From: Escherichia coli
Lineage (GTDB): Bacteria > Pseudomonadota > Gammaproteobacteria > Enterobacterales > Enterobacteriaceae
Direction: 5' to 3' (one strand)
Assembly (NCBI RefSeq): GCF_051903065.1
Contig: NZ_CP178438.1
Length of the DNA stretch: 64,000 nt
In this document: piece after piece, positions 1-64,000 of the stretch
How the letters are laid out: every line of letters begins with the position of its first letter
How positions within the stretch are numbered: the first letter of the stretch is position 1
Notes under the pieces: model-generated
Databases searched by the model: none
Told to the model about the DNA's origin: nothing
The model's input: only the letters and a program-made list of their open reading frames with translations
Program-made: the position numbers and the translations under genes

Positions 1-33
1 AGCACCGGCTTGTTACAAAGTAAGAATGGGAGT

Positions 34-1353
34 TTAACTGCCCCAACGACTTTGCAGATAGCTGACCGCTTGTTGAGTCTGCGGTTTATTCAGATAGTCC
101 TCACGGAACAAGATGGTGCCGCTAATTTCGGGTACCGCATCGTTAAGATCGAGCTGCTTTTTCAGTTCCGGTACGCCGCCGTTAATCATCCAGTCTGGCT
201 CTATCTTTGAAGGTTCACCCACTTTATAGAAGGCGATACCGATATACAGGCGGGTCCTGGTCGGTTTAACGACATCCGCCCACCATTTTGCCAACACGTC
301 ATAACGCGCGGCACTCCGTGAGAACGGCCAGTAAATTTGGGGAGCAATGTAATCCAGCAATCCTTGTTCCACCCATCGACGAGTGTCAGCGTAGGATTCG
401 TCATAGGCTGCCGCGCCTCGGGTATCGGAGCCGAGCGGATCGTGTGATCGGTTACGCCACACGCCTGCCGGGCTAACGCCAAATTCGACTCCCGGCTTAA
501 TGCTTTTAATGGTGTGCGATACTTTTGCAATTAACTGCTGAGTATTGTTGCGCCGCCAGTCTGCTTTTGACGCAAATGCGCCTCCGTATTTGCGGTACGT
601 TTCGTTATCATTTAGCCGTGAACCCGGTGACTCAGTATAGAAATAGTCGTCAAACTGCACGCCATCTACCGGATAGCGGGAAACCACTTCTGCGACTATT
701 GATGTGATCCAGTCCTGAACCTCAGGGATGCCCGGGTCGAGGACAAAGCGATCGCCAGACGTTCTGATCCAGTCACGGTGTTGCACATAGACGCTCGCCG
801 GTTGTTGAGACAGAGTGCTATTCAGTTCCCTGATAGTACCGGGCTTCGTATTAACCGATACGCGATAGGGGTTAAACCAGGCGTGTACTTTCATCCCACG
901 CTTGTGGGCTTCGTCGAGCATAAATTGCAGCGGATCGTAACCCGGATTTTCACCAATCTTACCGGTCATAAGATCGGACCATGGCAAAATTTTCGATGGC
1001 CACAGGGCGGTACCGTCCGGCTTGACCTGGAAAAAGACCGTGTTTATACCGAGACGTTGCAGATGATCCAGTTTGTCGATCATCGCCTGTTGTTGTACAC
1101 GGGCCCGGCTGGTGGGGTTACTAATGTTAACCGAGGAAACCGGTGGCCAGTCGAGGCGAGACACCGTGGCCAGCCAGATGCCACGCATCGGTTGTGACGA
1201 TTGTTGCGTCGTGGCTGGTGGCTTTGAACCTGCTGGTGGTGTCACCATGGACTCTGGAGGCGTGCTTTTACAACTACACAGTAAAAGTGCCAGTGCAACC
1301 AGTATCGCTGGTCTTCTAATCGCTAATTTCTCGTTTCGGGAGCAGATATCCAT
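34..1353 (-). CDS. yddW: Putative lipoprotein glycoside-hydrolase-like protein YddW
   Basis: 439-aa ORF with N-terminal signal/lipobox-like LALLLCSC; matches remembered YddW; sits next to gadC as in K-12. Confidence 0.8.
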   Translation of the reverse strand: MDICSRNEKLAIRRPAILVALALLLCSCKSTPPESMVTPPAGSKPPATTQQSSQPMRGIWLATVSRLDWPPVSSVNISNPTSRARVQQQAMIDKLDHLQRLGINTVFFQVKPDGTALWPSKILPWSDLMTGKIGENPGYDPLQFMLDEAHKRGMKVHAWFNPYRVSVNTKPGTIRELNSTLSQQPASVYVQHRDWIRTSGDRFVLDPGIPEVQDWITSIVAEVVSRYPVDGVQFDDYFYTESPGSRLNDNETYRKYGGAFASKADWRRNNTQQLIAKVSHTIKSIKPGVEFGVSPAGVWRNRSHDPLGSDTRGAAAYDESYADTRRWVEQGLLDYIAPQIYWPFSRSAARYDVLAKWWADVVKPTRTRLYIGIAFYKVGEPSKIEPDWMINGGVPELKKQLDLNDAVPEISGTILFREDYLNKPQTQQAVSYLQSRWGS

Positions 1354-1434
1354 ATGTGCTGGTTTCCGGTAAACAGATGTGCGCTCATTCTCGTACTTAT
1401 CCCGGTTAAGTCAATACGACAGCAAGCACGAAAA

Positions 1435-1460
1435 AGGGAGCGATGAATTATCGCTCCCTT
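1435..1460 (-). terminator. Rho-independent terminator downstream of gadC
   Basis: Inverted repeat agggagcgat/atcgctccct with 5-nt loop; plus-strand A-run 1431-1435 gives a U-tract on the minus strand; lies 24 bp past the gadC stop. Confidence 0.55.
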
Positions 1461-1483
1461 GTCTTATAACCATTCAGACATGG

Positions 1484-3019
1484 TTAGTGTTTCTTGTCAT
1501 TCATCACAATATAGTGTGGTGAACGTGCACGCGGGTGCAGGAAGAAGTGACCTTTTGGTGCGTTCTGACTGTTGATTGGCTCCAGAGTGACGCCGGTATT
1601 CGCTTTGCCTTTACGATCATGAACAGCATAGAGAATAAAGGGCAGGGCAAGTACCACCAGGAAACTAACGACCAGTAATTCAACATACATATCGGTAGAG
1701 TCACCCTGGATATTATCCGGCGGCAGGAAGGAAACAATAAACGCCATAATTGAAGTCAGCAGACCGACAATAGCCACGACCAGTTTCACCCCTTTACCAC
1801 CAGGGATATTAAATGTGCGTTTTAAGTCAGGATGTTTAAGAACCAACACAATGTAGCCAATAAACAGCATGAAATAAGCACACAGATAAATCACCACCGT
1901 CAGCGCCAGTGCGATCAGGAAGGACATGTTGTTACCGCCACCGGTATTGGTGAGGATGATCAACGCGATAGAAGTAATCACCAGCTGTGAAATGACCAGC
2001 GTTACCGGTACGCCATTTTTGTTCATTTTAGCGAATGCCGCTGGCAGCAGGTTTTTCTGCGCTGTGACATACATCCCGCGAGAAGGACCAACAATCCAGG
2101 AGGCGATTTCCGCCAGAACACCCAGCAACAGCAGTGCGGAGATCACGCGAACCGTCCACTCAATTTCCGGTGCCACATGGGACATCAGAACGGTAAAGGT
2201 TTGCATTACCCCTGCGGAGAGGTTGATTTCATTACCCGGAATGACCATCGCAATAGACAAACCACCAACAGAGCTTAAGCAGATTGCCGCCACCATCAGC
2301 AGTAACATAGCCAGTGGATAGTCGCGCCCTGGGTTGCTCATTTCATTGACGTGGGTTGCGGATGCTTCTACGCCCATATAACTCAAAATGAAGGCAACAA
2401 ATACTACCAGGGTGCCCACTTTAGAGAAGTCAGGGAAGAAGGTCTTCGAATCCATTTCGATAGCAACGGGGGCACCGGAGTGCAGATAAATAGCCGCTAA
2501 TGCGATCAAAATAAATGCAGGTAACAGGATACCGGCGAAGAAGCCAACTTTAGCAATGCGCGCCGTGTATTTCGTGCCACCAAACTGCGTTAATGCCAGC
2601 GCCCAAAGAATGATGAGTGCTGCAATAGTTTTGGTAATGGGGTCTTCATTCAGCGCTGGCCATTTCAGGATGTAGGAGAGTGCCCCTAACACGAAATAGA
2701 GCATCGGAATAAAACCAATGGCGATTTGCAGATAGCCAAATGAGATCGCTGCAAATCCCCATCTCGGCCCCAGAGTATTTGATACCCAGGCGAAGACACC
2801 ACCTTCTTCCCAGCCGTCGACGGTGGCCATTTCCGCAGCACAAAGTCCCACGGGAATAAACCATAAAATCCCGCCTAATAGCAGGAAGAAGACTAATGAA
2901 AAGCCCGATGTTGCGAAGGTAGGGTATTCATAAACAGCCATTACCATCGATGCCGTTATGGCAAAAAAGCCGAGTAATGTGAGCTGCTTAGCTTTACCTG
3001 TCTGTACTGATGTAGCCAT
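1484..3019 (-). CDS. gadC: Glutamate:GABA antiporter GadC
   Basis: 511-aa polytopic membrane ORF, recognised sequence; immediately downstream of gadB. Confidence 0.95.
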
Positions 3020-3174
3020 ATTATCCCCCTAAAACGGTATTCCTGTCGGAACCGCACCTGTTTTGTTCTGAAGCGTATTCAGAACAATATTTTCCGTTGC
3101 TAATGCCAGTGAACAGACTTTGGAAATTGTCCCGAAACGGGTTCGTTTCGGGACACCGTTACCGTTAAACGTTA

Positions 3175-4575
3175 TCAGGTATGTTTAAAGCTGTTCTGTT
3201 GGGCAATACCCTGCAGTTTCGGGTGATCACTGAGATATTTCAGGGAGGCTTTGTAGTCTTCCAGCAACAGTTCAGCAAAGTCCATTTCGAAGCCGCGACG
3301 ACACATAATGCGCATCACCACGATGTCGGTGGCTTCACCGCCGAGAGTGAAGGCCGGAACCTGCCAGCCGCGCAGACGCAGACGTTCAGAGAGGTCGTAC
3401 AGGGTGTATCCCGGATCTTCACCATCTTTGAGTTTGAAGCAAACCGCCGGAATGCCTTCGTCCGGGCGACCGGTACAGATGAACTCATACGGCCCCAGTT
3501 TGGCGATTTCATCCGCCAGATAAGCGGCAACCTGGTAAGAGGCGTTCTGTACTTTGGTGTAGCCTTCACGACCGAGGCGCAGGAATTCATAGTACTGTGC
3601 AATTACCTGACCCGCCGGGCGGGAGAAGTTGATGGCGAAAGTACCAATCTGACCCCCCAGGTAGTCAACGTTGAACACCAGTTCCTGCGGCAGCGCTTCT
3701 TCATCACGCCAGATAACCCAGCCGCAGCCCAGCGGAGCCAGACCGAATTTATGGCCTGAAGCACTGATCGATTTCACACGCGGCAGGCGGAAGTCCCAGA
3801 CGATATCCGGGGCGACGAACGGTGCCAGGAAGCCACCGCTGGCGGCGTCGATGTGCATGTCGATGTCGATACCGGTGTCGGCCTGGAATTTATCCAGCGC
3901 ATCGTGCAGCGGTTGCGGGAACTCATAGTTACCGGTGTAGGTCACGCCGAAAGTCGGCACCACGCCGATGGTATTTTCGTCGCAGGCTTCAATCATGCGT
4001 TTCGGATCCATAAACAACTGACCGGGGCGCATAGGGATCTCACGCAGCTCCACATCCCAGTAGCGGGCGAATTTATGCCAGCAGATTTGCACCGGACCGC
4101 ACACCAGGTTTGGTTTATCCGTTGGTTTGCCTGCAGCTTCCATACGCTTGCGCCAACGCCATTTCATCGCCATCCCGCCGAGCATACAGGCCTCGGAAGA
4201 ACCAATGGTGTTGGTGCCAACGGCCTGACCATTTTTCGGCGCAGGCGCATGCCACAGATCGGCAACCATATTTACGCAACGCAGGTCGATGGCTGCGGAT
4301 TGCGGATATTCTTCTTTGTCGATCCAGTTTTTGTTAATGGATAAATCCATCAACTTGTGGACATTTTCGTCGTCCCAGGTCTGGCAGAAAGTGGCCAGGT
4401 TCTGACGAGCGTTGCCATCAAGATATAATTCGTCATTGATAATCTGAAATGCGACATCGTCGCGCATTTCGTGCAGCGGAAAACGTTTTGATTCTGCGAT
4501 AGTGGAAATAGACTTCGCACCAAAACGTGAATCGAGTAGTTCCGACCTTAAATCCGTTACTTGCTTCTTATCCAT
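3175..4575 (-). CDS. gadB: Glutamate decarboxylase beta (PLP-dependent)
   Basis: ORF runs to 4644 but the protein matches GadB from the internal [15 protein letters not shown] start (466 aa); SGHKFG PLP-lysine motif present. Confidence 0.95.
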
Positions 4576-4654
4576 TTTAAACTCCTTAAAATGATTGGAT
4601 CGCATTAAAAAAGTAGGATTTATCGATAAAGTAAGCAAGTGCAAAGGACTCGTG

Positions 4655-4674
4655 TTTAAATAACAAAATCCTAA
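4655..4674 (-). promoter_or_regulatory. GAD box (GadE/GadX-RpoS binding element) in the gadB promoter
   Basis: Minus-strand sequence TTAGGATTTTGTTATTTAAA, about 80 bp upstream of the gadB start codon. Confidence 0.7.
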
Positions 4675-4907
4675 TGTTATTTATCGTGAGATATTGCGTG
4701 AATAATATTTTTTCATTGAAAAACAATATAGTAGGGAGCTCTTGGGTGGTGGTAAGGTGTTTTATGCTGTTATTTTTATGCGCTTTCTTTGCCTCCTGAA
4801 TTATCACGTAAAAATCAGACCTTAAAATATCACTATTAGTACTTGGTTATTATTTTGAACGCATTTATAAAATTATTACATAAAAATAGCGAATATTGCT
4901 AAAATCC

Positions 4908-4932
4908 CCGCCAACGATGTGTTGACGGGGCT
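4908..4932 (-). terminator. Candidate terminator downstream of pqqL
   Basis: Imperfect GC-rich inverted repeat ccccgccaac...gttgacgggg; on the minus strand it is followed by a U-rich stretch just past the pqqL stop. Confidence 0.4.
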
Positions 4933-4936
4933 GTTA

Positions 4937-7732
4937 TTATTTTGGCAATAATACTCCGGTATAGGTATTTACCGGATGAGAAAGATATTGTTTAACGGCA
5001 GTGTTAACATTCTCTACCGTCATTTGTTTCAACAATTGCTCCTGCTCAGCCCATGCTGCAGGATCGTCATATTGAATAAGACTATTTACAATAGTGTTCG
5101 CTAATTGTTGAACGCTACGCTGTTGGATATCGAGGCTGCGCTGAACGTTTTGCTGGTATTCGTTCAGTTCTTGCTCACTGATCCCCTTAGTCAAACGCTT
5201 AACCATCACTTCATTCGCTAACGTTAACAGTTCATCATGTCGTTCTGGTTGACAAGTAAAAGCCAGCAAATGACTGATATCTTTGGCCTGAGGATCAACC
5301 GAGAGGCGAGAAGAAACGCTGTATGCCCCAGATGCCTGTTCACGAATATTAACGCGTAGATCTTTTGCCAGTGCGACGTTAAAAGCATCGAGCGCCATAC
5401 GCGTCGCCAGATTAACAGGTGTCCGGGAATCATAACGCTTCCACTGTGAAACCTGTGCCACAGGTTCATTTTGTTCCTTTACAGTAACCGATGCGTTGTC
5501 CGTCGCGCGAGTTAATGGTTTACCTGCGGCTAATGGCGAATCAGAGTGTTTGATTGATCCTAAGTAACGCGTAATTAACGCCACGAGTTTGTCTTCTGCG
5601 ACATTACCGACAATGACAAACGTGATATCCGCTGGAGATGAAAACAACTGGCGATCGGCAGCCAGCGCATCTGCGGCAGTAAACTGTGCAATCTGATTTT
5701 CTTGCAGTAATTTCGTGCGGTCATCAGCATAGCGCGTCTCATACATCTGCTGGGCGAATTTCTCCGCTGGACGCTGGTCGAGCGTTTTCAACGCCTGAAT
5801 TTGAGCATTTTGTAGCGATGCCCAAATATTGTCGTTAATCGTGCTGTGGGTGATTCGCTGGTTAATCAACTGAAAACCAGGTTCAGGGTTATTAGTCCGC
5901 GCGCTAACGGAGAGCAACGTATTCATGCCACTGACTTTACTGCTCATGGTTACCGAGTTTTCCGCACTCCAGCGTTTCAGGCTGGAAGAGGAGAGTTCGC
6001 CAACGCCGCTTCCGCTAACTGCTTTATTTGCCAGCGCGATAAGTGATTTTTGCTGCGCAGGGAAACTTAAATCGCCTTTATTCGATACGGCAATAATTTG
6101 TAGCTTTTGCTCTTCACCCGCGGATTTTGCCAGAATAACCCTGGCACCATTGGAAAGTGTTAATGATGTCAGATTCTCAGCCAGCGTTTCTTTGCTGCTA
6201 ATTTCCGCCTGTGGGTCAGCGTCTACTGTTAACGATAAATTTCTGCCTGGGAAGATGTAAGCCGCCAGCTTTTTGTTGGCGTACTCTTTTTCCAGCGCCA
6301 GGATAGCCGCAGGAGACAATGCTTTTTTGGCGGCAAGCTCATTGTTTACCATTTGCTCCCAAAATGCGTCCTGGTTCTTTCTTAACTGCTGCCATTTTTC
6401 CGCCAGACTTTGCACGGTAATTTGCTGCCACAGACGTTTCGAAAGTTGATATGTCTCTTCCGGCGACAAGAACGGCGTATTATTTAATGAGCTTGATGCC
6501 AGGCGACTGGTCAGCATACGTAAATCACGTTCAGCTTGCTGATCAACCGCATTTTTCAGCCAGGTGAGGCGGGTAGATTTGACATCATCGAGTTCTTCAG
6601 CAGAAAAACCATGCTGATCAATGGCTGTTAACTCTGCCATTAATGCATTCGCAGCATCCTGCATATTATCGTCTCGTGCATTTACACGGAAAAACAGCGA
6701 CTGATAATCGGGTGCAATTTTAACGCTGCGCGCAGTGCCGCCAGAAATAGTCTTCAACTCGCCCGACTGTATGCGTTCCTGCAGACGTTGATTGAACAGC
6801 TGAACTAACATGCTCCATTCAGCTTGTTCGATAAAGCTTTGCTCATCGTTCACTTGTACCATTGGCAGGCGATAATAGAGTGCGATGCCGTTCACCCGGT
6901 TTTCTTTATCATTAATGATATTAAAGCGCAGGTGATTTTCGGCTTTTGTCGGCCAGACGCGATTTTCAGCTGCTTTGTTAGCTGGAAGCTTACTTAAATT
7001 ATCCTTTATCAGCGCCAGCGCTTCTTTACTGTCGATATCGCCAACCACGATAAAGGTCATATTATTTGGTTGATACCAGCGTTGATAAAATTGGCGCAAT
7101 TGTGCCGGTGTGACCGTGGCGACAGTATCCATCAGGCCGATAGGTTCACGGTCTAAATTACGGGTATTAGCCAGCAGGAAAGGGCGGCGCGCCTGAGAGG
7201 TGCGCCATTTCGCATCCTGATGGGCACGCCATTCCTCAGTAATTACGCCGCGTTCAGCGTCTACTTCGAGTTTTTCAAAGGTTGCGGCATTACTCCATTC
7301 ACTGAAGATTGCCATCACTTGTTGCAGATTTTGTTTCTGCGTAGTTGGCAAACTCACCTGATACACCGTTTCGTCATAGCTGGTATAGGCATTAACATCG
7401 CGACCAAAACGCAGGCCCATTGACTCAAATGTTTCGATGACTTTATTACCCGGCCATGTTTTTGTGCCGTTAAACATCATATGTTCTACAAAATGAGCCA
7501 CGCCGCGCTCATTGTCTTCTTCCTGCAATGAACCGGTATGAATTTGCAGCCATAAATTTACCTGATCCTTTGGTTGAGCATGCGGATAAATCATATATCG
7601 CAAGCCATTGTCCAGTTGTCCGGTAATTAACTTTTCATCCTGCGGTAAGGCGGCGGCAATCAGCCGCCCGGGGAGCAACAGAGTTGCCACTAACGTCAGT
7701 AAGAAACAGAGGTTTCTCATAATTATCTCCAT
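4937..7732 (-). CDS. pqqL: M16-family zinc metallopeptidase PqqL
   Basis: 931-aa ORF with signal peptide and inverted zincin motif HFVEH. Confidence 0.9.
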   Translation of the reverse strand: MEIIMRNLCFLLTLVATLLLPGRLIAAALPQDEKLITGQLDNGLRYMIYPHAQPKDQVNLWLQIHTGSLQEEDNERGVAHFVEHMMFNGTKTWPGNKVIETFESMGLRFGRDVNAYTSYDETVYQVSLPTTQKQNLQQVMAIFSEWSNAATFEKLEVDAERGVITEEWRAHQDAKWRTSQARRPFLLANTRNLDREPIGLMDTVATVTPAQLRQFYQRWYQPNNMTFIVVGDIDSKEALALIKDNLSKLPANKAAENRVWPTKAENHLRFNIINDKENRVNGIALYYRLPMVQVNDEQSFIEQAEWSMLVQLFNQRLQERIQSGELKTISGGTARSVKIAPDYQSLFFRVNARDDNMQDAANALMAELTAIDQHGFSAEELDDVKSTRLTWLKNAVDQQAERDLRMLTSRLASSSLNNTPFLSPEETYQLSKRLWQQITVQSLAEKWQQLRKNQDAFWEQMVNNELAAKKALSPAAILALEKEYANKKLAAYIFPGRNLSLTVDADPQAEISSKETLAENLTSLTLSNGARVILAKSAGEEQKLQIIAVSNKGDLSFPAQQKSLIALANKAVSGSGVGELSSSSLKRWSAENSVTMSSKVSGMNTLLSVSARTNNPEPGFQLINQRITHSTINDNIWASLQNAQIQALKTLDQRPAEKFAQQMYETRYADDRTKLLQENQIAQFTAADALAADRQLFSSPADITFVIVGNVAEDKLVALITRYLGSIKHSDSPLAAGKPLTRATDNASVTVKEQNEPVAQVSQWKRYDSRTPVNLATRMALDAFNVALAKDLRVNIREQASGAYSVSSRLSVDPQAKDISHLLAFTCQPERHDELLTLANEVMVKRLTKGISEQELNEYQQNVQRSLDIQQRSVQQLANTIVNSLIQYDDPAAWAEQEQLLKQMTVENVNTAVKQYLSHPVNTYTGVLLPK

Positions 7733-7776
7733 GCGAAAACCGGGCGAATTTACCCGGTTAAGTAAAATCCGAACTA

Positions 7777-10149
7777 TTAAAATTTCATGCTGACATCAAG
7801 CCAGAAAGTACGGCCACTGGCGTAGGTCGCCACACCGGTATTCGTTGTATCAACCGCGGTTTTGCTATCCAGTACATTGAGAATATCGGCACTGATCGTC
7901 AGGTTTTGTTGTTTCAGAAATTGTGGCGTCCAGGACAAGCGGGTGTCCCAGGTCAGGCTGCTATCCAGTTTTTCGTCAACATACTGCTTGTAATCTGAAT
8001 ATTCGCTGATGTATTGCGCATTTGTCTTACCCAGGATAATGCGAGCTTTACGCGCTTCTTGCCAGGCCAGCGTATTCGCCCACACCAACCCGCTCGGTTG
8101 ATGCGTGAAATCCATGTTTAAGGAGATCTTTAATGGGTTATTAAAATCTGCCACTGGAACGCTATCGTAAGAGACAAGATTACCGTTATAAACCACCTGG
8201 TTATCACCGGTATTGCTCTCCTCATAACCATTGTTTAACGACAAGTTGCCCTTGCTCTTGATATAGCTAAAGACAATTTGCGGGTTAATATCTACCTGGC
8301 TGATATGCAGGGGTTCGGCCAGTTCAAAACTGAGGTTGAGCGAATGCGTTTTGGTTTTGCCGTCGTTGTTATATTCAGTAATGGTGGTTTTAGTCGCGCT
8401 GTCGGTACGACTGCTTTTGCTGATTTGATCATGCGCTTCACGGTAAACATAGTTTGCGCGCGCAATAACGTTCTTACCGATTTTTTGCTGCAATCCCATT
8501 GCCAGTTCATCGTTATAAGGCGTTTTCAAATCCTGATAACGCGTCAGGGTTTTATTACCTGATACCGATTCCGTCCAGCTATTGCGGATATCACGTAATC
8601 CCATATCAAGAATATTCCCGCCATAGTAACGGTTATAACCTGCTGTAATCATTGAGGTTTGATCAGCAAAAATATCCCATTCCGTCATAAAGCGCGGGGA
8701 GATATTGTGGTTTGACAGATAGTTGTCATAGTCATACCGCACGCCGGGCATTAATGACACATTACGCCAGCTAATGCGATCCGCCATATACAGTGTGTAG
8801 TTGTCAATTCCCAGGCTGCCTTTACCTTTATGGTAAATGGTATGGTTAGTTTTCTTTCCGGCAGCATTAATCACATAGGATTCAGACTGGTTATGGCGTT
8901 CAGTCCACGCATCGGAATAGATGTATTCCGCGCCGAAGTAGGGTTGATGCGAAACATTACCCACGGCGAATTTTTGCCAGTCCAGGCGTGTTTTGAAGGT
9001 GTAATTATCTACAGCCTGGGAAATGTGTCCTAATCCGCCACGGGTGCAACGCCCTGTAATATCACCATATGTACATGAAAGTTCGGTGTACCAGATGTCA
9101 TGATCGTGACGGGTATAATCACTAATATGATCCCAACCAACGGTGGTACGTAGTTTGGCCCATGCGAGCTGCGTATCCATATCCCATGCCAGACCATAGG
9201 ATTTATTACCCATTTCGCGATCAGACTGCGGGAAGGTGCTGGTATTATAATCACGGCTGGAGCCGGTATATTTTAAGGTTAAATCGTGGGTAAAGCGGTC
9301 GCTGGCAAACCAGGTAAATTTGCTCAATGCAGTATCGATAACGTTTTTATACTGTGCCCGACCGGCGACAATGCCGTCATTCGAAACATAATCCGCGCGG
9401 GTGATATCTGACTGGCGGCGCGATAAACCGGCGGTAACGCCAAAGTTATCAGCGAGTTCCTGATTAAACGACAAGGTATAAAAGTTCTTTTTAAAATCTG
9501 GGGAGTAATAAGTACTTCCTGAAGAGCCTTGATTAAATGCGCTCTTGTTATTCTCATCGATATGCGATGTTAACCAGTCCGAACGCGTAGTGCGATAACC
9601 CAGTTTCACGCTGCTATCATCAGCGTTGAAGCGTTTGATCTTTGCATCAATTACCCCGCCATTGAAGCGACCGAATTCAACCGGCACAAAACTGTCATAA
9701 AGCGTCACATTGTCCAGTAAGCTGACATCAAGATAATACCCCTGTGACATCCCGCTAATATTGGTTGCACTACTGGCATCGGACTCATTCGCTGGGTTCA
9801 GGTTATTAGTGGCACTAATACCGTCAATCAAATAGGCATTCTGATAGGGCGACGCACCGTGAATAGAGATTTTCTCCGGGCGAATATCTCCCTGGTTCAA
9901 CGAGGTACTTTGCGTTGAATCCATGCGTACCGCAGGGTTGGTTCTCAGCAGATCGCTGATATTGCCATTCCCGGTCGGTAAACGCTCGATGCTTTCACTG
10001 GTGTAATGCGTGTTGCCGTTTACGGGTACAGGGACAGGAGCATAGACCGTCATCTCTTCAAAAACATGCATGTACATGTTTTTGTCATCGACGGCCTGCG
10101 CCACATCAGCGCCACATAAAATGACGCCAGGAATAAGAACTCGCTTCAT
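7777..10149 (-). CDS. yddB: TonB-dependent outer-membrane receptor YddB
   Basis: 790-aa ORF with signal peptide and C-terminal beta-barrel ending in aromatic F; operon partner of yddA/pqqL. Confidence 0.9.
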   Translation of the reverse strand: MKRVLIPGVILCGADVAQAVDDKNMYMHVFEEMTVYAPVPVPVNGNTHYTSESIERLPTGNGNISDLLRTNPAVRMDSTQSTSLNQGDIRPEKISIHGASPYQNAYLIDGISATNNLNPANESDASSATNISGMSQGYYLDVSLLDNVTLYDSFVPVEFGRFNGGVIDAKIKRFNADDSSVKLGYRTTRSDWLTSHIDENNKSAFNQGSSGSTYYSPDFKKNFYTLSFNQELADNFGVTAGLSRRQSDITRADYVSNDGIVAGRAQYKNVIDTALSKFTWFASDRFTHDLTLKYTGSSRDYNTSTFPQSDREMGNKSYGLAWDMDTQLAWAKLRTTVGWDHISDYTRHDHDIWYTELSCTYGDITGRCTRGGLGHISQAVDNYTFKTRLDWQKFAVGNVSHQPYFGAEYIYSDAWTERHNQSESYVINAAGKKTNHTIYHKGKGSLGIDNYTLYMADRISWRNVSLMPGVRYDYDNYLSNHNISPRFMTEWDIFADQTSMITAGYNRYYGGNILDMGLRDIRNSWTESVSGNKTLTRYQDLKTPYNDELAMGLQQKIGKNVIARANYVYREAHDQISKSSRTDSATKTTITEYNNDGKTKTHSLNLSFELAEPLHISQVDINPQIVFSYIKSKGNLSLNNGYEESNTGDNQVVYNGNLVSYDSVPVADFNNPLKISLNMDFTHQPSGLVWANTLAWQEARKARIILGKTNAQYISEYSDYKQYVDEKLDSSLTWDTRLSWTPQFLKQQNLTISADILNVLDSKTAVDTTNTGVATYASGRTFWLDVSMKF

Positions 10150-10186
10150 TTATTTATATCTCCGTACAGCAGGGCTTTTATTGTTT

Positions 10187-11872
10187 TTATAAAACCGCGC
10201 TAATGTCACAAATATCATCTGCCAGGTTCCAGACACCGGGTTGATGTGTAACCATAATGACGCCGCTTGTGGGTAGTTTTTCACGCACTAAACGCAGTAA
10301 GCGGATAGCCTCTTGTTCCTCAAGATGAGAGGTAGTTTCGTCAAGAAATATCCATTTCGGACGTCGTAAAATTAATCGTGCCAGGGCGATACGTTGTTTT
10401 TCGCCGCTGGAAAGAATATCTCCCCAGCGATCGTGGTCATGAATACGCGCAGCCAATTTCCCCAGACCAACCTGATGCAGTACTTCGCTCAACGATTTAT
10501 CGTCTACGAGCAGGGGAAGTGCTTTACAAATAATCTCTTTCAGTAAGCCGCTTTTGATTAACGGTGTTTGTGACACATACCAACTGTCAGCAGGAGAAGA
10601 AATATCACCTTTAAACCACGGCCAGCAGTGGGATAATGTTTTAAGCAGTGTGGTTTTTCCCGCACCAGAGTAACCTTTCAGTAATAGCCATTTGCCTGGC
10701 GAAACATGAAAGTTCAGGTTCTCTAATATGATCTTATTATCAGGCGTACGAATACTCGCATCAGCCACTTGTACCGCATGTTGGCAATTTTTAGGCTTAT
10801 TCGTAGGGCGCTGTTCAGTGAGTTGATGGAACTCATACAAGCGATCGATAACCGCAGCCAGTTCAGCAAGTTCGTCATATTTATAGATAAACCAGCTTAA
10901 ATTGTTCGATACCAGCATAAATGCCTGGCGCGATTTCATCAGTCCGCCCAGATTGATCTGCCCGCTAATAAACTGCGGCAATAACAGAAAGTAGGGAAGA
11001 ACGCTAAGCGAGCGCGAATAAATATTTTGCCAGTAATCAAGCCACCGCTGACGATTCATTAAACGATGCCAGTTCTCTTTAATGGTATGAAAATTGTCGC
11101 TCAACTCCTGGCGTTGTAGAGACTCAGCATTGCTTAGCGCAATCAGTTCAGCCTGCTTATTATGCTGCACAAGATTTGTTCGAAATGTCGCTTCGCTACG
11201 TTGTTTTTCCACATTAAGCGGACGAATACGTTTACCAACCTTATGGGTAAATAAAGTTCCACCGATCACAATGAGCACAACGGTATAGACCATATACCCC
11301 TGGATATTCCATTCTGTTCCACCAACAGTGAATGAGAGCGTACCCGCGCTTTGCCAAAGAATAACGGTAAAGGTGATCAGCATGCTAAGTGACTGGATGA
11401 AGCCAAATGAAAGACTGAGCGTTTTGCTGATCAGTAAGAGAATGTCTTCAGCGATACGTTGGTCAGGGTTATCTGTATTTTTATGCTCGCCGTAGATCTG
11501 CGTGAAGTAGTAGTTTTTATCTGCAAACCAGCGATTAAGGTAGTAATCTGTTAACCATTCGCGCCAGCGAATAGTCAGCAGTTTAATTAACCATGTTTTG
11601 TTTACGGATATTAATACAAAGATCCCCAGCAGGGCAGGGAACCAAAGGACAAGCTGCCAAAGCTTATCGGTTTCTTTCTGGCTTAGCGCATTGAAAAAAT
11701 CATTATTCCAGTCGTTTAACCAGACCTGAATTTTAACCACGCCAAGGATCATGGCGAGGATAATAATGATTAACAACACTGAAGTTTTATTATTCTTACG
11801 CAGCCAAAAGGGCTTCAGCAGACAGAGATACTTTGCTATCAACATACAAAACGTAATGGGAATGGTTATCAT
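10187..11872 (-). CDS. yddA: ABC transporter fused permease/ATPase YddA
   Basis: 561 aa; N-terminal TM domain; Walker A GYSGAGKTT and ABC signature LSSGEKQR. Confidence 0.9.
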   Translation of the reverse strand: MITIPITFCMLIAKYLCLLKPFWLRKNNKTSVLLIIIILAMILGVVKIQVWLNDWNNDFFNALSQKETDKLWQLVLWFPALLGIFVLISVNKTWLIKLLTIRWREWLTDYYLNRWFADKNYYFTQIYGEHKNTDNPDQRIAEDILLLISKTLSLSFGFIQSLSMLITFTVILWQSAGTLSFTVGGTEWNIQGYMVYTVVLIVIGGTLFTHKVGKRIRPLNVEKQRSEATFRTNLVQHNKQAELIALSNAESLQRQELSDNFHTIKENWHRLMNRQRWLDYWQNIYSRSLSVLPYFLLLPQFISGQINLGGLMKSRQAFMLVSNNLSWFIYKYDELAELAAVIDRLYEFHQLTEQRPTNKPKNCQHAVQVADASIRTPDNKIILENLNFHVSPGKWLLLKGYSGAGKTTLLKTLSHCWPWFKGDISSPADSWYVSQTPLIKSGLLKEIICKALPLLVDDKSLSEVLHQVGLGKLAARIHDHDRWGDILSSGEKQRIALARLILRRPKWIFLDETTSHLEEQEAIRLLRLVREKLPTSGVIMVTHQPGVWNLADDICDISAVL

Positions 11873-12134
11873 TAGCGAAAATTGATTGTGCCATCCAATG
11901 ATTATCTATGGCAATGATTTACTGATGAAATTTATTTAAGTATCATTTAACAATATGAAATATATAGAAATTTTTAATTTTCAGTGGTTATGGTTATGCT
12001 ATTGATAATCAAGGATATTGCTAATGCCCTGACGCATACCACGTATGCCAGGATTTTCGCAAGGGAAGATGATGATGACGAAACACCCAACAGGAATTTA
12101 TGTCGGGTGTCTTGTTAAGGCCATAAGAAGGAGG

Positions 12135-12740
12135 CTAAGACTGGAGCAAAGAGGGCGTGTTATTAATTATTCTCCATTTGTTTTGCAACTTCTGGAATAA
12201 TTCAGGCAAGAAAGTTTCTGTTAGCGGAATACCATCCTGAGCATCAGTATTGGAATAGACACCAAAGCGTGCGGGCGCTCGACCGGTCATTATTGCGGCG
12301 CGGGAGGGGCCGGAAACACCGTGTGCCACATAGCCGTTAGTAAAACGTACGCCTTCATCCATTAATGAAAGGAGCGTCGGCGTTGATTTTTGTGCAGCTT
12401 CAATGGCTTTATCTATCCCTATTTTGTAGGTATCGACAACTTCACGATTTTCCATTGTTTTTGGGTCAAAAGATCCCTTATCAAAAGGAAGTTGTCCATA
12501 ACCAAGATCATCCATGGTTAGTACGATAATATTTGGCTTTCCTTTGGTACTGTATTCAGTCGGCGTAAAGTCTGAGAAAGCAACGTTTGTTTTGGTTGCT
12601 TTCAGCTTTACATCATCTGCCGCATGAGCAGCAAATGCAGCCATACCAGATGCCAGTATCAAAGATATCGAGGTACTTACGACACTTTTCTTTAATGCAG
12701 ACTTCATAAATGTTCCTCTTCTTATTGTACTTAATTCCAA
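12135..12740 (-). pseudogene. ydeN: Sulfatase (ydeN-like) N-terminal fragment, truncated after about 180 codons
   Basis: 201-aa ORF with signal peptide and sulfatase N-terminal core (IIVLTMDDLGYGQL); C-terminal tail diverges and stops. Full-length sulfatase is about 560 aa. Confidence 0.6.
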
Positions 12741-13039
12741 AGTAATTTTACGAAGAGAAATAAGTGGATGTAAGTGAAGTTAGTCACATAAAGAGATAGC
12801 AGATTTAGCTAAAAAAAGGGAAATAACAGTCCATAAAGCGTTGACATTACTTTCTGTTCTACTAAGTAATTTCTCGCCGATAAACAACTAATATATTGAT
12901 ATTTAATAAATTATTGTATTTTACTGACAAAATGCCGAATTGAGATCATAAATAATCATGCAACAGGTTATGCAAATGCATAAATATGTGATGAATGTCA
13001 CTTATTTATTTCAATAAATATATCGCCTAAAAACAACGC

Positions 13040-13060
13040 GGGGCAGGGAATGACTGCCCC
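13040..13060. terminator. Bidirectional rho-independent terminator downstream of ydeO
   Basis: Stem ggggcag/ctgcccc with 7-nt loop, flanked by T-runs on both strands. Confidence 0.5.
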
Positions 13061-13110
13061 ATTTTTAATTTTTAAGTAGGGTGCGTGGTTGACTACTCGT
13101 TAGCAAATAA

Positions 13111-13872
13111 TCAAATAGCTAAAGCATTCATCGTGTTGCCCGTATTCATACCCATGTGACTTTGACAACGGTACTCCTTAGAAACTCTCTTCGGACTGTT
13201 GCCGAAATGTTTGCGGAACGCATAAATAAAATAAGATGTACTGGCATAACCACATTGTTCGGCAATTTTATTGACTGAACCTTCTACGCGTATCAAATTT
13301 TTTGCGTGCTGCATTCTGGCATCTAATAGAATCTGTGAGAATGTCGTTTGCTCTTGCTTTAGTTTTTTCTTCAACAGGCTTTCACTGATGTACAGGCAGT
13401 CACAAATATCTTTCAGCTTCCATGGGTGCGCCAGCTTCATGTTGACAATATTTCTCACTTTCCCGGAAACGGATAGCACACCGTTAGTTAATAGTGTAAT
13501 GAAACCTTTGCATGCGGCAAATATAGACAGGCAAGAAAAAAGCAAAAGTTCTGAAAAATTATGATGATTGCGTTCTTCCGAGTTGAGATAAGCAATCATT
13601 TCATTAAGCAATCCAGTCGGTACATTTGAAGCACGTAAAAACTTCGCAGGAACAGGCACCGTCACTGTCTGGATGTTAGTGCATTGTAGATATTTTTTAA
13701 TGGTATTTTCATTAAATCCGATTTCTTTAAAATGCCGCTCATAAGGTTCAAAATGTGTACGAACAGCGTTATCTACCATCAGGATCTCGCCGTCAGAGAA
13801 GGCGTAATCTTTATCTAAAATGTTAGCGTTGAAAGCATGATGAATAAATATAACAGAACAAACGAGCGACAT
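13111..13872 (-). CDS. ydeO: AraC-family acid-resistance regulator YdeO
   Basis: 253 aa; C-terminal AraC HTH; position after safA. Confidence 0.9.
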   Translation of the reverse strand: MSLVCSVIFIHHAFNANILDKDYAFSDGEILMVDNAVRTHFEPYERHFKEIGFNENTIKKYLQCTNIQTVTVPVPAKFLRASNVPTGLLNEMIAYLNSEERNHHNFSELLLFSCLSIFAACKGFITLLTNGVLSVSGKVRNIVNMKLAHPWKLKDICDCLYISESLLKKKLKQEQTTFSQILLDARMQHAKNLIRVEGSVNKIAEQCGYASTSYFIYAFRKHFGNSPKRVSKEYRCQSHMGMNTGNTMNALAI

Positions 13873-13945
13873 TTTATCTCCTTAAAACAATAAAGTTTTA
13901 TCGATACTTTTTTAACATTTCATATTTATAATTTGCTGTTTATTT

Positions 13946-14143
13946 TCAGTCTTGCAAACTATTGATAATGAAATGTGTAAGATCTCTTGCAATGCGACCC
14001 ATTTCTGAAATACCCAGCTGATCAATTGCCGAAAAAATGGCTATCAACGTAAGTGTCAGTAATAAGACAACCACAATTACAGACATGATTTCTTTATAGT
14101 TGTCTCTTTGTGTGATTTTATTTTTCACTGTGGTCGCATGCAT
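13946..14143 (-). CDS. safA: Two-component connector SafA (small membrane protein)
   Basis: 65-aa ORF with single TM segment, recognised sequence. Confidence 0.85.
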   Translation of the reverse strand: MHATTVKNKITQRDNYKEIMSVIVVVLLLTLTLIAIFSAIDQLGISEMGRIARDLTHFIINSLQD

Positions 14144-14255
14144 TTCAAATATGTTTATTTAGCGGATAACGTTAAAAATCGTTAATCAGTATGCTTAATA
14201 TAACAGGCTGGAAAAAAGAGGAAATAGGACTGGTGCTTCAGTACTGAGCGGAGTT

Positions 14256-14273
14256 TCTTACAGCTGTAGGCAG
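14256..14273. promoter_or_regulatory. EvgA box upstream of safA-ydeO
   Basis: TTCTTACAgcTGTAGGCA matches the 18-bp EvgA inverted-repeat consensus TTCYTACA-N2-TGTARGAA with one mismatch. Confidence 0.6.
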
Positions 14274-14390
14274 AAGTTTAAATCTTATAGTATGTAGTTT
14301 AATTTAATCCATGTGAGCAAATTGCGCGATAATAGTCAATGAGGAATTCTTCTGCTGTGCGGATGACAGCAGAAGAAATGAGAAGAGGCA

Positions 14391-14554
14391 TTAATTTGAT
14401 GGTTCTAATTCAACCGGAATACTTTTATAGCCAGGAATGCCACTTAATGGATCGTGGTTATCAAGTGTTAGCATGTGATTCGATTCTGGAAAATAGGTCA
14501 CCAGTGAGCGGTCAGCCATAGGGTAAATGACCACTTTTAATCTATCCATGCGGC
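14391..14554 (-). pseudogene. ydeP: ydeP 3' remnant (last 51 codons plus stop) separated from the gene body by IS1
   Basis: Hand translation of the minus-strand frame continuing across the TSD gives [55 protein letters not shown]; 708 + 51 = 759 aa, the expected YdeP length. Confidence 0.75.
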
Positions 14555-14609
14555 GGTGATGCTGCCAACTTACTGATTTAGTGTATGATGGTGTTTTTGA
14601 GGTGCTCCA

Positions 14610-14885
14610 GTGGCTTCTGTTTCTATCAGCTGTCCCTCCTGTTCAGCTACTGACGGGGTGGTGCGTAACGGCAAAAGCACCGCCGGACATCAGCGCTATC
14701 TCTGCTCTCACTGCCGTAAAACATGGCAACTGCAGTTCACTTACACCGCTTCTCAACCCGGTACGCACCAGAAAATCATTGATATGGCCATGAATGGCGT
14801 TGGATGCCGGGCAACAGCCCGCATTATGGGCGTTGGCCTCAACACGATTTTACGTCACTTAAAAAACTCAGGCCGCAGTCGGTAA
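14610..14885 (+). CDS. insA: IS1 InsA
   Basis: 91-aa [26 protein letters not shown]..., zinc-finger CxxC...CxxC. Confidence 0.95.
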
Positions 14886-15307
14886 CCTCGCGCATACAGC
14901 CGGGCAGTGACGTCATCGTCTGCGCGGAAATGGACGAACAGTGGGGCTATGTCGGGGCTAAATCGCGCCAGCGCTGGCTGTTTTACGCGTATGACAGGCT
15001 CCGGAAGACGGTTGTTGCGCACGTATTCGGTGAACGCACTATGGCGACGCTGGGGCGTCTTATGAGCCTGCTGTCACCCTTTGACGTGGTGATATGGATG
15101 ACGGATGGCTGGCCGCTGTATGAATCCCGCCTGAAGGGAAAGCTGCACGTAATCAGCAAGCGATATACGCAGCGAATTGAGCGGCATAACCTGAATCTGA
15201 GGCAGCACCTGGCACGGCTGGGACGGAAGTCGCTGTCGTTCTCAAAATCGGTGGAGCTGCATGACAAAGTCATCGGGCATTATCTGAACATAAAACACTA
15301 TCAATAA
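14804..15307 (+). CDS. insB: IS1 InsB (expressed as InsAB' by -1 frameshift)
   Basis: 167-aa ORF overlapping insA in the -1 frame. Confidence 0.9.
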
Positions 15308-15322
15308 GTTGGAGTCATTACC

Positions 15323-17447
15323 CCATGCGGCGTGAGCTGCGCTTACCGTCTGGCGTAAGCGCAATAAGATTAACTCTTTCGCCGTTTTTTACACGGCAAA
15401 TTTTAGCTTGTTTAGCACTCATAAAGACCACATCTCGTTGACCGAATACCCCTCGATAGCGATCATCCATACCATAAATCGTCGTGTTGTACTGATCGTG
15501 GCTGCGTACTGTCGCCATGACCAGCTTACTGTTAAACGCTGAAGAGGGATCTTCTAACAGCCCTTTGCTGGTAATGAAATTAGCCTTACCTGACGGCGTC
15601 ATCCAGCGCCTTTCAGCAGCTGCATTTATCAGGTGAAAACCACCGGGATGACGGATGCGCTGGTTATAGTCGGCGAACTCTGGCAGCACAGCTTCAATGT
15701 CGTTGCGAATGCGATCATAATCTTCCACCAGATACTCCCAGGCTACCACGCTCTGGGGTAGTGCTGCCTGTGCGATTCCCGCGACCACTGCACACTCTGA
15801 TTTCAGCATTACACCGGCGGGTTTTAACACGCCACGCGAGGCATGAATCATCGACATTGAATCCTCAACGGTTACCGCCTGCGCACCGCTTTTTTGCATG
15901 TCAATCTCGCTACGTCCCAGAACCGGCAGAATATAGCTATGCCGTGCGGTCAGCAGATGAGAGCGGTTAAGCTTAGTGGCTACGTGTACCGCCAGATCTA
16001 ATTGCGTTAACGGTACAGCGCTCGCTTCCCGATCTGGCATTGCCAGTGCAAAGTTGCCCCCCATGCAGATCAATGCTCGAGCCTGCCCTGTACATATTGC
16101 TTGCATGCTGGCAATTGCAGCATGTCCAGGTGCTTGAGGTGGTGTGAAGCCATAGCGCTCACCCAGGCGAGCCAGAAACTCTGCAGACGGTTTCTCGGTG
16201 ATACCGACGGTTCGGTCGCCCTGTACATTAGAGTGGCCACGTAGTGGGCAGATACCCGCACCAGGCTTGCCAATGTTACCTTTCATCAACAGCAGATTGA
16301 CCAGTTGCTGTACATTCTGGGTACCATGTTCGTGCTGAGTGATCCCCATTCCGTAACAGATAATGGTTCGTTCGGCAGCGGCATATGCATCAGCCAGTTC
16401 GGCGATTTGTGTCTGACTTAGTCCAGAAATACGTTCGATATCTTTCCACTCGGAATTGAGCACGTCACGGCGTAGCTCGTCAAAGCCGACGGTATGCGTT
16501 TGAATAAATTCGTCATCCAGCAATGAGGGCCGACCTGCGGCGCTTGCAGCATCATCGCGCTCAATTAACAGGCGCATCATCCCCTTGAGCAACGCCATAT
16601 CACCACCAATGCGCACGTTATAGTAGGCACTGGCCAACTGAGTCTCAGAGTTCGTCAGCATTTCAAACGGGTTTTGCGGTGCGGTAAATCGCTCCAGGCC
16701 ACGTTCCTGTAGAGGATTGATGGCGATCATTTTCGCTCCCCGTTTCACTAAAGCGCGCAACGAAGTCAGCATGCGAGGGTGGTTTGTACCAGGGTTATGC
16801 CCAATGCAAATGACTAAATCGCACTTCTCAAAGTCTTCCAGCAACACGGTCCCTTTACCTACACCGATACTCGCTGCCAAACCCACGCTTGTCGGTTCAT
16901 GGCACATGTTGGAGCAGTCGGGAAAGTTATTGCTCCCGTATTCACGGGCAAAAAGCTGATAAAGAAAGGCAGCCTCATTGGAAGTGCGGCCCGAAGTATA
17001 GAATTCAACCTGATTGGGATCACTATAGCTTTGAAGGCGTGCGCCAATTTCATCGAAAGCTTGTTGCCAGCTTAATGGCTTGTAACAGTCGCTGACGGCA
17101 TCATATTTCAAAGGCTGAGTGAGTCGCCCCGCAGCCTCAAGCTCGTGGTCTCCCCAGGTAAGTAATGATTGAACCGTATTCTCAGCAAAGAAAGAGGCGT
17201 TTACCTGCTTATCCGTGACTTCCCAGGCGATTGCTTTTGCGCCGTTTTCACAAATGTCGAATGACGCACTGTGCTTAGGATCTGGCCATGCACAACCCGG
17301 ACAGTCAAAGCCCTCTGGCTTATTCATGTCAAACATGGCAATAACATCCTGGCGTATATCCATCTGCTTACGTACTGCATTCGCTACGGATTTAACAGCA
17401 CCCCAACCACCGGCAGCTCCCTGGTAGGATTCAATTTTTTTCTTCAT
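15323..17447 (-). pseudogene. ydeP: ydeP (molybdopterin oxidoreductase, acid resistance) 5' part, truncated by IS1
   Basis: ORF 15318-17447 encodes the first 708 residues of YdeP and then terminates on a stop codon supplied by the IS1 end. Confidence 0.85.
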
Positions 17448-17690
17448 CTACTTATCCTGTGTGGAAATGAATTATTAGGATTTGTAATAGCGATGATGCA
17501 CAGTACATACAAAGGGATTATCGCCAACATGGATATATAAGAGTAGGGGACTACTCTCTTTCTATTTTTAATCTATTATCGTTAAACAATAGATTAAATA
17601 CGATAAGGTAAGCATCATCTCTCATAGTGTTTAAATTAACATATTTTTTAATATAAAAAATAAGACTCTGGCTTCAATTGTGCGCGGATT

Positions 17691-17710
17691 TTCTTACAGG
17701 TGTAGGATAA
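17691..17710. promoter_or_regulatory. EvgA box upstream of ydeP
   Basis: TTCTTACAggTGTAGGAT(AA) matches the EvgA consensus; about 245 bp upstream of the ydeP start. Confidence 0.6.
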
Positions 17711-17780
17711 TAGCCTTCACAAAATAATTATCCGCGCAATTTTCGTGAATGGAGCGCATAGACCAATGTCAAAATCACAA

Positions 17781-18695
17781 TTATTCATAGATAAAAGTGA
17801 CACCAATGACTGACTGGACGGTTCCGGCTGAAACCTTGTTTCCTGTTTGTCCATAGGTTGCGCTTAAACCCAGAGGTACTTTGCTTTTATTTACTGTCCC
17901 CAGGGAGACATTTTCTCCCGTAGCCAGTATTTTTCCATTACGCATCAGAGAGACACCCACTCCCGATGCTTTTGTTGCATCTGGTGCTGTGTTAGCAAAC
18001 ACTTGTCTAGCACTGTCAGTGGTAGCACCCGAAAGATAAAATGAGAGCTTTTGTTCACTTGAGCAATATACGCCAAGGGGGATTTCTGCGCTTCCAGGAA
18101 AGTCCGGGAGATTCACGGTGACATTACGACTATCAACAGTGCAGCCGCCTGTTGGCATAACAACACTGTTATTTGAAATAATATTCCACGTAAAATTACG
18201 CGGATTTCCGCTTCCTAACGTGGCAATTTTATACATATGAATACGGGCAATAACTTCCCCGGCTTTTATGACAACTCCACCGGCCGCCCCGACTGGGGTA
18301 ATATAGAGTTTTAACGGTAATGGCATCGGTGTCTTATCACCAATATCCAATACGTTTGTATTTGTCGTCAACGGGAAGGGGTAGGTCACATTATTCCAGT
18401 ACAGCGATCCTTTATATGACTGTAGAGAGCCTGCGAAAGCTGAGCCTTGTACCAGGTTTATATGATCAGTGTCGTACCAGCCGCCGTAATCATTCCAGCA
18501 ACTTATATGCTGAGACAAGTCTACAACCAGATTCTGGCCCGGCTGTATTACAGGGTCGAGATTAACATAAACAGAGGTTGTACCAGCTCCAATACTTGAC
18601 CCGCCATCGACATTACAACTGAAGGCAAAAACTTTGCCTGCCATTAATAGAAGATAAATACCGAACAGGACCTTTATACTGATTGTTTTACCCAT
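17781..18695 (-). CDS. ydeQ: Fimbrial tip adhesin, FimH-like (YdeQ/FmlH-type)
   Basis: 304-aa ORF with signal peptide; last gene of the chaperone-usher operon. Confidence 0.8.
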
Positions 18696-18754
18696 GATAT
18701 ATCCTAAGGTTAAAAAATTGATTTAAAAAGAAGGCTAAGAAAATCGAATCGACG

Positions 18755-19258
18755 TTATTGCCAGGTGTAGATCACATTGATTAGCGCCTCGATCGTTCCC
18801 TGGCTTGCATTTCCATTCACCGTGATAGCTCTTGCCTTAAGTGGAAACTGTGCATTACGAGTGATCTCATCAACAATAACCGTTTTGCTATCGCCATTTT
18901 TTAACGTCGCATCCTGGTCATCCCTCAGCTCTATCTGAATATTTTCGGCAGTACCTTCATTTTTGTAATAACCCGTATTGTCAGTTGAACCTGTCACGAT
19001 TGCCGTCACTGCACTTGTTTCAGCCGGACAATCGGTTAATGACAAAGTAATATTGTGCCAGCTAGATGCAGAACCAGGTTGTTGCAGATTGCGCGTATAA
19101 AGATCCCCGAGATTAACGTTAGCTTCTTTGGTTTGAATAGTGCAGGGTTTAGCGACTACCCGACCATTAACAGTGATAGTGACATCGGCGGCCTGGAGAG
19201 TTGCTGTGAATAACGCGCAAAACGTAGCTAACAGGAACCTCTTGTGAAGTCTTTTCAT
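18755..19258 (-). CDS. ydeR: Fimbrial minor subunit
   Basis: 167 aa, signal peptide, pilin-like. Confidence 0.8.
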   Translation of the reverse strand: MKRLHKRFLLATFCALFTATLQAADVTITVNGRVVAKPCTIQTKEANVNLGDLYTRNLQQPGSASSWHNITLSLTDCPAETSAVTAIVTGSTDNTGYYKNEGTAENIQIELRDDQDATLKNGDSKTVIVDEITRNAQFPLKARAITVNGNASQGTIEALINVIYTWQ

Positions 19259-19270
19259 ATCTGACTCTGA

Positions 19271-19801
19271 TTATTGAAATTCAAGGGTAAAGGTTGCCGA
19301 AGCCCTCACCAGTCCCGGATTGACGGACTTCTGAGTTGACTTCAGACGAGCGGAGTAAGGCAAAATATTGTTCTGTTCTGGTACCAGTGGGATCCACTGC
19401 ATCCCGGCATGAAGGTCATTCAGTTTCACCGGACGCATATTTCCGTCCAGTATTTCTATACCTAAACCGGAGGCCGTATTGCTTCCCTCATCCAGTTTCA
19501 ACAGAGTATTATTTTCTGCATCCTCAATACCGTTAAATGCAACCCGAACCCCCGTTGTCCCTTTGCTGCATTCACTTAACGTAATCTGAAAAGGGACGGC
19601 TGGACTTGTGCTACCGGTCGTTGGAAATTGTCTGGCACTGTTTTTTTGGAGATCTACGGTAAAATTAAGCGAATCCGATGAGACTGTGCAGCCATAATCG
19701 AGGACGCGCCCGCTAATTTTAATAACGCTATCTGCGGATAAAGCAGAATAGGTGGTTAACCCCAGACATAAACCGAGGAAAATAACGTTATTGTATTTCA
19801 T
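19271..19801 (-). CDS. ydeS: Fimbrial minor subunit
   Basis: 176 aa, signal peptide, pilin-like. Confidence 0.8.
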   Translation of the reverse strand: MKYNNVIFLGLCLGLTTYSALSADSVIKISGRVLDYGCTVSSDSLNFTVDLQKNSARQFPTTGSTSPAVPFQITLSECSKGTTGVRVAFNGIEDAENNTLLKLDEGSNTASGLGIEILDGNMRPVKLNDLHAGMQWIPLVPEQNNILPYSARLKSTQKSVNPGLVRASATFTLEFQ

Positions 19802-19814
19802 AATCTCTTGTTCC

Positions 19815-22466
19815 TTAGCGACAGATTGCTGTCTGCTGGTTCAGTAAGGTTCCAGGAGAGACTTCCGGAAGCTTGTACTCGACAATACAGTTTGAGTTTT
19901 TATCATTGCCCCATGAAACCTGTAATTTCCCTGACTGTGGAAGTCCAGTCAGATAAACCTGACCGTTTTCTGCGACAATGCTGCCATTTTTATTCTCTCC
20001 GTGTGTGACAATTGCACCGAATGGAACGCTCTTATTACCGTACTTCAACGTCATTAATACTTTTCCGCCGATTTGTGCATTAAATGTTGCTCTGGCAATA
20101 GCACCGTGAGTTGGGATGACAGTGACCACGGTTTCATCCAGTTCAACATTATCTGCAAGAGAATTCGCGTTAAGAGCGACACGATTTTCTCTATATTCTG
20201 TCGCAAATGGTAATATGGCATAGCCACGCCAGTCGGTATGAATTCCGGTCTGGTTCTCTATTTTGACATTATCAGCGCCAGGAGCCTTAACCAGAACCAT
20301 TGTGTCGCCCAGCGGCTGTCCAAAGGTGATGCCATCAGCATGAGCAATAATCCCACCACTCATTCCGTAATAAATCTGGCTGCTGTCACCACTCCGACTG
20401 TAACCGACATTAGTATTACCGTAAGCTCCACGATAATTAAGAGAACTGTAACCACTGGTGCCAGACGATGTATTACCTCCGTGGGTGTTACCGACCTGAA
20501 CGCTATAATTCAGGTTATTATCCGGCAGCAGAGTGCCATAAACCCCCGATAGATTGGTCATGCCGCCTTTCAAATCGTTTGACATACTGTAACTGGCGTT
20601 TGAATTACGAAATGCCGACTGACTGTCTGTACGCATCCAATGACTGAAGGGAACATTAAGCGTAAAAGCGAGTAAATGATCCCGATCGTTTTGCCATATA
20701 TTATTGGAATAGCTGTAATTCAGCGAAGTCGTAATATCACCAAACGGCACATTTAATCCAAATGATATTTGCTGGTCGCTGCGTGACGTGTTCCAGTAAC
20801 TTTGGCGACTGGCACTGAAAAATGTCGTACCGTAATTTCCAAGCTGCTGAGAGATGCTTATTTGTTCCTGACCACGCTTACTGTAGAACAGATTAAAATA
20901 ATCAATAAATTGTGTCTGCTCATTGCTGTCTCCGGTAGGAGGCTTGACGGTGTAACCACTCATTCGACTGTAGGCACTGTCGGATAAGTTATAAAAACCT
21001 TGCGTAGAATAGCGATATCCTGCGACCTGGATATTGGTTCCTGTCTGGTAGAAGGATTTGCTGTAGACGGATTTAACCGATTGCCCGCTGTGACGGGTGC
21101 CATCTGCAAGTGTCGTATTGGCCTGCGTGATATCGAAAGAAAAGGCACCAAAAAGTCCTAAATCTTTACCAATACCAAGGTTGAAGGCCTGATAATCTTC
21201 TGCAATTTGCATTCCGCCATAAGGTGTCCAGTTTCCTTCCAGTCCATGCATCAAGCTACCTTGTATGAACCTGGGGGAGCTTTGCAGGTTATTTCCACTA
21301 CGATATTCCCCCATGGCAAGCGCATAACGCGTATATCCAGCACGTTGGAGAACCGGAACAGACGAATAAGGAACATATAATGTCTGAATACTGCCGTCTG
21401 CCTCTTTTATGGTTACTTGCAGATCACCACCATTGGCCGCAGAGTTGATATCATCAATAGTAAAAGGGCCGGGTGGAACAGTAGTCTGATAAACATCGTA
21501 TCCGTTCTGTTTTACACTCACTTGTGCGGTGCCACGGGCAATACCATGAATCACCGGAGCGAAACCATGTTGGCTATCGGGCAACATCGCTTCTGTTGAA
21601 TTTATTTTGAGGCCACGAAAGTTCACACTATCAAAAATATCGCCATCGGTATAACTATCACCTACCGTTAACCGTGAGCGTAAGGGAATAATGTCACGTT
21701 CAGCCGACGTATTGATATGCTGCCATTTATTGCTGTCAGATGAATTGCTACTCCCACTGTTATAACTCCACGTTGAGTTATCGCGCAGTCGCCAACTACC
21801 AATGTTGATGCCACTCTGTAAATTCAAATATGCATAGTTTGATTTTCCTGCATTATGGTTACTACGATTATTAATAGAATTACCATTAAAACTATAGTTT
21901 AGAAGCCCTGCATTTATTCCTTCTTCCCACAGATCAGGAGAAACATAGCCGCGAGCCATTCTGCCAACATAAATTTGCGGAACGGAGAGTGACAGATGTT
22001 GCTGACCAACATCAAACTCAGTTGATGCGTCGACCAAACGATCCTGAAGTGGTGTGCATGCGCTGTTGTCCGGCACATGTTTTTCTGCTGAATGTTCCTT
22101 ATTGTCTAATAACGCAGATTTTTTTATGCCAAGACTGACAAGAAGATCTGTACTCAGGCATGGGATGAGATCTGCATTATTATCATCTGCAATAAAAGTA
22201 ATATCCCGACTAGTCATAAATTCGTCGTTCAAATAAATGTCGACCCGATATGTACCAGGTGGTGCCTCGCGTCCCTTAGTAAAGGCGGATAAATCGACAG
22301 ATTCAGCAAGATCATTGCTTAAAAATCGTGGATTAAAATAATACTCTGCGTAAACGGGAAATACCGCAGTTGCTAAGCCAAGGGCAATCGTAAGCCGTGC
22401 AAAGCGAGGCAGTAGTAACACCTGATGCATACGATATGCCTTAAATGCGGCACGAAAGGCTGTCAT
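19815..22466 (-). CDS. ydeT: Fimbrial usher (FimD-like), full length
   Basis: 883-aa ORF with usher N-terminal, barrel and C-terminal domains; a pseudogene fragment in K-12 (memory) but a single intact ORF here. The true start may be the internal MHQVLLL. Confidence 0.8.
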   Translation of the reverse strand: MTAFRAAFKAYRMHQVLLLPRFARLTIALGLATAVFPVYAEYYFNPRFLSNDLAESVDLSAFTKGREAPPGTYRVDIYLNDEFMTSRDITFIADDNNADLIPCLSTDLLVSLGIKKSALLDNKEHSAEKHVPDNSACTPLQDRLVDASTEFDVGQQHLSLSVPQIYVGRMARGYVSPDLWEEGINAGLLNYSFNGNSINNRSNHNAGKSNYAYLNLQSGINIGSWRLRDNSTWSYNSGSSNSSDSNKWQHINTSAERDIIPLRSRLTVGDSYTDGDIFDSVNFRGLKINSTEAMLPDSQHGFAPVIHGIARGTAQVSVKQNGYDVYQTTVPPGPFTIDDINSAANGGDLQVTIKEADGSIQTLYVPYSSVPVLQRAGYTRYALAMGEYRSGNNLQSSPRFIQGSLMHGLEGNWTPYGGMQIAEDYQAFNLGIGKDLGLFGAFSFDITQANTTLADGTRHSGQSVKSVYSKSFYQTGTNIQVAGYRYSTQGFYNLSDSAYSRMSGYTVKPPTGDSNEQTQFIDYFNLFYSKRGQEQISISQQLGNYGTTFFSASRQSYWNTSRSDQQISFGLNVPFGDITTSLNYSYSNNIWQNDRDHLLAFTLNVPFSHWMRTDSQSAFRNSNASYSMSNDLKGGMTNLSGVYGTLLPDNNLNYSVQVGNTHGGNTSSGTSGYSSLNYRGAYGNTNVGYSRSGDSSQIYYGMSGGIIAHADGITFGQPLGDTMVLVKAPGADNVKIENQTGIHTDWRGYAILPFATEYRENRVALNANSLADNVELDETVVTVIPTHGAIARATFNAQIGGKVLMTLKYGNKSVPFGAIVTHGENKNGSIVAENGQVYLTGLPQSGKLQVSWGNDKNSNCIVEYKLPEVSPGTLLNQQTAICR

Positions 22467-22507
22467 TATTAATTCCGATTGAGTTTATTATTAATTAGGT
22501 CACTGGC

Positions 22508-33428: not shown

Positions 33429-35021
33429 CTATAACCCAGGCGCTTTCCATAACGACGTCGTCAGTCCATGATCAACCAGCCCCAGCTGATCCTGATAAAC
33501 TGCCTGCCACTTATCGCGTGAATCCTGATAAAGTTCATGCTTTTCCGGGTCTGGTGTGTGCGTCCGTTCCCAGCGAACCAGGCGTTCTCCGGTTTCTGCC
33601 ATTGATGAAAAAATTCCGGCACCGACGCCAGCTGCAATGGCACATCCTAATGCAGTGGCTTCTTTGACCACCGGAATATTGACGGGTAATCCCGAGACAT
33701 CAGCGAGAATTTGACTCCATAATTTCCCTTTTGAACCTCCGCCTGCAAAGACTAACGATGAAGGATGAATATTCGAAAAATCAGCAATTTGCTGCAAGTT
33801 ACACGCTGATACAATCGCCGCATTTTCTTCCAGCGCACGGAACAATGTCGCTTTGTTACATTTATCCGGGTCAATGGACAAATTAATAAAGGAAGGCGCA
33901 GCGTGATACCAGGTTTTAAAGCGCATTCTGTCGGAGAAGATCGGCATTACGCCCCACGACCCAGGCGGCACCCGACTGGCCATCTCTTCCAGCAGCGTAT
34001 AGGTGTCGATGCCTAAATGTTCGGCAATCAGTTTTTCTTCGGCACAGAAAGCATCGCGGAACCAGCGCATGGTGAGTCCGGTAAAAAAGCTTATAGATTC
34101 AGCTTGTACCATGCCAGGAATAACATGAGGATTAACGCGCACGTTCATTTCTGGGTCTGTCACCGGCGCGGCTAAATTTACAACTTGCTGCCAGAATGTG
34201 CCGCCAAGAACCGCGGTTTGTGCCGGACGCACAACGCCTAACCCCAGGCAACCAAGCTGCACGTCGCCTCCTCCAACGACCACCGGAGTGCCCACCTTCA
34301 GACCGCAGAGTTCCGCCGCTTGTGAACTTACCACGCCCAGCAATGTGCCGGTTTCTTTGACAGGAGAAAGAATATCGGCACGCAGGCCAGCCATATCCAG
34401 CAATGCAGGTTTCCAGTCACGGATGGTTAGATCAAGAAGTCCCGTGGTGCCAGCGTTAGAGGGATCCACCGCAAGTTCGCCGCTGAGCATATAGGCCAGC
34501 CAGTCGCTGATCATGGTGATGGTTGATGCCTGACGGTAAATATCGGAACGATGGTGCGCCAGCCAAAGTAATCTGGGGATGGCACTTAAAGCCAGTGTTT
34601 GTCCGGTCGCGCGATAAACTTCGTTTTCAAAGGTATTGTTGTGCAGTTCTTTAAGTTCGCTAACTTCGCGCGCCGCTCTGGCATCCACATTGGCGCAGGC
34701 CCAGATCGGTGTTCCTTCATTGTTATATAAAACAATGCCTTCACGCATCGAACATGCCGAAACGGCAGCTATATACTCCGGGGCTATGCCGGCGTTGTGC
34801 AACGCCTGGCGCATACACTCACACGCCAGTTGCCAGTTTTTGTTGAGATCAAATTCCATAGAACCAGGAACGTCCGGTACTGCCAGATGCCGCCACTCCG
34901 CCTGTCCCACTGCTATTTGATTGCCTTCCAGGTCGAATATCACAGCCCGAATACTTCCGGTGCCTGCATCCAGCGCCATCAGGTAGTACTTTGATTCTGA
35001 AGGGGTAAAGAGTCGAGCCAT
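33429..35021 (-). CDS. lsrK: Autoinducer-2 kinase LsrK
   Basis: 530 aa, FGGY carbohydrate kinase fold. Confidence 0.95.
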
Positions 35022-35099
35022 TAGATTATCCTCGGCTTATGCGTTCTGTCTGTTCCTCTATACGTTCTCCATCATTCCCGGTAATAAGGTCATGCAAAT

Positions 35100-36053
35100 T
35101 TAACTACGTAAAATCGCCGCTGCTGTGTCCTGATCGGTAACCAGTGCGTTGATATAACCGCCTTTCATTGCAGCGGCAATTGCTTCGGCTTTATTTTCTC
35201 CCCCTGCCACGCCAACCCGGACGGGTATGGTCTTCAGCGCGCTTAAAGGTAAGCCAATCAGTTCGTTATGTATTTTGATATCCGTGACAACGTCACCTTT
35301 TGCATCAAAAAAGTAGCCTAAAATGTCGCCAACCGCCCCTTTTCGGCCAATCATTAACTGTTCGCCCTGGCTGATATAACCGGAGCGAATGATCGTCGCG
35401 TCGTCTTGTTGACTCACGGCCCCAATGCCGACAATCGCCACATCCGCTGCTTGCGCGGCTAACAGAACATCTTTGACGCAATTTTCATTTTTTAGCGTAC
35501 GGGCAATGTCAGCGGAGGATGCCCGCAACGGAGCCGGAATAATATTCACACTGCACGCCGCGTTAAGCTGTCCGATACCCGTCATATAAGAACCGACGCC
35601 ACCGGAGAGCGTGACCAGGCGAATTTGCTGTGACGAAATAAAACCACTTAAGCGTTGCAGCGTATTCATGGTTGCCTCGCCAAAACCAATCGCCAGCATC
35701 TGTTGTGGTTGAAGTAAACTCATCAACATATGCGCCGCGCCTATCCCCAGTCGCCCGCCGACATCAGCATCCGCAAGCCCAGGGATCACCCGGACATGTT
35801 GCAGCGAAAACTGACTACGTAATTGTGTTTCATATTCCAGACAGCCTTCAAAGCGAGAATTAATCTGCACGCGAATGATGCCGGACTGATGCCCTTTCTC
35901 CAGTAATCGCGACACTTTCAAACGGGTCAGGCCGAGACGATCGCTGATCTCACTCTGGGTCAGCCCGTCGTGGTAGTAAAACCACGCGATCCGCGCGACC
36001 TGTTCTTCTTCACACATTCCCTGTTCTGAAATTGCCGAATCGTTGATTGTCAT
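35100..36053 (-). CDS. lsrR: lsr operon repressor LsrR (SorC family)
   Basis: 317 aa; N-terminal HTH plus sugar-phosphate-binding domain. Confidence 0.95.
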
Positions 36054-36121
36054 AATTCATTCTTCACTTTGAACATATTTAAATCTTTAATGCAATTGTT
36101 CAGTTCTTGCGCATTTATATC

Positions 36122-36137
36122 TGTGATGGCAACCACA
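36122..36137. promoter_or_regulatory. CRP-like site in the lsrR-lsrA intergenic region
   Basis: TGTGA-tggcaa-CCACA (consensus TGTGA-N6-TCACA); a second half-site aaatTGTGAtct lies at 36189-36200. Confidence 0.4.
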
Positions 36138-36237
36138 GTTTGACTCTACGAGTATGAACAAACGCAACCGTGAAAATCAAAATAGCATAAATTGTGATCT
36201 ATTCGTCGGAAATATGTGCAATGTCCACCTAAGGTTA

Positions 36238-36270
36238 TGAACAAATTAAAAGCAGAAATACATTTGTTCA
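36238..36270. promoter_or_regulatory. Candidate LsrR operator overlapping the lsrA promoter
   Basis: Perfect 9-bp inverted repeat TGAACAAAT-N15-ATTTGTTCA, 30-65 bp upstream of the lsrA start; a third TGAACAAA copy at about 36155. Confidence 0.4.
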
Positions 36271-36301
36271 AAACTCACCTGCAAAACTGAACGGGGGAAA
36301 T

Positions 36302-37837
36302 ATGCAAACGAGTGATACCCGCGCGTTACCGCTACTTTGCGCCCGCTCGGTTTATAAACAGTATTCAGGGGTTAATGTCCTGAAAGGCATCGATTTTACG
36401 TTGCACCAGGGGGAGGTCCACGCCCTGCTCGGCGGCAATGGTGCCGGTAAATCGACGTTAATGAAGATTATTGCCGGTATTACCCCTGCTGATAGCGGTA
36501 CGCTGGAGATTGGGGGCAACAACTACGTCAGATTAACGCCAGTTCATGCTCATCAGCTGGGTATTTATCTCGTTCCCCAGGAACCGCTGCTTTTCCCAAG
36601 CCTGTCGATAAAAGAAAACATCCTGTTTGGGCTGGCAAAAAAACAGCTCTCCATGCAGAAAATGAAGAACTTGCTGGCGGCGCTGGGCTGCCAGTTTGAT
36701 CTGCATAGTCTGGCAGGATCGCTGGATGTCGCCGATCGCCAAATGGTGGAAATCCTCCGCGGGCTGATGCGCGACTCGCGGATTCTGATCCTCGATGAAC
36801 CTACCGCCTCGCTTACCCCTGCGGAAACCGAACGCTTGTTTAGTCGCTTGCAAGAGCTGCTTGCTACTGGCGTGGGTATTGTTTTTATCTCGCATAAGCT
36901 GCCGGAAATTCGCCAGATTGCCGATCGAATTAGCGTGATGCGCGACGGAACCATCGCCTTAAGCGGCAAAACCAGCGAACTGTCTACCGACGACATTATT
37001 CAGGCCATCACGCCAGTGGTACGGGAAAAACCGCTCTCTGCCAGCCAAAAATTATGGCTGGAGTTACCTGGTAACCGCCCACAACATGCCGCCGGAACGT
37101 CGGTGCTGACACTGGAAAATCTGACTGGCGAAGGTTTCAGGAATGTCAGCCTGACGCTCAATGCCGGAGAAATTCTGGGCCTGGCTGGGCTGGTGGGAGC
37201 CGGACGCACAGAACTGGCCGAGACGCTCTATGGTCTGCGTACTTTGCGTGGCGGACGCATTATGCTGAATGGTAAAGAGATCAATAAATTATCCACTGGA
37301 GAACGTTTACTGCGCGGTCTGGTTTATCTGCCGGAAGATCGCCAGTCATCCGGACTGAATCTCGATGCTTCGCTGGCCTGGAACATCTGCGCCCTTACTC
37401 ATAACCTTCTTGGATTCTGGGCGAAAACCGCGAAAGATAATGCCACCCTGGAACGTTATCGTCGGGCGCTGAATATTAAATTTAACCAACCGGAACAAGC
37501 TGCACGGACATTATCCGGTGGCAACCAGCAAAAAATCCTCATTGCCAAATGCCTGGAAGCTTCGCCGCAAGCATTGATTGTCGATGAGCCGACGCGCGGC
37601 GTGGATGTCTCGGCCCGTAATGATATCTACCAGCTGTTGCGCAGCATCGCCGCACAGAATGTGGCAGTGCTGCTTATCTCCTCTGATCTGGAAGAGATCG
37701 AACTGATGGCAGATCGTGTGTATGTGATGCATCAGGGCGAAATTACCCACTCTGCACTGACCGGGCGCGATATTAATGTCGAGACTATTATGCGCGTTGC
37801 CTTCGGCGATAGTCAGCGTCAGGAGGCGTCATGCTGA
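36302..37837 (+). CDS. lsrA: AI-2 ABC transporter ATPase LsrA
   Basis: 511 aa, duplicated ABC domains ([17 protein letters not shown]). Confidence 0.95.
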
Positions 37838-38859
37838 AGTTTATTCAGAACAACCGTGAAATCACGGCACTGCTGGCGGTGGTGCTGCTGTTTGCATTAC
37901 CCGGTTTTCTCGACCGCCAGTATTTAAGTGTGCAAACGCTGACCATGGTTTATAGCAGCGCGCAAATCCTGATCCTGCTGGCAATGGGCGCGACGCTGGT
38001 AATGCTTACGCGCAATATTGATGTTTCAGTGGGTTCGATTACCGGAATGTGCGCGGTGCTGTTGGGGATGTTACTGAACGCGGGGTATTCACTACCTGTT
38101 GCCTGTGTCGCGACTTTACTGCTTGGTTTGCTCGCGGGATTTTTCAACGGTGTCCTGGTCGCGTGGCTAAAGATCCCTGCCATTGTTGCCACCCTTGGCA
38201 CGTTAGGGTTGTACAGAGGCATCATGTTGCTGTGGACTGGCGGTAAATGGATTGAGGGGTTACCCGCCGAACTGAAACAGCTCTCCGCACCGCTGCTGCT
38301 TGGCGTTTCAGCAATTGGTTGGTTAACGATAATTCTGGTGGCATTTATGGCCTGGCTGCTGGCGAAGACAGCGTTTGGACGCAGTTTTTATGCCACGGGC
38401 GATAATTTACAGGGCGCTCGTCAACTGGGCGTTCGTACGGAAGCCATTCGCATTGTGGCATTTTCGTTGAACGGCTGCATGGCGGCACTGGCGGGAATTG
38501 TGTTTGCTTCGCAGATTGGTTTTATCCCCAACCAGACCGGTACCGGGCTGGAAATGAAAGCAATTGCAGCCTGCGTGCTGGGCGGTATTAGTTTGCTCGG
38601 CGGTTCCGGTGCGATCATCGGTGCGGTACTCGGCGCATGGTTCCTGACGCAGATCGATAGCGTACTGGTGCTGTTGCGCATTCCGGCATGGTGGAATGAT
38701 TTTATCGCGGGTCTGGTTCTGCTGGCGGTGCTGGTGTTTGATGGACGCCTGCGTTGTGCGCTGGAACGTAATCTGCGGCGGCAAAAATATGCCCGCTTTA
38801 TGACGCCACCGCCATCCGTTAAAACTGCTTCGTCAGGTAAAAAACGGGAGGCCGCATAA
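37831..38859 (+). CDS. lsrC: AI-2 ABC transporter permease LsrC
   Basis: 342-aa membrane protein; overlaps the lsrA stop. Confidence 0.95.
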
Positions 38860-39851
38860 TGCGTATTCGCTACGGTTGGGAACTGGCTCTTGCCGCACTG
38901 CTCGTTATTGAGATTGTCGCATTTGGTGCAATTAACCCGCGGATGTTAGATCTCAATATGTTGCTGTTCAGCACCAGTGACTTTATCTGCATTGGCATTG
39001 TCGCCCTACCGCTGACGATGGTGATTGTCAGTGGCGGGATAGATATTTCGTTTGGTTCGACCATCGGCCTCTGCGCCATTGCATTGGGCGTACTGTTTCA
39101 AAGTGGTGTGCCGATGCCGCTGGCGATTCTCCTGACCTTACTGCTCGGCGCATTGTGCGGGCTGATCAACGCCGGATTAATTATCTATACCAAAGTTAAC
39201 CCGCTGGTGATTACGCTTGGCACGCTGTATCTGTTTGCTGGAAGCGCTCTGCTGCTTTCCGGGATGGCCGGAGCGACGGGGTACGAAGGTATTGGTGGAT
39301 TCCCGATGGCGTTTACAGATTTCGCTAACCTGGATGTGCTGGGACTCCCCGTTCCGCTGATTATCTTCCTGATATGTCTCCTCGTTTTCTGGCTCTGGCT
39401 GCATAAAACCCATGCCGGACGTAATGTGTTTTTGATTGGGCAAAGCCCGCGCGTGGCGCTTTATAGCGCGATTCCAGTTAACCGCACCTTATGTGCGCTC
39501 TATGCCATGACGGGGCTGGCGTCTGCGGTCGCCGCTGTGCTGCTGGTATCGTATTTTGGTTCAGCACGTTCCGATCTCGGTGCGTCGTTTCTGATGCCCG
39601 CCATCACCGCCGTGGTGCTTGGCGGGGCCAATATTTATGGTGGTTCCGGTTCCATTATCGGCACCGCCATTGCGGTTTTATTAGTGGGATATTTGCAACA
39701 AGGTTTGCAAATGGCAGGAGTGCCAAATCAGGTGTCCAGCGCCCTTTCCGGTGCGCTACTTATCGTCGTTGTCGTAGGTCGTTCCGTTAGCCTGCATCGC
39801 CAGCAAATTAAAGAGTGGCTGGCGCGTCGGGCCAATAACCCATTGCCATAA
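38859..39851 (+). CDS. lsrD: AI-2 ABC transporter permease LsrD
   Basis: 330-aa membrane protein. Confidence 0.95.
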
Positions 39852-39862
39852 AGGATATCTTC

Positions 39863-40885
39863 ATGACACTTCATCGCTTTAAGAAAATCGCCTTACTTAG
39901 CGCTCTTGGCATTGCCGCAATCTCTATGAATGTGCAGGCCGCAGAGCGTATTGCATTTATTCCCAAACTGGTTGGCGTGGGATTTTTTACCAGCGGTGGC
40001 AACGGCGCACAACAAGCGGGTAAAGAGCTGGGCGTTGATGTGACCTACGACGGGCCGACAGAACCCAGTGTTTCTGGTCAGGTACAGTTGATTAATAACT
40101 TCGTCAATCAAGGTTATAACGCCATTATCGTTTCTGCGGTTTCGCCTGATGGCTTGTGTCCGGCACTGAAACGCGCCATGCAACGTGGTGTGAGAGTGCT
40201 GACCTGGGACTCTGATACTAAACCGGAGTGCCGCTCTTACTACATTAATCAGGGAACGCCCGCCCAGTTGGGAGGTATGTTGGTGGATATGGCGGCGCGT
40301 CAGGTGAATAAAGACAAAGCCAAAGTCGCGTTTTTCTACTCAAGCCCCACCGTTACGGACCAAAACCAGTGGGTGAAAGAAGCGAAAGCGAAAATCGCCA
40401 AAGAGCATCCTGGCTGGGAAATTGTCACTACGCAGTTTGGCTATAACGATGCCACTAAATCATTACAAACCGCAGAAGGAATATTAAAAGCGTATAGCGA
40501 TCTCGACGCCATTATCGCCCCTGATGCCAACGCCCTGCCCGCTGCCGCACAAGCCGCAGAAAACCTGAAAAATGACAAAGTTGCGATTGTCGGATTCAGT
40601 ACGCCAAATGTGATGCGCCCGTATGTAGAGCGCGGCACGGTGAAAGAATTTGGCCTGTGGGATGTGGTTCAGCAAGGCAAAATTTCAGTTTATGTCGCGG
40701 ATGCATTATTGAAAAAAGGATCAATGAAAACGGGCGACAAGCTGGATATTCAGGGCGTAGGTCAGGTGGAAGTCTCGCCAAACAGCGTCCAGGGCTATGA
40801 CTACGAAGCGGATGGTAATGGCATCGTACTGTTACCGGAGCGCGTGATATTCAACAAAGAGAATATCGGCAAATACGATTTCTGA
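39863..40885 (+). CDS. lsrB: AI-2 periplasmic binding protein LsrB
   Basis: 340 aa with signal peptide. Confidence 0.95.
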
Positions 40886-40911
40886 TGTGCATTACTTAAC
40901 CGGAGTAAGTT

Positions 40912-41787
40912 ATGGCAGATTTAGACGATATTAAAGATGGTAAAGATTTTCGTACCGATCAACCGCAAAAAAATATCCCTTTTACCCTGAAAGGTTGCGG
41001 TGCGCTGGATTGGGGAATGCAGTCACGCTTATCGCGGATATTTAATCCGAAAACGGGTAAAACCGTGATGCTGGCTTTTGACCATGGTTATTTTCAGGGA
41101 CCGACTACCGGACTTGAACGCATTGATATAAATATCGCCCCGCTGTTTGAACATGCCGATGTATTAATGTGTACGCGCGGCATTTTGCGCAGCGTAGTTC
41201 CCCCGGCGACCAATAAGCCGGTGGTACTGCGGGCGTCAGGTGCGAACTCTATCCTGGCGGAATTAAGCAATGAAGCCGTGGCGTTATCGATGGATGACGC
41301 CGTGCGCCTGAACAGTTGCGCGGTGGCGGCGCAGGTTTATATCGGCAGCGAATATGAACATCAGTCGATCAAAAATATTATTCAGCTGGTCGATGCCGGA
41401 ATGAAAGTGGGAATGCCGACCATGGCCGTGACTGGCGTGGGCAAAGATATGGTGCGCGATCAGCGTTATTTCTCGCTCGCGACTCGAATCGCCGCTGAAA
41501 TGGGGGCGCAAATTATCAAAACCTATTATGTCGAAAAAGGTTTTGAACGGATTGTTGCCGGATGTCCGGTACCCATTGTTATTGCTGGCGGTAAAAAATT
41601 ACCGGAGCGCGAGGCGCTGGAAATGTGCTGGCAGGCTATCGATCAGGGCGCTTCTGGTGTGGATATGGGGCGTAATATTTTCCAGTCTGACCATCCGGTG
41701 GCGATGATGAAAGCCGTACAGGCGGTGGTACACCATAACGAAACGGCTGATCGGGCATATGAACTCTATCTGAGTGAAAAACAGTAA
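40912..41787 (+). CDS. lsrF: LsrF (class I aldolase-like thiolase for phospho-AI-2 degradation)
   Basis: 291 aa. Confidence 0.95.
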
Positions 41788-41809
41788 CTGCGGATTAAGG
41801 AGAAGAAAC

Positions 41810-42100
41810 ATGCACGTCACACTGGTTGAAATTAACGTTCATGAAGACAAGGTTGACGAGTTTATCGAAGTTTTTCGCCAGAACCACCTGGGCTCGGTAC
41901 AGGAAGAAGGCAATTTGCGCTTCGATGTCTTACAGGACCCGGAAGTGAATTCGCGCTTTTATATCTACGAAGCCTATAAAGATGAAGACGCAGTGGCGTT
42001 CCATAAAACCACGCCCCACTACAAAACCTGTGTCGCGAAACTGGAATCTTTAATGACCGGGCCGCGTAAAAAACGTCTGTTCAATGGGTTGATGCCGTGA
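41810..42100 (+). CDS. lsrG: LsrG (phospho-AI-2 isomerase, ABM monooxygenase fold)
   Basis: ORF from 41774, but the protein matches LsrG from [14 protein letters not shown] (96 aa). Confidence 0.9.
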
Positions 42101-42585
42101 GGCGAATTTATCCGGTGCGCCGTAAAACCCCGTCCTTCAGGGCGGGGATATAAGGCGCGGTTTTCCACCTGACCAGGTGTTTGCTGTTGTTCAATGTATT
42201 GGCGGATGACGGATATTGGCGCACCTCCGCAGCTACTGGCAAAATAGCCAGGACTCCACAAAACGCCTTTGTAGTAATACCTGACTGCAATATCTGGTCG
42301 ATCTCGTCGCAGTAACCTACCTGATACGCTTTTGAGGCTGTTTACCAGACTGGATATCGCCAGTTTGGGAGGATAGTTAATTAACAAATGGACGTGATCT
42401 GGTTCGCCATCCATTTCAACCAGTTCAGCTTCAAAATCAGCACATACATTTGAAAAGTAAGTGCGTAGTTTTTCTGTCGCGTCATGGTCAAAAATCTGGC
42501 GTCGGTATCTGGTGACAAAGACCATGTGAACATGCTTCAGGAAAACACAATGCCTTCCACGCCGGATATCTGTTTCTTTTTTCAC
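42019..42585 (-). CDS. tnpA: IS200/IS605 TnpA (Y1 HUH tyrosine transposase); conserved core about 42180-42585
   Basis: HUH motif DHVHLL and catalytic-Tyr region [15 protein letters not shown]; the ORF lacks a stop at the expected point and continues antisense into lsrG. Confidence 0.7.
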
Positions 42586-43903
42586 AGACCAAAATATAAT
42601 TTGACCTGTGAAACGACTACAGGCATTTAAATTCCAGTTAAGACCCGGTGGTCAACAGGAGCGTGAAATGAGGCGCTTCGCAGGCGCATGTCGTTTCGTT
42701 TTCAATCGTGCTCTGGCACGTCAGAATGAGAATCATGAGGCCGGTAATAAATACATCCCTTACGGGAAAATGGCTTCCTGGCTGGTTGAGTGGAAAAATG
42801 CCACTGAAACGCAATGGCTTAAAGATGCCCCGTCACAGCCATTGCAACAGTCACTGAAAGACCTTGAGTGGGCTTACAAAAACTTCTTCCAGAAGCGGGC
42901 TGCTTTTCCCCGATTCAAAAAGCGGGGACAGAATGATGCATTCCGCTACCCGCAGGGCGTTAAGCTCGATCAGGAAAACAGCCGTATTTTTCTGCCGAAA
43001 CTGGGCTGGATGCGCTACCGGAATAGCCGTCAGGTCACGGGTGTTGTGAAAAATGTCACGGTCAGCCAGTCCTGCGGTAAGTGGCACATCAGTATTCAGA
43101 CAGAAAGTGAAGTATCAACTCCGGTTCACCCTTCAGCATCAATGATCGGGCTGGATGCTGGCGTGGCTAAACTCGCCACGCTGTCAGATGGCACAGTCTT
43201 TGACCCTGTAAACAGTTTTCAGAAAAACCAGAAGAAGCTGGCGAGACTTCAGCGACAGTTCAGCCGCAAGGTCAAATTCAGCAACAACTGGCAGAAGCAG
43301 AAACGCAAAATACAGCGACTGCATTCCCGTATCGCAAATATCCGCAGGGACTACCTTCACAAAGTCACAACGACCGTCAGCAAAAACCACGCAATGATAG
43401 TCATTGAGGATTTGAAGGTCAGCAACATGTCAAAGTCAGCAGCGGGTACGGTCAGCCAGCCGGGGCGCAATGTCCGGGCAAAATCAGGTTTAAACCGTTC
43501 GATACTGGATCAGGGCTGGTATGAAATGCGTCGCCAGCTTGAGTACAAGCAGCTCTGGTGTGGCGGTCAGGTGCTTGCTGTTCCGCCAGCGTACACAAGC
43601 CAGCGTTGCGCGTGCTGTGGTCATACAGCGAAAGAAAATCGCGTGTCACAAAGTAAATTCAGATGCCAGGTATGTGGATATACAGCGAACGCCGATGTAA
43701 ACGGCGCTCGTAACATTTTAGCGGCGGGGCACGCCGTTCTTGCCTGTGGAGGGATGGTGCAGTCAGGCCGCCCGTTGAAGCAGGAACCCACCGAAATGAT
43801 TCAGGCGACAGCCTGAACGTAGCAGGATCCTCGTCATTCAGGGCGTGGAGGATGTCAACAGTTTTATCTACAATTGGGGTAACGCGCTGACGGGAGTAAA
43901 AAA
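42101..43903. mobile_element. IS200/IS605-family insertion element (divergent tnpA and tnpB); ends approximate
   Basis: Y1/HUH transposase and TnpB encoded back to back, filling the interval between the lsrG stop and the tam start codon. Confidence 0.6.
42608..43816 (+). CDS. tnpB: TnpB (IS605 OrfB family, RuvC-like RNA-guided endonuclease)
   Basis: 402 aa; RuvC-I IGLDAGV, RuvC-II IVIEDL, Ruv[14 protein letters not shown], and zinc finger CACCGH...CQVCG. Confidence 0.8.
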
Positions 43904-44662
43904 ATGTCTGACTGGAACCCCTCTTTATATCTGCACTTTGCCGCTAAACGATCGCGTCCGGCGGTGGAGCTGCTTGCCAGAGTGCCGCTGGAGAATGTCG
44001 AATATGTTGCCGATCTTGGCTGTGGCCCAGGTAACAGCACCGCCCTTCTACAACAACGTTGGCCTGCTGCCAGGATAACGGGCATCGACTCATCTCCGGC
44101 GATGGTTGCCGAAGCACGCAGTGCTTTGCCGGACTGCCAGTTTGTGGAAGCAGATATCCGCAATTGGCAACCGGAACAGACACTCGATCTGATTTTTGCT
44201 AATGCCTCACTGCAATGGCTGCCCGACCACTACGAATTGTTTCCTCATCTGGTTTCGTTACTTAATCCGCAGGGCGTGCTGGCAGTACAGATGCCAGATA
44301 ACTGGCTGGAGCCGACCCATGTGCTCATGCGCGAAGTTGCCTGGGAACAAAACTACCCGGATCGCGGGCGTGAGCCGCTGGCAGGCGTTCATGCTTACTA
44401 CGATATTTTGAGCGAAGCCGGATGTAAGGTCGATATCTGGCGAACCACTTACTATCATCAGATGCCGTCGCACCAGGCGATTATCGATTGGGTGACCGCC
44501 ACTGGATTACGTCCGTGGTTACAGGATCTGACCGAGAGCGAACAGCAGCATTTTCTTACGCGCTACCATCAGATGTTGGAAGAGCAGTATCCACTGCAAG
44601 AGAACGGACAGATACTGCTGGCATTTCCGCGTCTGTTTATTGTTGCCCGGCGTACGGAGTAA
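43904..44662 (+). CDS. tam: Trans-aconitate 2-methyltransferase
   Basis: 252 aa with SAM-binding motif DLGCGPG. Confidence 0.9.
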
Positions 44663-44665
44663 GTA

Positions 44666-45580
44666 TCACGTCAGCTGGTAATGACGATCGGGAAGAATTT
44701 TTGCTGGAATTTCGGCTTCATCGTTCATCTGTAACAGGTCAATTTCAATAGCGTTGCAGATGGCATCCAGTGGTAAATCATTGTTTTCAATACCGAACGG
44801 ATCTTCCAGTTCTTCCGCCAGACAATCCAGCGAAATAAAAGTGTAGGAAATCAGCACAGAGATAAAAGGCGTCATGTAATGCAGGTCCACGACCAGCGCG
44901 AACGGCAGCATGATACAAAACAGATAAACGGTACGATGCAAAATCAGGGTGTAGGCAAAGGGAATTGGCGTGTAGGCAATGCGCTCGCAGCCTGCCAGAA
45001 CCGCTGAAATATCGTTAAGCCGATCGTTGAGGCTAATAAACAGGATATCTGAAAGCTGCCCATTGCGGCGCTGAACCGCCAACCATTCTCCCATTATTAA
45101 CAAGATACGGTTAGCTGGAGAGTTCGAAGCCAGTACACGCTGAAGATCTTCAGTCTTGAGATAATGAGCCAGCACTTCCGCCTGTGGCTGTTTGCGTAAT
45201 GTCATGCGTAAACAGTGGGCGAAAGCGATTTGCAGCCGGGCAAACTCCCTTACACTTGCCGAATCCGGCAATGTCGTTTTTACCTCGCGCAGTAACGACC
45301 GCGAGGCAATCATCAACTGCCCCCAAAGTTTTCGCGCTTCAACGTAACGGGCGTAACCAGCATTATTACGAAAACCAAGAAAAATGGCGATGGCGACACC
45401 GAGAATGCTGAACGGTGCGAGGGTGAATTTAATGCCCAAATGCGTGTACCAGGGCAGCATGAAAATAACAGCGATAGAAAAGACAAAATTGAGTAGTAAG
45501 CGCGAGGATATCTTGGATAATACTGAACCGTGCCAGACAAAAATACGGCGCAGCCAGTGTTGTTGTGGACGAACAATCAT
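44666..45580 (-). CDS. yneE: Bestrophin-family membrane protein YneE
   Basis: ORF to 45631, but the protein matches from MIVRPQQHWLRRIF (304 aa). Confidence 0.85.
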   Translation of the reverse strand: MIVRPQQHWLRRIFVWHGSVLSKISSRLLLNFVFSIAVIFMLPWYTHLGIKFTLAPFSILGVAIAIFLGFRNNAGYARYVEARKLWGQLMIASRSLLREVKTTLPDSASVREFARLQIAFAHCLRMTLRKQPQAEVLAHYLKTEDLQRVLASNSPANRILLIMGEWLAVQRRNGQLSDILFISLNDRLNDISAVLAGCERIAYTPIPFAYTLILHRTVYLFCIMLPFALVVDLHYMTPFISVLISYTFISLDCLAEELEDPFGIENNDLPLDAICNAIEIDLLQMNDEAEIPAKILPDRHYQLT

Positions 45581-45749
45581 GGTTATCTTCAGGCGTGGAA
45601 AAGTCGCCCTATTAAACGTGATTACGATCACATTCTCAAGACACGACTTACAAATTACCTACAAGCTTACAACATTAACAGGCGCTGCATGTGGCACCTG
45701 TTAATGATAAAGGCACACAGGATGTTGTAACTAATATAGTGAAATAAGA

Positions 45750-64000: not shown

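Follow-up and report, generated by a model that had tools for sequence, protein, structure and literature searches.

A GAD box identical to that of K-12 in the gadBC promoter of an Escherichia coli strain, and its predicted assignment to GadE-RcsB

The GAD box of the E. coli K-12 gadBC promoter reportedly goes back to work by Castanie-Cornet and Foster in 2001, and a 42-bp GadX/GadW consensus is said to have been given by Tramonti et al. in 2008. In the published description, the box is a 20-bp consensus whose centre lies 63 bp before the transcription starts of gadA and gadBC, and gadC is co-transcribed with gadB (PMC2887963). At gadA it lies 16 bp upstream of the -35 element, and GadE together with RcsB leaves a footprint from -50 to -76 (PMC2887963). 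GadE alone neither protects nor shifts the gadA box; the GadE-RcsB heterodimer does (Castanie-Cornet et al., 2010; PMC2887963), with an apparent constant of ~10 nM, and earlier reports of binding by GadE alone were ascribed to contamination with RcsB (PMC2887963). Exchange of a conserved G for C in the left half of the gadA box (M1-type) abolished both binding and GadE-dependent activation, whereas GadE/RcsB binding was only slightly impaired by the change of TT to CC in the right half (PMC2887963). The same study placed an RcsB box just ahead of the -10 element, kept in gadB save for a C in place of G at its left end; binding of RcsB to this box was reported for gadA only (PMC2887963). The gadA biochemistry (footprint, EMSA, M1 and M2 mutations, and in vitro transcription) is extrapolated to gadB.

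A related arrangement is the "RcsAB box" of RcsA-RcsB, where RcsB likewise acts with a second LuxR/FixJ-type protein, again at an asymmetric site that precedes the -35 element. In its left half, the GAD box is similar to an RcsB half-site (PMC2887963); its right half is unlike the RcsAB box. The partner of RcsB at the GAD box is GadE, not RcsA, and the reported affinity is ~10-fold tighter than that of RcsA/RcsB (PMC2887963). The GadX/GadW site shares the promoter region with the GAD box and also activates gadBC, but it has another sequence, is recognized by regulators of the AraC/XylS family, and lies at -220..-201 rather than at -62.5.

We compared these systems with the gad locus in a window of E. 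coli DNA, that is, the whole stretch of 64,000 nucleotides under analysis. The site in the window is orthologous to the K-12 gadBC GAD box, with the same 20/20 sequence, the same distances to the -35 element, the transcription start site (TSS) and the ATG, and the same flanking genes, pqqL on one side and gadB-gadC on the other. The gadA promoter, at its paralogous locus within the acid fitness island, carries the identical 20-mer between unrelated flanks.

Sequence, position and gene context of the box

A direct read of the minus strand at 4655..4674 gave the 20-mer TTAGGATTTTGTTATTTAAA exactly, as the preliminary description had reported. A motif scan of both strands of the 64-kb window found this single match at up to 3 mismatches, whereas 100 dinucleotide-preserving shuffles yielded a mean of 0.01 matches at the same threshold, which indicates that the 20-mer is not a chance event. 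The preliminary description had also placed the element in the gadB promoter and had proposed alignment with the K-12 promoter as the check. We performed this alignment: the box matched the K-12 MG1655 gadB promoter at 20/20 positions, no base differed from the box through to the ATG, and the published position and the downstream gadB and gadC genes agreed, so that the placement holds. Its further statement that the element stands upstream of both gadA and gadBC was borne out by the identical 20-mer in both K-12 promoters (20/20 against each). It is also the same 20-mer as the characterised GadE site printed by Seo et al. (2015; PMC4918353). Since the box is identical at every position, both G residues of the left-half TTAGGA, including the M1 position, are present.

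The gene identities were supported by protein family scores (Table 1) and by the RefSeq annotation of matching strains, which agrees with both gadB and gadC; both genes are intact. The N-terminus MDKKQVTDL fits K-12 gadB and not gadA, and the first codons are those of K-12 gadB (ATGGATAAGAAGCAA) rather than of gadA (ATGGACCAGAAGCTG). The gene order digH-gadC-gadB-pqqL-yddB is that of K-12 MG1655. Together, the gene identities and their order identify the locus as the gadBC promoter region of the E. coli chromosome. Of the regulatory genes, gadE and rcsB are located outside the 64-kb window, and ydeO and safA, which belong to the EvgA-YdeO-GadE cascade, are inside it.

Table 1. Features of the gadBC locus in the window, with positions relative to the inferred gadB TSS where given.
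Feature	Window position	Strand	Details
gadC, glutamate/GABA antiporter	1484..3019	-	511 aa; TIGR00910, 1029.7 bits (cutoff 673.5)
gadB, glutamate decarboxylase B	3175..4575	-	466 aa; TIGR01788, 692.7 bits (cutoff 380.4)
Inferred gadB TSS (+1)	4602	-	27 nt upstream of ATG; leader from K-12 literature
-10 hexamer TACTTT (inferred)	4610..4615	-	17-bp spacer from -35; from TSS and -35 geometry
Putative RcsB (repressor) box CGATAAATCCTA	4614..4625	-	Abuts -10; approximate boundaries
-35 hexamer TTGCTT (inferred)	4633..4638	-	16 bp downstream of box; same in gadA and gadB promoters
Spacer CACGAGTCCTTTGCAC, GAD box to -35	4639..4654	-	16 bp; length conserved, sequence variable
GAD box TTAGGATTTTGTTATTTAAA	4655..4674	-	-72..-53; centre -62.5
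GadX/GadW motif match AGGTCTGATTTTTACGTGAT	4803..4822	-	-220..-201; 19/20 against ChIP-exo motif AKGKCTGWTWTTWWYMYVAK
pqqL ORF	4937..7732		931 aa; upstream of gadB

The box lies in the 361-bp pqqL-gadB intergenic region (4576..4936). The box itself is 80% A+T and its intergenic surroundings are AT-rich. A consensus promoter scan did not call the gadB promoter, its sole match being on the opposite strand, and the -35 and -10 elements were therefore taken from published spacing. The 5' end of the gadB leader, which sets +1, was taken from a 2024 study whose gadB RNA began at nt -27, counted from the translational start (PMC11210196). With this 27-nt leader the centre of the box falls at -62.5, equal to the value in the K-12 ChIP-exo table, and this centre together with the 16-bp gap to TTGCTT agrees with the published position of the GAD box; the span of -72..-53 likewise fits the reported -50 to -76 footprint. 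The promoter is weak, as is its putative -10 element, TACTTT. In an alignment of the gadA and gadB promoters, the window shows the gadB-type C directly before GATAAATCCTA in the putative RcsB box.

At the far end of the intergenic region, a GC-rich hairpin followed by a T-run (CCCCG-N15-CGGGG ATTTT, ~4906..4932, minus strand) begins 5 bases past the pqqL stop codon. This hairpin was identified by visual inspection and is absent from the output of a terminator scan; it is probably the pqqL terminator, which would shield the gadB promoter from read-through. An Rfam scan of the whole window gave no match in the pqqL-gadB intergenic region, and thus no sign that the GAD box is within a known RNA.

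Against K-12, neither the box nor the sequence downstream of it through the gadB ATG shows any difference. The intergenic region contains 12 differences, all upstream of the box and most of them in or near 4700..4790. In alignment columns counted from the first base past the pqqL stop, these differences occupy columns 91-252; column 274 is the first of the box.

Conservation of the box and variation around it

A 551-bp query around the box found a match in 5,425 of 5,426 complete E. coli genomes. In a mismatch-tolerant 30-mer search with the box and its 10 upstream bases, 5,395 of the 5,434 matching E. coli records were identical at 30/30 positions; a match was present in 5,425/5,426 genomes, at a median of 2 places per genome, which we read as the gadB and gadA copies. 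We then aligned seven strains chosen across the identity range of 93.5-100%. None of the variable columns fell in the box, whereas 31 fell in the 100 upstream and 3 in the 80 downstream positions. The first three bases of the 16-bp spacer vary among E. coli strains. The most variable intergenic part among strains was 4700..4790 (minus strand, ~-190 to -100), where up to 12 of 20 columns vary; on one side of it is the conserved GadX/GadW motif, on the other the invariant GAD box with the core promoter.

The exact 20-mer was then sought among 100,044 species-representative genomes. It occurred in eight Escherichia stretches from five genomes: two of E. coli and one of Escherichia sp. E1V33, each with two copies, and those of E. 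albertii and E. whittamii. Five of these stretches were aligned, and all lie upstream of a gad decarboxylase gene; the spacing of the box from such genes is the same in E. albertii, E. whittamii and Escherichia sp. E1V33. As the loci were retrieved by exact match, the box is invariant in this cross-species alignment by construction, and the context and the spacing alone are informative.

The exact 20-mer was also found in three unrelated MAG contigs. We attribute these occurrences to chance, as they are by our own estimate about the number expected for an AT-rich 20-mer in 298 Gb. Such matches, together with the 80% A+T of the box and its AT-rich surroundings, would fit a view in which the 20-mer is a chance AT-rich string devoid of a specific role, for example part of a tract bound by H-NS, and passages of PMC2887963 and PMC4918353 do cite repression of gad promoters by H-NS. 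We give this view next to no probability: the shuffles predict only 0.01 matches at up to 3 mismatches, the match is exact and correctly positioned beside gadB, and it is invariant while the adjacent AT-rich sequence varies.

Comparison of the two paralogous promoters bears on the origin of the identity. Between gadA and gadB the box is identical at 20/20 positions, as against 0/20 in the upstream flank and 2/16 in the 16-bp spacer; identity resumes at the -35 element, and 51 of the 64 bases from there to the ATG are shared. Since gadA and gadB are near-identical paralogues, this last stretch makes recombination between them plausible, and gene conversion, rather than selection on a binding site, could in principle have kept the box identical between the two genes and among strains. 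Conversion tracts are contiguous, however, whereas here the box stands as an island between two dissimilar stretches, a pattern that speaks for selection on the 20-mer rather than for simple gene conversion. The island pattern recurs in other Escherichia species, and mutation of a conserved G at gadA abolishes binding and activation (PMC2887963). Gene conversion as the source of the identity is thus extremely unlikely, and we favour selection on a binding site.

Other features of the window

The best match to the promoter query was strain ECNB21-M121, identical at 100% over the 551 bp, and across the tam-lsrG region the window is 99.96% identical to this strain. The two differ in their insertions and deletions: ECNB21-M121 lacks the ydeM-ydeN deletion and the ydeP::IS1 insertion described below, and it has an IS1 between yddA and ydeM that is missing from the window.

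Relative to K-12, the window carries a clean 2,347-bp deletion with its junction at 12189/12190, in which most of ydeM is lost along with the 3' two-thirds of ydeN, genes for a putative sulfatase and its maturase. No IS element is found at the junction, and a remnant ORF extends over 12135..12740 (minus strand). The junction is common to 2 of 5,426 complete E. coli genomes (23CRST027 and 23CRST031). A 768-bp IS1 at 14555..15322 lies in the 3' end of ydeP, which encodes an EvgA-regulated acid-resistance oxidoreductase, and has a direct repeat of ~9-10 bp (CCATGCGGCG) on each flank. The ydeP remnant (15318..17447, minus strand) encodes 709 aa, compared to 759 aa in K-12. None of the complete E. 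coli genomes searched contains the ydeP::IS1 junction as one contiguous match. The insertion could affect the glutamate-independent acid resistance of the strain.

A second IS1 copy (31958..32726) interrupts a large autotransporter gene of the yneO/ECSE_1600 family; the same interruption is present in ECNB21-M121, whose annotation lists the gene as a split pseudogene. Within the ydeQRST fimbrial cluster, ~3.3 kb (21041..24321) is absent from K-12. By the ECNB21-M121 annotation, this segment holds a full-length usher, a chaperone and a fimA-like major subunit, whereas the K-12 form is truncated. Between tam and lsrG (~41.6-43.3 kb), the same annotation indicates an IS200/IS605-type tnpA fragment and a gene for a TnpB/InsQ RNA-guided endonuclease. 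The sole Rfam match in the window is to the Hfq-binding sRNA STnc560, at full length (59792..60005, minus strand; 281.9 bits against a gathering score of 55), which we take to be the MgrR sRNA of E. coli.

Regulators at the gadBC promoter

The occupancy of the K-12 gadBC promoter was assessed from published ChIP-exo data. The GadE peak at gadBC (1570144..1570175) is centred at -62.5 and is listed as activating and causal (PMC4918353, Supplementary Table 1); it is a modest peak, with an S/N of 2.78, and the GadE peak at gadA is centred at -64 (PMC4918353). The peak coordinates are in an older K-12 numbering, and equating the transcription starts gave an offset of ~1,975-1,976 bp. By this coordinate arithmetic, the K-12 equivalent of the box in the window falls inside the GadE gadBC peak. 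In a gadE deletion, gadB mRNA changed by 2^-6.44 (~87-fold loss), compared to 2^-0.60 (~1.5-fold) in a gadX deletion (PMC4918353). Association of RpoS with the gadBC promoter was recorded in the same data (PMC4918353).

A scan of the window with the degenerate GadE ChIP-exo motif TTARGAWWWWAAATA did not recover the canonical box when up to 1 mismatch was allowed. Its only match was an unrelated site at 17648..17662; since 0.29 matches were expected from shuffles, that match is probably due to chance. As a query for the 20-bp box, this 15-mer performs poorly.

The motif derived from GadX/GadW ChIP-exo behaved differently. At up to 2 mismatches, AKGKCTGWTWTTWWYMYVAK had 3 matches in the window against 0.32 expected; the GAD box was not among them, and the match upstream of it in the gadB promoter (Table 1) contained 1 mismatch. 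In the seven divergent strains, 19 of the 20 columns of this upstream match are invariant. The GadX peaks at K-12 gadBC are at +66, -184 and -225, with a further upstream peak listed (PMC4918353), and the K-12 equivalent of the upstream match straddles the peaks P6 and P7 (-184 and -225). Judged from the motif and its position, it is a putative activator site in its own right, separate from and upstream of the GAD box.

These observations bear on the possibility that the 20-mer also, or instead, serves as an operator for the AraC-type regulators GadX and GadW, in competition with GadE. A passage of PMC6128205 cites in vitro papers of 2001-2002 for GadX/GadW competition at the box, and a shift by GadX is reported for gadB promoter fragments that run from -173 to +77 and thus include the box and exclude the -220..-201 motif (PMC3050690). 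In K-12, however, ChIP-exo places a GadE peak and no GadX peak at -62.5 (PMC4918353). The GadX/GadW motif is unlike the box and is matched at 19/20 positions farther upstream, the 2010 model draws the GadXW box and the GAD box as separate elements (PMC2887963), and loss of gadX cuts gadB expression merely ~1.5-fold (PMC4918353). On balance, we consider a GadX/GadW operator at the 20-mer unlikely. The preliminary description had called the element bound by GadE/GadX. The GadE half of this label stands, in the form of the GadE-RcsB heterodimer described at K-12 gadA, while the GadX half probably does not, as the GadX peaks in K-12 ChIP-exo lie elsewhere.

The box is nearly invariant, also at the right-half positions at which TT-to-CC had little effect on binding at gadA. 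This near-total invariance may reflect constraints other than those of the heterodimer, for example a second ligand that overlaps the 20-mer, through GadX/GadW competition or H-NS nucleation; separately, the cluster of 12 upstream substitutions relative to K-12, the ydeP::IS1 insertion and the ydeM-ydeN deletion might mark a re-tuned acid response. Both are speculations, and we regard them as very unlikely.

Our preferred reading is that the element at 4655..4674 is the GAD box of the gadBC promoter, predicted to be a class-I-type upstream activator site for GadE-RcsB, and on the identity of sequence and geometry with K-12 we hold this to be nearly certain. The sequence identity, position, gene context and conservation of the box were observed in the present analysis, and the assignment of the regulator draws on the literature, namely on heterodimer binding at K-12 gadA and on in vivo GadE occupancy and the effect of the gadE deletion at K-12 gadBC. 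We infer that the identical site functions in this strain as it does in K-12. In the proposed mechanism, acid or stationary phase would lead to accumulation of the LuxR-family activator GadE, which would pair with the response regulator RcsB. The GadE-RcsB heterodimer is expected to bind the asymmetric 20-bp site at -62.5, 16 bp upstream of the -35 element, and, once bound, to stimulate RNA polymerase at the weak promoter, leading to transcription of gadB and gadC. GadB and GadC would then consume and export protons' worth of acid. At high levels, RcsB may instead repress via the box adjoining the -10 element, and GadX and GadW would act from farther upstream.

The box is an unaltered copy of a textbook cis-element that is already known, and it brings no new biology. 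Its value is that of a correct annotation for the gadBC promoter of this strain, in which the 20-mer would be labelled as a GadE-RcsB site and GadX/GadW would be assigned to the separate upstream site.

Follow-up and report, generated by a model that had tools for sequence, protein, structure and literature searches.

In Escherichia coli K-12, the genes yddA, yneP, ydeM, ydeN and ydeO follow one another in this order, with ydeM encoding a protein of 385 aa and ydeN one of 560 aa. In the E. coli DNA analyzed here, i.e., a stretch of 64,000 nucleotides from contig NZ_CP178438.1 (the window), the interval from yddA to ydeO spans 3,714 bp as compared to about 6,058–6,061 bp in most E. coli, and a short ORF with the N-terminal part of a sulfatase is found in place of ydeN. 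How did this short gene arise, and can its product still be functional? An earlier note, made from the sequence of the window, had suggested that DNA was deleted here, with the K-12 order yddA-ydeM-ydeN-ydeO as reference. This proposal held, as 2,347 bp are missing between positions 12189 and 12190. Very probably, a recent deletion specific to one clone fused the 5' part of ydeN to the 3' end of ydeM and left a non-functional pseudogene, with the loss of both activities.

The locus and its gene order are shared with the K-12 operon of ydeN (b1498, putative sulfatase) and ydeM (b1497, putative anaerobic sulfatase-maturing enzyme). In K-12, the two genes are co-transcribed and repressed by AraC, and the substrate is not known (PMC10878103). 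Under severe acid stress (pH 4.4), ydeN is strongly down-regulated (PMC10746267). In comparison to the K-12 operon, the window lacks the 2,347 bp, whereas the parts that were kept are 99% (ydeN 5' part) and 95% (yddA-ydeM intergenic region) identical.

Extent of the deletion and nature of the junction

First, the endpoints were mapped, for which an alignment of the region to K-12 had been suggested in the earlier note. BLAST comparison of window positions 11800–12800 with K-12 (L003) and MARGA_3 (L002) yielded two blocks that abut at 12189/12190, and the same single junction was obtained with ECNB21-M121, the closest intact relative. The absent bases correspond to NC_000913.3 1579660..1582006 of K-12, i.e., to ydeN codons 173–560, a 51-bp spacer and ydeM codons 1–377. 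The junction (12189..12190, no strand) is a blunt join. The window reads ...TTGCAAC to its left and TTCTGG... to its right, whereas in ECNB21-M121 the left flank continues with ATCCAT... and the right flank is preceded by ...CCATGA. Comparison with this allele placed the junction at the identical position, and neither parental flank matches beyond it. The left breakpoint corresponds to position 4200 of the ECNB21-M121 extract (L004), in which ydeM occupies 4174..5331.

The base-level comparison with the parental flanks, which had also been suggested as a search for microhomology, gave 0 bp of microhomology at the junction. Within ±30 bp of the breakpoints, the longest direct repeat was a word of 5 bp that is out of register, and 93% of random position pairs reach this length. 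Since the junction is blunt and without homology, a slipped-strand or short-repeat deletion is excluded. Consensus scans for a new terminator or promoter made at the junction gave none above shuffle expectation.

As remarked earlier, no IS remnant is visible at the junction: IS sequence, IS1 ends, a terminal repeat and a target-site duplication were all absent, the sequence being parental to the base on both sides. An IS element, most likely IS1, may nonetheless have inserted at one of the breakpoints, driven an adjacent deletion and then been lost without trace. IS1 is abundant in the clone (38 matching places in genome 23CRST027, two copies in the window), one copy lies 2.4 kb away in ydeP of the window, another is located between yddA and yneP in ECNB21-M121, and IS2 or IS903B inactivated this locus in other E. 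coli strains. However, deletions adjacent to IS1 normally leave the IS at the junction, whereas an IS is present there in none of about 23 contigs of the clone, and the IS1 of ECNB21-M121 does not coincide with the left breakpoint but lies 247 bp away from it. Since neither an IS end nor a target duplication remains where such deletions normally retain the IS, an IS1-adjacent deletion is disfavored and an IS-mediated origin is considered unlikely.

By exclusion of these alternatives, a homology-independent (illegitimate) joining of two breaks is the proposed origin. It may have been topoisomerase- or gyrase-mediated, or it may have occurred by end-joining after a double-strand break. On this reading, the blunt, homology-free junction illustrates how illegitimate recombination occurs in a strain from nature, and the event may be regarded as ordinary gene loss that involved no unusual mechanism.

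An 8-bp inverted repeat was observed around the junction, with one arm at 12165–12172 (AATTATTC) and the other at 12195–12202 (GAATAATT). In the parent, the arms immediately flank the deleted segment and are separated by 2.37 kb. The probability that an inverted repeat this long arises by chance is about 0.044 (4.4% of random breakpoint pairs in the window), uncorrected for the several features examined, and its position bracketing the junction is probably coincidental.

Remnants of ydeN and ydeM and the altered yneP

The retained 5' part of ydeN (12190..12707, minus strand) comprises 518 bp, i.e., codons 1–172 and two further nucleotides, when counted from the ATG at 12707 that is used in K-12 and by PGAP. 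The 201-aa ORF with an N-terminal sulfatase core described in the earlier note was recovered at 12135..12740 on the minus strand. It begins at an upstream TTG, and from the accepted ATG its product has 190 aa. Counted from the ATG, the YdeN part comprises 172 codons, and counted from the upstream TTG it comprises 183, so that the earlier figure of about 180 codons is a fair one. The retained ydeN is 100% identical to that of ECNB21-M121 and 99.2% identical to that of K-12 at the nucleotide level, and in translation the 172-aa prefix is identical to parental YdeN. Upstream of it, the ydeO-ydeN intergenic region with the ydeN promoter (12708..13110, no strand) is intact, with 100% identity to ECNB21-M121 and 96.3% to K-12 over 403 bp. 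A terminator-like hairpin is located 3' of ydeO at 13039..13061.

The final 8 codons and the stop codon of ydeM remain (27 bp, 12163..12189, minus strand). Thus, the absence of the partner maturase gene, as claimed before, applies to nearly the whole of ydeM but not to these last 27 bp. As 518 cannot be divided by three, translation enters the ydeM remnant out of frame, passes the ydeM stop codon and continues for another 28 bp. The resulting fusion ORF ydeN'-'ydeM (12135..12707, minus strand), a predicted pseudogene, encodes 172 aa of YdeN followed by an 18-aa out-of-frame tail, KLQNKWRIINNTPSLLQS. This tail, which had been noticed as divergent, is explained by the 27-bp ydeM remnant and 28 bp of downstream intergenic DNA read in another frame. 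The distance of 262 bp between the ORF and yddA was likewise correct, with the start codon of yddA at 11872. The deletion joined the first 172 codons of ydeN, encoding a putative periplasmic Ser-type S1 sulfatase, to the final 27 bp of the co-transcribed gene for the radical-SAM maturase YdeM.

Ser-type sulfatases require a radical-SAM maturase of the AtsB/anSME type, as in the case of Klebsiella AtsA/AtsB. Parental YdeN shares SGPSR, DD, GKWHL and SDNG with this type of sulfatase, and parental YdeM begins with a CxxxCxxC motif; in contrast, the window copy consists of residues 1–172 only and the maturase is gone. The DD metal site (DDLGYG, residues 66–67) and the Ser-type S-x-P-x-R formylglycine signature SGPSR (132–136) are within the retained 172 aa, and the signal peptide, the start codon and the promoter region are kept. 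GKWHL (182) and SDNG (344) belong to the deleted part of parental YdeN. The ORF matched the Pfam Sulfatase profile PF00884 (E = 1.7e-13, 51 bits with a cut-off of 25) at profile positions 1–90 of 301 only. Parental YdeN is of the S1 family, and among solved structures it is most closely related to the S1_19 carrageenan sulfatases (E ~1e-52). As this alignment spans residues of about 105–440, it lies mostly beyond the truncation.

About 70% of the catalytic domain is lost and about 30% is left. The Lys/His motif GKWHL, the second metal-ligand motif SDNG and all that follows are gone, about 70% of the protein, and a complete catalytic domain is lacking, as these two motifs and the C-terminal subdomain are absent. 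Judged by these motifs, ydeN of the window would be a remnant of an S1 sulfatase family member and not a functional member. A radical-SAM/SPASM maturase gene with CxxxCxxC is not found next to the sulfatase gene, where 27 bp of ydeM are left, while intact relatives encode a YdeM of 385 aa. The features of a deletion pseudogene are present, i.e., an intact orthologue in a close relative, a discrete deletion and a change of frame after codon 172, and the locus is predicted to be a loss-of-function pseudogene. For the same stretch in 23CRST027, the PGAP label reads 'sulfatase-like hydrolase/transferase, incomplete, missing C-terminus', and it is given as a pseudogene. Public annotation thus already contained the deletion pseudogene and marked it as such. 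In a literature search, no described ydeNM deletion allele was found.

The junction also lies within yneP, a small ORF on the plus strand (12075..12200), the last 8 nt of which were deleted. According to the translations, YneP of the window has 41 aa and ends with ...VLQLLE, as compared to 40 aa ending with ...VLQHP before the deletion, i.e., the last two residues were replaced. In 23CRST027, the product is annotated as hypothetical protein WP_141094503.1. In K-12, YneP was confirmed as a small protein by epitope tagging (PMC6001520).

The yddA-ydeM intergenic region (11873..12162, no strand) is intact and 100% identical to that of ECNB21-M121 except for the IS1 of that strain; identity to K-12 is 95%, with 3 indels. 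The same values were observed for 11873..12189, which comprises this region and yneP, in comparison with K-12 (L003 5344..5660), whereas the neighboring genes are 98–99% identical. YneP differs from its K-12 counterpart in 6 of 40 residues (about 15% protein divergence). The allele of 11873..12189 was found at 99.5% identity or more in only two intact complete genomes, namely ECNB21-M121 and GDSC2227PM. The low identity of the region may be due to yneP being weakly constrained or to a patch of local recombination.

Since the promoter, the start codon and the signal peptide are intact, the 190-aa fragment could still be produced. That the fusion product or the 41-aa YneP is a functional new protein under selection is very unlikely. 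The intact expression signals and the repeated sampling of the clone (at least 20 samplings, with several different prefixes among the run accessions) are in line with this idea. However, the product retains the said minor part of the catalytic domain, and its tail is out-of-frame read-through. Evidence of selection on the 190-aa product or on the altered YneP was not found, and the divergence that the yneP region already showed between K-12 and this lineage suggests weak constraint.

Distribution of the junction and age of the deletion

The deleted 2,347-bp segment was present with at least 80% coverage in 5,323 of 5,426 complete E. coli genomes (98%), and all or part of it is absent in about 2%. 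On the basis of these counts, ydeNM is nearly core in E. coli. A 400-bp probe centered on the junction matched end to end in only two of the 5,426 complete genomes, 23CRST027 and 23CRST031, which are from human faeces in Ecuador. Positions 1–25000 of the window are 100% identical to both except for one extra IS1, and the window belongs to their clone. In a larger protein collection, the exact 190-aa product was found in about 20–23 draft or SRA contigs and the 41-aa YneP variant in 27 contigs. All retrieved contigs with the exact 190-aa product are 99.9–100% identical to the window, which suggests a single event in a single clone.

The earlier note had stated that the same short gene and spacing in K-12 or the nearest references would speak against a deletion. 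However, K-12 has the full-length ydeM and ydeN, ECNB21-M121 is intact, and the short gene was found only in the same clone. Over about 5.1 kb of flanking sequence, a comparison of ECNB21-M121 (L004) with the window gave 1 mismatch, and on each side of the junction hundreds of bases match at 100% identity. Since the flanks are nearly identical to those of this intact relative, the deletion appears to be recent. At the strain level, the deletion marks one rare E. coli clone.

It is scarcely conceivable that the short gene is ancestral or that the junction is an assembly artefact. The junction is flanked by the 27-bp 3' remnant of ydeM and by a ydeN 5' part that is in register, and 98% of the E. 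coli genomes carry the full segment. Moreover, the junction is not an artefact of assembly since it was reproduced in two independent complete genomes and in about 20 independent short-read assemblies.

A further possibility was that ydeN breaks recurrently at nucleotide 518, i.e., that the breakpoint is a hotspot. A partial YdeN of 172 aa (P0008) occurs in 52 blocks of the collection, from contigs ending at ydeN nt 516–518, and in AP027483.1 a single G is inserted at a distance of 2 nt upstream of the breakpoint. However, the contigs ending at nt 516–518 are from unrelated lineages with 97–98% identity to the window and simply stop there without a novel junction. Partial YdeN proteins of 179, 180, 181, 182 and 186 aa are similarly frequent (27–47 contigs each), which by a rough estimate represents the background of contig ends to be expected in a species sequenced this often. 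A 400-bp wild-type probe over the site was uninterrupted in 5,331 of 5,362 complete genomes, and the deletion junction is confined to one clone. Thus, a hotspot was rejected as highly improbable, given contig ends without a junction, neighboring partial lengths that are as common and no excess of interruption in the complete genomes. A single event in one clone is favored.

Possible consequences and IS1 insertions near the locus

As neither a substrate nor a phenotype is known for YdeN/YdeM, losing ydeNM was assumed to be a probably neutral, or almost neutral, change for this clone. Alternatively, the deletion may have been adaptive: the loss of ydeNM together with the IS1 knock-out of the adjacent ydeP in a sub-lineage could represent the shedding of an acid- and gut-associated locus in a spreading human-associated clone, or a role may have arisen for the 190-aa fragment that is exported or for YneP in its altered form. 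Such an advantage is regarded as quite improbable. The clone represents a clean natural double knock-out of ydeN and ydeM, and it could be a natural control for the proposed desulfation of host mucin glycans by YdeNM. This role in mucin desulfation is speculation only (PMC10878103).

The IS1 in the acid-resistance gene ydeP is 768 bp long (14555..15322) and located near codon 706 of 759. It is flanked by a 9-bp target-site duplication (CCATGCGGC) at 14546..14554 and 15323..15331. Since this IS1 is absent in 23CRST027 and 23CRST031 and present in the draft genome GCA_036912935.1 (L015), it appears to mark a sub-lineage of the clone. Together, the ydeP IS1 and the ydeNM deletion would inactivate two genes of the acid-fitness neighborhood. 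The window and 23CRST027 seemed to differ in length by 7 kb, but this was an artefact that arose when a distant IS1 match was joined; the real difference is the one extra IS1 in ydeP.

The IS1 between yddA and yneP in ECNB21-M121 is an IS1A (L004 3186..3953, about window 11943..11951), and its target duplication is 9 bp long. Although independent of the deletion, this insertion shows IS1 activity at the locus in this lineage.

Other natural inactivations of the operon in E. coli are IS2 in ydeM (VTB96926v), IS903B in ydeN (MLI106K4) and a 1-bp insertion in ydeN (AP027483.1). In these independent loss-of-function events, an IS insertion or a frameshift affected one of the same two genes, whereas the window carries a clean blunt deletion of both without a mobile element. 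Two complete genomes in which the halves of the query were not joined proved to contain insertions of IS2 and IS903B, at other positions. In AP027483.1 (L021 5001..6684), the inserted G (CAGAAT to CAGGAAT, allele P0012) falls within codon 173 of ydeN, at a distance of two bases from the breakpoint of the window, and ydeN is split into ORFs of 182 aa and 375 aa. This genome is unrelated to the clone, and the insertion may reflect either a real frameshift or an error in sequencing.

The second IS1 of the window (31959..32726) is 99.9% identical to the first. It abuts an autotransporter pseudogene of the ECSE_1600 family (about 26915..31956), which is described by PGAP in 23CRST027 as frameshifted and N-terminally incomplete. 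In addition, a partial helix-turn-helix pseudogene is located beside hipBA (about 24576..24845). The coordinates of these two pseudogenes were estimated by shifting the L005 annotation by 777 bp.

Follow-up and report, generated by a model that had tools for sequence, protein, structure and literature searches.

Does the short inverted repeat that lies ahead of safA in this E. coli genome act as the site through which EvgA controls the safA-ydeO operon, and how much of the neighbouring promoter sequence belongs with it? EvgA is a response regulator of the NarL/LuxR family that binds as a dimer to inverted repeats and is phosphorylated by EvgS in mild acid. Of the two genes downstream, safA encodes a membrane connector that activates PhoQ, and ydeO an AraC-family activator of gadE and of further acid-resistance genes. 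A functional site would be the point where the EvgS/EvgA acid sensor switches on two acid-resistance branches, one leading from YdeO to GadE and the glutamate decarboxylase system, and the other from SafA to PhoQ/PhoP and RpoS.

Published work bears directly on the question. The genes safA and ydeO are co-transcribed (PMC5706723, PMC9496106), the operon is controlled by phosphorylated EvgA (PMC5706723), and direct binding of EvgA to its promoter is given in a review citing Itou et al. 2009 (PMC9496106). There is an EvgA binding site at every gene known as directly EvgA-regulated (PMC4283999). Induction at pH 5.5 is described for a P_safA-gfp fusion, on which PhoP and YdeO have a further modulating effect (bioRxiv 10.64898/2026.05.06.723403). 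Both safA-ydeO and evgAS are restricted to E. coli, and many natural EvgS alleles do not respond to pH (PMC5706723).

We put at roughly 90% the probability that the 18 bp at 14255-14272 would bind a dimer of phosphorylated EvgA and drive the safA-ydeO promoter, with binding and induction taken from the literature. The first-pass annotation had also proposed an EvgA site here. That reading is supported by the identity of the box to K-12, by its membership in a motif family, by its rank under a position weight matrix (PWM), by its selective conservation and by the literature on direct binding. The site before safA-ydeO is an already described cis-element, intact and the same as in K-12, and there is nothing new in the site itself. 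It is useful for annotating the locus correctly, and it can serve as a positive control when raw sequence is read for motifs. It also tells us that this strain keeps the cis-element of the EvgS/EvgA circuit although the adjoining acid-resistance gene, ydeP, is broken by an IS1.

The box and the genes it precedes

By the window we mean the whole 64-kb stretch of DNA that was analyzed. The features needed here are the following.

13111 to 13872, minus strand: ydeO, 253 aa with an AraC-type HTH, three substitutions relative to K-12
13946 to 14143, minus strand: safA (b1500), 65 aa, Pfam PF17073 at 1.1e-47, three substitutions relative to K-12
14255 to 14272, minus strand: EvgA box, reading TGCCTACAGCTGTAAGAA in gene orientation

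Both safA and ydeO are full length, without truncation. The gene order ydeP-safA-ydeO is that of K-12 MG1655, and the relevant genes are all on the minus strand. A tblastn search of the 64-kb window finds neither evgA nor evgS.

We compare the box to TTCYTACANNTGTARGAA, the EvgA 18-bp consensus attributed to Itou et al. 2009 and Masuda & Church 2003. We re-derived it independently from the K-12 regions around known EvgA-activated operons. On the plus strand the box reads TTCTTACAGCTGTAGGCA at 14255-14272. The first-pass annotation had it one position too far along, at 14256-14273, a span that reads TCTTACAGCTGTAGGCAG. The single mismatch to the consensus that it reported is correct, and it is a C for an A at position 17, in the safA-distal half-site. 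The promoter-proximal half-site, TGTAAGAA (14255-14262), matches the consensus perfectly, and the mismatch makes the distal half-site, TGCCTACA (14265-14272), imperfect. The two arms are complementary at 6/8 positions, and with that one mismatch the box fits the 18-bp inverted repeat TTCYTACA-NN-TGTARGAA.

The box is in the non-coding region upstream of safA. Its proximal edge is 111 bp from the ATG (the A is at 14143), so that it occupies nucleotides 112-129 upstream with its center at 120.5, and an earlier estimate of about 115 bp is acceptable. The other EvgA boxes are found 98-269 nt from their start codons.

The motif family in K-12

In K-12, the 18-bp repeat is present upstream of emrK, frc, yfdX (two copies), yegR and ydeP, all of them known to be EvgA-activated. 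The individual boxes compare to the consensus as follows.

emrK/evgA intergenic box: TTCTTACGCCTGTAGGAT, two mismatches
frc box: TTCTTACAACTGTAAGAA, no mismatches, a perfect palindrome
yfdX boxes: two, 38 bp apart, with one and three mismatches
yegR box: TTCCTACATAAGTAGGAA, one mismatch
ydeP box in K-12: two mismatches

The 20 kb of K-12 that hold evgAS-yfdX contain four matches, when 0.28 are expected. In gene orientation, the proximal half is TGTAAGAA-like in all the K-12 sites except yegR, which has TGTAGGAA, and it is the distal half that is degenerate. The K-12 boxes of emrK, frc, yfdX and yegR resemble that of safA in having TTCYTACA-NN-TGTARGAA in the intergenic DNA ahead of the gene and, beginning 51-54 nt past it, a -10-like hexamer. 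Their flanks, on the other hand, are unrelated to those of safA, except for AGTCCT at +24 to +29 in emrK. And scores comparable to those of these boxes are confined to emrK, frc, yfdX, yegR, ydeP and safA in a search space made of the 64-kb window and 43 kb of K-12 loci.

Could a different regulator of the LuxR/NarL family, such as GadE, RcsB or NarL/NarP, be what recognizes the repeat? The 7-2-7 architecture of NarL-family sites is generic, and TAAGAA resembles part of RcsB-type boxes. But the literature assigns the binding to EvgA. As the members of the motif family are just those of the EvgA regulon, we regard recognition by another such regulator instead of EvgA as very improbable.

Rarity of the motif

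How often should one expect to find such a repeat? Allowing at most two mismatches to TTCYTACANNTGTARGAA, both strands of the 64-kb window contain two matches, against an expectation of 0.03 obtained from 100 dinucleotide-preserving shuffles, of which none (0/100) reached two matches. The match other than the safA box is at 17691-17708, upstream of ydeP. If three mismatches are allowed, the window still has two matches versus 0.69 expected, and 18 of the 100 shuffles have at least two, which is not above chance. Since the consensus count at three mismatches is not significant, the significance of the motif comes from the scan that allows at most two mismatches, from the PWM and from conservation.

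The PWM was built in leave-one-out fashion from six K-12 sites of the EvgA regulon, with the safA box excluded. Scored over both strands of the window (128,000 positions), the safA box is the top 18-mer at 26.4 bits; the ydeP box scores 26.3 bits, and the next match, unrelated to EvgA, falls to 9.5 bits. The maxima in 50 shuffles average 13.6 bits, and the highest of them is 22.2 bits.

Proposed mechanism and promoter geometry

Poor -35 elements combined with an extended -10 are typical of activator-dependent promoters. The elements that we propose for safA are these.

14197 to 14205, minus strand: putative extended -10 TGTTATATT, with the hexamer TATATT at 14197-14202
14189 to 14190, minus strand: predicted start of safA transcription, 7-8 nt past the putative -10

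In the mechanism that we propose, mild acid would lead EvgS to phosphorylate EvgA through the EvgS/EvgA phosphorelay. Phosphorylated EvgA would then occupy the safA box and activate a weak sigma-70 promoter that has a poor -35 and, presumably, the extended -10 TGTTATATT. Activation would be that of an upstream (class-I-like) activator, possibly with additional contacts in the conserved 36 bp that follow the box.

The placement of the -10 is consistent with the other promoters. The TATATT hexamer begins 53 nt after the safA box, -10-like hexamers begin 51-54 nt after the box across six promoters (emrK, yfdX, yegR and frc among them), and the TGTTAATTT of ydeP is exactly as far from the ydeP box as TGTTATATT is from that of safA. 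With this placement, the transcript would begin around 14189-14190, which puts the box center near -73.5 and leaves an untranslated leader of about 47 nt. The literature searched offers no usable mapped start site for safA.

A second geometry comes from ydeP. An in-vitro RNA polymerase SELEX lists TTGAAG-16-TATATT as a "constitutive" sigma-70 promoter of ydeP (PMC3946193). The pair is at 17650-17677, that is, at +14 to +19 and +36 to +41 after the ydeP box, where it overlaps the sequence shared with safA. At the corresponding positions safA keeps CTGAAG, and it has TCTTTT in place of the -10. The ydeP SELEX pair would put the box center near -57, which makes the box-to-start geometry uncertain: from the sequence we place the center between about -57 and -74, most likely at -73.5. 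With either geometry, the predicted position of the box is upstream of the core promoter, like that of a class-I-type activator.

Two other candidates were rejected. The pair TTGAAA-17-AAAAAT (14148-14120), which lies over the safA start codon, was considered as the safA promoter; it comes from a generic sigma-70 scan that gives one match versus 2.7 in shuffles. That generic scan missed the extended -10 promoter because its -35 is poor. As for the PhoP repression site that has been reported at P_safA, there are three matches at three mismatches near safA (14141-14188) that are no better than chance, as a scan for KGTTTA-N5-KGTTTA with at most three mismatches gives 202 matches when 172 are expected.

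Identity to K-12 and conservation among strains

The safA box is identical to that of K-12 MG1655 (NC_000913.3, 1,584,071-1,584,088). It is the same 18 bp, at the same distance from the ATG, as the EvgA site of b1500 (safA)-ydeO described in K-12 (Masuda & Church 2003; Itou, Eguchi & Utsumi 2009). The ydeP-safA intergenic region has the K-12 length of 247 bp and differs from it at 4/247 positions, none of them in the box or the -10. What sets this locus apart from the K-12 one is the IS1 that interrupts ydeP 283 bp ahead of the box, and a partial loss of ydeM/ydeN beyond ydeO.

Of 5,426 complete E. coli genomes, 5,374 have the intergenic region, with an identity of 89-100%. An alignment of ten sequences (the window, K-12, and eight strains picked down the identity ranking) has the following variability.

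63 bp upstream of the box: 21/63 columns variable
EvgA box: 2/18 columns variable
38 bp after the box (+1 to +38): 4/38 columns variable
Extended -10 TGTTATATT: 0/9 columns variable

Within the box, variation is limited in these ten strains to one N of the spacer and to the outermost base of the imperfect distal half. This is the pattern expected for a functional activator site plus its promoter.

These results also bear on whether the repeat could be a chance palindrome without any function. It is short, its arms are imperfect (6/8), and the count at three mismatches is not above chance. Against that, there are two matches at up to two mismatches where 0.03 are expected, both of them before EvgA-regulated genes, and both the selective conservation and the top leave-one-out PWM rank exclude chance as well. 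We give a functionless palindrome next to no weight.

A module shared with the ydeP promoter

If the 18 bp are an EvgA site, is the EvgA-responsive element larger than the box? The question arises from a comparison of the two promoters in the window that have one.

17691 to 17708, minus strand: second EvgA box ATCCTACACCTGTAAGAA, before ydeP, 244-261 nt from the ydeP ATG, 26.3 bits
14219 to 14254, minus strand: conserved stretch +1 to +36 after the safA box, common to the ydeP promoter

The ydeP box has the same motif as the safA box, with the same proximal half TGTAAGAA, and it is followed at the same offset by TGTTA(T/A)(A/T)TTAA, which is TGTTATATTAA in safA and TGTTAATTTAA in ydeP. The two differ in the distal half (ATCCTACA in ydeP vs. 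TGCCTACA in safA) and in the leader, which has 244 nt from box to ATG in ydeP and 112 in safA; and only ydeP has the good extra pair TTGAAG-16-TATATT. When the promoters are anchored at the box, identity is 15/18 in the box itself, 25/36 without gaps over +1 to +36, and 9/11 over +50 to +60. Over +1 to +60 as a whole, 38/60 positions are identical, a value reached by none of 20,000 shuffles. Ahead of the boxes, in contrast, the two promoters are unrelated over 40 nt (8/40).

The conserved stretch after the safA box includes TCCGC, the palindrome TCAGTACTGA (14238-14247), TGAAGC (14235-14240) and AGTCCT (14226-14231), this last one recurring at the same offset in emrK. The order of elements is the box, TCCGC, TGAAGC, AGTCYTATTT and TGTTAWWTTAA. 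The two promoters have a module of about 78 bp in common (14195-14272 vs. 17631-17708), which suggests that an EvgA-responsive promoter was duplicated or that the functional element is larger than the 18-bp box. The stretch at 14219-14254 may hold further contacts for the activator (EvgA) or for RNA polymerase, which published footprints may already cover.

At the virulence promoters of Bordetella, BvgA, a homologous response regulator of the NarL/LuxR family, likewise binds as a dimer. Its sites are inverted heptad-like repeats (TTTCCTA-like) ahead of the -35, with more dimers on weaker sites towards the promoter. NarL-type 7-2-7 sites are comparable in the same way, but organism and regulon are others than here. 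By analogy to BvgA, one could propose that the EvgA-responsive unit is this entire module, which a duplication would have placed before both genes, with EvgA contacts of lower affinity in the 36 bp, and that the IS1 leaves the safA module as the sole EvgA route in this strain. We offer this larger unit tentatively, and consider it on balance rather doubtful.

The TCAGTACTGA element is a perfect 10-bp palindrome with its center 21 bp, two helical turns, downstream of that of the box, and it is invariant in the ten strains. Its ydeP counterpart, near the same place, is CAATTG. It could be a site for a secondary regulator, and feedback by EvgA, YdeO and PhoP has been reported at P_safA.

Possible read-through from ydeP, and the IS1 insertion

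The remaining features belong to the region between the two boxes.

14347 to 14377, minus strand: hairpin directly after the ydeP stop, with a 12-bp perfect stem TTCTTCTGCTGT / ACAGCAGAAGAA
14555 to 15322: IS1 (768 bp), within the 3′ part of ydeP

It could be argued that the safA box does bind EvgA, with a minor role, and that safA-ydeO is controlled mainly by read-through from the strongly EvgA-activated promoter of ydeP, the three genes forming one ydeP-safA-ydeO operon. Such an operon is named in one paper (PMC11052181). Moreover, a scan for intrinsic terminators does not report the hairpin that follows ydeP, which lacks a clear U-tract. The safA box, the next 36 bp and the extended -10 are, however, clearly constrained, and for the box and the -10 read-through cannot account for this. 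In addition, P_safA fusions are acid-induced on their own, and reviews give safA-ydeO its own EvgA-bound promoter. In this strain, transcription from ydeP would also have to cross the IS1 in ydeP. We consider control mainly by read-through improbable, and favor EvgA acting at the safA box; in K-12, read-through from ydeP may add to safA-ydeO expression.

The hairpin itself has a folding energy of -17.6 kcal/mol (z of -4.3), and 0/32 of its columns vary in the ten strains. Transcription of ydeP is probably kept apart from that of safA by this hairpin, but weakly, for want of a clear U-tract; it would be either a weak terminator or a 3′-end stabilizer. An Rfam scan of 12800-18000, with E-values up to 1, reports no RNA family.

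The IS1 is flanked by a 9-bp target duplication, CCATGCGGC, at 14546-14554 and 15323-15331. It cuts YdeP after residue 708 of 759, within the C-terminal molybdopterin-dinucleotide-binding (Molydop_binding) region. The ydeP-IS1 junction is present in 0/5,426 complete E. coli RefSeq genomes, and the exact truncated YdeP is found in one NCBI assembly only, GCA_036912935.1, where the contig breaks off at the IS. The window has a second IS1, at 31959-32726, that is 99.9% identical to the copy in ydeP.

Beyond ydeO, at 11873-12740, ydeM and the 3′ part of the sulfatase gene ydeN are deleted, with a breakpoint near 12190. Homology to K-12 resumes at 12190, inside ydeN, and a 201-aa ORF that is the remnant of ydeN adjoins yddA. 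A 501-bp stretch over the deletion junction has a 100% match in only 2 of the 5,426 complete E. coli genomes, those of 23CRST027 and 23CRST031.

Follow-up and report, generated by a model that had tools for sequence, protein, structure and literature searches.

An IS1 insertion truncates the acid resistance gene ydeP in an Escherichia coli strain related to ECNB21-M121

In Shigella and in host-restricted Escherichia coli, the expansion of IS1 inactivates non-essential chromosomal genes. IS1 is a 768-bp element that carries imperfect inverted repeats and the overlapping insA and insB genes, encodes the frameshifted InsAB' protein and generates an 8- or 9-bp duplication of its target (PMC12428005). 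Classical cases of insertional inactivation by IS1 are lacY::IS1 and mglA::IS1 in strain RR1/HB101 (PMC5379014). Here, we describe an IS1 insertion in ydeP, whose product plays a role in EvgS-dependent acid resistance that is redundant with YdeO/GadE (PMC4283999). The insertion is located in a 64,000-nt stretch of E. coli DNA (contig NZ_CP178438.1, assembly GCF_051903065.1), which was analyzed as a whole and is referred to as the window. No report of IS1 within ydeP was found in the literature searched, where the sole match is an IS5 element between ydeP and ydeQ in RR1.

The element in ydeP agrees with the IS1 family in length, ends, reading frames and target duplication (Table 1). It starts with GGTGATGCTGCCAACTTACTGAT and ends with ATCAATAAGTTGGAGTCATTACC, and 18 of the 23 outermost positions at its ends are complementary, forming imperfect terminal inverted repeats. 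Slippage by -1 at the A6C motif yields an InsAB' protein of 232 aa without an internal stop, which scores 245 bits (cut-off 100) against the NCBIfam model NF033558 transpos_IS1 and covers the model completely (1-199/199). Moreover, the element is 100% identical to a copy in NZ_CP083585.1 (36842-37609 in L001) that is annotated as 'IS1-like element IS1A family transposase'. Both reading frames and both ends are intact, and the copy may be competent for transposition.

Table 1. Positions of the features at the interrupted ydeP locus, numbered from the first nucleotide of the window
Feature	Position	Strand	Remarks
ydeO	13111..13872	-	253 aa, intact
safA	13946..14143	-	intact, 65 aa; lies downstream of the insertion; L001 annotation is colinear
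EvgA-box-like inverted repeat upstream of safA-ydeO	14255..14272	+	intact; 283 nt from the IS1 left end
Orphaned ydeP 3' fragment	14391..14549	-	Met708, last 51 codons and stop; 52-aa ORF
Target-site duplication, left copy	14546..14554		CCATGCGGC; 9 bp
IS1, IS1A-type	14555..15322	+	768 nt exactly
IS1 left inverted repeat (IRL)	14555..14577	+	
insA	14610..14885	+	91 aa, open
insB reading frame	14804..15307	+	167 aa, open; overlaps insA
A6C programmed -1 frameshift motif of IS1	14861..14867	+	
IS1 right inverted repeat (IRR)	15300..15322	+	read on the - strand: GG of ydeP codon 709, then TAA (15320-15318)
Target-site duplication, right copy	15323..15331		CCATGCGGC; 9 bp
Truncated ydeP ORF	15318..17447	-	708 native codons, Gly709, TAA in IS1; 709 aa
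EvgA-box-like inverted repeat upstream of ydeP	17691..17708	+	TTCTTACAGGTGTAGGAT; 1 mismatch to the search consensus
Junction strings at the ydeP tail			GCATCACCGCCGCATGGATAG, TCATTACCCGCCGCATGGATAG

The 9-mer that flanks IS1 on both sides has one further copy in the 64 kb, at 63587, and two given 9-mers match by chance with a probability of about 4e-6. Read literally, the repeat extends over 10/10 nt, as the target is followed by a G (15332) that is identical to the G at the start of IS1; when the canonical end of IS1 is taken as the boundary, 9 bp are duplicated. The empty site was rebuilt in silico by deletion of IS1 and one copy of the 9-mer. The resulting 624-nt sequence with a single 9-mer occurs exactly in E. 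coli ECNB21-M121 (L001), an ordinary isolate from meat, and a 114-nt string across the empty junction occurs exactly in the Logan assemblies L007 and L009. Both IS1 flanks align to these three sequences without mismatch. Could an assembler have put a collapsed or misplaced IS1 copy into ydeP? IS1 is a multicopy element with a median of 11 places per E. coli genome, and the window itself contains a second copy 17.4 kb away. However, such an artefact is highly improbable, given that the perfect duplication lies precisely at the canonical IS1 ends, that the two copies differ by one base and were therefore resolved separately, and that the GCA_036912935.1 assembly exhibits an identical right junction and a fitting contig extent.

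The second IS1 copy also raises the possibility of a larger rearrangement, such as a composite IS1-16.6 kb-IS1 transposon, an inversion or a recombination between the IS1 copies. The two copies are in direct orientation and bracket positions 15323-31958, and copy 2 lacks a target duplication. The comparison with ECNB21-M121 nevertheless makes a rearrangement very unlikely. The whole window is colinear with this genome at 99.9-100% identity with four structural differences, and the colinearity holds between the IS1 copies as well as on both sides of them. Furthermore, CCATGCGGC flanks copy 1 alone, and the outer flanks of the pair are unlike (CCATGCGGC versus AACCGCTTA). Copy 2 carries the AACCGCTTA duplication in L001 and is without it in the window because of an adjacent 213-nt deletion relative to L001. 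A composite transposon of the two copies was rejected in view of the colinearity and the non-matching outer flanks.

The interrupted gene lies on the - strand in the context ydeO-safA-ydeP-ydeQ, with its ORFs colinear with those annotated in L001. Its first part, from 17447 to 15323, comprises 708 codons and one additional nt, and the gene continues at 14554. When rebuilt across the empty site, the ORF encodes 759 aa and matches the NCBIfam model NF007406 ('acid resistance putative oxidoreductase YdeP') from end to end (1-759/759) with 1833.8 bits (cut-off 1473) and TIGR01701 with 1200.8 bits. The truncated ORF accounts for NF007406 positions 1-708/759, and the 3' fragment accounts for positions 708-759/759. 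The original prediction had described a 768-bp IS1 with intact insA and insB, flanked by identical 9-mers and placed by simple transposition in a gene for a 759-aa YdeP, with 708 codons upstream and 51 codons downstream of IS1. Each of these points agrees with our data, namely the coordinates and sequence of the 9-mers, the length, open frames and InsAB' model match of the element, the exact empty site in ECNB21-M121, L007 and L009, and the end-to-end match of the reconstructed frame to NF007406. The proposed comparison with uninterrupted ydeP likewise yielded intact alleles with identical flanks (L001, L007 and L009). The predicted product without the C-terminal 51 residues is also correct, but its fusion to IS1-encoded residues is not: a single Gly, whose GGG codon takes base 1 from the duplication and bases 2-3 from IS1, is followed directly by TAA in a 709-aa product.

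The truncation falls within the C-terminal molybdopterin-dinucleotide-binding domain of YdeP (Pfam Molydop_binding, PF01568), which spans residues 642-751 of the rebuilt protein. The cut at residue 708 deletes roughly model positions 67-110, or ~40% of the domain, and the present ydeP, which ends at 708 plus Gly, does not encode an intact copy of it. Scored on its own, the 52-aa tail reaches 58 bits with the FdhF/YdeP subfamily model, which indicates that the lost segment is conserved, and it aligns with the extreme C-terminus of 9wxb_B, an alpha subunit of formate dehydrogenase with a solved structure. YdeP is thus likely to have lost its function, as judged from the removal of ~40% of the Molydop_binding domain, and the locus is a disrupted ydeP that most likely is no longer a functional member of the FdhF/YdeP family. 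An insertion that is neutral or leaky, with the 709-aa protein remaining active as a C-terminal variant rather than a knock-out, is a less favored reading to which we assign a small but appreciable probability. The protein keeps 93% of YdeP, including the entire PF00384 catalytic region, and reaches 1708.9 bits against NF007406, which is above the YdeP cut-off, so that sequence scoring alone fails to flag the 709-aa YdeP as defective. However, a leaky insertion is disfavored by the loss of ~40% of the binding domain, by the conservation of the tail, whose 51 residues score 58 bits, across the FdhF/YdeP subfamily and by its alignment to the C-terminus of solved formate dehydrogenase alpha subunits.

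What happens to the regulation of the neighboring acid resistance genes? The window contains only two EvgA-box-like sites, one upstream of ydeP and one upstream of safA, and both are located outside IS1. The consensus used for the search is reportedly that of Masuda and Church from 2003, and 0.69 matches with ≤3 mismatches are expected by chance. The EvgA-controlled ydeP promoter of the original prediction is plausible, based on the box-like site upstream of the gene and on the direct EvgA regulation described for the ydeP promoter (PMC7174508). EvgA also binds a promoter of safA-ydeO itself (PMC9496106), and the safA-ydeO branch should therefore be unaffected by the insertion. This point bears on a potential regulatory gain, in which an outward -35 element (TTGGCA) of the IS1 left end would pair with TAGATT of the ydeP tail to form a hybrid promoter toward safA-ydeO, or in which IS1 polarity would remove read-through from ydeP into safA-ydeO. 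The hybrid element is a 9/12 promoter-like match on the - strand (14568-14539), and an operon organization of ydeP-safA-ydeO is described in one paper (PMC11052181). However, promoter-like matches occur in the region at chance level (4 found, 3.1 expected), and safA-ydeO has its own EvgA-bound promoter with an intact box-like site, which renders a regulatory effect improbable.

The insertion is recent, since both ydeP fragments outside IS1 are 100% identical to intact alleles and have not decayed since the event. Its position relative to another change can also be ordered. A nearby ydeM-ydeN deletion is common to 23 contigs, and L007, which stands for 19 similar places in the deletion lineage, retains a 759-aa ydeP. 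Because this lineage mostly keeps the intact gene, IS1 entered ydeP later than the deletion occurred. Only one other recorded contig, JATALX010000057.1 of the draft assembly GCA_036912935.1, encodes precisely the 709-aa product. Over the 5,235 nt compared, this contig does not differ from the window, including 110 nt of IS1 at the right junction, and with a length of 16,854 nt it agrees with the interval that separates the two IS1 copies in the window. GCA_036912935.1 may represent an independent isolate or the same strain.

The allele is rare as well. When 5,426 complete E. coli genomes were queried with IS1-in-ydeP in both orientations, none of them exhibited IS1 at the 14555 ydeP site in either orientation. 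Query coverage of ≥80% was reached in twelve genomes, eight of which were retrieved; for H5 and H6 (row-identical to H4), H50 (row-identical to H49) and H46, the position of IS1 was taken from the match spans and the features listed. None of the twelve has this allele because IS1 is found at other positions in all of them. The element is intergenic in CEA106S, PK-F-10122, ETEC4090, EC556, IR53017 and SFE8. In strain 20409 (NZ_CM190155.1), ydeP is split by a simple IS1 insertion 1,320 nt from its 3' end, and in TUM2830 (NZ_CP135685.1), IS1 truncates ydeP 546 nt from the 3' end, with the rest of ydeP through hipA deleted. In a scan of JGI metagenomes, the left junction gave no match in either orientation.

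A look-up with the orphaned 52-aa tail ORF, which can detect disruptions within 32 codons before Met708, identified IS1 next to the same ydeP tail in other backgrounds. Three Logan contigs, L014, L015 and L016 (SRR23037575, ERR15395529 and SRR29657867), start inside the IS1 right end and continue with CGCCGCATGGATAG. Their IS1 is opposite in orientation to that of the window, and their ydeP flank starts 1 nt earlier, with one junction seen in each contig. This opposite-orientation IS1 at the ydeP tail is new here. The flanks of the three contigs differ mutually by 37-66 positions per 1.8 kb, from 48-60 nt off the junction, and their genetic backgrounds differ by 2-3.7%. Given that the flanks differ and that the IS1 end in L014 is a sequence variant, the three junctions represent independent events and not one imported segment. 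Four IS1 events within 1 nt are far from a uniform distribution over the 32 codons covered by the look-up. These observations, with one junction for each of the L014-L016 events, suggest an IS1 hot spot at ydeP codons 706-709.

Codons 706-709 could even be more than a passive target. At least four independent hits by IS1 in unrelated E. coli, of both orientations and no more than 1 nt apart, would then reflect selection, under certain conditions, for a truncated YdeP or for altered safA-ydeO expression, or an unrecognised determinant of IS1 targeting. We regard this extension as doubtful. An IHF site was rejected as the cause of the hot spot, given that the nearest match to the IHF consensus has 1 mismatch and lies 85 nt from the target and that the window-wide count is at chance level (87 found, 75.5 expected). 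A resemblance of the target to the IS1 ends was also discarded, as the local score of 13 was attained by 214/500 shuffles. Six further contigs (L026-L031) that start 1-2 nt before Met708 contain no IS sequence and were not counted as additional junctions; they are best read as chance contig ends from the exact-product look-up. The 52-aa ORF is present in 89 index blocks, a number that does not measure insertion frequency because the look-up also selects chance contig ends of this kind. The look-up also revealed two changes of other kinds: in AP026479.1, an ISEcp1-like element is located 40 nt upstream, and in AIFY01000030.1, the shortening of A6 to A5 causes a frameshift.

Based on the observed structure, empty site, recency, rarity and domain truncation, we propose, with high confidence in the explanation as a whole, an IS1 knock-out of ydeP in an ECNB21-M121-related strain that retains the safA-ydeO branch. 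A single IS1 of the IS1A type transposed into the chromosomal ydeP of an E. coli close to ECNB21-M121, antisense to the gene. A staggered cut over ydeP codons 706-709 and its subsequent repair generated the 9-bp duplication. The EvgA-dependent ydeP transcript would now contain an ORF that encodes 709 aa (708 native residues and Gly) and stops three bases inside the right end of IS1. Without its last 51 residues, YdeP would most probably misfold or be unable to hold its cofactor, and ydeP would be, in effect, a fresh pseudogene. Downstream, safA-ydeO would keep its own EvgA-box promoter, and the EvgA-YdeO-GadE branch of acid resistance should persist, such that the lost part would be only the partly redundant branch that depends on YdeP. 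The event itself is a real, recent and strain-specific IS1 insertion of a routine kind.

The loss of enzyme function and the resulting phenotype are what we infer from this structure. The strain probably loses the YdeP branch of EvgAS-dependent acid resistance while the YdeO/GadE branch stays, and its survival at extreme acid pH could be slightly lower, which is relevant only to the phenotyping of this lineage. The phenotype of ydeP::IS1 may be slight, given that deletion of ydeP alone left unchanged the resistance that a constitutive evgS allele confers (PMC4283999). In addition, the 709-aa product could be annotated as an intact ydeP because it passes the cut-off of the YdeP model. The interval with hipBA and the operon for fimbriae would be liable to deletion, since the two IS1 copies are in direct orientation at a distance of 17.4 kb. 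Finally, the recurrent IS1 hits at the same nucleotide provide a small, testable case of IS1 target preference.

Compared with the known systems, ydeP::IS1 resembles lacY::IS1 and mglA::IS1 of RR1/HB101 in the element family, the 768-bp structure, the simple insertion, the 8-9 bp duplication and the truncation of the target, and differs from them in the target gene and the position. In contrast to the IS burst of the Shigella type, of which there is no sign here, the window has only two IS1 copies in 64 kb. Strains 20409, TUM2830, CEA106S, PK-F-10122, ETEC4090 and IR53017 likewise contain IS1 in the ydeN-ydeO-safA-ydeP neighborhood, but at positions other than that of the window. In L014-L016, IS1 abuts the same ydeP tail, which it faces with its right end, whereas the left end faces the tail in the window. 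The hot spot is the sole mildly unusual element of an otherwise ordinary knock-out.

The 3' end of ydeP appears to be an IS1 insertion hot spot. IS1 adjoins the same ydeP tail, in the opposite orientation to the copy in the window, in three Logan contigs whose genetic backgrounds show 2-3.7% divergence. In these contigs, the ydeP flank begins 1 nt earlier than at the window junction. At least four independent IS1 events, including that of the window, have thereby occurred within 1 nt at the ydeP tail. At the ydeP target, neither an IHF site nor similarity to the IS1 ends accounts for the clustering. In other strains, ydeP is further disrupted just 5' of Met708, the start of the orphaned tail ORF, by an ISEcp1-like element that encodes a 420-aa IS1380-type transposase and ends in ...ACGTGGAATTTAGG, or by a frameshift.

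Features at the ydeP tail and the second IS1 copy of the window
Feature	Location	Remarks
IS1/ydeP-tail junction	L014 (SRR23037575) 1-35	equivalent to window 14546-14555
IS1/ydeP-tail junction	L015 (ERR15395529) 1-35	equivalent to window 14546-14555
IS1/ydeP-tail junction	L016 (SRR29657867) 1-33	equivalent to window 14546-14555
ISEcp1-like element	L012 (AP026479.1) 2880-3000	40 nt upstream of Met708
A6-to-A5 frameshift in ydeP	L013 (AIFY01000030.1) 2880-3013	product of 710 aa
Second IS1	window 31959-32726	orientation as ydeP copy; within autotransporter pseudogene

Against the YdeP equivalog model, whose cut-off is 1473 bits, the truncated 709-aa YdeP (window 15318-17447) still reaches 1708.9 bits, and this product is entered as an ordinary gene in a public collection. 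This ydeP pseudogene could escape score-based naming.

Relative to the closely related strain ECNB21-M121, 2,347 nt are deleted at window 12189/12190, with the loss of ydeM and most of ydeN and with neither obvious microhomology nor an IS at the junction. The remaining 190-aa YdeN stub is common to 23 public contigs, and ydeP is intact in one stub-bearing contig (L007) that represents 19 similar places. Between yddA and ydeM, the window contains a clean empty site with one TCATTTAAC (11943-11951); ECNB21-M121 carries another IS1 at this site, with a 9-bp duplication of TCATTTAAC. By colinearity with ECNB21-M121, an IS200/IS605-type remnant lies between lsrG and tam (window 42019-43816) and consists of a TnpB/InsQ gene (402 aa) beside a truncated tnpA.

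The second IS1 copy is located 17,404 nt downstream of the ydeP copy. A T in place of G at position 32516 is its only difference from the ydeP copy and converts Trp103 of InsB to Cys within the TDGWPLY stretch. The second copy is flanked by the duplication AACCGCTTA in ECNB21-M121 and lacks a target duplication in the window because 213 nt on its left side are missing relative to ECNB21-M121. Furthermore, a 1-nt deletion at window 30909 relative to ECNB21-M121 splits the autotransporter gene, already disrupted by IS1, into two ORFs (26915-30910 and 30877-31947) and is additional pseudogene decay.

The direct IS1 pair (window 14555-32726) encloses 16.6 kb that contain the 5' part of ydeP, the ydeQRS fimbrial operon with its usher and chaperone, hipBA and the autotransporter remnant. 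Should the two copies undergo homologous recombination, this entire interval would be lost. In E. coli TUM2830, a deletion extends from ydeP to hipA with an adjoining IS1.

Follow-up and report, generated by a model that had tools for sequence, protein, structure and literature searches.

A predicted EvgA operator precedes a recently IS1-disrupted ydeP gene in a strain of Escherichia coli

Judged from its sequence, the 18-bp inverted repeat in front of ydeP in this strain is predicted to be the ordinary, already-described site at which EvgA binds to the ydeP promoter of E. coli, and EvgA is likely to bind to it here as well. The whole explanation proposed for the locus, namely that a natural EvgA operator of ydeP stands before a ydeP gene that was recently broken by IS1, is considered highly probable. 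What is already known is the EvgA operator of ydeP, which is present here as a natural sequence variant, while the part that is specific to this strain is the recent knockout by IS1. The features on which the argument draws are collected in Table 1, and the window refers throughout to the whole 64-kb stretch of DNA that was analysed.

Table 1. Positions in the window of the predicted operator, the promoter elements, the insertion and the neighbouring genes
Feature	Position	Strand	Basis
EvgA box, 18-bp inverted repeat	17691-17708	-	Consensus match, shuffles, K-12 orthology, conservation
-35 hexamer TTGAAG of the ydeP promoter	17672-17677	-	Scan and published hexamers; invariant in 10 E. coli
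-10 hexamer TATATT of the ydeP promoter	17650-17655	-	Scan and published hexamers
Truncated ydeP' reading frame, 708 native codons followed by GGG TAA	15318-17447	-	List of open reading frames; NCBIfam NF007406
Target-site duplication of 9 bp, right copy, CCATGCGGC	15323-15331	.	Empty-site comparison
IS1, 768 bp, insA/insB on the plus strand, convergent with ydeP	14555-15322	+	IS1 ends, reading frames, empty-site comparison
Target-site duplication of 9 bp, left copy, CCATGCGGC	14546-14554	.	Single copy at the 23CRST027 empty site
Orphan 3' remnant of ydeP, last 51 codons and stop, undamaged	14391-14546	-	Identical to the intact allele
Second EvgA box, TTCTTACAGCTGTAGGCA, 112 bp upstream of safA	14255-14272	-	Consensus match; identical in K-12
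safA (13946-14143) and ydeO (13111-13872), both intact	13111-14143	-	Open reading frames, annotation of relatives

The element that interrupts ydeP corresponds to elements that are annotated in related genomes as IS1-like and of the IS1A family, and the target-site duplication that flanks it is perfect (9/9 bp). The insertion falls at codon 709, where the junction between ydeP and IS1 reads CTATCCATGCGGCGGTGATGCTGCC. The terminal GGG TAA of the shortened frame spans this junction, with the second G of the glycine codon and the TAA stop being supplied by the end of IS1. On sequence grounds, the remaining frame can be regarded as a truncated ydeP and thus as a pseudogene. Indeed, it matches the NCBIfam equivalog model for YdeP (NF007406, FdhF/YdeP molybdopterin oxidoreductase) with 1708.9 bits against a cut-off of 1473, over profile positions 1-708 of 759 only.

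In full-length YdeP, Pfam places a Molydop_binding domain at residues 642-751 (E = 4.4e-5); this match is no longer detected by Pfam in the truncated protein, in which the Molybdopterin domain match (108-485) is still present. The 51 residues that were lost represent about 40% of the C-terminal molybdopterin-dinucleotide-binding domain, an extent that is approximate because the domain match scores 23.9 bits against a curated cut-off of 26.8. The earlier note on this DNA had described the gene product as truncated by IS1, which is confirmed by the 708 residues followed by glycine and a stop and by the disappearance of the C-terminal Pfam match. The nearest solved structures to YdeP are formate dehydrogenase alpha subunits, one of which aligns through residue 759, and the truncated YdeP is most likely to be inactive owing to the loss of the C-terminal part that caps the cofactor.

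The EvgA acid-resistance circuit has been struck independently by mobile elements in other strains, both in ydeP and in evgA. The ISSen4 copy in ydeP of GPEC1446 resembles the present case in that a mobile element inactivates the gene while the promoter is kept, and differs from it in both the element and the point of insertion; it had been considered as a mirror case located in the promoter, a reading that was rejected since ISSen4 lies within the ydeP coding region. Six genomes carry IS1 elsewhere in or near ydeP, again with ydeP inactivated and the promoter in place, at positions other than the one described here. A copy of IS1 is also found inside evgA in NCM3722-type strains.

Comparison with close relatives indicates that the insertion is very recent, later than a shallow split from a near-clonal relative. 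The 5' part of ydeP and its promoter are 100% identical to those of 23CRST027 and 23CRST031, two complete genomes in which ydeP is intact. At the empty site of 23CRST027 CCATGCGGC occurs once, and removal in silico of IS1 together with one copy of the duplication leaves 0 mismatches to this genome over 7,668 bp. Along about 63 kb the window differs from 23CRST027 by three SNPs, at positions 964, 32402 and 59519, one of which lies inside a second IS1. Since a relative with an empty site differs by only these three SNPs, and no mismatch is left after excision, the insertion postdates a very shallow split.

The distribution of the insertion was assessed from its junction at codon 709, which was found in none of the 5,426 complete E. 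coli genomes searched; the six complete-genome records that cover the junction query have IS1 placed elsewhere and do so as three joined pieces over longer spans. By exact-protein look-up, the 709-residue product was found in one draft assembly only, GCA_036912935.1, the contig of which shows 100% identity along 5,235 bp and breaks off 110 bp into IS1. Short-read assemblies characteristically stop within IS copies. An origin in Shigella, which the absence from complete E. coli genomes might suggest, is rejected because only three SNPs separate the window from E. coli 23CRST027. The disruption had earlier been called recent, a conclusion that is upheld by the identity over 7,668 bp, the three SNPs, the perfect duplication and the absence of the junction from all 5,426 complete genomes. 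The reasoning by which it had been reached, from the intact box to the recency of the insertion, is on the other hand weak, as a site of 18 bp survives for very long by chance alone.

The box might instead have been kept by continuing selection rather than by the recency of the event, either because the truncated YdeP is still active or because readthrough from the ydeP promoter into safA-ydeO is of use. One paper does treat ydeP-safA-ydeO as an operon, and 708 of the 759 residues of YdeP are kept, including the whole catalytic Molybdopterin domain match. This explanation is nevertheless unlikely, since three SNPs in about 63 kb relative to the empty-site relative leave no time for neutral decay, so that selection is not needed to account for an intact box. 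Moreover, safA-ydeO owns a separate box and promoter, and IS1, which is classically polar, lies between the ydeP promoter and safA and would be expected to stop readthrough.

An artefact of laboratory passage or of assembly, as a second alternative to a natural and recent insertion, is very unlikely. The absence of the insertion from the complete genomes would be in keeping with such an origin, as would the activity of IS1 during storage and culture, but the perfect 9-bp duplication is the mark of genuine transposition, and the separate draft GCA_036912935.1 has an equal junction, although it may derive from the same isolate.

With the insertion thus read as natural and recent, the site that it has left untouched can be considered in its own right. 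On the plus strand the box is TTCTTACAGGTGTAGGAT, flanked by gcgcggat on the left and by aatagcc on the right, and in the sense of ydeP it reads ATCCTACACCTGTAAGAA, with a perfect half-site, TTCTTACA, on the promoter-proximal side. The earlier note had given the span as 17691-17710; the site is indeed present there, whereas the true box, 17691-17708, is two bases shorter. EvgA reportedly recognizes an 18-bp inverted repeat with the consensus TTCYTACA-N2-TGTARGAA, and the form used here was checked empirically on EvgA targets of K-12. The ydeP box agrees with this consensus (TTCYTACANNTGTARGAA) at 17 of the 18 positions, the sole mismatch being the last base. When one mismatch at most is allowed, the 64-kb window holds two matches only, which are the ydeP box and, at 14255-14272, the safA box. 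At this threshold no match at all arose in 100 shuffles of the window that preserved its dinucleotides. With up to three mismatches the identical pair of boxes is returned, against 0.69 matches expected.

The safA box has the same orientation as the ydeP box and carries the same perfect half-site, TTCTTACA, on its promoter-proximal side. The two had been described as nearly identical, and they do share 15 of 18 bases, differing at spacer base 10 and at outer bases 17 and 18. They also differ in their distance from the start codon, which is 112 bp at safA and 244 bp at ydeP (ATG at 17447, minus strand), and the genes behind the safA box are intact. According to the literature, safA-ydeO is expressed from an EvgA-regulated promoter.

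A scan with the consensus promoter returned one minus-strand promoter, TTGAAG-16-TATATT, and the same hexamers and spacing are listed for ydeP by Shimada et al., with H-NS noted at the ydeP spacer (PMC3946193). The box lies upstream of the -35 hexamer, from which it is separated by 13 bp. Transcription of ydeP would probably start near 17643, about 7 nt past the -10 hexamer, and with this start the centre of the box would lie at about -56 and the leader would measure about 196 nt. The operator, the -35 and -10 hexamers and this leader are all unchanged in the strain, and when 17300-17900, which includes the leader, was scanned against Rfam, no known family was recovered, so that nothing marks the leader as a described riboregulator. 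A passage of PMC8174306 names ydeP as a direct EvgA target, citing Itou et al. (2009), and in the literature ydeP is described as directly regulated by EvgA, as induced fast and strongly by acid and as a standard reporter of EvgS/EvgA. RcsB is likewise needed for the induction of ydeP (PMC7174508).

The consensus also performs well at other EvgA targets of K-12. In the 19 kb around evgAS it finds four matches, against 0.29 expected, a number that was reached by none of 200 shuffles. All four are intergenic: two precede yfdX, one precedes frc and the fourth occupies the interval that separates emrK from evgA. EvgA is reported to bind inverted repeats upstream of yfdX and yfdWUVE (PMC3720670). 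The emrK, frc (yfdW) and yfdX repeats have the architecture of the ydeP box, TTCYTACA-N2-TGTARGAA, with 0-3 mismatches, and differ from it in serving other genes, the frc site being a perfect palindrome. In the ydeO-ydeP region of K-12 the consensus recovers the safA and ydeP sites, together with one match with three mismatches inside ydeO that is taken as a chance occurrence. Promoter scans at safA, frc, emrK and yfdX did not yield a common spacing between box and -35 hexamer, which is attributed to the weak hexamers of these activator-dependent promoters.

The whole ydeP-ydeQ spacer (333 bp) aligns to that of K-12 without gaps and with about 99% identity, and the K-12 ydeP site occupies the equal position in it, with equal promoter hexamers and leader and 17 of 18 box bases in common. 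The K-12 box, TTCTTACAGGTGTAGGCT, has two mismatches to the consensus, whereas the box in the window has one. The difference resides at position 17707, the outer base 17 of the distal half-site, which is A in the window and C in K-12 (GGAT and GGCT, respectively). As a consequence, the distal half-site of the window is one step nearer to the consensus than that of K-12, and the weaker operator may be that of K-12, from which the characterization of the site stems.

Conservation was evaluated in the ydeP-ydeQ spacers of ten diverse E. coli, which are 93-100% identical to that of the window. In this set the cores CCTACA and TGTAAGAA are invariant, no variation is seen across the proximal half-site, both promoter hexamers and the bases that join them, and the variation within the 18-mer is limited to the 2-bp spacer (CC, CT or TC in the sense of ydeP) and to outer base 17. 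Such a combination of fixed half-site cores and a variable spacer would be anticipated for an operator that is bound by a dimer and whose spacer is not read. Population counts were made with 31-mers that had to match without error over the entire box; the window variant was found in at least 1276 genomes, the K-12 variant in at least 1747 and the spacer variant typical of O157 in at least 1381. Since the window and K-12 variants are both common, the difference at 17707 is a standing polymorphism and not a sign of decay. Besides K-12 and BL21, at least 1745 other genomes have C at 17707. A K-12-type ydeP promoter and ydeP start also occur at positions 2040-2400 of JARKOR010000108.1, a 13-kb contig assigned to a 'Candidatus Nanosynbacter' metagenome-assembled genome, which is almost certainly E. 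coli DNA that was binned wrongly.

The EvgA box is bracketed by a perfect 9-bp inverted repeat, TGCGCGGAT and ATCCGCGCA, at 17681-17689 and 17730-17738. The arms lie 40 nt apart, are rich in G+C within a spacer rich in A+T and are kept in the ten diverse E. coli with the exception of one SNP, and a single nucleotide separates the proximal arm from the box. This repeat could be the site of a second factor or a structural element. In addition, the segment 17678-17698, which comprises the proximal half-site and its flank and reads TGTAAGAAAATCC in the sense of ydeP, presumably resembles an RcsB-type half-site, so that a composite EvgA/RcsB site is conceivable there as a candidate.

That the box is a chance resemblance or the site of a regulator other than EvgA is scarcely credible: RcsB is required for ydeP induction, EvgA and RcsB are both members of the NarL family with related half-sites and a conserved 9-bp inverted repeat surrounds the box, but none of the 100 shuffles produced a match, the orthologous K-12 promoter is reported to be directly regulated by EvgA, the consensus occurs at other EvgA targets more often than expected and the conservation agrees with an operator for a dimer, the spacer of which is free to vary. 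The assignment of the site to EvgA and ydeP, as first put forward in the earlier note, is thus sustained by orthology to K-12, by the adjacent published hexamers, by operator-like conservation and by the literature on EvgA regulation.

If the site operates as an EvgA operator in this strain, mild acid would be sensed through EvgS, leading to phosphorylation of EvgA, the response regulator of the acid-sensing EvgS/EvgA two-component system, a dimer of which would bind to 17691-17708 and activate the weak sigma-70 promoter of ydeP by recruiting RNA polymerase. The location of the box, about 56 bp before the probable start and 13 bp before a weak -35 hexamer, fits a dimeric activator that recruits RNA polymerase. 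This scheme assumes a functional evgAS, which is located outside the 64-kb window; of 5426 E. coli genomes, 5398 have evgA, and a few carry an IS1 within the gene.

The resulting transcript would comprise the long leader and ydeP' and would then run antisense into IS1, and its product would be YdeP without the last 51 residues. Readthrough from the ydeP promoter towards safA-ydeO would be cut by IS1, on the premise that the element is polar here as well. Since the box and promoter of safA-ydeO lie downstream of IS1, the cascade from EvgA through YdeO to GadE should survive by way of that box, and the loss would be confined to the branch of acid resistance that runs through YdeP. Deletion of ydeP in K-12 abolishes glutamate-independent acid survival according to the literature, and the present strain would be expected to lack the part of acid survival that is independent of glutamate and dependent on YdeP. 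Together with 23CRST027, the strain would constitute a natural near-isogenic pair for assessing the contribution of YdeP to acid resistance. Further consequences can be imagined, in which transcription from the ydeP promoter antisense into IS1 gives EvgA an influence on the transposase or on the kinetics of safA-ydeO, or in which a truncated YdeP made in acid is dominant or toxic; these are highly improbable, and no support for them is found in the sequence.

A second IS1 copy lies at 31959-32726, where it splits an autotransporter gene of the ECSE_1600 family from its ESPR signal-peptide segment, the two flanks being at 26915-31956 and at about 32728-32898. No target-site duplication is found at this copy, which suggests an adjacent deletion or rearrangement. 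This copy is common to 23CRST027 and is thus older than the IS1 in ydeP, from which it differs at one base (position 558). At 12135-12740, between yddA and ydeO, a fragment marks the sulfatase genes ydeM and ydeN, which are largely deleted in the lineage; it is annotated in 23CRST027 as a partial sulfatase-like pseudogene. At 42019-43816, between lsrG and tam, a remnant of an IS200/IS605 tnpA adjoins an intact gene for a TnpB (InsQ) of 402 amino acids. Finally, the fimbrial usher gene at 19815-22466, the ydeT ortholog, is full length and encodes 883 amino acids, while the ydeT annotation in K-12 covers about 1.15 kb only.

Follow-up and report, generated by a model that had tools for sequence, protein, structure and literature searches.

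The question raised by this locus is which sequence is recognized by the repressor LsrR in the spacer between the divergent genes lsrR and lsrA. The spacer, 248 bp long and located in a 64-kb stretch of Escherichia coli DNA (the window hereafter, which means the whole stretch that was analyzed), is a well-studied, textbook-level control region, and the system is already known. CRP activates it, LsrR represses it, and phospho-AI-2 relieves the repression; this known logic is unchanged by the present results. For AI-2 uptake and the quenching of this signal, the lsr switch is the model system, and it is also a popular synthetic-biology part. In a preliminary description of the window, an inverted repeat in the spacer was proposed as a candidate for the LsrR operator. 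The analysis described here suggests a useful refinement: the conserved LsrR operator appears to be a DeoR-like sequence, TGAACA-N21-TGTTCA, of which the spacer carries two or three copies in phase.

The lsrR-lsrA Locus

The genes on both sides of the spacer were identified with NCBIfam equivalog models. The neighboring genes, lsrK behind lsrR, and lsrC and lsrD after lsrA, also score above their equivalog cut-offs. The genes bordering the spacer and the translation signal of lsrA are as follows.

35100-36053, minus strand: coding sequence of lsrR (repressor, SorC/DeoR subfamily); 618.9 bits with NCBIfam equivalog NF011947 (cut-off, 486)
36302-37837, plus strand: coding sequence of lsrA (AI-2 ABC transporter ATPase); 950.9 bits with NCBIfam equivalog NF011967 (cut-off, 586)
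36293-36297, plus strand: Shine-Dalgarno sequence of lsrA, GGGGG, which other genera have as GGAGG; the 12-genus alignment shows ACGGAGG without variation

The LsrR protein encoded here differs from the crystallized E. coli LsrR at two residues. The spacer differs from that of K-12 MG1655 at two of the 248 bases (36111 and 36153), both of which are outside the elements described below. Because the spacers are nearly identical, the published work on K-12 is directly applicable to this locus, and the K-12 position is obtained by adding 1,565,188 to the position in the window. A 601-bp stretch around the spacer was found in 4,188 of 5,426 complete E. coli genomes.

Inverted Repeats in the Spacer

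The preliminary description had reported a 9-bp perfect inverted repeat with a 15-bp spacer, and exact-match counts recovered it, with the arms TGAACAAAT (36238-36246) and ATTTGTTCA (36262-36270). With a repeat-finding tool, the arms could be extended to 13 nt at 92% complementarity. Judged by its conservation, the unit is best described as 6-bp arms with a 21-bp spacer, and the 9-bp arms appear peculiar to Escherichia. Three copies of this unit, one of them incomplete, are recognized in the spacer.

36238-36270, no strand assigned: O_A, putative lsrA-proximal LsrR operator, 33 bp, a perfect match to TGAACA-N21-TGTTCA; the inverted repeat of the preliminary description
36070-36102, no strand assigned: O_R, lsrR-proximal LsrR operator, a perfect match to TGAACA-N21-TGTTCA, inside the published p-lsrR box (36065-36105)
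36155-36162, plus strand: third copy of TGAACAAA, 83 bp upstream of O_A; it forms the left arm of a middle operator, O_M, and the right arm of O_M is decayed in Escherichia

O_R and O_A are the only two perfect matches to TGAACA-N21-TGTTCA in the 64-kb window, and the two 33-mers were returned independently by a repeat-finding tool as a direct repeat 168 bp apart. The spacer includes five perfect TGAACA/TGTTCA hexamers against 0.17 expected, and at least five were seen in 8 of 200,000 simulations. O_R had been missed in the preliminary description; the gap between its hexamers is 21 bp, identical to that of O_A.

The third copy of TGAACAAA, which had been noted further upstream, is indeed found at 36155-36162. 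The nominal right arm of O_M in E. coli (ATAGCA, 36182-36187) matches at two of six positions, and the right arm is decayed in Citrobacter as well. A full O_M, TGAACA-N21-T(A/T)TTCA, is observed in Salmonella, Kluyvera, Serratia, Photorhabdus, Xenorhabdus, and Morganella. Where it is full, its right arm is slightly weaker (TATTCA or TTTTCA) and abuts the CRPI half-site. The distances from site to site are 83 bp (32 cases), 84 bp (2), 85 bp (1), 167 bp (4), and 168 bp (24), with outliers of 16 and 67 bp in one case each. The spacings of 83 and 168 bp correspond to 8 and 16 helical turns, and this phasing suggests, speculatively, cooperation between the operators.

Conservation among Enterobacterales

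Eighty lsrR loci were collected from species-representative genomes, and the spacer to a divergent lsrA was extracted from 68 of them. O_A is perfect in 63 of these 68 spacers, which together represent about 20 Enterobacterales genera. Of the other five, four show one mismatch and one shows two. Among random regions modelled on the same spacers, a perfect site was seen in 3 of 20,700. The genera include Escherichia, Citrobacter, Kluyvera, Superficieibacter, Serratia, Mangrovibacter, Photorhabdus, Xenorhabdus, Yersinia, Pantoea, Rahnella, Ewingella, Hafnia, Morganella, Prodigiosinella, and Affinibrenneria. In the sequences of Salmonella and Enterobacter cloacae, which were fetched separately from the 68, O_A is likewise free of mismatches. 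O_R is conserved with at most one mismatch in the lineages where it was detected.

The alignment of 40 non-redundant sites revealed that the arms of O_A are invariant (2.0 bits per position), while the 21 bp between them vary in sequence and have an A+T content of 89%. Downstream of O_A, the next 20 bp have 0-0.4 bits per position, and in the 12-genus alignment the region 3′ of O_A cannot be aligned beyond Escherichia, except for the Shine-Dalgarno sequence. [quoted passage not shown]

Related sequences were recognized next to more distant homologs. A 40%-identical LsrR homolog from a low-GC genome, encoded next to lsrA and lsrK, is accompanied by aGAACA-N21-TGTTCt located 23 nt before lsrA, and a 45%-identical homolog is accompanied by TGATCA-N21-TGATAA. 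Thus, the 21-bp geometry outlives even a change of the half-site. No recognizable site was found at two high-GC LsrR-like loci, which are uninformative since their gene context is different.

Similarity of LsrR to Bacillus subtilis DeoR

LsrR shows similarity to the DeoR model of NCBIfam (1.3e-46) and to PDB entry 8r7y (3e-28). The operator of dra-nupC-pdp bound by B. subtilis DeoR is ATTGAACAAAATTTCAATTACCAATTTACATATGTTCAA; Arg34 and Arg39 (R34 and R39) of DeoR contact bases of TTGAACA, and a tetramer (dimer of dimers) spans the whole operator (PMC11229326). In the sequence alignment, these two residues correspond to R44 and R49 of LsrR, and both are invariant in 17 LsrR orthologs. Since DeoR reads TTGAACA and the arginines are kept in LsrR, the half-site of the repeat is compatible with the DNA-binding domain of LsrR.

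CRP Sites

The preliminary description had also placed two CRP sites in the spacer, a near-consensus site TGTGAtggcaaCCACA at 36122-36137 and a second CRP-like half-site aaatTGTGAtct at 36189-36200. Both are present, and they correspond to CRPII and to the CRPI region in the literature. This correspondence is based on the published naming and on the placement of TGTGCAAT, which is described as "very close to CRPI" (PMC5137460) and maps to 36215-36222.

36122-36137, no strand assigned: CRPII, TGTGAtggcaaCCACA, centered at 36129.5; nine of ten core positions of TGTGA-N6-TCACA; named CRPII in PMC5137460
36190-36211, no strand assigned: CRPI, centered at 36200.5; the left half aaTTGTGATCt is conserved and the right half is poor; GTGATC is invariant in the 12-genus alignment
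36215-36222, plus strand: TGTGCAAT, where a putative CytR half-site has been published and a G-to-A promoter-up mutation is located (PMC5137460)

Matches to the CRP core at nine or more of ten positions number six in the window against 2.0 expected, and about 0.008 would be expected per 248-bp spacer. In the alignment, CTGTGA..CCACA of CRPII is invariant across 12 genera, and the distance from CRPII to O_R is constant at 19 nt across lineages. Compared with TGTGA-N6-TCACA, CRPI has a perfect left half and a right half with about one of five positions matched, and so agrees with the consensus as a half-site only. TGTGCAAT is not conserved between genera in the 12-genus alignment. The G-to-A promoter-up mutation would convert TGCAAT to TACAAT, a better -10 hexamer.

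According to the literature, lsr expression requires CRP. Both lsrACDBFG and lsrR are activated by CRP (2026 preprint), and of 14,923 Enterobacteriaceae genomes that carry lsr, about half have CRP sites close to lsrA (2026 preprint). Another sequence in this region, TGATCT-N21-TGTCCA at 36195-36227, has three mismatches to the operator, overlaps the CRP half-site, and is not conserved; it was treated as a chance match.

Predicted Promoters and the Position of the Proposed Operators

In class II CRP-dependent promoters, the CRP site is centered at -41.5 and replaces the -35 element. Two -10 hexamers can be predicted in the spacer on this basis, one for each direction.

36230-36235, plus strand: predicted -10 hexamer of lsrA, TAAGGT, starting 29.5 bp from the center of CRPI
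36095-36100, minus strand: predicted -10 hexamer of lsrR, AACAAT, starting 29.5 bp from the center of CRPII, in class II geometry

The distance of 29.5 bp from the CRP center to the hexamer is found in both directions and fits class II, with start sites that are predicted only. The right half of CRPI, poor relative to the consensus, is an observation against the model of promoters and operators proposed below.

O_A begins 2 bp after a conserved TAnnnT, which occupies positions -8 to -3 relative to O_A in the 40 non-redundant sites; the T at -3 is invariant (2.0 bits). The GTGA of CRPI is located 44 bp upstream of O_A in 53 loci and 45 bp upstream in 12 loci. O_A is therefore fixed relative to the CRP half-site and TAnnnT and variable relative to the ATG, which indicates that the repeat is tied to the promoter and not to the ribosome-binding site. 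On the side of lsrR, GAACAATTG on the minus strand at the -10 position is invariant across lineages.

The geometry predicts a start of lsrA transcription near 36241-36243, and O_A would then extend from about -4 to +29. With the -10 hexamer of lsrR placed as above, transcription of lsrR is predicted to begin at about 36088, and O_R would cover about -14 to +19. A candidate for an alternative -10 hexamer of lsrA is TACATT at 36259-36264; with a start near 36271, CRPI would then be a class I site at about -70.5, and the operator would still overlap the promoter, from -33 to -1. The overlap of the repeat with the lsrA promoter had been claimed in the preliminary description. It gains from the fixed register to the CRP half-site and TAnnnT, and the start site on which the exact overlap depends is a predicted one.

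A generic scan for sigma-70 promoters and terminators found nothing in the spacer. This result is uninformative, because CRP-dependent promoters do not carry the -35 hexamer. No mapped 5′ ends of lsrA or lsrR were found in the full-text literature or in the supplements of the genome-wide E. coli start-site paper; these sources yielded only a 5′-RACE primer for lsrR.

Published LsrR Boxes and Promoter Mutations

The p-lsrR box, which is protected by LsrR, extends from -237 to -197 relative to the lsrA ATG (PMC5137460), and corresponds to 36065-36105 in the window. In PMC8487509, which quotes Xue 2009, the p-lsrR box is defined by AACAAT and AAGATTTAA, and the p-lsrA box by AAAACT and AAAACTGAA.

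36270-36291, plus strand: published p-lsrA-box motifs AAAACT (36270-36275) and AAAACTGAA (36283-36291), quoted in PMC8487509 and mapped here

Both of the motifs quoted as critical on the lsrR side are contained in O_R as reverse complements, AACAAT at 36095-36100 and AAGATTTAA at 36079-36087. The comparison with LsrR footprints, as far as these are quoted, gives a different outcome on each side. O_R lies inside the published p-lsrR box, while the motifs quoted for the lsrA side are positioned immediately 3′ of O_A and have base 36270 alone in common with it. The lsrA side is thus in tension with the operator reading by the criterion of the preliminary description, which took LsrR binding outside 36238-36270 as a refutation. 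These AT-rich motifs probably mark only the edge of the operator.

The searched literature contained no association between LsrR and a TGAACA palindrome; curated regulon databases may already record one. The everted pair TGTTCA (36265) and TGAACG (36288) was examined as a possible core of the published box and then discarded; its spacing differs, and the conservation of GAACGG comes from the neighboring Shine-Dalgarno sequence. The LsrR motifs from recent APEC papers (NNNTTTTNN--NNNTTTTNN, TCCG, and GGAAAA) are too degenerate to test and are unrelated to the conserved palindrome.

In a selection for high expression in the lsrA direction after error-prone PCR, 12 of 14 promoter-up clones owed their phenotype to mutations in the O_R region, and TAATGCA (36088-36094) was especially hit among the mutations of the lsrR-side box (PMC5137460). 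Because mutations in O_R raise expression in the lsrA direction, the distal O_R contributes to the repression of lsrA. This effect fits cooperation between phased operators, and O_A alone may not suffice. In the same selection, the mutations were concentrated in the O_R region and none were reported in O_A (PMC5137460). The lack of O_A mutations is unexpected for a main operator at O_A, although damage to the promoter itself could also result from mutations at the start site.

Alternative Explanations of the Repeat

The true LsrR site on the lsrA side could be the published p-lsrA box itself, AAAACT-N7-AAAACTGAA at 36270-36291, and the repeat would then serve another purpose, for example as part of the promoter or as a binding site for a different protein. 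PMC8487509, which comes from the laboratory that performed the footprinting, defines the p-lsrA box by these two motifs and predicts further targets from them, and later papers of related groups describe LsrR sites as AT-rich and without a palindrome. These motifs are, however, not conserved even in Citrobacter or Salmonella (0-0.4 bits), and the Shine-Dalgarno sequence next to GAACGG (36289-36294) accounts for the partial conservation seen there. In Yersinia, about 12 bp separate O_A from the position equivalent to the ATG, which leaves no room for a p-lsrA box. Moreover, AAAACT begins on the last base of the TGTTCA arm, and thus mutating AAAACT would also damage the repeat. On the lsrR side, a TGAACA-N21-TGTTCA site encloses the counterpart motifs. 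With these points taken together, it is improbable that the p-lsrA box is the true site.

The repeat could also act in RNA, as a hairpin in the 5′ leader of lsrA which controls attenuation, stability, or translation, and not as a DNA operator. The 41-nt segment at 36234-36274 folds at -7 kcal/mol (z-score -3.4), and none of 200 shuffled sequences folded as well. Yet the arms are invariant without compensatory changes, and the pairing outside Escherichia is 6-7 bp around an AT-rich loop of 21 nt. Further copies of the motif, at O_R and O_M, stand in both orientations relative to transcription. The start predicted for lsrA is inside the left arm, and Rfam gave no credible match (best E = 0.8, 22 bits against a threshold of 70). 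A role as an RNA hairpin is thus considered very improbable. A chance palindrome in AT-rich intergenic DNA has in its favor that a lone perfect 9-bp inverted repeat with a spacer of 3-30 bp occurs in 4.7% of Markov-1 randomized 248-bp spacers, so that the repeat in isolation is weakly significant. The second copy with identical geometry 168 bp away, the presence of only two perfect copies in the 64 kb, and the contrast between 63 of 68 loci and 3 of 20,700 random regions leave practically no probability for this explanation, and a chance origin of the repeat is excluded.

The reading of the repeat as an operator of LsrR, as the preliminary description had proposed, draws support from the shared architecture of O_R, the conservation, the fixed position relative to the promoter, and the half-site of DeoR. 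Based on these sequence comparisons, the inverted repeat is very probably the landing site of LsrR on the lsrA promoter.

Proposed Mechanism

It is quite likely that two CRP-dependent promoters stand back to back in the 248-bp spacer, and that a 33-bp LsrR operator, TGAACA-N21-TGTTCA, overlaps each of them. cAMP-CRP at CRPI and CRPII would recruit RNA polymerase to the two divergent promoters; the activation in both directions is taken from the literature, and the geometry is deduced here. The protection of O_R by LsrR is likewise known from the literature, and we infer that LsrR also binds O_A. A LsrR tetramer on O_A would block open-complex formation or promoter escape at the CRP-dependent lsrA promoter. 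The lsrR side would be a mirror image, with CRPII 29.5 bp before AACAAT (36100 down to 36095) and O_R over the promoter.

By homology, the outer hexamers would be read by the helix-turn-helix domains of a LsrR dimer of dimers, as TTGAACA is read by DeoR. The arms are 27 bp apart, a distance which could be spanned by a tetramer alone and not by a dimer, and phospho-AI-2 would consequently release the repressor. Work by Wu and colleagues in 2013 reportedly found that phospho-AI-2 alters the oligomerization of LsrR. The span accessible to a tetramer only would fit this published idea of a change in the oligomeric state.

A more far-reaching version combines several of these elements. Here, the real operator of LsrR would be the 33-bp DeoR-like palindrome, with two to three copies on the same face of the helix at distances of 83 and 168 bp; tetramers on O_A, O_M, and O_R would cooperate, possibly through looping, to shut two class II CRP promoters, and the published p-lsrA box AAAACT/AAAACTGAA would be misplaced. 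This combined version is tentative, and in its entirety rather doubtful.

A clear definition of the operator would permit rational design of lsr promoters from a 12-bp core with a spacer fixed at 21 bp, placed in constant register with the CRP site and the -10 hexamer. The operator model would also account for the derepression of the lsrA direction by mutations at the distant box on the lsrR side. As a pattern for searching LsrR targets, TGAACA-N21-TGTTCA would be far more specific than the AT-rich hexamers used in studies of pathogenic E. coli. If the palindrome is the real operator, the targets predicted from AT-rich motifs (ahpCF, katG, cysN, and cysP) would need re-examination.

Comparison with Known Systems

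The published LsrR boxes (Xue et al. 2009, Cell Res 19:1258) and the operators proposed here concern the same protein, the same spacer, and the same two promoters, and the p-lsrR box contains all of O_R. They differ in that the published boxes, as quoted, consist of two short AT-rich motifs each, without a palindrome, whereas the conserved unit proposed here is TGAACA-N21-TGTTCA.

The lsr promoters resemble class II CRP-dependent promoters in that a CRP center is located 29.5 bp before a -10-like hexamer in both directions, no -35 element is recognizable, and CRP is required. They are unlike them in that the assignment of the lsr promoters is deduced from geometry, and CRPI has one good half-site.

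Repressors which act through multiple operators and DNA looping include those of lac (O1/O2/O3), gal (OE/OI), and E. coli deo. Like the operators of these systems, the lsr operators are separated by whole helical turns (83 and 168 bp), and the distal O_R affects the other promoter. In contrast to them, looping by LsrR is speculative, and one 33-bp operator may fill all four DNA-binding domains of one tetramer. If one operator saturates a tetramer, cooperation would need contacts between tetramers.

A further parallel is the homologous regulator DeoR of B. subtilis. Both proteins are tetrameric dimers of dimers. The DeoR operator and the proposed LsrR operator are both bounded by TGAACA and TGTTCA as inverted outermost half-sites, and both overlap a promoter; each regulator is released by a phosphorylated sugar. 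The spacer between the outer arms is 24 bp in the DeoR operator and 21 bp in that of LsrR. The DeoR operator has a clear inner palindrome, TTGAA-N-TTCAA, whereas the inner half-sites of LsrR are merely AT-rich. DeoR uses one operator, in contrast to the two or three phased copies in lsr, and the effector is deoxyribose-5-phosphate for DeoR and phospho-AI-2 for LsrR.

Operator copies and repeats in the lsrR-lsrA spacer

The candidate LsrR operator on the lsrA side (36238-36270) has a second, perfect copy of TGAACA-N21-TGTTCA on the lsrR side, 168 bp upstream, and this copy is located within the published LsrR p-lsrR box. It was absent from the preliminary description. Two further repeats were recognized in the spacer:

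36070-36102, second perfect copy of TGAACA-N21-TGTTCA
36146-36162 and 36229-36245, 17-nt direct repeat CTAnnnnTATGAACAAA, 82% identity, 83 bp apart
36066-36080 and 36210-36224, long-range inverted repeat ACTTTGAACATATTT / AAATATGTGCAATGT, 15 nt, 87% complementarity

From the direct repeat, the middle site of the spacer appears to carry a duplicate of the -10-like element together with the left arm of the operator. The inverted repeat indicates that TGTGCA is a copy of the TGTTCA arm with one mismatch. No partner hexamer is present 27 bp from TGTGCA, and the inverted-repeat sequence bearing it is not conserved.

Promoter-up mutation

A published promoter-up mutation changes TGTGCAAT to TGTACAAT at 36215-36222 (G-to-A at 36218); it raised expression 8- to 14-fold with LsrR control kept, and a putative CytR site was held responsible (PMC5137460). 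The same substitution converts TGCAAT to TACAAT, a near-consensus -10 hexamer; the predicted native -10 follows around 13 bp further downstream. This new hexamer could explain both the gain and the retained LsrR control, the latter because the operator is still downstream of TACAAT. The octamer is not conserved between genera.

CRP-core matches

In addition to the site in the spacer (36122-36137), the CRP core TGTGA-N6-TCACA is matched at 9 of 10 positions in five more places in the window:

12773-12788
12987-13002
43045-43060
45617-45632
57185-57200

Two of these five are separated by only 214 bp. The total of six compares with 2.0 expected, and at least six were obtained in 1 of 100 shuffles.

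Distribution of the control region and LsrR homologs

The control region had no match in 1,238 of 5,426 complete E. coli genomes (~23%). In one of them, NZ_AP022177.1, lsrA is reduced to 34 bp and adjoins an autotransporter gene. The missing matches and this remnant suggest that the lsr locus has been lost or replaced in particular lineages.

LsrR of this strain (35100-36053) differs from the crystallized K-12 LsrR at two residues, S79 (R in K-12) and D258 (N in K-12), both of which are outside the DNA-binding helix. The 21-bp spacing is kept at two loci of distant LsrR homologs:

L087, 2322-2500, aGAACA-N21-TGTTCt
L084, 2285-2500, TGATCA-N21-TGATAA and several more TGATCA copies

The altered arms and additional TGATCA copies at L084 suggest that its half-site specificity has switched.

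Follow-up and report, generated by a model that had tools for sequence, protein, structure and literature searches.

The question raised by this locus is why the reading frame of a transposase gene, tnpA, has no stop codon inside its own insertion sequence and runs on in antisense into the neighboring gene lsrG, and what the GC-rich hairpin at the same junction is. The window analyzed here is a stretch of 64,000 nucleotides of Escherichia coli DNA, numbered from its first letter. The original prediction offered two explanations for the open frame, a truncated left end or a lost transposase stop, either of which would leave the element immobile with an intact TnpB, and two for the hairpin, a recognition hairpin of the transposase or the displaced terminator of the lsr operon. 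Our analysis places 42019-42160, with high confidence, at the junction of lsrG and the left end of a complete IS609 copy; the hairpin is the left imperfect palindrome (IPL) of that element, the tnpA stop is point-mutated, and the copy is most likely non-autonomous. No evidence contradicting this anatomy was found. The genes surrounding the junction are as follows.

40912-41787, + strand: lsrF (ORF listing of 41400-44800)
41810-42100, + strand: lsrG, flanking gene, itself uninterrupted, its 3' part lying under the antisense tnpA run-on
42585 (GTG) to 42019, − strand: 188-aa ORF, tnpA (ORF listing)
43904-44662, + strand: tam, right-hand flanking gene

The stretch 41800-44100 (2,301 nt) was used as a megablast query against 5,426 complete E. 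coli genomes. The whole stretch was present in just 30 genomes, the segment from 42107/8 to 43858-60 recurred at many chromosomal sites, and in other genomes lsrG and tam were directly adjacent. Without the element the lsrG-tam spacer is 57 nt long, and IS609 sits within it (42101-43903 in the window). IS609 copies at other chromosomal sites showed full-length identities of 96.5-98.3%, with similarity stopping exactly at 42112 and 43858. The tnpA of these near-identical copies is named 'IS200/IS605-like element IS609 family transposase' by PGAP.

The ends were fixed by the flanks of copies at eight distinct sites and by the empty lsrG-tam site (locus L003). The empty site was scarless and joined GAATTTAT directly to CAGTTTTATC; the occupied site consisted of GAATTTAT, the element from CCGGTGCG to GGATGTCAA, and CAGTTTTATC, with no bases missing, and comparison of the two revealed no target duplication. 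YTTAT stood directly 5' of CCGGTGCG at all eight distinct sites, as TTTAT at most of them and as CTTAT at the DUF1869-yeaQ and yedK sites. The left end could be aligned with copies at seven other sites right down to its final base. The right terminus was ...GATGTCAA in all copies compared, followed by a base that varied. The resulting boundaries are listed below.

42107-42111, + strand: target pentanucleotide TTTAT, outside the IS; left cleavage site and predicted TnpB TAM (flank comparison)
42112-43858, + strand: complete IS609 copy (IS200/IS605 family), 1,747 bp, with divergent tnpA and tnpB (full-length identity to other copies; flanks)
43849-43858, + strand: final 10 nt of the right end, AGGATGTCAA, closing with the right cleavage tetranucleotide TCAA

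The copy is a member of the catalogued IS609 and displays every IS200/IS605 structural feature tested here. It was inserted 3' of TTTAT in the 57-nt spacer, and no target duplication arose.

The stop-less frame itself, said originally to cover lsrG in antisense for 27 codons, was real. The tnpA ORF terminated at the TAG 42021-42019, within lsrG antisense, and overlapped lsrG by 82 nt (~27 codons). Its parts are the following.

42172-42600, − strand: canonical 143-codon tnpA body (Y1 HUH transposase), with ATT as first codon and the GTG at 42585 as codon 6
42169-42171, − strand: mutated tnpA stop, CAG here and TAG in canonical IS609 and the out-groups
42019-42168, − strand: read-through tail of 50 codons plus stop

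The frame was open for five codons beyond the GTG, up to 42600, where other copies have ATG and the window has ATT. The 50 codons of the tail came from the left end (20 codons), the target (~2 codons), and lsrG antisense (~27 codons). In Pfam the ORF matched Y1_Tnp PF01797 (E = 5.3e-40) with residues 14-134 over model positions 2-121 of 121, and in NCBIfam it matched NF033573 (IS200 TnpA, E = 1.8e-41). The solved TnpAs of IS608 and ISDra2 also matched, and the HUH motif (H-V-H) and the catalytic Tyr were conserved in the tnpA alignment and aligned to these solved TnpAs. The conserved Y1 domain ended at residue 134 of the 188-aa ORF (~42184) and the ancestral stop lay at 42171-42169; the core end had previously been placed too far downstream, near residue 150 and 42140.

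On the + strand the stop codon differed by a single base, CTG in the window vs CTA in the O157:H7 copy L004, whose intact 143-aa TnpA (WP_000604943.1) PGAP calls 'IS200/IS605-like element IS609 family transposase'. TAG and an annotated intact TnpA of 143 aa were found in L004, L012, L013, and L019. The Proteus and Salmonella elements likewise carried TAG in this position, with the left-end hairpin following ~20 nt later. Of the 120 top-ranking database relatives, 72 ended right after ...Q[QE]TPx, the canonical position, and the aligned proteins of Salmonella, Photorhabdus, Morganella, Proteus, Klebsiella, and Yersinia ended ...QQQTP[G/S/D]. The out-genus TnpA relatives were 138-146 aa long with 80-87% identity, and the solved TnpA structures (133-159 aa) ended at the canonical stop point or at most ~18 residues after it. 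As TnpA homologues and out-group DNA stop at 42171-42169, a stop at this codon is the ancestral state, and the allele of the window has lost it. The run-on of the ORF thus comes from a point mutation of TAG to CAG at 42171-42169, the codon at which the 143-aa IS609 TnpA and the out-groups stop, and the suggestion of a lost transposase stop was borne out. In the genome matching 41800-44100 at 100% (NZ_AP045789.1, where the query matched 3 places), PGAP annotated tnpA as a pseudogene 'missing C-terminus'.

The gene tnpA is transcribed leftwards toward the left end, and a single transition turned its stop into CAG. By chance the left end is free of stops in the tnpA frame, which therefore remains open through the target and into lsrG antisense until a chance TAG. 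The length of the run-on was unremarkable, since ~49 stop-free codons after the lost stop have a p of roughly 0.1 under uniform codon usage. Intact family members having a TnpA of about 188 aa and an identical tail had been named as the observation that would refute the original prediction; this was not what we found, as the tails differed from site to site. The 50-residue tail is an insertion-site by-product and not a conserved domain. For annotation, the 188-aa ORF is neither a novel fusion protein nor a sign of truncation; it is the usual stop-less IS609 tnpA allele.

Two other sources of the CAG were considered and rejected. A sequencing error was ruled out by the presence of the allele in 4,198 genomes, and an origin at a Dcm hotspot was ruled out because the mutated C lies outside the neighboring CCWGG. 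Among the related proteins, the frameshifted tnpA variants P0024, P0029, P0035, P0052, and P0118 all ended ...LRRTG. Their stop is a TAA formed from the last left-end bases and the target (GGA followed by TAAA), so that the target supplies the stop in one alternative frame. A metagenomic relative, P0079 (83% identity, 239 aa), had Gln at the stop position and a long tail, and may have lost its stop independently, in a lineage other than E. coli IS609.

The hairpin was found 3 nt to the left of the coordinates first given for it (42131-42150). The palindromes of the two ends are given below.

42128-42147, + strand: left subterminal imperfect palindrome (IPL), 8-bp stem with T.G at stem position 6, loop TTCA
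42117-42158, + strand: extended left-end palindrome, outer stem GCGCC/GGCGC around the IPL
43829-43848, + strand: right-end subterminal palindrome (IPR), degenerate, CCTCGTCA-TTCA-GGGCGTGG, with two stem mismatches

The IPL (CCCCGTCC-TTCA-GGGCGGGG) started 16 nt from the cleavage point and 28 nt downstream of the lsrG stop. The left end folded as DNA with an MFE of −14.7 kcal/mol (z = −2.5; 4 of 200 shuffles were equally good). As minus-strand RNA it gave −25.8 kcal/mol (z = −2.1), and the RNA of the TAG-allele copy L004 gave −31.6 kcal/mol (z = −3.8). The IPL 20-mer occurred once in the window, and its sole relative within 3 mismatches was 43829-43848 on the same strand; 100 shuffled versions of the window yielded 0 matches for the 20-mer and this 3-mismatch right-end partner. 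The exact 20-mer was present in 18 of the 21 fetched IS609-bearing loci, with one SNP in each of the other three; the empty lsrG-tam site (L003) lacked it. In the Proteus relative the hairpin was conserved, and the stem position that is T.G in IS609 was there again a non-Watson-Crick pair, C.T. Palindromes thus stood at both ends on the + strand, subterminal and without terminal inverted repeats. We identify the hairpin from these comparisons as the IS609 left subterminal imperfect palindrome, an end structure, in agreement with the first of the two roles originally proposed: it travels with the element and has a right-end partner. Binding by TnpA is inferred from IS608 and ISDra2; Y1 TnpA would bind the IPL on the single-stranded top strand, with cleavage 16 nt upstream, after TTTAT. 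In annotation, the hairpin should be treated as an IS end and not as a host regulatory signal.

The remaining two suggestions of the original prediction fared poorly. Apart from the absence of a stop within the element, nothing spoke for a truncated left end that had lost the stop with the missing DNA. The left end is collinear with seven other loci and preceded by YTTAT, the empty site is scarless, and the canonical stop, 57-59 nt inside the left end, is still in place and differs by one base; truncation is refuted. A displaced Rho-independent lsr terminator would suit the GC-rich stem and its place 28 nt past the lsrG stop. However, where the element is missing, the spacer between lsrG and tam has no hairpin, and copies of IS609 at loci unrelated to this one carry it in the same position. 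The + strand 3' of the IPL reads ATATAAGG, which is not a T-run, and a consensus terminator scan, which requires at least 5 T in 8, reported the IPL on neither strand. Because it is present in copies at every site examined and absent from empty sites, the hairpin is not the lsr terminator, and we give that reading next to no credence.

The two states of the tnpA stop were typed with 35-nt queries centered on the variant base; every 28-nt megablast seed contains this base, and the queries are therefore allele-specific. In the set of 5,426 complete E. coli genomes, the CAG 35-mer had 6,621 hits spread over 4,198 genomes and the TAG 35-mer had 1,583 hits spread over 1,411 genomes (~26%), so CAG made up ~81% of the allele-typed IS609 copies. 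CAG is an old, common IS609 allele of E. coli and not peculiar to the window copy. In a public protein collection, at least 11 distinct flank-encoded read-through tails were present, some in clusters of more than 1,000 member sequences. The 20 residues encoded by the left end were common to all stop-less copies, and the rest of the tail differed per insertion site. Both alleles (element position 60) occurred at the same orthologous insertion in four loci.

TetR/ytfB site: TAG in L004, L013, and L019; CAG in L005
gltX-yfeD site: TAG in L015; CAG in L007 and L018
yidH site: TAG in L010; CAG in L011
DUF1869-yeaQ site: TAG in L012 and L014; CAG in L016

IS609 copies were 1-3% apart whether or not they occupied the same site, and the SNPs among them were mosaic. 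Pairwise differences overlapped, with 1-39 within sites (17-39 barring one near-identical pair) vs 22-50 between sites. A tree of 14 full-length copies, considered as a way to recognize a single CAG origin and its spread, was rejected as uninformative on these grounds: with mosaic SNPs among copies that exchange sequence, a tree cannot tell how CAG spread. The presence of two alleles at the same sites, together with the mosaic SNPs, suggests either that IS609 copies undergo gene conversion or that this one base changes recurrently. We interpret the sampled IS609 sites as old, mostly vertically inherited insertions that exchange sequence.

The lsrG-tam insertion was found in 29-30 of the 5,426 genomes, in varied hosts. 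All six copies examined at this site were CAG, with identical left and right ends. The start codon was ATG in three of the six and ATT in three, including the window copy, and frameshifts were present in two. Since all six were CAG, the element was probably already stop-less when it arrived, and the change to ATT would probably be later. It could have moved to lsrG-tam by its own TnpA or by a TnpA in trans. The 138-aa out-group proteins are annotated as starting where the window copy has its codon-6 GTG; this and the intact catalytic residues make translation of an extended TnpA possible.

The second gene of the element, as originally stated, was intact.

42608-43816, + strand: tnpB (InsQ), RNA-guided endonuclease, 402 aa, intact (Pfam, NCBIfam, and structure match)

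In Pfam the protein matched PF12323, PF01385, and PF07282, and in NCBIfam NF040570 (guided_TnpB, E = 7e-113); the family matches were full-length, with RuvC and zinc-ribbon domains. Residues 3-376 matched ISDra2 TnpB 8bf8 (E = 6e-56). By ORF comparison, with PGAP annotation in addition for L013 and L019, tnpB was intact in 19 of 21 fetched copies, whereas tnpA had the canonical form in 4, lacked the stop but was otherwise open in 7, and was broken by a frameshift or internal stop in 10. The pN/pS was 0.30 for tnpB (17 intact copies) vs 0.53 for tnpA (9 intact copies). In this small, non-random sample, tnpA was open in 7 of 14 stop-less copies vs 4 of 7 TAG copies, and stop-less copies were broken no more often. 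The tnpA of the K-12 IS609 had CAG and an internal stop. K-12 IS609 gave 0 transpositions in mutation-accumulation lines (PMC5009759); this was the sole functional datum found in the IS609 literature, which consisted mostly of resistome surveys. A literature search on insQ with TnpB gave nothing relevant. The window tnpA is probably non-functional or at best non-canonical, and the window copy is most likely non-autonomous; it would retain its TnpB/guide-RNA module and be mobile only with a canonical TnpA in trans. The K-12 result and the drift of IS605-family elements to TnpB-only forms agree with this reading. Immobility of this copy through the stop loss, as first suggested, is plausible.

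Three further explanations were weighed. The stop-less tnpA may be a working allele, whose open-ended C-terminus is tolerated or used, so that stop-less elements transpose autonomously. CAG is the majority allele (~81% of typed copies) and is found with at least 11 flank-encoded tails, i.e., at many insertion sites; the rare lsrG-tam insertion was CAG in every copy examined, and the catalytic residues of TnpA are intact. The IS608 TnpA (155 aa) likewise has a tail of ~18 aa beyond its core, the match ending at residue 137. However, all aligned out-genus relatives (80-87% identity) keep the stop at that codon, the tails have nothing in common past the 20 residues encoded by the left end, and half of the sampled CAG copies have further frameshifts or stops. 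Mosaic SNPs and the occurrence of both alleles at orthologous sites show that CAG can spread by gene conversion or recombination without transposition, and ~26% of genomes have a TAG copy that could act in trans. The K-12 copy did not move (PMC5009759). We consider an autonomously working stop-less allele unlikely.

The left-end hairpin followed by UUUUAC could instead terminate tnpA transcription, in which case CAG would give a non-stop mRNA, with ribosome stalling, tmRNA tagging, and degradation of TnpA. The minus-strand RNA does fold alike, more strongly in L004 than in the window copy, and the canonical and out-group stop ~20 nt before the hairpin gives the usual stop-then-terminator layout. 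However, on the minus strand (tnpA sense) the stem contains a C.A mismatch and is followed by just four U, and the criteria of the terminator scan were failed; this mechanism is again improbable, to about the same degree as a working stop-less allele. Somewhat more doubtful still is the proposal that TAG to CAG is a recurrently favored 'taming' allele and not random decay: with the stop gone directly before a hairpin that would terminate tnpA transcription, a non-stop tnpA mRNA or a TnpA with site-specific tails would shut off excision and keep TnpB and its guide RNA. If true, it would explain the dominance of CAG, its co-existence with TAG at orthologous sites, and the purifying selection on tnpB. 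The preferred reading is still a complete IS609 with a point-mutated tnpA stop and most likely no autonomous mobility.

Compared with known systems, the window element is a copy of the IS609 of E. coli, which in K-12 comprises insQ and a tnpA pseudogene, with the same ends, divergent layout, and TnpB. It differs from the usual IS609 in its uncommon lsrG-tam site, in CAG (the majority allele) for TAG, in ATT for ATG, and in a right-end hairpin that is 1 nt shorter and mismatched. In IS200 of Salmonella, a hairpin close to one end acts as a terminator and another occludes the ribosome-binding site; that element lacks tnpB, and the direction of its tnpA is away from the left end. IS609 resembles IS200 in having a structured end close to tnpA and, at 42605-42623, a small hairpin that covers the tnpA ribosome-binding region. 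The IS609 hairpins may have roles in transcription or translation.

IS608 of H. pylori, the mechanistic model of the family, shares the Y1 HUH TnpA (2a6m, E = 2e-18), and its proteins show only distant similarity to those of IS609. IS608 has subterminal palindromes on one strand, both bound by TnpA on the top strand; its target TTAC lies 19 nt from the left hairpin, and its right end TCAA lies 10 nt past the hairpin (PMC3201880). Left cleavage follows the target outside the element, and there is no target duplication and excision is scarless (PMC3201880). IS609 likewise has an external target, TCAA 10 nt after the right hairpin, and no duplication, whereas its target is YTTAT at 16 nt. In IS608, tnpA and tnpB are co-directional and the 3' end of tnpA does not face the left end, unlike the divergent IS609. 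TnpB-only elements of the IS605 family are non-autonomous, and their mobilization would depend on TnpA in trans (Meers et al., bioRxiv 10.1101/2023.03.14.532601). The window copy resembles them in keeping the ends, TnpB, and a putative guide RNA with a decayed tnpA, but its tnpA is present and nearly full-length, with decay at an early, point-mutation stage. The stop-less majority, the two alleles at the same sites, and the intact tnpB together illustrate the drift of IS605-family elements to TnpB-only, non-autonomous forms. The catalogued element, the annotation of its tnpA as a pseudogene, and this kind of decay were already known. What is added here is that CAG is the majority allele, that it shares insertion sites with TAG, and that the target is YTTAT; these points are population-genetic detail and not a new system.

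At the right end, Rfam HgcC (RF00062) matched 43749-43871 (+), over the tnpB 3' end and right end, with 23.6 bits (E = 0.012), below the gathering score of 50. Among the curated guide-RNA families of Rfam, only sub-threshold matches to HgcC and RAGATH-18 were found near the right end. The HgcC-like stretch probably represents the scaffold of a guide (omega) RNA for TnpB; the guide would be the flank CAGTTTTATCTACAAT... and the TAM would be TTTAT. The window IPR folded no better than shuffles (z = +0.2); in its place, CCACGTCC...GGGCGTGG is found in the copies of K-12, AR435, and Proteus. Its two stem mismatches were common to copies at four or more sites and represent a common variant. A 1-nt deletion near the IPR (43820-43830), GCAGGATCC vs GCAGGGATCC, was seen in lsrG-tam copies only.

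Beyond the right end, tam now lies 1.75 kb from the lsr genes owing to IS609, and tnpB is co-oriented with it. In K-12, lsrG and tam are adjacent and co-transcribed; read-out from IS609 may now drive tam. Between the two genes of the element, the starts of tnpA and tnpB are divergent and 7 nt apart (42600 and 42608). The hairpin CCTGTGAAACGACTACAGG (42605-42623) spans the tnpB GTG and on the other strand contains AGG just upstream of the tnpA start, and it may occlude translation initiation as in IS200.

Follow-up and report, generated by a model that had tools for sequence, protein, structure and literature searches.

What lies between lsrG and tam in the window analyzed here (the whole stretch of 64,000 nucleotides of Escherichia coli DNA), and could it encode a working RNA-guided nuclease? 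The sequence-only reading had taken the interval for an IS200/IS605-family element with an apparently intact TnpB and had proposed it as a candidate OMEGA nuclease locus. The question has several parts: which element this is and where it ends, whether its two proteins are intact, whether a structured RNA overlaps the end of tnpB, and which sequence such an RNA would direct the nuclease to.

Identity, ends, and distribution of the element

We compared positions 41800-44200 with 5426 complete E. coli genomes by megablast. Copies at other E. coli sites matched the window element with 97-98% identity over its full length, and the K-12 copy was ~97.6% identical to the window copy at the nucleotide level across the whole element. 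The central ~1.75 kb has matches scattered over many unrelated positions on the chromosome; their annotation reads IS200/IS605 or IS609 tnpA together with "RNA-guided endonuclease InsQ/TnpB." The name IS609 is used here on the basis of near-identity to copies annotated as such (two matches carry the name). The family assignment made from the sequence alone is thus narrowed to IS609, and we put at about 0.88 the probability that the locus is a copy of this catalogued element (IS200/IS605 family), which entered the lsrG-tam spacer directly 3′ of TTTAT in a minority lineage of E. coli.

The ends were defined by comparison with an empty site and among five insertion sites, as follows.

42112..43858, plus strand: IS609 element, 1747 bp, left end CCGGTGCG..., right end ...GGAGGATGTCAA (basis, empty-site comparison and five insertion sites)
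42107..42111, plus strand: target or transposon-adjacent motif (TAM) TTTAT, directly 5′ of the left end (five sites)

The unoccupied site reads ...GAATTTAT|CAGTTTTATC..., and its comparison with the filled window site gives the junction TTTAT|CAG..., with no target duplication. TTTAT followed by CCGGTGCG forms the left junction at all five independent E. coli insertion sites, and ...GGAGGATGTCAA is common to the right junctions of the same five, among which the base after TCAA differs. The element therefore spans 42112-43858 and not all of 42101-43903, the interval that the sequence-only reading had regarded as entirely filled: the native lsrG-tam spacer is 56 bp long, and the element divides it into 11 and 45 bp that still flank it. 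Before the left end of relatives without tnpA, which come from phage and plasmid contigs, the motif reads GTTAT or CTTAT, so the core of the TAM is TTAT. The published IS609 cleavage sites, TTAT on the left and TCAA on the right (PMC6906374), agree with these ends. Insertion would have followed the single-strand "peel and paste" route, directly 3′ of TTTAT.

The insertion between lsrG and tam is a rare lineage-specific polymorphism. It was found in 30 of the 5426 complete E. coli genomes, and the junction is uninterrupted in 5188 of them. Far more genomes, 4875 (~90%), contain the IS609 right end, the median being 2 places in those that have any. In the record of a K-12 derivative, the sole IS609 copy is the one at ydcL-ydcO; as the best match in this record is that copy alone, K-12 is empty at lsrG-tam, as had been surmised when the insertion was called strain specific. 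In strain 23CRST027, which matches the window at 100% identity over the query, RefSeq gives the order lsrG, tnpA pseudogene, TnpB (WP_072686651.1, identical to the window protein), and tam.

Two known forms of the element bear directly on this copy. The K-12 copy, located between ydcL and ydcO, consists of a pseudogenized tnpA and insQ (formerly ydcM) and shares with the window copy its ends, the TTTAT target, a 402-amino-acid TnpB, and a tnpA frame that lacks the usual stop; unlike it, the window copy occupies the rare lsrG-tam site. The tnpA-less IS609 derivatives of P1-like phage-plasmids (~1.34 kb; pJIE250-3 [PMC6906374]) have the same left-end hairpin, TnpB, right end, and TTAT target, whereas the window element keeps a full-length tnpA frame.

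TnpB, the transposase frame, and the subterminal hairpins

Four features inside or overlapping the element are needed for judging whether it could act.

42608..43816, plus strand: tnpB, 402 amino acids, GTG start; D183 (43154), E267 (43406), D363 (43694); zinc finger C334/C337/C353/C356
42019..42585, minus strand: tnpA reading frame (Y1 HUH transposase), 188 amino acids, GTG start; HUH motif at 42388-42396, Tyr130 at 42196-42198
42117..42158, plus strand: left-end subterminal imperfect palindrome, core stem 42128-42135/42140-42147 with one T.G position
43828..43849, plus strand: right-end subterminal hairpin, with a T.T mismatch at 43831/43846 in the window copy

By every sequence criterion tested, TnpB is intact and a member of the RNA-guided TnpB family. 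It carries the Pfam domains HTH_OrfB_IS605, OrfB_IS605, and Cas12f1-like TNB in the standard order, and it scores 378 bits against the NCBIfam model guided_TnpB (NF040570; cutoff, 100). In a full-length alignment to ISDra2 TnpB of Deinococcus radiodurans (PDB 8EXA, 8BF8, and 8H1J; E value of 6e-56 with 8BF8/8EXA), D183, E267, and D363 fall on the catalytic residues D191, E278, and D361, and C334, C337, C353, and C356 fall on the zinc finger cysteines C331, C334, C351, and C354. The RuvC-like acidic motifs and CxxC...CxxC finger that had been read from this 402-residue plus-strand frame, divergent from tnpA at a distance of 22 bp, are thus all present, and the concern that a residue of the D/E/D triad might prove substituted on careful alignment can be set aside. 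The two systems differ in gene order, which is divergent in the window. The target motif of ISDra2 is TTGAT, whereas that of the window element is TTTAT (core, TTAT). IS609 TnpB has been purified and screened for trans-cleavage (PMC12781874). Upstream of the 83-85%-identical tnpB genes at three related loci (L034, L039, and L040), we looked for an IS607-type serine recombinase ORF and found none.

The minus-strand frame is a Y1 transposase, as the sequence-only reading had it. Its product matches Pfam Y1_Tnp over model positions 2-121 of 121 (E value, 6.5e-40) and the NCBIfam IS200/IS605 transposase equivalog NF033573 with 141 bits (cutoff, 55), with the HUH motif at H64-V65-H66 and the tyrosine Y130 within RQYIEQQ. 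Both ends of the frame are unusual. At the 5′ end, the start codon that is ATG in other copies is ATT in the window (42598-42600), and of the N terminus that those copies encode, MILWS(M/V)KKETD, the second Met codon is GTG in the window; this in-frame GTG (start at 42585), five codons downstream of the lost ATG, is the sole remaining start. Whether TnpA would be expressed from the window copy is therefore uncertain, its ATG start being lost. At the 3′ end, the usual stop is absent inside the element in all five copies translated, and the frame reads through the left-end hairpin into the flank, so that each insertion would give the transposase a different C-terminal tail. In the window, the frame runs past the end of the element for its final 30 codons and stop, which fall in the spacer and in lsrG, and overlaps the last 82 nucleotides of lsrG. 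The nearest non-E. coli homologues among the plasmid matches listed (Helicobacter pylori, 59% identity; tblastn) align only to about residue 137, which suggests that IS609 tnpA has lost its usual stop codon. In RefSeq, tnpA is flagged as a pseudogene ("missing C-terminus") in all copies that we examined, that at the window locus included. The K-12 and Br_112 copies have internal stops in tnpA; the window copy has none, but it lacks the ATG that is present in the others.

The left-end palindrome is kept in all copies compared, and its DNA fold has an energy of -14.1 kcal/mol (z, -2.46). The right-end hairpin of the window folds weakly (-3.0 kcal/mol; z, 0.2) compared with that of the K-12 copy (-9.9 kcal/mol; z, -2.2), because of the T.T mismatch and an altered loop-closing base. 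Relative to the K-12-type hairpin (CCACGTCC...), the window hairpin differs by two substitutions and a 1-nucleotide deletion. The deletion lies just upstream of the hairpin and was seen at the window site only, being absent from the 24 other aligned sequences. The pair at 43831/43846 covaries in relatives (A-T, C-G, and T.G). The hairpin would serve both as the TnpA recognition hairpin and as the last stem of the RNA described below. The lost tnpA start, with only the downstream GTG left, and the mismatched right-end hairpin together make autonomous movement of this copy doubtful.

A predicted guide RNA over the 3′ end of tnpB

The sequence-only reading had placed an RNA scaffold in the last ~150-250 nucleotides of the element. 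A conserved structured-RNA signature is indeed found there, with a core nearer 115 nucleotides, for which 150-250 is an upper bound.

43743..43858, plus strand: predicted guide RNA (omegaRNA or right-end RNA) scaffold core, ~115 nucleotides, from Rfam leads, covariation, and synonymous constraint
43743-47/43780-84, 43751-58/43767-73, 43791-92/43825-26, 43796-806/43811-20, and 43828-35/43842-49, plus strand: scaffold helices, from RNAalifold and pair counts, followed by the 3′ tail GGAGGAUGUCAA

The 5′ limit of the scaffold may lie further upstream, near 43690. Four independent lines (Rfam matches, covariation, third codon positions, and a sister element) place a conserved structured RNA over ~43743-43858.

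The RNA families HgcC, RAGATH-18, and sot0042 are known to occur at tnpB 3′ ends. An Rfam scan of 41500-44500 at relaxed thresholds returned just two matches, which fall exactly on the predicted scaffold in the plus strand: RAGATH-18 (RF03064) at 43743-43786, with 28.1 bits against a gathering threshold of 44.9, and HgcC (RF00062) at 43749-43871, with 23.6 bits against 50. Matches to these two families and to sot0042 (RF02656; ~18 bits against a gathering threshold of 88) were also obtained at the corresponding place in five of the seven relatives scanned. As all scores are below the gathering thresholds, membership in any of the three families was dropped, and the matches were kept as positional leads. 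The window RNA has in common with these families the CCUGUGGAG...GAAGCAGGAA stem and the GGAGGA-GUCA tail; it differs in not being a member as the families are curated. RNAs derived from RAGATH-18 are published TnpB guides (PMC11061315).

Covariation was assessed in an alignment of 25 distinct right ends (71-100% identity) from E. coli chromosomes, enterobacterial plasmids, and IMG/VR contigs. The RNAalifold consensus has five helices within 43743-43858. In the tested structure as a whole, both partners vary at 10 pairs, and 2 of 500 shuffles reached that number. In the same set, 34 cells change on both sides, compared with 10.9 expected, and 97% of cells are paired, compared with 32-46% when the partners are slid, all in a set of close relatives (93% mean column identity) that partly overlaps coding sequence and from which the structure itself was derived. 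We regard the covariation as supportive of a conserved structure and not as conclusive. The minimum free energy fold of 43620-43858 alone is weak (z, -2.0); its long-range pairs were not kept, and the alignment-based structure was used instead.

Third-codon-position variation, computed over six tnpB genes of equal length, is 0.4-0.9 in the codons of most of the gene (42608-43687), 0.35 in codons 361-380 (43688-43747), and 0.05 in codons 381-400, the last 20 full codons (43748-43807). Such suppression of synonymous change is the pattern expected of an RNA that overlaps the end of the gene. In a sister element whose target motif is TTAC, both the CCUGUGGAG...GUUGAAGCAGGAAC core and the GGAGGAUGUCAA tail are preserved, and the two intervening hairpins are replaced by different sequences that still form stems. 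The core of the sister element has also been given as CCUGUGGAGGGA...GUUGAAGCAGGAAC. A search of 42000-44000 found no plus-strand sigma-70-like promoter; shuffled sequences gave promoter and terminator counts at least as high, and the scan is therefore uninformative on transcription of the RNA.

Predicted guide, target, and competing readings

The source of the guide is predicted from the established mechanism of TnpB, for which the work of Karvelis in 2021 and structural studies of ISDra2 and Geobacillus TnpB are reportedly the basis.

43859..43878, plus strand: predicted guide CAGTTTTATCTACAATTGGG, the first 16-20 nucleotides of the flank upstream of tam

If the window element behaves like ISDra2 and Geobacillus TnpB, the 3′ region of tnpB and the right end would be transcribed together with the adjoining flank, giving a guide RNA that runs 16-20 nucleotides into the flank (43859-43878); as with ISDra2, the RNA is expected to span the tnpB 3′ end, the right end, and the flank. 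The empty site reads TTTAT followed by CAGTTTTATCTACAATTGGGGTAACGCG, which is the right flank of the element in the window, so that the predicted guide (CAGTTTTATCTACAAT...) has an exact match in the empty site, adjoining TTTAT. A guide taken from the junction of the element with the tam side had been inferred beforehand, and the flank that would serve as this guide does match the empty site next to the TAM. Where the element is present, TCAA and not TTTAT stands before the guide-matching sequence. Within the window there is no other near match to the predicted guide, and the combination of TTTAT with the guide sequence occurs only at the unoccupied lsrG-tam site. TnpB with its guide RNA would then recognize and cut lsrG-tam sites that lack the element (TTTAT and CAGTTTTATCTACAAT...), and repair of the cut empty allele from a filled copy would restore the element, which would thereby be retained. 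Both the production of a guide RNA and cleavage by the TnpB of the window copy are predictions by analogy with characterized TnpB systems. More broadly, IS609 is present in ~90% of complete E. coli genomes, its tnpA is often broken, and its transposition in K-12 has gone unseen; we tentatively suggest, at less than even odds, that it may persist mainly through TnpB and the guide RNA.

The window copy could instead be a stranded, decaying relic, with no transposase, a right end that is no longer recognized, and a TnpB and RNA that are intact merely because the insertion is recent, so that nothing is active. The transposase side of the element lends this some weight: the first Met codon of tnpA is ATT and the second is GTG, RefSeq calls the gene a pseudogene, the right end has its T.T mismatch and weaker fold than in K-12, and the 1-nucleotide deletion is confined, among the aligned sequences, to the window site. 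The single K-12 copy of IS609 also gave no new insertions in mutation accumulation lines (PMC5009759). Yet the Y1 domain is full length, with its HUH motif and tyrosine intact and an in-frame GTG start available, and a transposase might be supplied in trans, the genome record 100% identical to the window having three matching places. Nor is the altered right end peculiar to this site. The copy at yfeD has the same hairpin variant, and copies 1 base off the window over the last 120 nucleotides lie at further annotated sites, such as a sulfatase-like gene, so the variant has been mobile. No disabling change was seen in TnpB itself, and the core of the RNA at 43743-43826 departs from the consensus by at most 1 base. 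We consider a wholly inactive relic unlikely, if still deserving of weight.

The distance of the predicted guide from the tam ATG, 26-45 bp on the upstream side, would also suit a domesticated, TldR-like TnpB that represses tam by RNA-guided binding without cutting. This was rejected as very improbable: the three RuvC residues and the full C-terminal zinc finger domain are present, the same element occurs at many unrelated sites, and the guide match at the occupied site follows TCAA instead of TTTAT, which means that the protein would have no target at the locus of the element itself. A chance origin of the ORFs and motifs within an expanded intergenic region was likewise rejected and is given no credence, as Pfam and NCBIfam E values range from 1e-14 to 1e-113 and near-identical copies number in the thousands.

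The reading of the locus as an IS609 copy with an RNA-guided nuclease is thus favored, and the earlier proposal of a candidate OMEGA locus is supported. The candidate is not a new one: TnpB-type RNA-guided nucleases are as well established as IS609, which is catalogued, and RefSeq already labels the gene at this locus "RNA-guided endonuclease InsQ/TnpB family protein." If the proposed mechanism is true, the lsrG-tam copy is a natural test case in the native host, with an intact TnpB and an exact guide against the empty allele of 5188 genomes, and guide RNA-directed retention or homing would be directly measurable there. With the ends, the TTTAT motif, and the predicted guide now defined, the filled/empty polymorphism (30 versus 5188) is usable for studying TnpB-mediated retention in wild E. 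coli. The details of tnpA (the lost ATG and the absence of a stop in the element) and the right-end hairpin variant bear on the autonomy of the copy; otherwise, the value of these results is in correct annotation. The element, inserted 45 bp upstream of the tam ATG, also shifts the sequence further upstream by 1.75 kb and may in this way alter tam expression.

The tnpA reading frame at the insertion site

None of the five IS609 copies that were compared (the one in the window and L002, L004, L005 and L006 elsewhere) contains a stop codon for the tnpA frame between its two ends. The frame instead crosses the left-end hairpin and ends in the adjoining flank, and as the stop is thus supplied by the flank, the C-terminal tail of TnpA varies with the insertion site.

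Window 42019-42175, minus strand: exit of the tnpA frame at the left end; equivalent left ends lie in L002, L004, L005 and L006

In the window, the flank contributes 30 extra codons to tnpA, and these run antisense across the lsrG 3′ end. On the other side of the element, the native sequence that still precedes the tam start codon amounts to only 45 bp (43859-43903). If tam has a promoter farther upstream, the element has moved it 1.75 kb away, and transcripts of tnpB or of the right-end RNA that read through would enter tam.

Relatives without tnpA and a sister element

Many phage- and plasmid-borne relatives are missing tnpA. About 85 bp separate the left-end hairpin from the downstream tnpB in these relatives, and the element is ∼1.34 kb long.

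∼1417-2752: tnpA-less relatives (IMG/VR contigs L016, L020, L022, L025, L026, L028, L030 and L031)
∼2630-2790: right ends of the sister element (L025, L048, L049, L051 and L050)

One group among the tnpA-less relatives consists of 14 loci with a common flank (GCTGCCTCTTTAATG...), and its right end terminates in GTCAC rather than GTCAA. The right-end regions of this group are 91 to 97% identical to that of the window, which suggests an old insertion that became fixed in one phage lineage.

A sister element has the target motif TTAC, as seen in L025. Its TnpB is 95% identical to that of the window in L025 and 63 to 71% identical in L048 to L051. The sister element and that of the window have in common a core resembling the Rfam family RAGATH-18 and the GGAGGATGTCAA terminus, whereas their internal hairpins differ and the right-end palindrome of the sister element is longer and different. 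In L048, L049 and L051, the final ∼190 nt of tnpB are 92 to 96% identical to IS609, while the whole protein reaches just 67 to 71%; this disparity hints at recombination between elements.

Viral-contig settings of IS609-like tnpB

On the IMG/VR contig L040, an IS609-like tnpB (83% identical) is preceded, at a distance of ∼450 nt, by a stretch (851-1052) that matches two Rfam families above their gathering thresholds: C4 antisense RNA at 79 bits and isrK at 59 bits. This tnpB neighborhood is a phage immunity-region context. Sequence closely similar to that of L040 also lies directly upstream of tnpB in L034 and L039. Loci L037 and L046 belong to one 44-kb viral contig (IMGVR_UViG_2609459977_000002), which carries the 85%-identical tnpB twice, in opposite orientations.
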